NCBI GenBank assembly: GCA_016202335.1
Contig: JACQOX010000184.1
Span: 1-32,639, forward strand
DNA: 32,639 nt
Direction of reading: 5' to 3'
DNA from: Deltaproteobacteria bacterium
GTDB taxonomy: Bacteria > UBA10199 > 2-02-FULL-44-16
Position 1 is the first letter of the stretch. Every line of letters starts with the position of its first letter. Under the pieces are notes generated by a model, which was not told where the DNA came from, searched no databases, and saw only the letters and a list, made by a program, of their open reading frames with translations. Made by a program: the position numbers and the translations under genes. Shown one piece after another: positions 1 to 32,639 of the stretch.

Positions 1-56
1 ATGAATCCGGTCAGGATGATAACGATGATCAAATAAAGGATAGGACGTTTGTTCAT
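1..56 (-). CDS. 5' end of a membrane-anchored protein running off the window (likely the DUF4340-type partner of the GldAFG operon)
   Basis: ATG at 56-54 overlaps the TGA of the GldG-like gene (ATGA coupling). Reads MNKRPILYLIIVIILTGF, a basic N-terminus plus hydrophobic anchor. Family inferred from usual synteny only. Confidence 0.6.
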   Translation of the reverse strand, partial: MNKRPILYLIIVIILTGF

Positions 57-1630
57 AACACAGAGGGGGTGTAGAGCATTTTCAATCGCTTCCACTTTCG
101 CTTTCGCACAACAAACACCACGCCGCCCAAGAATAATACCAGAAGTGGTGCGAGCAGGACATTGCCGAACCACACCATGACTTTGAGGCCATCCGAAAGG
201 AGGGCCAAGGGACGATCCACGCTCTCCCGCGAACGGATGCCGATCAACGCTTCGCCCCATGACATCGAATCCAAAGCATTTTCCACGAGCAGTCGGTTCT
301 GCGGAAACATCTGCAAAAATTGATTTTGAACGAGGCGGCTAGTTCCAGCGACGATCAGCTGGGAGCCTTCACGGCTTTCCATTTTTGGCGTCGTGCCCTT
401 AGGAGGTTGCTTTCCGCCCGGCCCAAAAGCCGACGTCATTTTTCCCGAAACCATGGCCAGCACGTCGCGCTTGCCGCGGCTCCCTTCGCGCAAGAGCTGC
501 GTGGCCTGTTCAGGACCAAGGTTTGGATTTTCATCGGCGTTCACGATGCCAAAAGGCGTCGTGGTCGCGAGCGCCGTCACCGTTTTTTCTGGGGTTGAGG
601 CTGCCAGCGTCAAGGAATTTGCCCATGGCAATACTAATGATTCAAGTTCAGCCACCATGGGAACGGCATCGGCAAAACCTTCGGGCCGAATCTGCACCCA
701 GTAGGGATACGGCAGGTGATAAGTAACCGCGCCACCAGAAAAAGCGGCCGTGGCATTCGATCGATCCAACACCAATCCTTTGTCCACTGTCACTCCATAG
801 TGCATCACGAGGTCGGCAAGGCCCGAAGTCACCGGTGACGCCATGAGGCCTTGGCCGATTTTCCAGGTGTCGACAAAGGCCATCACTTTTCCACCAGCCA
901 TCAAAAATTGATCGATGGCGTAGAGCTGATCATCGCTCAGGTTTTCTTCGGCCAAAAACAGCGTCGAAAATTTAGCGACATCCAATGCAGGTTTTTCAGC
1001 ATCGATATCAATCAGTTGATAGCGTTCCGCCAGCAGATCATGAACGGCTTTATATCCATCCGCTTCTTCGGTGAGCGGCGCCCAAAACCCGATCGTGGGA
1101 AGCTCTTTTGTCGAAACTTTGAGGATGGACTGCGTCAGTTCGTATTCCAATCCTGACGCGCGTTGCACCACCGGAATCACTTCTTGTTTATCGCCGTGGA
1201 GAATCGCCATGCCCAGATAGGCTTTCGCCACTTCCTGACGGTCGCTGCCCATGACGTTGAGTTGCACCGGCGGGATGCCCATCATAGCCAGCTTCTGTTC
1301 TTCCATCGGATCGCTCTGCGGATCGCGATACTCGATGGTCAGTTTGGATCCGCCAGCGCGACGAAATTCGGCGAGCAGATCATCGACCGCGCGCCGCAGC
1401 GGCAAAAGCGGTGGCGGCAGCTCATTCGTAAAGTAAACCCGGATCGTCACAATATCGTTTAAACCGCGGAGAACATTTTTAGTGGATGGCGACAGCGTGT
1501 ATTCTTTTTTTTCCGTGAGATCGAGCCGCAGCGAATGGCGGCTTGCCAAGAGGTTGACGGCAAAGAGTCCCACCAGTGCTGTCAGAAGGAGGATCGTATT
1601 ATTGAGGGATCTTTTTTTTCTGAGTTTCAT
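53..1630 (-). CDS. GldG-family ABC transporter auxiliary/substrate-binding membrane protein
   Basis: N-terminal TM helix, RLDLTEKKEYTLSPST motif, AIDQFLMAGGKVMAFVD, LIGIRSR..DRPL and a C-terminal TM helix. Start placed at MKLRKK, 2 nt after the permease stop. Confidence 0.85.
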   Translation of the reverse strand: MKLRKKRSLNNTILLLTALVGLFAVNLLASRHSLRLDLTEKKEYTLSPSTKNVLRGLNDIVTIRVYFTNELPPPLLPLRRAVDDLLAEFRRAGGSKLTIEYRDPQSDPMEEQKLAMMGIPPVQLNVMGSDRQEVAKAYLGMAILHGDKQEVIPVVQRASGLEYELTQSILKVSTKELPTIGFWAPLTEEADGYKAVHDLLAERYQLIDIDAEKPALDVAKFSTLFLAEENLSDDQLYAIDQFLMAGGKVMAFVDTWKIGQGLMASPVTSGLADLVMHYGVTVDKGLVLDRSNATAAFSGGAVTYHLPYPYWVQIRPEGFADAVPMVAELESLVLPWANSLTLAASTPEKTVTALATTTPFGIVNADENPNLGPEQATQLLREGSRGKRDVLAMVSGKMTSAFGPGGKQPPKGTTPKMESREGSQLIVAGTSRLVQNQFLQMFPQNRLLVENALDSMSWGEALIGIRSRESVDRPLALLSDGLKVMVWFGNVLLAPLLVLFLGGVVFVVRKRKWKRLKMLYTPSVL

Positions 1631-1631
1631 T

Positions 1632-2345
1632 TTACTTCCTTGCCCACGACTCGAGCACTTTGACATTTGCAAACAATGCCAGCCCGATGACTGATAAATA
1701 ATAAAAGATATCCCGCGTATCGAGCACGCCGCGTTCAATCGATTCAAAATGCGTGGCGAGGCTGGCATACTGCATGGCCTGGGCGATCAGGCCCGAACCC
1801 CAGGAAAAAAGCGGCGATCCTAAAAAGTAGAGGACAAAGCAGGCGAGCACCCCGCCGATGAACGCGATGATCTGATTCTCGGTGAGGCTCGAGATGGCAA
1901 GGCCAATGGCCAAAAACGCGCCACCCAAAAAAGTGAGGCCAACGTAGCCGCCGATAACCGGGCCCCAATCGAGATTGCCGAGGAGTTCGGCCGTGAGCGC
2001 GATCGGCAGCGTGAACAAAAGCGCGGCGACGATGAGCCCCAGGCTCCCAAAAAATTTTCCGAAGATAAGATCGCGGTCGCGGATGGGCAGGGTAAACAGC
2101 AGCTCCAGCGTCCCCTGTTTGCGCTCTTCAGCCCATTTGCCCATGGCGACCGCTGGGACAAAAAACAAAAAGATCCACGGCGTAATCGCAAAGAAACTGC
2201 GCAGATCAGCCTGGCCCATGAGAAAAAATCCGCGGAAGAAAAGCCAGTTGATGAGCGCTAAAAACGTCACGAGATAGACGTAAGCAATCGGCGTCGTGAA
2301 GTACGCGGTGAATTCGCGTTTGCTAATAGTGATTATGGTATTCAT
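1632..2345 (-). CDS. ABC-2 type permease (GldF-like)
   Basis: KREFTAYFTTPIAY and WAEERKQGTLELLFTLP motifs, multiple TM helices. Start placed at MNTIITISK; the ORF extension to 2417 runs through a hairpin repeat. Confidence 0.9.
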   Translation of the reverse strand: MNTIITISKREFTAYFTTPIAYVYLVTFLALINWLFFRGFFLMGQADLRSFFAITPWIFLFFVPAVAMGKWAEERKQGTLELLFTLPIRDRDLIFGKFFGSLGLIVAALLFTLPIALTAELLGNLDWGPVIGGYVGLTFLGGAFLAIGLAISSLTENQIIAFIGGVLACFVLYFLGSPLFSWGSGLIAQAMQYASLATHFESIERGVLDTRDIFYYLSVIGLALFANVKVLESWARK

Positions 2346-2354
2346 TTTGCTTGC

Positions 2355-2411
2355 GCGGCAGCGAGAAGTTTTCTGCGCGCGGACTCGTGCTCGAAAACCA
2401 CTCGCTGCCGC
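2355..2411. repeat. Intergenic long hairpin / REP-like palindrome
   Basis: gcggcagcgag (2355-2365) pairs with ctcgctgccgc (2401-2411); inner gttttc/gaaaac and gcgcg/cgtgc stems. Confidence 0.65.
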
Positions 2412-2419
2412 TCCCATGC

Positions 2420-3349
2420 CTATTGCGTTAACTCCCGAAACACTTCTTCCAACGACTGCTTTTCACGGCGGAGTTCCGTCAGCGGAAAGCCGCTCTGCAC
2501 CGCCATCTGAAAGAGGTCTTCGCCGCGGTCGTGGCCGTTGCCGCCCGTCAGCATCACCCGTTGTTCCACTTCGCCTTCCGCAGAAAGCCATTCGCCGATG
2601 GTCACACCGGAAAGTTTTTGCAGCGCTTCGGCGAAAACGGCGCGCCGCACCTTGGCTGAAACGATGTAACTCGTCTTGCCACGCCCCTGGTGCATGAGTT
2701 CATTGAGCGTGCCCTGGCCCACCAATTCACCCTTATTAATGATGAGCGCACGGCTGCATGTGGCTTCGACTTCCTGCATGATGTGCGTCGAAAGAATGAC
2801 CGTCCGCTCGCGACCGATGTTGCGAATAATTTGGCGGATGTCCGTGATCTGATTGGGATCGAGCCCTGACGTCGGTTCGTCGAGAATGAGCACCTGCGGG
2901 TCGTGGATGAGCGCCTGAGCAAGTCCCACGCGCTGGCGAAAGCCCTTGGAGAGCTGACCGATCGGACGGCCGACGACATCGCCGAGCTCAAAGAGTTCGA
3001 TCACATTCCGGATACGTTTGGAGATTTGGTTCTTTTCGACCCCGCGGAGGGCCGCAATGTACTGCAAATACGTCGTGACTTCCAGGTCCAGATACAATGG
3101 TGCATTTTCGGGCAAGTACCCAATGCATTTGCGCGCTTCGAGAGGCTTCTCTTGAACGGAAAAGCCAGCCACTTCGACCACACCGTGATCCGGCGTCAAA
3201 AAACCGGTGAGGAGCCGCATGGTTGTCGTCTTGCCCGCACCATTTGGCCCCAACAGGCCAACGACTTCGCCCTTGGCGACATCGAACGAGATGTTCGAAA
3301 CCGCGCGAACGTTTCCGAAATTTTTTTGAAGCTCTGCAATGTGGATCAT
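2420..3349 (-). CDS. ABC transporter ATP-binding protein (GldA-like)
   Basis: Walker A GPNGAGKTT, signature LSKGFRQRV, Walker B ILDEPT, H-loop STH. Confidence 0.95.
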   Translation of the reverse strand: MIHIAELQKNFGNVRAVSNISFDVAKGEVVGLLGPNGAGKTTTMRLLTGFLTPDHGVVEVAGFSVQEKPLEARKCIGYLPENAPLYLDLEVTTYLQYIAALRGVEKNQISKRIRNVIELFELGDVVGRPIGQLSKGFRQRVGLAQALIHDPQVLILDEPTSGLDPNQITDIRQIIRNIGRERTVILSTHIMQEVEATCSRALIINKGELVGQGTLNELMHQGRGKTSYIVSAKVRRAVFAEALQKLSGVTIGEWLSAEGEVEQRVMLTGGNGHDRGEDLFQMAVQSGFPLTELRREKQSLEEVFRELTQ

Positions 3350-3371
3350 AATTTTTAAAAAAATTTTTCGT

Positions 3372-3399
3372 ATTTTAAGTATCGAACGCCCGCTGTCAA
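3372..3399 (-). promoter_or_regulatory. Putative sigma70 promoter for the ABC operon
   Basis: Minus strand TTGACA-N16-TAAAAT, about 22 nt upstream of the ATG at 3349. Confidence 0.55.
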
Positions 3400-3453
3400 G
3401 GACATGATATAAATAGTTGCAGCTCCATGTCGTCTTTGTTAGGGAGCCGCGCT

Positions 3454-4458
3454 ATGCTCATTGGACTCACAGGAAAAAACGGCGCGGGAAAAGGGGAAGT
3501 GGCGCACTTTCTCACGGAAAGCGGATTTCAATCGCACTCGCTCTCCGACATCCTCCGCGAAGAGATCATGTCCCGAAAGTTGCCGGTGACGCGCGATCAT
3601 CTCATCGTCGTCGGCAACGAGATGCGAGTGAAGCACGGCGCCGGCATCTTGGCTGAGCGCACGCTCGTTAAAATCCCGGAACACACCAATGCCGTCATCG
3701 ATTCCATCCGCAATCCCTTTGAAGTTGAAGCCCTCCGACGCCGCAAGGATTTCTTCCTCATCGGGGTCACGTCAGATCCCAAAATACGTTTTGAGCGCAT
3801 CAAGGTCCGCAATCGCGAAAACGATCCGCAGACCTATGAATCCTTTTTGCAATACGAAGCCCGCGAAGCCCAGTCCAACGACATCACCACGCAGCAGCTC
3901 AATCGCACCGAGGCCATGGCCGATGCGGTCATCACCAACGATACCTCGATCGCAGAATTGCACGATCAGGTCCGCCAGGTCATTCAAGGGCTGGCGGCGA
4001 GCGAAGGCCGTCCAGACTGGGATGAATACTTCATGAACATCGCCCGTCAGGTGGCAGCCCGCAGCAATTGCATCAAACGCAAAGTCGCTGCAGTCATCGT
4101 CAAAGATCAGCGCATTATTTCAACCGGCTATAACGGCACGCCGCGCGGAGTGCGCAACTGCAACGAAGGCGGTTGCCCGCGTTGCAACCATTTTGGCGCG
4201 TCGGGCGCCAAGCTCGACGAATGCCTGTGCTCGCATGCCGAAGAAAATGCCATCGTCCAGGCTGCCTATCACGGCGTTTCGCTCAAGGGCGCTACGCTCT
4301 ACACCGTGCTATCACCGTGTCTGCTGTGCACCAAGATGATCATCAACAGCGGCATCGTCGAAGTGGTGTACAACGCAACGTATGCCATCAGCGAAGTTCC
4401 CCTGAAACTTTTGCAGGAAGCAAAAATCGCGGTGCGGTCGATGGGAGAAAAGAAATAA
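3454..4458 (+). CDS. P-loop nucleotide kinase-like domain fused to dCMP deaminase
   Basis: N-terminal [13 protein letters not shown]-loop with [10 protein letters not shown]-terminal [24 protein letters not shown] and PCLLC zinc motifs. RBS agggag at 3441-3446. Confidence 0.9.
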
Positions 4459-4814
4459 TGTCGACTCAACCTTCAAAAACCCTCGAAACTTTTCCCAATC
4501 CCAACCCCGAGCGGGATTATGTGATTGAATGCGTTTGCCCGGAGTTCACCTGCCTGTGCCCGCGCACGGGGCAACCGGATTTTGCAACGATCACGATCCA
4601 CTACATCGCCGACAAAACGTGTTTCGAACTGAAAAGTTTTAAGCTGTATCTGTGGAGCTTTCGCAATGAAGGGGCCTTCCACGAAGCCGTCACCAATCAG
4701 ATCTTGAATAACCTGGTGGCCGCCACCAAACCGCGCTGGATGGAAGTCAAAGCTGCGTTTGCCGTCCGCGGCGGTATCACGACCACAATTACCGCAACGC
4801 ACGGCAAAACATAA
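4458..4814 (+). CDS. queF: NADPH-dependent preQ0 (7-cyano-7-deazaguanine) reductase, type I
   Basis: [28 protein letters not shown] and RGGI motifs. TAATG coupling to the upstream gene. Confidence 0.95.
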
Positions 4815-5879
4815 TTAATGCTGTTTTTTTCTTAAATTTGCCACTCCAGAACGGAGCTCAGTTCTGCTTTCGGTTAGTTTTGGAAAAGCCGGACACCCCG
4901 CATACGATATAAGTCCACTGGCGCATTTCTCATACGTCGCACTTTCCGCCGATTTCGAGCCCGCTTTCGCTGCATATTCCATAATCGATCGACGATCCAG
5001 CACACGCAGGTACTGCATCAGCATCGCATTTCGACGCTGAACGCGAAATGGCACTTCGTCAGACTCACCATTTTTTGTCAGCACCCACCCATTGCCTAAT
5101 TCCACAAAAGCGTGCCGTGGAGATAGCGTTTCCTTTCCATCTCTTATTACCCCCATGGAAATGAAGCTCATGGTTCCAGGCTTTATTTCTGCTGCAGGCT
5201 GGAAGAACTGACGAACGTCGTCTAAAAAATTTTCATTGGTAACATACCCCAAGGCCACCGCGGCTCCCACGGCGTAAAGCGCATAGGCATAACAACCGTT
5301 TACCCCAGGAGCGTTTATCAGATCCAATGATTCGCGGCGGAGAGGAAGATTGGGGATGATATCGATCTCATAGTAAAAAAGCACCTTCCCTTGCGTTGAT
5401 TCGGGGCGATTGGCATCGTCCACCTGATGACCCGGAAGCTGTTCACGAAACGCTGTACTCTCCCGTGGCATCCCTTCAAAACGCTCCACGTTTCTAGCTG
5501 AGACCTTTGTAATCTTGGCGCGGGGCATATTGGCTTTGACATAAGCCTCGGCCTCTTCGCGATGAGCGAAATAAGCATAGACGTGCGGTTCTCCTCTCAC
5601 CTTGCGCACTTGGACATAGGAAAAATCCTTGGAGGTATCCGGTTTTTGGCATTTGTACCCCGGATAAACGTTCCAGATGAGGCCATGCGGAAGAAACGCC
5701 GCCTGCCAGCGTAAAAACTGGCGATCGGACAGATGGTATTCGCACTTCAAATAACCGTCGGCATCCGCCACTTCGCTGGGCTCGAGGAAGCCATCGCGAT
5801 TGGCGTCGGCGTAGAGGCGAAATTCGTCGCGCAGACTGTCGTCAGGGGTGATGCTGGTGATGGAAACCTTTGTTGTCAT
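4815..5879 (-). CDS. Hypothetical protein with an EF-hand-like loop and a putative papain-like Cys/His domain
   Basis: DANRDGFLEPSE EF-hand-like loop; GCYAYAL...RHAFVELGNGWVLTKNG. aaggaag RBS-like sequence upstream of MTTKV. Confidence 0.65.
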   Translation of the reverse strand: MTTKVSITSITPDDSLRDEFRLYADANRDGFLEPSEVADADGYLKCEYHLSDRQFLRWQAAFLPHGLIWNVYPGYKCQKPDTSKDFSYVQVRKVRGEPHVYAYFAHREEAEAYVKANMPRAKITKVSARNVERFEGMPRESTAFREQLPGHQVDDANRPESTQGKVLFYYEIDIIPNLPLRRESLDLINAPGVNGCYAYALYAVGAAVALGYVTNENFLDDVRQFFQPAAEIKPGTMSFISMGVIRDGKETLSPRHAFVELGNGWVLTKNGESDEVPFRVQRRNAMLMQYLRVLDRRSIMEYAAKAGSKSAESATYEKCASGLISYAGCPAFPKLTESRTELRSGVANLRKKQH

Positions 5880-5900
5880 AATGTCTTCCTTTGACCTTAA

Positions 5901-5926
5901 TATCGGCAAAACGTCACAAAAGTTGC
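5901..5926 (-). promoter_or_regulatory. Sigma28-like promoter motif, copy 1
   Basis: Minus strand GCAACTTT-tgtgacgtttt-GCCGATA, 21 nt upstream of the ATG at 5879. Confidence 0.65.
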
Positions 5927-5990
5927 GTCTTTTTTTTAAAGCCCTCGATTTTCCCTTGCCCTCTGCGGAGGGCCTTTTTATAGGCTTAGC

Positions 5991-6713
5991 ATGTCGATGT
6001 TGCGCATTATTTCCCGCTTATTTCAAGCCCCGGTCGAAAAGCCAGGGGCGCTCTGCAACACGCCTTTCGAGGAGGAAGTCACCGATCGCATCCGGCTGAA
6101 CGACCTCACGCCCACATCCCCTGCTCCCACGGCATCCTGGGTCCCCAATATTCAGCGTCGGTTTCGGCCATCCGAATATATGAAGGTGCCGGTTCCCGCA
6201 TCACCTTCGCCAAAAACCTTTGCCGCCATTGCTCAGAAAATTCGACGCGGCGATGCCAAAGCAACGATCGATGGCATTGAATTCATCCAACATCTTCCTT
6301 ATGGGGATCACAGCGCTCTTCGACAAGACGTGGTCGCCATGAGCGACAAAGCCCCGCGCGAAGCAAGGCTCTTGCTCCGTGAACTTTTCCTGCGCTCGAC
6401 GCCGGTGGCACGCGCCACCGTCGTGCGCGCCATGATCGAAGTACCGGCGCTTGGTAACCGACGTTCCCTGGAAGACGCCTTTACCATGCTCATGTCCAGT
6501 TCGACCCCAGAGGAACGCCGCAGAAATATTTATCCCGCACTCCTCAGTATCATCGAAGCACCGCCGCTCCCCAATCAAGAAGCACGCTTCATGCAAGGTT
6601 GGCTCACCACCATCATGAAAGGGTGGATGAGCGAAGCCCCTGAAGTCCGCGAAAGTCCAAGGCTCGCCGAACGCACAGAGAAGATTTTTCCAGGCTCACT
6701 GCGAAAAACTTAA
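5991..6713 (+). CDS. Hypothetical protein (Pro-rich N-terminus, helical C-terminus)
   Basis: 240-aa ORF filling the gap between a divergent gene and a REP element; no recognisable motif. Confidence 0.65.
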   Translation: MSMLRIISRLFQAPVEKPGALCNTPFEEEVTDRIRLNDLTPTSPAPTASWVPNIQRRFRPSEYMKVPVPASPSPKTFAAIAQKIRRGDAKATIDGIEFIQHLPYGDHSALRQDVVAMSDKAPREARLLLRELFLRSTPVARATVVRAMIEVPALGNRRSLEDAFTMLMSSSTPEERRRNIYPALLSIIEAPPLPNQEARFMQGWLTTIMKGWMSEAPEVRESPRLAERTEKIFPGSLRKT

Positions 6714-6718
6714 AGACT

Positions 6719-6806
6719 GTCGTTGCGAGCCCGAAGGGCGTGGCAATCCAGTCTTGTCATCATGCCTGGATTGCTTCGTCGGACCTACGGTCCTCCTCGC
6801 AATGAC
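6719..6806. repeat. Paired REP-like palindromic element (GTCATTGCGAG...GCAATC family)
   Basis: gtcgttgcgag...gcaatccag in inverted orientation to ctggattgc...ctcgcaatgac, between convergent genes. Related half-copy at 27085-27118. Confidence 0.8.
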
Positions 6807-6807
6807 G

Positions 6808-7194
6808 TCAAATTACCACAATCGCTTCAATCTCAACCAACGCATCTTTGGGAAGTCGTGCGACTTCCACCGTCGCCCGTGCGGGCTTGTGGCTGGTGAA
6901 AAAACTGCCGTAGACTTCGTTCACCGCGGCAAAATCATTCATATTTTTGAGAAAAATGGTCGTTTTGGCCACCTGGGCGAGCGTTGCATTCTGCGACGCC
7001 AGCAAGGCTTTGATATTATTGAGGACCTGTCGCGCCTGCTCCGCGGCATTGCCGTCAAAGAGCTTCAGCTCATTGGTCACGGGATCGATCGGGAGCATTC
7101 CTGAGACGAACATGAGATTTCCGGCGCGCACGGCCTGAGAATACGGGCCGATGGCTTTGGGGGCTTTATCGGTAGTAATGGATTGGAGTGTCAT
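6808..7194 (-). CDS. ridA: RidA/YjgF reactive intermediate deaminase
   Basis: APKAIGPYSQA, SGMLPIDP, NEVYGSFF..KPARATVEVARLP..ALVEIE. Confidence 0.93.
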   Translation of the reverse strand: MTLQSITTDKAPKAIGPYSQAVRAGNLMFVSGMLPIDPVTNELKLFDGNAAEQARQVLNNIKALLASQNATLAQVAKTTIFLKNMNDFAAVNEVYGSFFTSHKPARATVEVARLPKDALVEIEAIVVI

Positions 7195-8213
7195 AAACAA
7201 AACTTTCCTTTCTCCATGATGACGCACCCATCGATTTCAATCGTCGTCTTGCACAGCACGCCATCGCAGTGGGCGTCGCTCGACCAGTCCGCTCCTGTCT
7301 GGAGTGGATACGGATTTCCCACCGCCATGTGAATACCCGGAAATTTTTCGTCCTGCAGCATATTGCCGATGAGCTTGGTGAGACCGATATTGGTGCCGAT
7401 GGCAAATTCGCCGATGCGCGAAGCATTCTCATCTGTGTCCAAATAACTTCGGAATTCCTGTTCGAGTTCTTTCAGTTCACAGCGAAGGCTGTCTTTGACG
7501 ACCCAACCGTTTTTCAACTCAAAGGAAATAGGATTTTTTTCGAGCGAACCATATTTTTCGGAGAAGAAATCGCCGAGCACACCATCCACCACCACATACC
7601 CATCGACCGAACGCGGACAGGTAAAGGTTTCTCCGTCGGGTAAATTGGTCCATTTCTGCGACGTAACCTCACCGGTACAGGGCACCCATTTCAACTTCGG
7701 ATCAAAGGTAGCCACGAGATTCGAACCGGCCGGGGTGGTCACGCGGATTTCTTTGGCAGACTTTGCAATGTCATACACCGCATGCGTCACTTTTTTGATT
7801 TCCACGTAATCCGCGGCCATACCCTGGTTCATCATCTCTTCAGTCACGCCGACCATGTGGGCATGACGAAGTTTGGCCGCTTTCACCGCCTCAAGCATGG
7901 GATGGCGAAAGGCCTTAAGCTCGCCCTTCTTTCCCGATGCCGCATAGAAACTCACGGTTGCCCAGGAGGCATAGATGTCGCGGAGGGCATCGGGAAACGC
8001 CAAAGGCGTTGATCCATCGGAAGGACGAGGCCCAAAATCTTCCATCGTAAAAAATTTGAGGTGATCGGTGATGCGGGAGGCCGCGACTTTAAGGGCCACA
8101 CCGATATTTTTGGATTGCTGATCGGTGATGATAACAACGCGATCGTCGGCCGTCACCTTCACACAATTTTCAACGGCTTGCTTGGCGCCAAAGGCGAGCG
8201 AATCATTCTGCAT
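7191..8213 (-). CDS. M29-family (aminopeptidase T/II-like) metallo-aminopeptidase
   Basis: NLPDGETFTCP, GEFAIGTN, LQDEK..GIHMAVG and HCD motifs. Confidence 0.88.
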   Translation of the reverse strand: MQNDSLAFGAKQAVENCVKVTADDRVVIITDQQSKNIGVALKVAASRITDHLKFFTMEDFGPRPSDGSTPLAFPDALRDIYASWATVSFYAASGKKGELKAFRHPMLEAVKAAKLRHAHMVGVTEEMMNQGMAADYVEIKKVTHAVYDIAKSAKEIRVTTPAGSNLVATFDPKLKWVPCTGEVTSQKWTNLPDGETFTCPRSVDGYVVVDGVLGDFFSEKYGSLEKNPISFELKNGWVVKDSLRCELKELEQEFRSYLDTDENASRIGEFAIGTNIGLTKLIGNMLQDEKFPGIHMAVGNPYPLQTGADWSSDAHCDGVLCKTTIEIDGCVIMEKGKFCL

Positions 8214-8283
8214 TTTTTTCGGCTAGGGGTTTGACGGAGGTTTGTCAAGCAGGCATAAGGCAAAAAACCTTGAGGAGAAAAAT

Positions 8284-8709
8284 ATGAAAAAGTTCATCGC
8301 GATAATCGCCATCGGCATTTTTTTCCCCCTTCTTTCCTATGGAGCCACGAAAATGATCACGAATCCCAGCGGTCTCAAATACCTCGATGCAAAAGTCGGC
8401 ACTGGCGCTGAAGCGAAAAAAGGCGCGCTCGTCACAGTGGATTACACCGGCTGGCTGAACGCCAAAGGCGAAAAAGGTTCGAAGTTCGACAGCTCGATCG
8501 ACCGCAACGAACCCTTTCAATTTCTGCTCGGTGCCCATCAGGTGATCCAAGGCTGGGACGAAGGCGTTGCCGGCATGAAAATCGGTGGCAAGCGCACCCT
8601 CTACATTCCCGCCAAACTCGCGTATGGCGCACGCGGCGCGGGCGGCGTCATTCCCCCGAATGCTGAACTCATCTTCGACGTTGAACTTCTGGATGTGAAA
8701 GCTCGGTGA
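8284..8709 (+). CDS. Exported FKBP-type peptidyl-prolyl isomerase
   Basis: Signal peptide MKKFIAIIAIG; YTGWL, FDSS, VIQGWDEG, AYG and IPPNAELIFDVELL. RBS gaggag. Confidence 0.95.
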   Translation: MKKFIAIIAIGIFFPLLSYGATKMITNPSGLKYLDAKVGTGAEAKKGALVTVDYTGWLNAKGEKGSKFDSSIDRNEPFQFLLGAHQVIQGWDEGVAGMKIGGKRTLYIPAKLAYGARGAGGVIPPNAELIFDVELLDVKAR

Positions 8710-9833
8710 AACTCGGCATCGACAGACTGCTTGACGAAGAACGGCGCCTACTCGAAGGTAAGCGTTTGGGGCTCCTGGCCCACAAGGCAAGTGTGAACGC
8801 CGAAGGCCTCCACACCGTGCGTCGTTTGTTAAGCGATCGCGCCTTTCAGGTCACCGCGCTCTTTGGTCCGGAACACGGCCTCGCCACGTATACCCAGGAC
8901 ATGGAAGCCGTGGCGACCGTCAATGATCCCACCTCAGGATTACCAGTCTACAGCCTCTACGGCGATTCGATCGCGTCGCTTTCCCCCACGCCGGAAATGC
9001 TGGATAAGATTGATATGCTTATCGTCGATCTCCAGGATATCGGCAGTCGCTACTACACGTACATCTGGACCACCGTTCTCGCCATGAAGGCCTGTGCTCA
9101 GGCCAAAAAAACCATGGTGATCTGCGATCGCCCCAATCCCATCAACGGTGTCACCGTGGAAGGGCCAGGCATTGCGCGTGGCTTCGAATCTTTTGTCGGC
9201 CTGCATTCGCTGCCAATCCGCCATGCCATGACCATCGGCGAAATCGCCCAGTACTTCAATAAACACGAAAAAATCGGCTGCAAACTCGAAGTCATGCACA
9301 TGGAAGGCTGGAAGCGCGAGAAGCACTGGCCGGATTTGAATCTTCCGTGGATCAATCCTTCGCCCAACATGCGATCACATCATGCCGCACTCCTCTATCC
9401 CGGCATGTGCCTGCTCGAGGGCACCAATGTCTCCGAAGGCCGTGGCACGGAAGCACCCTTTGACCTCATCGGGGCGCCGTTCATCCGAAGTGGAGAACTG
9501 CTTGATTATTTCTCGGCCTTGAGCCTGCCCGGTCTCACCGCCAGCGCCATCACCTTCACCCCCACCATGCAAAAGTGGGCCAACGAGCCCTGCCAGGGCC
9601 TGCAATGGCAGATTACCGATAAAACAGCCTTTAAATCCTATTTGACCGGCCTTGGGCTCATCTGGACGCTATATCATTTATATAGCAAGCGCGGTTTTGC
9701 CTGGCGCACCGAGCCCTATGAATTCGTCCGCGGCATTCCGGCCATCGATCTCTTGACCGGCAGTGACGTGTTTCGAAAACGCATCGACACGCGGGACTTT
9801 GAGGAAATAAAGGCACTTGCCACGAACTCATGA
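8706..9833 (+). CDS. namZ: DUF1343 / NamZ exo-beta-N-acetylmuramidase family
   Basis: LFGPEHG, YSLYG, DLQDIGSRYYTY, DRPNP, PSPNM and SEGRGT. GTG start overlaps the FKBP stop. Confidence 0.88.
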   Translation: MKLGIDRLLDEERRLLEGKRLGLLAHKASVNAEGLHTVRRLLSDRAFQVTALFGPEHGLATYTQDMEAVATVNDPTSGLPVYSLYGDSIASLSPTPEMLDKIDMLIVDLQDIGSRYYTYIWTTVLAMKACAQAKKTMVICDRPNPINGVTVEGPGIARGFESFVGLHSLPIRHAMTIGEIAQYFNKHEKIGCKLEVMHMEGWKREKHWPDLNLPWINPSPNMRSHHAALLYPGMCLLEGTNVSEGRGTEAPFDLIGAPFIRSGELLDYFSALSLPGLTASAITFTPTMQKWANEPCQGLQWQITDKTAFKSYLTGLGLIWTLYHLYSKRGFAWRTEPYEFVRGIPAIDLLTGSDVFRKRIDTRDFEEIKALATNS

Positions 9834-9897
9834 CTTTCTGCTTGTTCACGCTTGGGGACCATGATAGGGCGACGCCTCTTTCACACAGGAGGATAGC

Positions 9898-10500
9898 ATG
9901 ATTGCTGGTGGCGACAAAGTCTCGGGGGGCCTTTCTTTAAGTCAACAACTTCCAAAACAATTTTCAGCTTCACTCAGCACATTTAACCTCGAAAAGAAGC
10001 CTCAGGCCAAAAATGATCATCATGAAGCGGGGTTTGGAGGTATCTGCAACTCTACGGATTCATTAACTTCATTCGCCCCCTGGTGGAATGATGTCACCAC
10101 CTTCACCGGCAGACAAACAAATGAAGGCTATCGCCTCATCGTTTCCTTCAACAGCGAAGTCATCAATCCTCTCCTTCGTCGCGGCCAAGTTATTTTTGAT
10201 TATGACAAGACAACGGAAACGTGGAAAACACCGCAACCACAAGCCTACAGCGAGCCTGACTATAAGTTTTGCTCACCAGAAGGTGCGAAAGCGGTTATAG
10301 ATTTAGTTGTTGGTGGACTTCAATGTCTAGCCGCGGGAAACGTCGATAACGAAACAAGAGATGCGGCCGAAATCATTGCCCATCAACTTTATCACGTTGA
10401 TCTTTCGCAGGTCGCAACCTATTCAGCCAAAGATTGCCAGCCAAAAACACCTCTAAAAGCTGAGCTTCCAGCTTCATTTATTCCAGGCGATCATCAGTAA
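9898..10500 (+). CDS. Hypothetical protein
   Basis: Strong RBS aggagg before the ATG; 200-aa ORF that looks more AT-rich than the flanking core genes. Confidence 0.7.
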   Translation: MIAGGDKVSGGLSLSQQLPKQFSASLSTFNLEKKPQAKNDHHEAGFGGICNSTDSLTSFAPWWNDVTTFTGRQTNEGYRLIVSFNSEVINPLLRRGQVIFDYDKTTETWKTPQPQAYSEPDYKFCSPEGAKAVIDLVVGGLQCLAAGNVDNETRDAAEIIAHQLYHVDLSQVATYSAKDCQPKTPLKAELPASFIPGDHQ

Positions 10501-10509
10501 TCTGATACA

Positions 10510-10887
10510 TTATTCAAAGAGATAAGCGTCCGGCATGAGCTCCGCGAGCTGAGATCGTTTGGTCTTGCCTTCCAGGTTCGCCATGATCACTTCCAGCTCG
10601 GGCGCAAACTCAAGCAGTGTTTGGCGACAAAAGCCGCACGGCGGGATGGGATGTTTTCGCTCAGCCACCGTTACAATGCGCTTAAACAAGCGCTCACCTT
10701 GGGAAAGCGCTGAAAAGAGCGCAACACGCTCTGCACACAAGCAGCTGATGGCAGACGGACTTTCCACATTGGCTCCCGTGTAAACCTTGCCCTTCGCGGT
10801 TTCCAAAGCCGCGCCAACTTTATAGCCCGTCACATGGGCACAGGCGTGTTCGCGTGCTACCTTGGCCGCTTGAATGAGTTTTTTCAT
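10510..10887 (-). CDS. cdd: Cytidine deaminase (homotetrameric type)
   Basis: VGAAL, GANVE, CAERVA and PPCGFCRQ. Confidence 0.92.
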   Translation of the reverse strand: MKKLIQAAKVAREHACAHVTGYKVGAALETAKGKVYTGANVESPSAISCLCAERVALFSALSQGERLFKRIVTVAERKHPIPPCGFCRQTLLEFAPELEVIMANLEGKTKRSQLAELMPDAYLFE

Positions 10888-13403
10888 TTTCGTCTCTTAC
10901 CTTTTTGCCGCGGCGGTTTCGGTGGTTCGGGTTGCGGCGGTCGGTCGTGATAGATGTCATGCTGCGGCATGGACTCCGTACCGCCTTGCTCGGCCAGGAG
11001 ATCAGAAATCTCGGCAAGGCGATGTTGGGCCAGGCCGTGCACGGTACCAGCAAGATACTTTCCGCGTTTATTCATGACACCCGCTTTTTTGCCCGTTAAA
11101 ATTTCAATCCCTTCATCAATTGATTTGACCGCATAGATATGAAACTTCCCTTTGCGTACGGCTTCCACCACATCGCTGCGCAGCATCAGATGACGCTCGT
11201 TTTGATGTGGAATGAGCACGCCCTGCTTGCCGGTCAATCCTTGGGCCTTGCAGACATCGAAGTAACCTTCGATTTTTTCGTTCACACCACCGATCGGCTG
11301 GATGTCGCCGTGCTGATTAACGGAACCCGTGACCGCCAGACCTTGATCGATGGGGAGTCCTGAAAGACTCGAAAGCAACGCATAAATTTCAGTCGATGAC
11401 GCGCTGTCGCCATCAACGCCGCCATACGACTGCTCAAAGGCGATCGATGCCGACAGCGTGAGTGGCGCGCGTTGCGCATATTTTTGACGGAGATAACCGG
11501 AGAGAATCAGTACCCCTTTATCGTGCGTCGGTCCCGAAAGCCCGCATTCGCGTTCGATGTTGACGATCCCGGCCTTGCCCACTGCCGTCACTGCGGTGAT
11601 GCGCGTCGGTTTGCCGAAACTCGTGTAGCCCATGGAATACACGGCCAAGCCATTGACCTGTCCCACGCGCTTGCCGCGGGTTTCGATCATCAAGACACCT
11701 TCTTCGATCATCCGCTGAATGCGCGACTCAGTCCGACCATGGCGTTCGCGTTTGGCTTGAATGGCGTCCTCGACGTGACGACGGGTGATGCGATCGTCGC
11801 CGTGTTCCGTCGCCATATGATGCGCTTCGCGTAAACAATCGCTCACGTTCGTAAAGCGCGTGGTGAGGCGATCGCGTTGCCCGGAAAGTTCGACGCCGTA
11901 TTCGATCAGCGCCGACAGACCATCTGCCGACAGCAATTTCAATTTGCCGCGGTCGCAAACTGATTTCAGCACGGCCGCAAATTCCTTGGCTGCTTTGGGC
12001 GTGAGCTTCATCGACGAATCAAAATCAGAGAGAATTTTGAACGTCTTGGAGAATTCCTCTTCGTATTCCCACAGCAGGTGATACAGCCAATCCGGTCCGA
12101 TCATGATGACCTTGACCGTCAGCTCAATCGGTTCTGGTTTGATGGCCAGCGGCGCCAACTGGACGTAGCTTTCCGGCTGTTGAATGACGAGCTTGCCCGT
12201 CTTGAGCACGCGCTTCAGATGATCCCAGACAAACGGCCGCTTAAAAACGTCGAGGGCATTGACGATCAGATATCCACCATCGGCCTTGAGCAAGCTACCC
12301 GCTCGGATGTGGCGGAAATCCGTGGTCCACATGCCGCCGGGGGCAATGTTGTATTCGAGCACGCCAAATAAATTCGTGTACGTGGGATTATCTTCTTCAA
12401 TAATGGGACAGATCGCATTTTGTTTTCGTCCGTCAGTGAGGAGATTGACTTCATAAAACCAAAAGGGATCTTCAGGGCGCATGGGTCCAGCCATCATAAA
12501 CATGGCCTTGTCGCTGTCGCGATCCGATTTGCCGATGATGGCGTCGACATTACCGAGGACGTGTTCGCGCACGCGCTTTAAATAATCACGAATTTTGGGA
12601 TCAGCATAGCGCGTCTCAAGCTCGTCCATGACACTGTCCAAAATCAGGGAACACCAGCGCGCCTGCAGTTTTTCCAATTCAACGTGCATCGCTTTCGCAA
12701 GCACGCGCGCTTCGCCGAGCACGCGTTTGAGATCAGTATTGAGTTCGCTGTGGCGGCCAAGTTTCACGCGGCGTTCCGACTCACTAAGTTTGCCTTCTTT
12801 GACGAGCGTCGCCAGGTAATCGATGGACACGGCCTCTTCGCCGACGATGGGAAACACCGTCGGCGCGATCAGTCCACCTTCCTGCACCTGGATGAGCGCA
12901 AAGCCTTCAGCCTTGAGTTTCGCGGCAAAGGCTTCGAAGAGTTTCTTTTCATCGCGCTGAAAACGGTCGATAATTTTTTCGCGTTCGCGGGAAACCTGCG
13001 TGGATTCAAGCGCTTTGGGCAGATCCGCGCGAAGCACGCGCACGAGGCCCTTCATGTCGTCGCGAAACTGCTTTCCTTGCCCGGGCGCAAACGTCAGCAA
13101 CACCGGCTGCAGATGGTCGGCAAAATTGTAGACGTAGGCGCGATCCGGCACAGGAATACAGGCTGGCTCCAGTTCTTCGAGCGTGCGACGGATCGTGGTC
13201 ATGCGCCCGGTGCCGGCCATGCCGGAGACGTAAATATTATATCCGCGCGGCGCGAGCTTGATGCCGGTTTCGAGTGCGGTGATCGCGCGCTCTTGACCGA
13301 CCACGCCTTTGGCGCCGGAAAAAGTTTCAGGATTTTTATAAAAAGAAAGAAAGGCTTTTGTGGTGCGGAAACGGAGCGCTTCGGGTTTCAATTTTTTGAT
13401 CAT
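10884..13403 (-). CDS. Lon-like (LonC/AAA_32 + Lon_C) protease
   Basis: GQERA, degenerate Walker A GMAGTGRMT, GSLLKADGGYL, catalytic DGDSAS and GGVNEKIEG (Ser-Lys dyad). Confidence 0.92.
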   Translation of the reverse strand: MIKKLKPEALRFRTTKAFLSFYKNPETFSGAKGVVGQERAITALETGIKLAPRGYNIYVSGMAGTGRMTTIRRTLEELEPACIPVPDRAYVYNFADHLQPVLLTFAPGQGKQFRDDMKGLVRVLRADLPKALESTQVSREREKIIDRFQRDEKKLFEAFAAKLKAEGFALIQVQEGGLIAPTVFPIVGEEAVSIDYLATLVKEGKLSESERRVKLGRHSELNTDLKRVLGEARVLAKAMHVELEKLQARWCSLILDSVMDELETRYADPKIRDYLKRVREHVLGNVDAIIGKSDRDSDKAMFMMAGPMRPEDPFWFYEVNLLTDGRKQNAICPIIEEDNPTYTNLFGVLEYNIAPGGMWTTDFRHIRAGSLLKADGGYLIVNALDVFKRPFVWDHLKRVLKTGKLVIQQPESYVQLAPLAIKPEPIELTVKVIMIGPDWLYHLLWEYEEEFSKTFKILSDFDSSMKLTPKAAKEFAAVLKSVCDRGKLKLLSADGLSALIEYGVELSGQRDRLTTRFTNVSDCLREAHHMATEHGDDRITRRHVEDAIQAKRERHGRTESRIQRMIEEGVLMIETRGKRVGQVNGLAVYSMGYTSFGKPTRITAVTAVGKAGIVNIERECGLSGPTHDKGVLILSGYLRQKYAQRAPLTLSASIAFEQSYGGVDGDSASSTEIYALLSSLSGLPIDQGLAVTGSVNQHGDIQPIGGVNEKIEGYFDVCKAQGLTGKQGVLIPHQNERHLMLRSDVVEAVRKGKFHIYAVKSIDEGIEILTGKKAGVMNKRGKYLAGTVHGLAQHRLAEISDLLAEQGGTESMPQHDIYHDRPPQPEPPKPPRQKGKRRK

Positions 13404-13488
13404 GCGACTCTTTCTATGTCAGGAATTTTCTCCGCTTGCGCTTCCCTCTCAAAAAAGTCAACGTGATGCTGTCTCAGAGGGAAGAGTT

Positions 13489-13782
13489 ATGACCAAAGAA
13501 TCTGACATTGAAACCTTTCTCAAGAATGTCGTCGACCGCGTCGGCGACGTCGACGAAGGCACGCACCGCATGTTTCGCATGTTGGTGGAAATCACGCTCA
13601 CGTATCGCGACGAACTTCATCAAAGCAATCAAGAGAAACTCACCGTAAGCGAAACGCAAGAAGCACTCGATGGTTTCATGGACGTCATGAAAACTCACGA
13701 AATCCCCGCGAAACTCACACCCCACGCCCATCGCCTGATCGTCCTATGGCTCGAAGAAATTAAAAAATCCGTGCATCATTGA
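13489..13782 (+). CDS. Small hypothetical helical protein
   Basis: gagggaag RBS-like sequence before ATG 13489; 97-aa ORF with codon usage like the core genes. Confidence 0.7.
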   Translation: MTKESDIETFLKNVVDRVGDVDEGTHRMFRMLVEITLTYRDELHQSNQEKLTVSETQEALDGFMDVMKTHEIPAKLTPHAHRLIVLWLEEIKKSVHH

Positions 13783-13795
13783 CGAGCACGTCGCA

Positions 13796-14968
13796 TCAAT
13801 CCTTGTCTTGAAATGTAATAATATGATCAAACCCCTCGGTCACGATGTCGCCTCGCTTAACGCCGTGGAAGGGAAGTTGTTTGGTATCGCGGTTTTTATC
13901 GAATTCCGTCATGCGTTTGAGCTCACCCTGATCGCCGCATAAAAGGATTTCCGTCTTTCCTTTGGTGCCCATCGGCGAAGAGACGATGCGGTAAAGACGT
14001 TGCTCGGCCTTTACCAGAAGAGGCGCCGCTGCCGCGCCGGATTGCAGAATATAATACGCCATCTTCAAATAATCGTGCCGATTGCCGATCTCGCGATCGA
14101 TGTCACGGATGACTTTCGGGCATTCCCACTCCAGATAAAAATGACACCAGTCGCGCTTATTGGCCGCACGCATGGGACAAGTTTGCTGATGCAAACAGGG
14201 AGCGATGACCTGCGCGTCGCGACGCTCCAGCAGGAGATCACGGACTTCCATGAGATTGCGCGTCGTGCGTTGCAGGGCAGGATCGATGATGATCAGAGAA
14301 CCGTGCAATGGTGCAATGGTACAATGGTGCAATAGTTCTTTACAAAGAGCATATTGGTCTTCGGCGGATCTGAGCTCATTCAGCACATTTGCGGCAAAGA
14401 TGAGATCGAATTTTTTATCTCGAAGAACTTTCGCCGCACTCCGCGCTGTCAGGTGTCCCTCGATGGTCGTGAGTCGGTGCTTGTCGGTGGAGAGTTTTGA
14501 AAAGAGATTTTTGGCATCGGTAAGCGCTTCCCGATTTTGTTCCACCGCATGAATGGTCAGTTTGGTGCTCGGATGGTGCTCGGCAAAATACTGCGCACAG
14601 GCGATGGCCACGGTTCCCTGACCGGCACCCACATCAAGGATGCCCACGTCATCGGCCGTGGGTAATTGACCCAGCTGATCGAGTTCGGCCAAGCAGTGCC
14701 AAACCTTGGCGACATTCGTCAGGAAAAAATAGAGCAGATAGGCTGAGCGGTACTCTTTGCGGCTGAAGTAATTTTTGGAGAGATCGGCTCGCTCAGAAGT
14801 AAACGACTCCGAAAGCTCGACCACGCCGGAGAGAAAAAATCGCACGTCCTGAGACGTAAAATCAGGCGTTCGGGCGCGGGAGCGAAATCGCTCGGGCAGG
14901 TACGTCGCTTTCACGTAGCGGGTGATAATTTTTTCAAGCGATGTGAGGTTCACATTTTTCGTCATCAT
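13796..14968 (-). CDS. Rsm22/METTL17-like SAM-dependent methyltransferase
   Basis: [39 protein letters not shown] and WCHF. Confidence 0.85.
14303..14334. repeat. 8-bp tandem repeat x4 inside the CDS
   Basis: gtgcaatg gtgcaatg gtacaatg gtgcaata. Confidence 0.85.
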
Positions 14969-14977
14969 GGGAAAAAT

Positions 14978-15008
14978 AAAGGGGACGTTTCTGAGAAACG
15001 TCCCCTTT
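14978..15008 (-). terminator. Intrinsic terminator after tRNA-Leu
   Basis: Perfect inverted repeat aaaggggacgtttct-g-agaaacgtccccttt, followed by a T-rich tract on the minus strand. Confidence 0.8.
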
Positions 15009-15012
15009 CCTG

Positions 15013-15094
<82 letters not shown>

Positions 15095-15097
15095 AGG

Positions 15098-15221
15098 CAT
15101 TTCTTTGGAAACTGGCGATCTCCTTCGTTAGTCCTCGTTCGCGATCCTCACGTACTTTCGTGTACGCTCCGGTCGCTCACTTCGGACTTGCCTCGGATCT
15201 CATCCAGTTTTCAAAGAAATG
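15098..15221. mobile_element. About 124-bp MITE/REP-like palindromic element
   Basis: Terminal inverted repeats catttctttggaaactgg / ccagttttcaaagaaatg, with internal gatc..gatc and cgtac..gtacg stems. Confidence 0.7.
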
Positions 15222-15236
15222 AAGCATGTCAAAAAA

Positions 15237-15575
15237 CTATTTCTTTTCTTCAACCGGTGCAGTTGGTGCCGCTTCTGGTGTCGGCGCCTGAACCGGTTCC
15301 GTCGTTTCGGGAACCTGGACGGAATCGAGCACTGAGCTTGGCATGGAGCGTTGCTTGGACATCTCTGCCAACCAAATGGACGTCACGAGAAAGAAAATAG
15401 CAACGCCCGTGGTGATTTTGGTCAAAAACGTCGCGGGCCCGCGGCTACCAAAAAGCGTTTGCGAGGCGCCGCCGAAGGCTGCCCCCATCTCCGCCCCTTT
15501 TCCGGCCTGCAAGAGAATGACGCCCACCAAAAACAGACAAAGCAACACGTGAATGACTAAAATAATAGTTTCCAT
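15237..15575 (-). CDS. secG: Preprotein translocase subunit SecG
   Basis: ILLQAGKGAEMGAAFGG.SQTLFG...FLTKIT, two TM helices, follows tpiA. Confidence 0.95.
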   Translation of the reverse strand: METIILVIHVLLCLFLVGVILLQAGKGAEMGAAFGGASQTLFGSRGPATFLTKITTGVAIFFLVTSIWLAEMSKQRSMPSSVLDSVQVPETTEPVQAPTPEAAPTAPVEEKK

Positions 15576-16336
15576 CAGGGTACGCTCCGAATGATCTCTG
15601 TAAATTTTCTGGCGTCCAGCGACGCCCCGCCCACCAAGGCTCCGTCAATATGCGGCTGTCGAAGCAGTTCACGGCTGTTTCCAGGCGTAACGCTTCCTCC
15701 GTAGAGAAGTCGCGTGATGTCTGCGACTTCTCCGCCATGGACACTCGCTATCCATTGATGGATGAGGCCGTGCATGTCTTTGGCCTCAGCCGGCGTGGCG
15801 TTCTTTCCTGTTCCGATTGCCCAAACGGGTTCGTAAGCCACCACAAAACCTTTGAGCTTTGCAAGCGGAATTTCGCGTAAGGCACCGCGAAGTTGGTTCT
15901 CCACCGTATCCCAGGCCTTCCCGGCTTCCCGTTCCGGGAGCGTTTCTCCCACGCACAGGATCGGGGTGAGATGATGGCGGATCGAGGCTTCAATCTTTTT
16001 CCCGATCATGGCATCGGTTTCGCCGAAAATCTTACGGCGTTCTGAGTGGCCGATGATGACGTAGCGGCAACCCACTTCCGCCAAAAAAGCGCCAGAAATT
16101 TCGCCGGTAAAGGCACCACTGTCTTCCCAGCAAAGATTTTGACCAGCCAGTTGAAACTCACTGTTATTTTCTGACAGGGCGATGCCGAGCGATGACAACG
16201 CTGTAAACGGAGGGGCAAGAACGACATCGGTATTGCCCACGGCCTTGGCTTCATGAAGAAGAACCGTCAGATAGGCAATCGTCTCACCGATGGTGTGGTT
16301 CATCTTCCAGTTGGCCACAAACAGGGGTCTTTTCAT
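15575..16336 (-). CDS. tpiA: Triosephosphate isomerase
   Basis: [27 protein letters not shown] and LVGGASL. Confidence 0.98.
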
Positions 16337-17514
16337 TGGTGGAGCACCTTGATGCCAGGGAGTTCTTTGCCTTCGACGAATTCCAAACTCGCGCCGCCGC
16401 CGGTCGAAAGATGGCTGATTTTGTCGGCCACGCCGGACTTGACGATGGCCGCAATGGAATCGCCACCGCCAACAACGGTGGTGGCATCTATTTCAGCAAT
16501 CACCTTGGCCAATTCCATGGTCCCATGGGCCAAGGACGGAATTTCAAAGACTCCCATGGGGCCATTCCAAAAGATGGTCTTTGCGCCCTGAAGCGCACGG
16601 CGAAAGACTTCGAAGGTTTTTGGGCCGATATCGAGTCCCATCATGCCTGGCGGAATTTCCTCGCTCCCTGTCGCCATCACCACCGCGTCTTCGGTGGGAG
16701 CCTTGGCAATCATGTGATCGACCGGCAATAGAATCGTAATGCCGCGCGCCTCGGCGCGTTCCAAAATACGCTTCGCCGCAAATAGTTTGGTTTCATCCAC
16801 GAGCGACGTACCGACCCCGAATCCTTTGGCCTTGAGGAAGGTATAGGCCATTCCGCCGCCGATCAAAATTTTATCGGCTTTGCCGATGAGGTTTTCGATG
16901 AGACCGAGTTTGTCGGCCACTTTGGCGCCACCCAAGATCGTGACAAAGGGTTTTTCTGGCTGAGCGACAATCCGCGAGAGGAATTCGATTTCCTGCCGCA
17001 TCAGAAAGCCGGCCGCCTTTTCAGGAACAAACTTGGCCATTCCCTCCGTCGAGGCATGGGCGCGGTGGGCCGTACCAAAGGCATCATTAATATAGACGTC
17101 GATCTGCTGCGCGAGCTGTTGTGCAAAGGCAGGATCATTGGCTTCTTCGCCCGGATGGAAGCGAAGATTTTCGAGGAGCATGAGCTGGCCAGGTTCCAGG
17201 TCAGTGATCAGTTTTTTCACCGCATCGCCAACACAGGTTTCTGGCATGATAATCGGCGCATTGTCTAAGAGACGCGACAGATGAAGCCCCACGGCTTTAA
17301 GCGAATATTTCGGATCAGCCTTTCCTTTGGGGCGACCGCGATGGGATGCCAGAATAATTCGGGCGTTTTGCGCCAGCGCGTGACGAATTGTCGGGAGCGC
17401 TGCACGGATGCGGGTGTCGTCGGTAACGGTTTCACCGGAAACCGGAACGTTAAAATCAACGCGAATAAAAACGCGTTTTTCTGCAAGGTCCAACTGGTCG
17501 ATGTAGGTAATCAC
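16333..17514 (-). CDS. pgk: Phosphoglycerate kinase
   Basis: [35 protein letters not shown] and STGGGASLE. Confidence 0.98.
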
Positions 17515-18512
17515 AGCGATCTTCCCATGTGCTCAGCGAGATCCAGCATGCGGCAGCTAAAGCCCATTTCATTGTCGTACCAGGCGAGCACCTTGACCAT
17601 ATTGTCGATGACGCGCGTTGAAGGCGCATCCACGAGCGACGAATGGGTGTTGCCCATGAAATCCACGGACACGCATTCATCTTCCACAAAGGCGAGAATG
17701 CCCTTGAGCGGTCCCTGGGCTGCAGCCTTTAGCTTGGCGTTGATGTCTTCGGCCGTGGCCGGATTTTTCAGTGTCGCCACGAGATCCACACATGACACGT
17801 TGATGGTCGGCACACGGATGGCCATGCCGTCCAATTTCCCTTTGAGCGCTGGGAGCACCAAGCCCACGGCCTTGGCCGCACCGGTGGTCGTCGGAATCTG
17901 CGATGCTGCCGCCGCGCGGGCACGGCGCAGGTCCTTGTGCGGTGCGTCCACGACGTTTTGATCATTGGTATACGAATGGATCGTGGTCATAAAACCGCGT
18001 TCAATGCCAAACGATTCATGCAACACTTTGACGACCGGCGCCAGGCAGTTCGTGGTACAGCTGGCATTGGAGACCACGTGATGTTCTTTGGTGTGATAAT
18101 CCTGATGATTCACGCCCATCACAAACGTCGGCACATCACCTTTGGCCGGCGCGGAAATAATGACCTTCTTGGCACCCGCTTCGAGGTGTTTCTGTGCCGT
18201 CTCCAGTTGAGTGAAAATGCCGGTGCATTCAAACACCACGTCCACACCGTGTTTTTTCCAAGGGATCAGGGTGGGATCTTTTTCGCTGCTGATGGCGATA
18301 GCACGACCGTTGACCGTCAGTGCCGTTTCCGAGGCGCTCACTTCCCCCTGAAAACGACCGTGCGCAGAATCATATTTCAGAAGATGCGCAAGGGTTGAGC
18401 TGGGGACTAAATAATTGATGGCCACGCACTCGATATTTTTACGTTGAATCATCGCCCGCAAAGCCAAGCGTCCAATGCGTCCAAACCCGTTGATACCGAT
18501 GCGAAGTGTCAT
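17511..18512 (-). CDS. gap: Glyceraldehyde-3-phosphate dehydrogenase (type I)
   Basis: [22 protein letters not shown] and WYDNE. Confidence 0.98.
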
Positions 18513-18647
18513 AAAAGTTCTCCTTTATTGAAAACGGGGCGGAATATATATTTTTGCAGTAGAGGGTCAAGAGAAGATCAGCATGATCCGGCGCAGGTGC
18601 ATTTGCCGTTGCAAGCTCGTTCGAAAATCATTAGCGGAGCAACTCAC

Positions 18648-20003
18648 ATGATTTCCAATGTCGACACCATCTGCGCGATCGCCACGCCGCCGGGACACGG
18701 AGGCCTTGGTGTTGTGCGCATCAGCGGTCCGCAGGCCAGAGGGGTGTTGGCCAGCATCTGGAGTGGAAAAACGCCGACTTCAGCTTTCGAACCACGACGA
18801 CTGTATTTGGGAACCATGGTCGATGCTCGGGGAATCCCCATTGATCATGCTCTAGCGGTTCACATGCCCGCTCCTCAGACGTATACCGGCGATGAGGTCA
18901 TCGAGATCTCTTGTCATGGAAGTCCCGTGGTGCTCGCTGCCATCGTTGACGCCTGTATCAGCGCAGGTTCACGCCTGGCCGAACCAGGGGAATTTACGCG
19001 GCGTGCTTTTTTGAATGGCAAAATCGATCTCGCGCAGGCCGAAGCTGTGGTGGATCTTATTTCCGCGACGAGCGATACGGCTGCGCGCCAGGCCCGCGAC
19101 CAGCTGGAAGGCCGGTTGTCCGTCGAAGTGAAAATGCTTCATGATGCATTGACCAACCTGCGCGCTTTTGTCGAAGCAACCATCGATTTTCCCGAAGAAG
19201 ACATCGACATGATCGATCGTCACGGCGTGGTGCAAAAATTAACCCCTATCGAAGCGCGCATCGCGCAGTTGCTTGATACCTATACACAAGGTCGTTTGAT
19301 TCGCGACGGCGTGAAGGTGGCGATCGTCGGGCGTCCGAACGCCGGGAAATCCAGCCTGCTCAATTGTTTGGCCGGCATGGAACGCGCCATCGTCCACGCC
19401 AGCCCGGGTACCACGCGAGATGTGATCGAAGTTTCGGTGTCGCTGGGCGGCATTGTTTTTCATTTGAGCGACACTGCGGGAATTCGTGAAGCGCCAGGAG
19501 ATGTTGAGAAGATCGGCATCGAACGGAGTTATGCCGCTATGGCGTCGGCAGACGTTGTTTTGCACGTCATCGACGGCACGCTTCCGATCCACGAAGACGA
19601 TCGGAAATTGTTTTCTCACCTTTCCCCATCGCGTTACCTCGTGTGCGTGAATAAGGCTGATTTGCCGCTCCAAGTGACAGAAGGTTCTATAAAAGCCAAT
19701 TTTATTTCAGCTCACACCGGAGCTGGCCTGGAGGCGCTCACCCAGGAACTTACGGCGTTTGCCGCCACCAAATCATCCGAAGGAGCTACGGCTACGGTCA
19801 CCAACCTTCGCCATAAGGAGGCGCTGGTGGAAGCTCAGCACCAGCTTCAACACGCCAAGAAAGCCATTTTAAACCATGATTCCGCGGAATTCATCGCCCA
19901 CCACCTGCGACTTGCCCAAGAGGCCTTGGGCCGTATCATCGGTCTGGATGTCACCGAAGCCATGCTCGACCGCATCTTTTCCTTGTTCTGCATCGGCAAG
20001 TAG
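18648..20003 (+). CDS. mnmE: tRNA modification GTPase MnmE
   Basis: [43 protein letters not shown] and C-terminal FCIGK. RBS ggag before ATG 18648. Confidence 0.97.
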
Positions 20004-20053
20004 TCACAACTCCCCTTGACAGAGACGCCCCTCTTCATCTTTATCGCTCTCTT

Positions 20054-21853
20054 ATGAAATTTGACGTCATTATCATCGGCGCCGGCCACGCCGGATGTGA
20101 AGCTGCTTTGGCAGCAGCACGGATGGGCGCGACAACGGCCGTCATTACGGGAACGTTAAGCACCATTGCCAAAATGAGTTGCAATCCCGCCATCGGCGGC
20201 CTCGCCAAAGGCCACCTGGTGCGCGAAATTGATGCCCTCGGCGGTGAGATGGGAAAGATCGCCGACGCCACGGGCATTCAATACCGCCGCCTCAACATGA
20301 GCCGTGGACCAGCTGTCCGCGGCACCCGCTGCCAATCCGATTCCGCCAAATATGCCATTGCCATGCGCTTGGTTGTAGAGCGTCAAGAAAATCTCATACT
20401 GATCGAAGGCATGGCCGAAGCACTATTATTGCACGGCAATCTCGTTGCCGGCGTTCGTCTGGCTGATGGTCGCGAGCTCTCAGCTCGGTCCGTGGTGATG
20501 ACGACCGGCACCTTCCTCAATGGCGAAATGCACTTTGGCCAAAAACGGGTGGCTGGAGGGCGGGTCCAGGATTTTGCCGCCATTGGCCTTTCTACTTCTC
20601 TGGCGCAGCTTGGATTTCGCATGGGCCGCATGAAAACCGGGACCTGCCCGCGTTTGGATGTAGCCACCATCGACTTTTCCCAGCTGGAACGGCAACCCGG
20701 AGAAACACCGCGACCGCGTTTTTCTTTTGAGGAAGTGGAAAATCACCTCCCTCAGCTCGATTGCCATCTCACCTATACTAATGATGCAACCCACCGCATC
20801 ATTCAGGACAATCTCCACCTCTCGCCCATGTATTCGGGGCAGATTAAGGGGGTAGGGCCCCGCTATTGTCCGTCGATCGAAGACAAAGTGGTTCGCTTTG
20901 CGGACAAAGACCGCCATCAGTTGTTTCTGGAACCCGAGGGTCTGGAGACCAATCGCATTTATATCAATGGGTTGTCGACGTCGCTTCCGGTCGAGGTTCA
21001 AGCTCAAATCCTGAAAACCATTCCTGGGCTAGAGCGTGCGACGATCCTGCAACCGGGCTATGCCGTAGAATACGATATGGTGGATCCCACCGAACTTTTT
21101 GCTTCGCTCGAAACAAAACGACTGCCCGGCCTCTTTTTAGCCGGCCAGATCAACGGTACATCGGGCTACGAAGAAGCTGCAGCACAGGGACTTATGGCAG
21201 GGATCAACGCCGTGCACCGCATTCGCGGGGAAGCGGCCCTCGTGCTCGGACGACATGAGGCCTACATCGGTGTGCTTATCGACGACCTCGTCACCAAAGG
21301 CACTTCTGAACCCTATCGCATGTTTACCTCGCGCGCGGAGTATCGACTGCTGCTGCGCGAAGACAATGCTGATTTGCGCCTGACGCCGACCGGTCGCAAC
21401 CTTAGACTTATCAACGACACCCGTTGGGAGAGGTTTATCGACAAGCGGGAACAGATCGCATCCCAAATGAAGGTGCTCAAAAATACGCATGTAAAGGGCG
21501 GTGGCACGCTGGCCGATCTTCTCCGCCGACCGGAAGTTGGGCTTGCCGCATTGGCATTGCACTATCCAGAGCTGAAGTTTTCCCATCTGCCTGCTGACAT
21601 CCAAGAGCAGCTTGAAATCCAACTCAAGTACGAAGGTTATTTGGCATCACAGGAAAATCATGCCCAACGCTTTCGCGAACTGGAAGGCATCCGCATTCCG
21701 ACGCCATTTTGCTATCACGGCATCCCCGGGCTTTCGACAGAAGTCGTCGAAAAGCTTTCATCCTTGTGCCCGAGCACTCTCGGTCAGGCCATGCGCATCT
21801 CAGGCATTACGCCCGCAGCCATTGCTATTTTGATGGTCACTCTAAAAAAATAA
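20054..21853 (+). CDS. mnmG: tRNA uridine 5-carboxymethylaminomethyl modification enzyme MnmG
   Basis: [43 protein letters not shown] and [12 protein letters not shown]. Confidence 0.98.
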
Positions 21854-21910
21854 TATAATCTCTATTTTCTTATTGCTAAGTTTTCTCTGATGTGATGAGA
21901 GAATACCTTC

Positions 21911-21988
21911 ATGGACATGGAAGATAAGACAAGTTACAGAAAACGCACATGGAACTGGTGGTCGCGCCGCCAGCAAACAACAGGATGA
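21911..21988 (+). CDS. Putative Trp-rich attenuator leader peptide (MDMEDKTSYRKRTWNWWSRRQQTTG)
   Basis: 25-aa ORF (alternative ATG at 21917) with codons TGG-AAC-TGG-TGG, ending 7 nt before a terminator hairpin. Confidence 0.65.
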   Translation: MDMEDKTSYRKRTWNWWSRRQQTTG

Positions 21989-21995
21989 AATCATT

Positions 21996-22039
21996 CACCG
22001 GGGAGGCCCAGGAACAACTGGCCTCCCCGGTGTCTTTTT
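21996..22039 (+). terminator. Intrinsic terminator / attenuator hairpin
   Basis: 13-bp stem caccggggaggcc / ggcctccccggtg followed by tcttttt. Confidence 0.85.
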
Positions 22040-22042
22040 AAG

Positions 22043-22062
22043 CCTGCCTACCGGCAGGCAGG
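22043..22062. repeat. Short palindrome CCTGCCTACCGGCAGGCAGG
   Basis: cctgcct/aggcagg stem abutting the GGAGG RBS of the 22072 ORF. Confidence 0.7.
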
Positions 22063-22071
22063 GAGGTTTTA

Positions 22072-22425
22072 ATGGCAGAAACAAACAAAATAGCGGTAAC
22101 GCACCACGTTCGTATCGACTGTTGGACCATGGGACGCGACCCAATGGTCGCTAAAATCTTGGAAAGAACGATTACTGTTGAGCTTCCAGTGATCCCAGAA
22201 AACCCCGAAGAACTGAGAAGCGTCATTGAGGCTTCAGCAAAAAGTCGGCTGGATTCGTTGGTCGCAGGTGACACTTGTTGGAGACCAAGACTTTCCAAGG
22301 TAACGCTTCTGCCAGAAGAAGAAGCTCGCGCCGAGGCATTACAGAAAGCGAAAACAACACCCTCTGCATACCAAGTATGGTTGCAGAAGTACGCACCCCA
22401 AGGATTGGCGCGCGATCGCAGGTAA
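22072..22425 (+). CDS. Hypothetical protein, paralog 1 of 3 (PENPEELR family)
   Basis: RBS ggagg; shares motifs with the next two ORFs. Confidence 0.8.
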   Translation: MAETNKIAVTHHVRIDCWTMGRDPMVAKILERTITVELPVIPENPEELRSVIEASAKSRLDSLVAGDTCWRPRLSKVTLLPEEEARAEALQKAKTTPSAYQVWLQKYAPQGLARDRR

Positions 22426-22452
22426 AAACGATTTCTCACTCAAGGAGGTTTT

Positions 22453-22821
22453 ATGTCAGACGATTCAAAAGCAGGTTTAACAGCAATTACCCGTACGGCT
22501 GTGTATGAATGCACCACACTCGGGGGTCGTGAGAAGGTAAATTACCCTGTCCCTCAACCCGTAACAGTCTATGTCAAGGCAAAACCGGAAAATCCGGAGG
22601 AATTACGAGCCCTGCTTTGGGCCGAAGCGGAAAAATTAAAACGTACTATCGGTGGGTGCTATAATTCCCGCGTAGACCAAATTCAGTTGAATTCCGAAGA
22701 AGAAGCTCTGGCAGCTACGCTTCGACCGGTCAAAAAACCGAGTAGCGGTGGTGGGGTCGCGAATGTGTTGGAAATAATTCATAAAGCCGTTCAAGACTTC
22801 CAAAAAGACAAAAAACAATAA
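22453..22821 (+). CDS. Hypothetical protein, paralog 2 of 3
   Basis: RBS aaggaggt; YEC...PENPEELR...GGC...EEEALA. Confidence 0.8.
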   Translation: MSDDSKAGLTAITRTAVYECTTLGGREKVNYPVPQPVTVYVKAKPENPEELRALLWAEAEKLKRTIGGCYNSRVDQIQLNSEEEALAATLRPVKKPSSGGGVANVLEIIHKAVQDFQKDKKQ

Positions 22822-22847
22822 GTGACGTCCGTCATATAGGAGACACC

Positions 22848-23210
22848 ATGGGGGAGCCCGGAGAACCTGGTGCTGTAAGAACGGTGCGAAAGGTTATTTT
22901 TGAATGTCCTCCAGGGGCTGGTGCCCCTGGGGGGTTAAAAGGTCCCTTTGATGTTATTGTCAATGACACTTCAAAAACCTCGGTTGAAGTGCGTGAAGGC
23001 AAGCTACTCCTTGGCCTGCCCCGCATTCCAGAAAATACCATTGAATTTCGAGAGGTTATAAGAAACCATGCCGCGCGACTGGGGCAGCTCCTTTCCGGCT
23101 GCCCACGGCCTCCGGCGGTGAAGGAAGTTATTCTCCTGGCCGCTGAAGAAGCTCGCGCCAAAACTGTCAGTCGTTGGGTTGCCGAAGTCAAACTGACTTT
23201 TCAGAAATAG
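22848..23210 (+). CDS. Hypothetical protein, paralog 3 of 3
   Basis: RBS aggag; FEC...PENTIEFR...SGC...AEEARA. Confidence 0.8.
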   Translation: MGEPGEPGAVRTVRKVIFECPPGAGAPGGLKGPFDVIVNDTSKTSVEVREGKLLLGLPRIPENTIEFREVIRNHAARLGQLLSGCPRPPAVKEVILLAAEEARAKTVSRWVAEVKLTFQK

Positions 23211-23374
23211 CTTCCCCCTTTTTCCCTTCAAAAGATTATGATTGCCTGCAAACCTGCTTTTAAGCTAGGGATCCTGCATCTCGCGTTCGAGAACAACTTT
23301 CTGCACAAGCCGATGACTGAAGATGAGCGCTCGAAGCTCGGAATGAAATTTTTCAGGAAAAATGAAAAACGCGT

Positions 23375-25972
23375 ATGGGACGTCCAGTACAAATCCGAAG
23401 CGATCCACCACTTCCCTTAGAAGTGCGTGATGCTTTGGAATTACTCATCATGACCGGAAATTTTCCGCCGCTTCTTCAATCTGGTTCCAGTACATTATCC
23501 AAATCGATTTCACCCGCTGAAGTCACCGTCGAGTTCGGCGAGTTTGATCACTTTGTTTTCAATGACCCAAAATGGCCATCGGAAACTTTTCGCCAAGCCC
23601 GCAAGGTGGCAAAACGACTACATCCCATCGACATATATTTACCACCCGAGATCACCGAACGCATCAAAGCGATCAAAAGCCAGCTTGAACGGCAGAAACT
23701 AACGAAGACAGGAACATGCGAGCGCTTCTATGAGCTGGGAATAAAACCCTATACTGACGGTGGGCTCGGTTTTTTTGATCGCTTTAGTCGACTTTTAGAT
23801 GATCGAGATGCCGTCCTCACATCCTCAGAATCCAAACGCAAGAGCATGGAGCTTACTGCAGCGGACGCCTTTGCTGGAGTCCTTGATTCCAGCAATGCTT
23901 TCGGAGGCACAAGTGAAACCGCCTATAAAATTCTTACTGCCTATCGAGCGCTTCAGGCTCCATGCGAATTAAAAATCATTCAGACACACAATCACGTTTT
24001 TGTGGAACACCAAGGGCGTGCCTTGGATCCAACCGGCATTGGTGAACTTGGATGGCGCCGTGAAATCACTCCCGCGCAACTGGCCGCCCTCTATTACGAA
24101 CGCTCTTCTGCTGCGACTCCTGACCCTGAAGTCATGGTTGAAGCTCAGTCCATTGCGTCGCACATCGATCCCAATCGCATGGGTACGGGTACTTTTATGG
24201 CCTATGCCAATTGGGTCGGTGGTCACTATGATGTTGCGGTCAGTAACACCACAAGGGCGATTCAACTTCATCCTGACAACATTGAACCAGCGCTTTTTCT
24301 TTTTCACCTCGCACGATCTTCCCCATCGCCGGAGCGACAAAGAACAGTCGCTCACAATTTCATGTCCATGCTGCCGGATCACATTGCTTCCACTGTGGTC
24401 TTGTCTGGGCTTTGCTTTGACAATGGGACCTGTGAAGAGGAGGTCGCTTGGTTGAAAAAAACTTTCCCCGATATGGGCCTTTCAGAAATGCTCAAAGCAC
24501 AAATGGCCTTTAAAGACCAATCACTGGATAGTGCTGAAATGTGGCTCGGCCTTGCGAAAACAAAGTTTCCGGCAGTAGCCATCCAGGAAATGAAAGGTAC
24601 CAATCATCCCCTTTCCATGGTCTTACAGCTAGGCGCAAAAATTTCGCTTGCGAAACAAACTTCATTTGCTCCCGCGGTAGCGGAACAAGACATCACATGG
24701 TCATTGAATATTGCTCCCTTGTTACCGGGAAGCCACGCCACCCTCGCAGAAATATATCGTCGTCAGGGCCGTTATGACTTGGCTTATCAAGAGATGAAGC
24801 GAGAGTTTGTGATTTCGACGCGTTTGGAAAATCTTTTTGCGGCCACCGGTGAATGCGCGTTACAGGCCGGCGACGTAAAATCGGCTCTTGATTTTGCCCG
24901 TCAGCACGTTGTGGAAGTTCCGGAAGAAAGTAGAGGCTACGCCCTTTTGGCAAAAATAGCCCTGACCGGCCACACCTCTGCTGCCATCGAACTAGCTCAT
25001 CAACACGCCAAGCGTGCGGTGGAACTTGCGATGAAAGAACCCTCTCCACTCCAAGCCCTTCGACTCGTTGAACTAAGCCGCATTGCCCTTCTGCTGAATA
25101 ACGGCCTCGTTCTGGCACGTGGCTACGCTGAACAGGCGCTCACAGCTGATCCTAATTCTTTTGCCGCCAAACAAAATCTCATCGAAGTTCTTTTGGCCAC
25201 GGGAACGGTCGAGGCACGCAAAGAAGCTTTGGCCAGAGCCCGCGACATGACAACGGTTTCAGAAGAACCCCAGGTGTGGTCTTTTGCAGCCACAGTCCTG
25301 GCCAGGTTGGGGTACCTGGACGATGCAGAGGCCTACTTCCGCCGAGCATTAACAACAGGATTTGTTCAACCTGAAACCTACGCAGGGCTTTTCGAAGTTC
25401 TTTTATCAAAAGATCCTGCCACCGCGCGCCAATTTTCCGAGGAAATGCGACGCCGGCACGAAAACACCCCTTGGTTCCTCGGGGTGGATGCCTATGTGGC
25501 CATGCTTCAGGGCGAGCAGGGTCGTGCTCTTGATCAGGCGGCAAAGGCGCTCAAATATAATCCTAATGACTATCATGCCCTTATCGCTTCTGGACTGGTG
25601 TACGTGCAACGAAAGACCCCCCGAGAGAGAAAAAAATCTCTTCAAGAGGCAAATAGGATTTCGGAGCATCTGAAAAAAATGTATCCCTTTGCTCCCATAA
25701 CCCATGTGCTGGAAGCTCGGGTAAACATGCGTTACGCTGCTTGGAGCGCAGCTCAACGCGCAGCCGAAGAAGCGGAACGGCTATCGCCCAACGACGACGG
25801 CAGCATCACATCCCTCAGCGTGCTTGAAACCTTGGTCGCTGTTTTAGAGGAAAGAAAGAATTTTTCTCGAATGCGTGACGTACAAACACGCATCGCCGGC
25901 AATCGCAGACGCCGCTCAGGAAATGTCCCCGGAAAACAGCACGCTGACTTTATTTCATCACCGCGCTATTGA
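23375..25972 (+). CDS. TPR-repeat protein with an N-terminal transglutaminase-like domain
   Basis: HNHVFVE...ALDPT, then many TPR-like helices (AIQLHP, LAEIYRRQGRYDLA, LGYLDDAEAYFRRAL, ALKYNPND). Start codon uncertain. Confidence 0.75.
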   Translation: MGRPVQIRSDPPLPLEVRDALELLIMTGNFPPLLQSGSSTLSKSISPAEVTVEFGEFDHFVFNDPKWPSETFRQARKVAKRLHPIDIYLPPEITERIKAIKSQLERQKLTKTGTCERFYELGIKPYTDGGLGFFDRFSRLLDDRDAVLTSSESKRKSMELTAADAFAGVLDSSNAFGGTSETAYKILTAYRALQAPCELKIIQTHNHVFVEHQGRALDPTGIGELGWRREITPAQLAALYYERSSAATPDPEVMVEAQSIASHIDPNRMGTGTFMAYANWVGGHYDVAVSNTTRAIQLHPDNIEPALFLFHLARSSPSPERQRTVAHNFMSMLPDHIASTVVLSGLCFDNGTCEEEVAWLKKTFPDMGLSEMLKAQMAFKDQSLDSAEMWLGLAKTKFPAVAIQEMKGTNHPLSMVLQLGAKISLAKQTSFAPAVAEQDITWSLNIAPLLPGSHATLAEIYRRQGRYDLAYQEMKREFVISTRLENLFAATGECALQAGDVKSALDFARQHVVEVPEESRGYALLAKIALTGHTSAAIELAHQHAKRAVELAMKEPSPLQALRLVELSRIALLLNNGLVLARGYAEQALTADPNSFAAKQNLIEVLLATGTVEARKEALARARDMTTVSEEPQVWSFAATVLARLGYLDDAEAYFRRALTTGFVQPETYAGLFEVLLSKDPATARQFSEEMRRRHENTPWFLGVDAYVAMLQGEQGRALDQAAKALKYNPNDYHALIASGLVYVQRKTPRERKKSLQEANRISEHLKKMYPFAPITHVLEARVNMRYAAWSAAQRAAEEAERLSPNDDGSITSLSVLETLVAVLEERKNFSRMRDVQTRIAGNRRRRSGNVPGKQHADFISSPRY

Positions 25973-27079
25973 AAGGTTCTTGAGGTAAGGCGTATCCCAT
26001 TCCAATGTGAGGGCTGGACGGTTCTTCGAGGCCTGTTTCTGCATCATCGACCCGACAATGAGGGGTAATGAAACCGAAGGCTCCACAAAGGCCATGGAGT
26101 GCGTGGCTTTTTTGCTGACCTTGCCCCAACTGGTGGCTTCGTCGAGCGTTGAACCGGAAAGGCCGCCCCAGTGAGGAGCGTCGGTCGTGAGCTGAAGCGC
26201 ATAGCGATGACCACCCGTGTCGAGTCCGAAAATGTACGACATGACCACGGAATCGTTGATGAAGTTTTTGGGAACGCCGCCGGCAATGTAAACCGCTGCG
26301 GTACATTTTGATTTCACGACGATTTGGGTGAGTTCGTAATTATCGCGAATGGAATCGATCGTCATGCCCGGCCGCTTTTCCTTGAGGCAGCGGTGATAAT
26401 GGTCGGTGATGCCGATGCCGATCGAGGAATCGTTGAGCGCCGGTGAAAAGATGGGGACACCTTTGCGCGCAGCCGTGGCCAGAATAGAATTTTTATCGTC
26501 CACGCTCTTGCCCAACTCGTACAGAAACTGCCGGCTGGAATAATTTCCCGGCGGAAGTTTGTCCGCAAAAGCACCGACCGAGCAGTCGAGCCGCCAGAAA
26601 CGGTCTTCGTCGACGTACGTGTCATAAATACGATCGATGTAGAGATCGCGCAGTTTCTTGTCGTCGGCTTCGGGACTTCCCACGGCGTGCTTGAAGCCCA
26701 TGGCCTGATAGAGATCTTGGTAAAGAATCGCGCCCGTTGAAACCACGGCATCGACCATGCCAAATTCAATCATATCGCGGATGACCTTGCGAAGGCCCGC
26801 AGCAATCAGCGGACCGGCGATTCCCAACAAAATCGTCGGACGCTCAGCATCGGTCAACATCTGCTCATAGACGTCAGCGCACTTGCCGATGTTTCGAGCC
26901 TGAATCGAGGCCTTGCCATAGGCCGCGACCAGATCTTCGATGGTCGCAATCTTTTCCAGGTCGATCATTTCCACCGGCTGGCCAAGGAGTTCCCGTTTTT
27001 CGGCTTTTTGCGTTTCCGTCAGCGTGGGGAATACGATTTTTGAGGGGTTTTCGAGTACAGAAAATTTCTTGTCAGTCAT
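25958..27079 (-). CDS. Deoxyhypusine synthase-like protein (probable homospermidine synthase type)
   Basis: STGAILYQD, IDRIYD, PALNDSSIG, GGVPKNF and GGLSGSTLDEATSWGK (catalytic Lys). Confidence 0.92.
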   Translation of the reverse strand: MTDKKFSVLENPSKIVFPTLTETQKAEKRELLGQPVEMIDLEKIATIEDLVAAYGKASIQARNIGKCADVYEQMLTDAERPTILLGIAGPLIAAGLRKVIRDMIEFGMVDAVVSTGAILYQDLYQAMGFKHAVGSPEADDKKLRDLYIDRIYDTYVDEDRFWRLDCSVGAFADKLPPGNYSSRQFLYELGKSVDDKNSILATAARKGVPIFSPALNDSSIGIGITDHYHRCLKEKRPGMTIDSIRDNYELTQIVVKSKCTAAVYIAGGVPKNFINDSVVMSYIFGLDTGGHRYALQLTTDAPHWGGLSGSTLDEATSWGKVSKKATHSMAFVEPSVSLPLIVGSMMQKQASKNRPALTLEWDTPYLKNLSIAR

Positions 27080-27084
27080 TTGTT

Positions 27085-27118
27085 GTCATCGCGAGCCCCG
27101 CAGGGGCGTGGCGATCTC
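27085..27118. repeat. Single REP-like unit of the GTCATTGCGAG family
   Basis: gtcatcgcgagccccgcaggggcgtggcgatctc matches gtcgttgcgagcccgaagggcgtggcaatc at 6719. Confidence 0.75.
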
Positions 27119-27340
27119 CTGGTGTTCGATTTCATTCAACTCTTGTAATATCCAATCGTAAATCTTTGCTTCCACCGAAATGGGGGATCGCCCCTGCTTA
27201 TAACGATTCCGAATCAGCTCCACCACGCGACCAAAATCACCGGCAGTCGTCTCGAGCTCGGTTTCAGAAAGCTCATTCCAGCGGCTCAAAATTTTTGGTT
27301 TGATGGCGGGCCAGTTGGCTTGTAATCGATTCGGCATCAT
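27086..27340 (-). CDS. CsbD/YjbJ-like general stress protein
   Basis: LQANW..IK.KI..RW.EL.E.EL....G....V...I..RY pattern. Confidence 0.7.
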   Translation of the reverse strand: MMPNRLQANWPAIKPKILSRWNELSETELETTAGDFGRVVELIRNRYKQGRSPISVEAKIYDWILQELNEIEHQEIATPLRGSR

Positions 27341-27401
27341 AAGCGCGGATTTCTGTAACGGCGAGCTTGCGGGTTGTCAATGAGGAAGCTAAAGAGAATC
27401 T

Positions 27402-27824
27402 ATGAAAATTCTTCTTCTTTTTGTGCTCACGCTTTTTTCCTGCACCGATGAACCCGCCCGCCGCATCACTGGCGACGCGCTCCGCGATGAACTTTTGAAT
27501 GTCCGGGAAATCAAGATCGTGAATTTCAGCATCTCCGGGCAGGCCGCATGCGAACGATGTCTGCGCGAAAACATCCCGATCACCGGCCTGCAGATTGAAG
27601 TCTATGCTTCAAACGACCCCATGACCACCTTGGCCAGCGGCATCTTCAATGGCTTGGGCCCGTTTTCCATCTCCAACATGAAGGCTGCCAAGGATGCGGA
27701 GTTGGAAATCAACGCCATGCTCTATCGCGGGTCGATCGATGCCTCTTCGGCGTGGCTGGCCAGTGCCAAGATCAAAGTTCCGGAAGATGATGGGGAGGTG
27801 GTGACGGTAGTTTTGAATTTTTAG
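27402..27824 (+). CDS. Putative lipoprotein
   Basis: MKILLLFVLTLFSC lipobox-like signal; beta-rich body with CERC. Confidence 0.75.
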   Translation: MKILLLFVLTLFSCTDEPARRITGDALRDELLNVREIKIVNFSISGQAACERCLRENIPITGLQIEVYASNDPMTTLASGIFNGLGPFSISNMKAAKDAELEINAMLYRGSIDASSAWLASAKIKVPEDDGEVVTVVLNF

Positions 27825-29205
27825 TGGACGCCTTCGCCGCAGCCATTGCCAAATCTTTCCCCACACTCCAGGCTGCGCCGGGAAAGCGATGACAGGCGGT
27901 CATCACCTGTTCAAATGCGGAGAGAAATCGGTCGGCGTGACTAGCATTAATAATTAACGGCGGCAGCAGTTTGACGATATCCACGTGATGGCCGGCCACT
28001 TGCGTTAAGATGCGGTGATCGCGCATGAGCGGCACCACCACCATTTGGCCGAACAGCCCATGGTTCACCGCATGAATCAGCTTCCAACCGGCCTTGAGCG
28101 AAATGGATTTCGGCTCGCCAAATTCAATGGCGATCATGAGGCCAAGCCCCCTCGCCTCGCGGAGCATTTCAAACCGCGGCTTCATGGCGTTCACGCCATC
28201 GACAATCTTCTTCCCCATAACGGCCGCATTCTCGATGAGCCCCTCGTCTTCGATCACTTTCAGCGACGCCAACCCCGCCACCATGGCCAAGGCATTGCGA
28301 CCAAAGGTATTGGAGTGAACCACGCATTCTTCCATGCTGCGGAAGACTTTAGAGTAGATGTCCTTCGTATAACAAATCGCGCCCACCGGGATAAAACCAC
28401 CTGACAAGGCCTTTGCCACGGTCACGATATCGGGCGTGATTCCAAAATGCTGATGTGCGAACCACTTTCCCGTGCGGCCCATGCCCGACTGGACTTCATC
28501 CACGATGAGCAGTGTTCCCGCGTTGCGACACAGCGCTTCTGCTTCTTTATAATAAGCAGCGTCCGCGATGTAGACGCCCTTGCCCTGCACCGGTTCGAGG
28601 ATCAGCGCGGCGACGTCATTTTTGGCGAGTTCCTTCCGGAGCGTATCCAAACATCCCATCGGAATCGACATGCAGCCGGGCAGCAGGTCGCCAAAGTCTT
28701 TGCGAAATTCAGTGTTCCCGTTCACCGCCAGCGAGCCGGTGGAGAGGCCGTGGAACGCGTGATCGAAAAACAAAATACGCGGACGACCCGTGGCCTTGCG
28801 CGCGAACTTGAGCGCGCCTTCATTCGCCTCTGTTCCAGAATTCGTAAAGAAAACAGTGTTGACGCGGCCGCCAACTTTCGCCAGAAGCTCCTTCGCGAGA
28901 ATGCCTGCCAGCAAAGGGGCATCCATCTGGATCATGTTGGGGAGTTCGGCGTCGATGGCGGATTTAAGGGCACTGCGGATCTTCGGATGGTTGCGCCCCA
29001 TATTGAACACACCATAGCCCGAAAGAAAATCCAGGTAATCGAGCCCGGCCTGATCGTACAGGAACGGGCCTTCGGCGCGGACGTACGTTTTGTCGTAGCC
29101 GATGGTCCGCAGGACTTTGACGAGCTGGGGATTGACGTATTCGGCAAAGAGATCGTGTTGAATGGGCCGGTATTCGGCGAGCAGGGCTTCAAGGTTGAGT
29201 GGCAT
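27772..29205 (-). CDS. hpnO: Class III PLP aminotransferase, HpnO-like (aminobacteriohopanetriol synthase)
   Basis: DFLSGYGVFNMGRNHP, DEVQSGMGRTG, AKALSGG and the HpnO-type C-terminus GLFGQMVVVPLMRDHRILTQVAGH. Confidence 0.75.
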   Translation of the reverse strand: MPLNLEALLAEYRPIQHDLFAEYVNPQLVKVLRTIGYDKTYVRAEGPFLYDQAGLDYLDFLSGYGVFNMGRNHPKIRSALKSAIDAELPNMIQMDAPLLAGILAKELLAKVGGRVNTVFFTNSGTEANEGALKFARKATGRPRILFFDHAFHGLSTGSLAVNGNTEFRKDFGDLLPGCMSIPMGCLDTLRKELAKNDVAALILEPVQGKGVYIADAAYYKEAEALCRNAGTLLIVDEVQSGMGRTGKWFAHQHFGITPDIVTVAKALSGGFIPVGAICYTKDIYSKVFRSMEECVVHSNTFGRNALAMVAGLASLKVIEDEGLIENAAVMGKKIVDGVNAMKPRFEMLREARGLGLMIAIEFGEPKSISLKAGWKLIHAVNHGLFGQMVVVPLMRDHRILTQVAGHHVDIVKLLPPLIINASHADRFLSAFEQVMTACHRFPGAAWSVGKDLAMAAAKASTKNSKLPSPPPHHLPEL

Positions 29206-29257
29206 AGGAGCGAATCGCTAGCATGGAGTGCTTAGGGCGACAACTTTTTTCATTTTA

Positions 29258-29314
29258 CCGCTCATCCTGAGTTTTCGACGATCCGCTCATCCTGAGCCCG
29301 TCGAAGGATGAGCG
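29258..29314. repeat. REP-like repeats upstream of the GIY-YIG gene
   Basis: ccgctcatcctgag (29258) and the full hairpin ccgctcatcctgagcccgtcgaaggatgagcg (29283-29314). Confidence 0.85.
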
Positions 29315-29320
29315 AAAACT

Positions 29321-29626
29321 ATGGCTTTCTGGGTATACATTCTAAAGTGCAATGACGATTCCTACTATACCGGCCATACTGATGATCTTGAAAAAAGAAT
29401 GTTTGAACATCATTCAGGAGCCATTGAAGGTTATACAAAAAATCGTCGCCCATTAAGGTTGATTTTTTGTGAGCAATTCTCTTCTCGAGAAGATGCGTTT
29501 CAACGAGAACGACAAATCAAAGGATGGAGCAGACTAAAAAAAGAAGCGTTAATAAAAGAAGATTGGGAATTGCTGTCTTTTTTGTCCCGAAAGAAATCGG
29601 CTCATCCTTCGACGAGCTCAGGATGA
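29321..29626 (+). CDS. GIY-YIG nuclease (UPF0213/YhbQ-like)
   Basis: WVYIL.C.D.SYYTGHT.DL.KR...H, YT..RRP, A..RE.QIKGWSR.KK.ALI. Confidence 0.93.
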   Translation: MAFWVYILKCNDDSYYTGHTDDLEKRMFEHHSGAIEGYTKNRRPLRLIFCEQFSSREDAFQRERQIKGWSRLKKEALIKEDWELLSFLSRKKSAHPSTSSG

Positions 29627-29682
29627 GCGGATGTCACGGGGTTCAGGATGAGCGGTTTGTTTGATAGATTCAGGATGAGTGG
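29600..29682. repeat. REP-like repeats downstream of the GIY-YIG gene (inverted copies)
   Basis: gctcatccttcgacgagctcaggatgagcgg (29600-29630), tcaggatgagcgg (29643) and tcaggatgagtgg (29670). Confidence 0.85.
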
Positions 29683-29828
29683 AACTATTGAAGAAAGGGA
29701 AGAATTTTTTAGGCCTTTTGAAAAATCGATGGTTATTTTTCCATCGTCAAAATCTTTATCAAAATCAGGTGGTTGGCGCTTTTTCGATTTCATAGGAAAG
29801 ACCATAGTCAAAAAAGAGAAAAATACAC

Positions 29829-29854
29829 GCAACTTTTTTGGAATGCGGTCGAAG
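29829..29854 (+). promoter_or_regulatory. Sigma28-like promoter motif, copy 2
   Basis: GCAACTTT-tttggaatgcg-GTCGAAG. Confidence 0.6.
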
Positions 29855-29872
29855 ATAGAGATAGAGGCATAC

Positions 29873-31414
29873 GTGAATTTATCACCATTATCATTTCGCA
29901 TGGGACCCATAGGGACAAACGCTCCTGTGCAAACCACTGTTCTCGCTTCGGTTGCCGGCATTCCCGGCGATGCCTTTGCGATCGCGCCCCACCGCGCTTT
30001 TCCTGGGATGACGGGGCTTCATCACCATCTGTTTGCCCACAGTGGGCCGACAGGAGGCGCTACGCCACCTGCGAGTCCGTTGCTAGCCGGTGCTCTAGAA
30101 AAGAAACATGGCTTTAGCACAATCCTCGAAGACCCACGTTATGGTGTCATTTCCACTGATGCCCATGGATTGTATGGCCCGTCCTACAGCTTTACCCATC
30201 CTGGCGGAAAGAGTAATGGCGTAAATGAGGATACGGTGGTTCAAGGAGAGCACGGTGCCGCTGTGCTCGACGGCGTCAGCACCGCAGCTGGAGCTATTGC
30301 CAGCGAAATTGCCGCAGAACACATATTTGACGATTTGATGAATTCAAATCCTGATCTCAACGCAGCTTTTCTCAAAGCCCATGCCGAAATAAATGCGAGG
30401 GCACCGGGATCATCGACCGTAGCGGTTGCTTATACCATTGTCGGAGACACAGACGGCAAAGAACATGTCCATGTTTTTCATGCGGGCGATGCGTTTGCGG
30501 TGCTCTTCGATAAAGAAGGAAATAAAAAACAGAGAACGGAGTATCACAACCTAGCTGCTGCACAGGCAGCTATGGCGGGCCTTCAGCTAAGCACGCAACA
30601 GCTAGCAGCAGCGCCTGGCGCAAATGTGGTGCTCTCGACTTTAGGAGGAGCATATGATCCAGAAATTACAGAAGATATTTGGGTCATTGAAGAAGGCGAT
30701 CGTTTGCTCCTCTCGTCCGACGGTCTGGAAAAGTTTCATTCAGAGTATGAAGCAGATAATATCAACATTAGCTTGGGAGAAATCCTCGCGCAGGCCGATA
30801 CTCCGGAAGCGGCTGTTGGGTATCTTGCCGACGAAGCCATGAAACGCATTAACGATGGAACGGGCAAGCCAGACAATTTAGGCTTTCATGTCTATTTTCA
30901 TAAACGCCCAGCGCTGGCTGCCATAGAGGAAGTTCGTGCTGCACTTGAACGTGAATTGAGCGGCATCAGAGCCGAAGCAAAAACAAAATACCCTCCATCT
31001 CGGCTGAGCAGGCTTGCAGAATGGGTCGACTCGACCCAACTCCTCCGGCGCAAGGCTGTGTGGGCAGCGGCAGCTGCTGTTGGAGGGGCTTCGTTTGCGT
31101 TGAGTGCTTCTCTCGCTCAGCAAGGGATCTGGGTTGATGATGATCTCTTTTTGCCGCTCAACCCCTTTGTCGTCATTGCTCCTTCATTTGGATTCACTGC
31201 TTCTGCGGCAATTTCCGCGGCGCTTTACCTGATTGGCAGAAGGCAGGCGAATAAACGTGGCAAGAAAGAGACTGCGTTCTTCCAACGCAGAGACGTCGGA
31301 CCTCTGAAGAGCGCATTGGTTGAAATCTCGCTTATGCCCTCATCCTTTATTGAGGGTCAAATCTCGGCAGATGAGGTGAAGCAGAAGTTGGCAGAGTACG
31401 AAAAGCTTATTTAG
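29873..31414 (+). CDS. PP2C/PPM-family Ser/Thr phosphatase with C-terminal hydrophobic helices
   Basis: NED, AVLDGVS, HAGDA, LLLSSDGL and DNL motifs; two hydrophobic segments near the C-terminus. Start placed at GTG 29873 after a GAGG RBS (alternative ATG 29900). Confidence 0.8.
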   Translation: MNLSPLSFRMGPIGTNAPVQTTVLASVAGIPGDAFAIAPHRAFPGMTGLHHHLFAHSGPTGGATPPASPLLAGALEKKHGFSTILEDPRYGVISTDAHGLYGPSYSFTHPGGKSNGVNEDTVVQGEHGAAVLDGVSTAAGAIASEIAAEHIFDDLMNSNPDLNAAFLKAHAEINARAPGSSTVAVAYTIVGDTDGKEHVHVFHAGDAFAVLFDKEGNKKQRTEYHNLAAAQAAMAGLQLSTQQLAAAPGANVVLSTLGGAYDPEITEDIWVIEEGDRLLLSSDGLEKFHSEYEADNINISLGEILAQADTPEAAVGYLADEAMKRINDGTGKPDNLGFHVYFHKRPALAAIEEVRAALERELSGIRAEAKTKYPPSRLSRLAEWVDSTQLLRRKAVWAAAAAVGGASFALSASLAQQGIWVDDDLFLPLNPFVVIAPSFGFTASAAISAALYLIGRRQANKRGKKETAFFQRRDVGPLKSALVEISLMPSSFIEGQISADEVKQKLAEYEKLI

Positions 31415-31426
31415 ACAGAATAACAC

Positions 31427-31452
31427 GCAACTTTTTTGAGCGGCAGTCGAAG
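31427..31452 (+). promoter_or_regulatory. Sigma28-like promoter motif, copy 3
   Basis: GCAACTTT-tttgagcggca-GTCGAAG. Confidence 0.6.
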
Positions 31453-31492
31453 ATATAAACAGAGGAAGCATCATTTTCAATGGAGTTCACTT

Positions 31493-32599
31493 ATGAGCAA
31501 CTGCAAAGTCACTTCTCACAGTGCGTGTATCCAGGGTTCTGTAACAGAAGCTTTTTTTAAAGCGGTCATGGATATTTGGGATGGTGGCAGCTGGAAGACT
31601 CGAGAGTTTACAGTAACGAAGAGAAACCCTGAATATGGCCCCTGGTCTGGGATCTTTGGTCGATCCCCTGTAATCGATGAATCACGTCTTGACAACTATA
31701 GCTACGACCCTCCGCAAAATTATGAAGAGATTTGCGTGGAAGAGTTTGTTTGCCCGCAATTTAGCACTCCCTTAATATTAACAAATAATTCTGCCAGGGC
31801 AGCGCTTGCCGCCTCCCAGAACGCAGTTGTAGAGACTTTTAATAATGCGCATGTTGAAAACTGGGATCCAGAAGTTCGCAACCTCTTTGGGGCCATCTCT
31901 GAGTTTTCGTCCATTGAATTCATTCGCGCTGCTCCACTTGCATCCACAAATTTTCTTCTGAATGGGGTTCGGGGGAGCGTTGAGCATTATTTCGAAGCGG
32001 TAAGTAAATATTTTACAGCTCGATACGCGCAGCCTCTGTGCGAACGAGATTCAATGGACACGCTCCTCAGAGGGTTGGCCCCAGATGACGTGGTGCTGGG
32101 AGACCATTATGGAACAGATAGGAAGAAGTACAACGATGCAATGGCGCGGTCAGAAATAGATGAGCATGCACTTATAGAAGCTACCACGTATTTTGCCACG
32201 CGCGACCAAAATTTAGCACACGCCCTCATGGCGGCTTGGTACTTCCGCGGCGGCAATATAACTGCGGCGAAGGCGGAAACCGATCAGATTTGCTTTCCCA
32301 AAACGGATCTTTCTACCAGCCGTGACCGTATCATTGCCAAGGTGCTTTCGGATGTGAATCGCGCTGCTGCAGCTCCCACAGGCGAAGAAGACAAAGCCCC
32401 AACCGGCGCTACCGAAACACCCCCGACCAGAAAGCCTTCTAAGAAAACGAGACCTGCTGAGCCTGCAGACGACTCTGCTAAAAGGGCTCGTGAGGCCGAA
32501 AAACGCCGCAAAGCCGAAGAAGCGGATAAAAAGCGCCGCGAGGCAGAAGACGCTGCTAAACCGGGTAAACGAGGACGGCCAAGAGACGAAGGATTTTAA
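31493..32599 (+). CDS. Hypothetical protein with a Pro/Lys/Arg/Glu-rich C-terminal tail
   Basis: ggag RBS before ATG 31493; 368-aa ORF with a low-complexity charged tail. Confidence 0.7.
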   Translation: MSNCKVTSHSACIQGSVTEAFFKAVMDIWDGGSWKTREFTVTKRNPEYGPWSGIFGRSPVIDESRLDNYSYDPPQNYEEICVEEFVCPQFSTPLILTNNSARAALAASQNAVVETFNNAHVENWDPEVRNLFGAISEFSSIEFIRAAPLASTNFLLNGVRGSVEHYFEAVSKYFTARYAQPLCERDSMDTLLRGLAPDDVVLGDHYGTDRKKYNDAMARSEIDEHALIEATTYFATRDQNLAHALMAAWYFRGGNITAAKAETDQICFPKTDLSTSRDRIIAKVLSDVNRAAAAPTGEEDKAPTGATETPPTRKPSKKTRPAEPADDSAKRAREAEKRRKAEEADKKRREAEDAAKPGKRGRPRDEGF

Positions 32600-32639
32600 A
32601 ATACCGAAATAATTGGCTTCAGAGCAACTTTTTCTGAAG

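Follow-up and report, generated by a model that had tools for sequence, protein, structure and literature searches.

Do three consecutive genes for proteins of about 120 residues represent an unrecognised protein family, and do they form one system with the sequences on either side? The question is raised by positions 22072 to 23210 of contig JACQOX010000184.1 (Deltaproteobacteria bacterium, assembly GCA_016202335.1), referred to here as the window, which is the whole stretch of 32,639 nt that was analysed. The original prediction, made from the DNA letters alone, described a tandem array of divergent paralogs defining an unrecognised domain, with two conserved cysteines and variable loops, and grouped this array with a Trp-containing leader and a downstream TPR gene as a candidate system.

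Layout and paralogy of genes A, B and C

Genes A (22072..22425, 117 aa), B (22453..22821, 122 aa) and C (22848..23210, 120 aa) all lie on the + strand at the positions predicted, with spacers of 27 nt (A-B) and 26 nt (B-C). Each is preceded by a strong Shine-Dalgarno sequence 4-6 nt 5' of its ATG (AGGGAGG, AAGGAGG and AGGAGA, respectively), as had been noted. The encoded proteins of ~13 kDa are mildly basic (pI 8.5-9.4; 8.66 for A, 8.53 for B and 9.39 for C) and have negative GRAVY values. Judged by Kyte-Doolittle hydropathy, on which no 15-residue window exceeds 0.91, none of the three has a hydrophobic segment and no signal-peptide-like or membrane segment is visible, in line with the predicted lack of a signal peptide.

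The MAFFT alignment of the three proteins contains 17 invariant columns, and every motif listed in the original prediction is present in it, in the same order. These are a first cysteine motif (IDC in A, YEC in B and FEC in C), the PEN motif (PENPEELR, PENPEELR and PENTIEFR), a second cysteine motif (DTC, GGC and SGC) and the EEA block (VTLLPEEEARA, IQLNSEEEALA and VILLAAEEARA). Each protein has exactly two cysteines, both in invariant columns: Cys17 and Cys69 in A, Cys20 and Cys69 in B, and Cys20 and Cys85 in C. The variable parts, again as described beforehand, are the segments between the motifs and the C-termini, together with a 16-residue insert that C carries after strand 1.

Pairwise identities are 32% (A-B), 35% (A-C) and 27% (B-C). 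The Smith-Waterman scores of the three pairs (118, 90 and 56, against shuffle means of ~28 with an sd of 5) correspond to z values of 18.3, 12.5 and 5.5, and in each case the observed score was reached by none of 1000 shuffles. BLASTP aligned A with B (E 8e-13) and B with C (E 8e-5), and returned no alignment of A with C. The significance of all three Smith-Waterman comparisons bears out the claim that these are divergent paralogs.

The similarity among the genes is confined to frame +1 (118, 90 and 56), the remaining five frames scoring 46 at most. In the codon alignment, identity is 0.53-0.60 at position 2, 0.40-0.47 at position 1 and 0.22-0.30 at position 3, the last being at random level. 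This order of positions argues for ancient duplicates that protein-level selection has preserved. Similarly, pS values of 0.73-0.93 compare with pN values of 0.47-0.54, and the saturation of synonymous sites suggests that the paralogs have coexisted in the genome for a long time. Of the six frames, +1 scores best for codon usage in A, B and C; the score of gene A (-0.017) lies below the 5th percentile (0.068) of the 704 long ORFs of the genome.

An alternative is that the ORFs are untranslated copies of a non-coding DNA repeat, from which their similarity would stem. Two features would fit such an element: A and C are overlapped by antisense ORFs (133 and 119 codons, respectively), and 15-27 nt at the EEEA codons are also conserved as DNA. 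However, the middle copy, B, has no long antisense ORF, a ribosome-binding site stands before every ORF, and a similarity found in frame +1 only, with second positions the most conserved and third positions at random level, speaks against repeated DNA. We consider this alternative highly improbable, and A, B and C are very likely real coding paralogs. The codon comparison indicates that they are old duplicates maintained by protein-level selection. They would descend from one ancestor via two old tandem duplications and would have been retained by that selection in a lineage for which one groundwater genome is available so far. Three old paralogs supply internal evidence of protein-level selection that a single orphan never could.

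Searches for relatives and the predicted fold

Membership of a known family or PDB entry was accepted where the curated cut-off was reached (families) or E was <= 0.001, and at this level no library recognised the trio. The best Pfam-A match was SecD_1st (E 0.037, 13.9 bits, below the cut-off of 27), the best NCBIfam match was SecDF (13.3 bits, below the cut-off of 721), and the best PHROGs match had an E of 0.14. The PADLOC scan gave no match, and a profile search of PDB sequences returned a single row, 9ihh_A, at E 0.018. The refuting outcome, a match to an already characterised family, was not found, and the prediction that the family is unrecognised stands.

The larger searches led to the same picture. 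A profile search of 5.8 billion clustered proteins recovered only A, B and C themselves from 1716 candidates. A reading in full of 1.84 billion representatives gave A, B and C plus P0004 (E 3.7e-4), an 809-aa repeat protein that was rejected since only 22 residues matched; this full reading of every representative protein argues against fused or split forms of the trio. In six-frame searches, the genome itself gave three matches among 13 scored candidates, while nothing below E 0.067 was found in 60 related genomes, of which the five best rows (E 0.067-0.32) were rejected as relatives. Across the class, one of 93 genomes was positive, this being the genome of origin, and the 92 others were without a match. 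None of the 130 candidate stretches of viral contigs encoded a relative. One of 343 stretches of metagenome contigs was rejected, as its 93-aa ORF shared only the VIPENP.E pattern that had been searched for. A literature search for the PENPEEL motif gave no match.

Thus, on the searches made, the trio is a genuine orphan family, so far unique to one genome. The newness is narrow: neither sequence and profile comparisons nor the predicted fold revealed a relative among some 15 billion public proteins. Orphan genes and families are usual in poorly sampled, uncultured lineages, and orphan status alone does not point to new biology.

AlphaFold2 models of A and C were built on the three-row alignment of A, B and C. 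Model A (pLDDT 68.3, pTM 0.50) consists of strands at 7-18 and 27-38, a helix at 45-63, a strand at 70-78 and helices at 81-94 and 99-107. Model C (pLDDT 53.9) has the same order of elements, with an extra hairpin at the insert of C. The original prediction had looked to monomer models for a common fold: the shared order of elements is there, but confidence is low for both models (pLDDT 68 and 54). Taken at face value, each protein would fold into a small alpha/beta domain of two layers, in which a beta hairpin is followed by helix, strand and helix. Whether the trio adopts this beta-beta-alpha-beta-alpha fold is, on these models, a matter of even chances.

Structural searches with these models gave no convincing fold match. 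Foldseek against the PDB gave a best E of 0.19 and nothing at E <= 0.001. In the wide VIA-align search none of 48161 chains reached Z >= 5; the best Z was 4.7 (2qsd), followed by PurS and LX/eL20 (Z 4.4-4.6), whereas the best Z typical of this tool for models that have no clear match is 7-8. The BFVD fold search had a best E of 6.3e-3, with none at E <= 0.001, and the Atlas structure rows reached TM values of up to 0.57 with unnamed and mostly viral clusters. An Atlas search by features gave nothing at or above 0.9. With models this weak, newness of the fold cannot be claimed.

In model A, PEN-x-x-E-x-R begins helix 1 and EEA begins helix 2. Since proline and glutamate are common capping residues at helix N-termini, we read both motifs as structural: in the model they are probably helix caps that hold the scaffold, rather than parts of an active site.

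The insertion, its leader region and the TPR gene

The trio lies within an insertion of 4.1 kb (21854..25957), specific to this lineage, that also contains the leader ORF, a terminator, a palindrome and the TPR gene. The flanks are mnmG upstream and, downstream, a convergent gene of the deoxyhypusine synthase (DHS) family on the - strand. Both mnmE and mnmG, upstream, exceed their NCBIfam cut-offs; the DHS-family gene has a Pfam DS match and is below the NCBIfam equivalog cut-offs. In a genome of the same family (G001), whose MnmG and DHS-family proteins are 68% and 77% identical to those found here, only 3 nt lie between the mnmG stop and the DHS-family gene end. The abutting genes of G001 suggest that 21854-25957 was either gained here or lost there. 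Another genome, G003, shows yet another arrangement 3' of mnmG, and the sequence of G002 is cut at this place. Third-position GC is 0.437 in the trio (2.8% of long ORFs are lower) and 0.474 in the TPR gene (7.8% are lower), compared with a genome mean of 0.585. Per-run contigs of two runs span both junctions of the insertion with 0 differences, which indicates that the insertion is not an assembly chimera. The trio was also covered by four groundwater runs of one study, with 0 differences and no variants; these runs may be the sample series behind the genome assembly. The trio may mark a 4.1-kb gain within an otherwise conserved neighbourhood.

That the region is an insertion of low GC3 would fit a further alternative, in which the three genes are remnants of a phage or other mobile element and encode, for instance, small regulators or proteins that counter defence. 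Their weak structural neighbours, mostly unnamed small phage proteins (BFVD 6.3e-3; Atlas TM 0.57), point in the same direction. Against it, no integrase, transposase or phage structural protein was found in the family scans made for the window, where the only tRNA gene found is at 15013-15094. The PHROG result and the 0 of 130 viral stretches are equally unfavourable, as is the age of the paralogs with their saturated synonymous sites. We regard such an origin as improbable. In the reading that we prefer, the trio would serve an accessory function that came with, or developed within, this low-GC3 insertion.

At the 5' end of the region, a sigma-70-like site (21830-21859, +) stands upstream of a candidate leader ORF (21911..21988, +) of 25 codons, MDMEDKTSYRKRTWNWWSRRQQTTG, with Trp at codons 14, 16 and 17. 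Its codon score is -0.135 compared with -0.099 for the best frame, and the frame is not singled out. The ORF is followed by an intrinsic-terminator-like hairpin (21998..22039, +) with an 11-bp G+C-rich stem (21998-22008 / 22020-22030) and then TGTCTTTTT. Folding of the leader region (-80.5 kcal/mol, z -5.35) is far beyond that of shuffles. The U tract of the terminator is 32 nt from the start codon of gene A, and no promoter-like site was found on the + strand between 21860 and 22636; given this short gap and the lack of a promoter-like site within it, the trio probably depends on read-through. Its message would start upstream and read through the terminator. A sigma-28-like promoter motif, GCAAC-N15-CCGATAA, has 58 sites in the genome, none of them before the trio or the TPR gene, where the best score is -2.2 compared with a site median of 35.7.

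No antiterminator alternative was predicted. When 21939-21977 was forced to be unpaired, the full terminator hairpin stayed in the minimum-energy fold, and in these folding predictions only a ribosome placed at the leader stop codon eroded the base of the terminator. The predicted structures therefore give no support to a classical attenuator of the trp type, nor, on the same point, to the idea that the Trp leader belongs to the trio system, the terminator being formed even with the Trp codons masked.

Between the terminator and gene A lies a copy of a repeat (22042..22066, +) that contains a perfect 20-nt palindrome (22043-22062) and runs into the Shine-Dalgarno sequence of gene A. It matched once in the window and in none of 100 shuffles. 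There are eight copies in this genome (at <= 2 mismatches), and copies also occur in 8 of the 20 related genomes compared. GGGAGG forms the end of the repeat, and five of the eight copies stand 2-5 nt before a start codon, which suggests that the repeat supplies the ribosome-binding site. In another genome (G017) the palindrome is embedded in a longer composite repeat. That the terminator is a part of such a composite was not borne out, the alignment score of the upstream part (15) being reached by 160-193 of 500 shuffles. A literature search for the palindrome gave no match.

The TPR gene (23375..25972, +) encodes 865 aa; its TPR repeats follow an unnamed domain that takes up the N-terminal ~250 residues. 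No terminator-like site was seen in the 164 nt between gene C and its start, and co-transcription with the trio is possible. The protein has a 30%-identical paralog in its own genome (contig C150), and 9 of 60 related genomes contain relatives of it; a pattern scan with the TPR protein gave no relative. None of the genomes that hold TPR relatives contained a relative of the trio at E < 0.05, and a comparable small-gene array was absent upstream of the three other copies inspected (C150, G031 and G053). By these comparisons, the association of the trio with the TPR gene is not conserved. The view that the trio and the TPR gene are one system was not borne out, as TPR relatives occur elsewhere without the trio, and the evidence does not support joining the Trp leader, the trio and the TPR gene into a three-part system.

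Tandem, divergent small paralogs that lack signal peptides and adjoin a large multidomain protein, within an insertion of atypical composition, also resemble an immunity or inhibitor array, directed against the neighbouring large protein or against a toxin encoded elsewhere, as in polymorphic-toxin loci. However, neither the trio nor the 865-aa protein showed a recognised toxin or defence family; the latter matched only TPR families, and its first ~250 residues matched nothing. The three TPR-family loci that have no trio-like array, and the TPR-relative genomes that have no trio relative, also argue against it, and we judge an immunity role to be quite unlikely. A transglutaminase-like reading of the N-terminal domain, based on a motif that we took to be of this type, was dropped, having no Pfam or PDB support.

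The cysteine pair, candidate functions and known systems

Our preferred explanation returns to the conserved features of the trio. In model A, Cys17 ends strand 1 and Cys69 directly precedes strand 3; a hairpin followed by a crossover helix would place both cysteines on one edge of the sheet. By this topology, the pair would be the only candidate functional site, either as a disulfide or redox pair or as half of a metal site that is completed by a second subunit. A functional role for the pair is possible, with our judgement leaning a little against it. As a lead on what the trio does, the pair is the one concrete and, on the models, plausible starting point. If it builds a metal or redox site between subunits, the family would add a new small scaffold.

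The explanation that we favour overall, at just short of an even chance, is that of soluble two-Cys paralogs acting as diversified binding modules with an accessory function in the insertion. Since the loops, one insert and the tails differ among A, B and C, we infer three binding modules diversified on one scaffold; taken by itself, the preference for such modules over a single obligate complex, or over other possibilities, is rather doubtful. In the obligate complex, A, B and C would form a hetero-oligomer in which neighbouring Cys pairs build a four-Cys metal or iron-sulfur site. Equal gene sizes, tight spacing and similarly strong ribosome-binding sites are consistent with such an assembly, and a single chain, with exactly two invariant cysteines, could not form a mononuclear site by itself. 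No observation contradicts this assembly directly. However, identities of 27-35% and divergent loops fit separate specificities equally well, and the insertion contains no iron-sulfur or metal-handling gene. A hetero-oligomer of this kind appears unlikely, and diversified binding modules are retained in the preferred explanation.

Some context is given by the genome (1.65 Mb, 81% complete). Its FHIPEP protein passes the SctV equivalog cut-off (750.9 bits compared with 692.25) and fails that of FlhA, and no flagellin was found in a search of the genome. An SctV-type export gate together with the lack of a flagellin suggests that a cell-contact lifestyle is possible. As a separate observation, Hc1 was not found in the genome and TLC gave only a fragment match (30.2 bits). 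The most far-reaching reading would combine these elements: the trio would found a new two-Cys alpha/beta mini-domain whose hetero-oligomers, linked at their Cys edges by metal or disulfides, serve as diversified host- or prey-interaction modules of a bacterium with an injectisome-type export gate. Expression would be gated by read-through of leader, terminator and palindrome, a cassette derived from a repeat family that distributes ribosome-binding sites. Taken jointly, this is a long shot.

The closest structural comparisons are with IL1583 (2qsd), PurS (1vq3, 2yx5) and LX/eL20 (9nri_BQ, 4v6u_Bl), which have the hairpin-helix-strand order of model A. The first 80 residues of the model align with them over 54-63 residues at Z 4.4-4.7, which is below the tool's own uninformative level, with an rmsd of 2.4-4.0 and an identity of 9-12%. 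None of them was named by the sequence-library or profile searches with the trio and, to our knowledge, none of these families carries its Cys pair. Unnamed small phage proteins (in BFVD, and ESM Atlas clusters of 86-124 aa) are alike in size and in overall predicted shape, an ESM Atlas phage cluster giving TM values of 0.57 (query) and 0.72 (target) across 82 residues. They differ in that no match reaches E <= 0.001 and no sequence similarity is seen, and the structures are predictions on both sides.

Class I chaperones of type III secretion (CesT/SycE type) are small, acidic proteins with a pI of about 4-5, and their fold is a dimer-forming alpha-beta-beta-beta-alpha-beta-beta-alpha. The trio differs in charge, being basic (pI 8.66, 8.53 and 9.39), and the fold predicted here, from low-confidence models, is beta-beta-alpha-beta-alpha; no chain of this type was among the best 50 Foldseek or the best 50 VIA-align rows obtained with these models. 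Immunity arrays of polymorphic toxins adjoin a recognised toxin domain, whereas the 865-aa neighbour of the trio shows only TPR families.

Two comparisons concern the 5' region. The short ORF, with three Trp in four codons and ending 9 nt before a strong terminator hairpin, is shared with attenuators of the trpL type. In those, stalling of the ribosome at the Trp codons allows an antiterminator to form, whereas no such pairing is predicted here; they also control tryptophan genes, whereas the genes downstream here match no family of tryptophan synthesis or uptake. Finally, the palindrome, which is repeated many times in the intergenic DNA of several related genomes, resembles REP-like elements. 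It differs from them in its apparent supply of a ribosome-binding site before genes, and the 5' end of the trio region thus exposes a repeat family that would provide such sites.

Leader and palindromic repeat upstream of gene A

Gene A (22072..22425), the first of the trio of small paralogs, is preceded at 21911-22039 by a leader whose sequence comprises a 25-codon ORF with the motif W-N-W-W, followed 9 nt on by a strong terminator hairpin. Folding prediction gave no antiterminator alternative for this leader, and the region is absent from all related genomes.

The leader is followed at 22042-22066 by a perfect 20-nt palindrome and then GAGG. This element is a repeat, with eight copies in the genome carrying the window when up to two mismatches are allowed; the others lie on contigs C180 (1768), C101 (9877), C140 (3101), C156 (3154), C24 (1533), C153 (2531) and C5 (2). 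A reversed control pattern, searched in the same genome at the same tolerance, gave no copies. At five of the eight copies (up to two mismatches), a start codon is found 2-5 nt downstream, and the Shine-Dalgarno sequence of these five is supplied by the repeat itself. Copies are present in 8 of 20 related genomes, with the highest number in G017 (50 copies) and 17 in G012, and none of the three same-family genomes carries one. In G017, 18 of the 19 exact copies examined are enclosed in a longer composite palindromic repeat rather than placed at a gene start. A literature search with the palindrome sequence led to no paper with a match.

A second repeat family was also observed in the genome carrying the window. 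It is at least 35 nt long, begins with ACGTTGCAACGTGCCCC, and has six copies (C26:13553, C46:43, C62:482, C113:15, C120:716 and C141:15), three of which (those on C46, C113 and C141) start within 43 nt of a contig end.

Promoter-like motifs and the start of mnmE

A strong copy of the promoter-like motif GCAAC-N15-CCGATAA, which occurs genome-wide, was mapped to position 5929 on the minus strand, preceding the orphan gene 4815..5909; its score is 35.9, versus a site median of 35.7. Weaker variants, ending TCGAAGATA, were mapped on the plus strand to positions 29826 and 31424, the latter directly upstream of the orphan gene 31436..32599.

The listed mnmE ORF (18444-20003) opens with TTG, around 70 codons ahead of the match to the MnmE model, which covers residues 73-519. 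The true start is probably an internal Met.

Conserved stretches in the trio and the TPR protein

Genes A, B and C resemble one another at the DNA level where they encode the EEEA(R)A motif (22306-22332, 22694-22708 and 23133-23159, respectively). Identity across the three genes is 87-93% in the 15-nt core and 81% between A and C over 27 nt, while third codon positions outside this stretch are random. This likeness could reflect local gene conversion or chance.

The downstream TPR protein belongs to a family with a conserved, unnamed N-terminal domain of about 250 residues (23375-24100; alignment A5, with L099, L100 and L101), for which no match was found in Pfam or among PDB sequences. Cys115, Cys197, His207 and Asp218 (window numbering) are invariant in this alignment. 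An additional Cys, in G-x-C-[ST]-E-A, is kept by three of the four family members, the window copy having Thr at this position.
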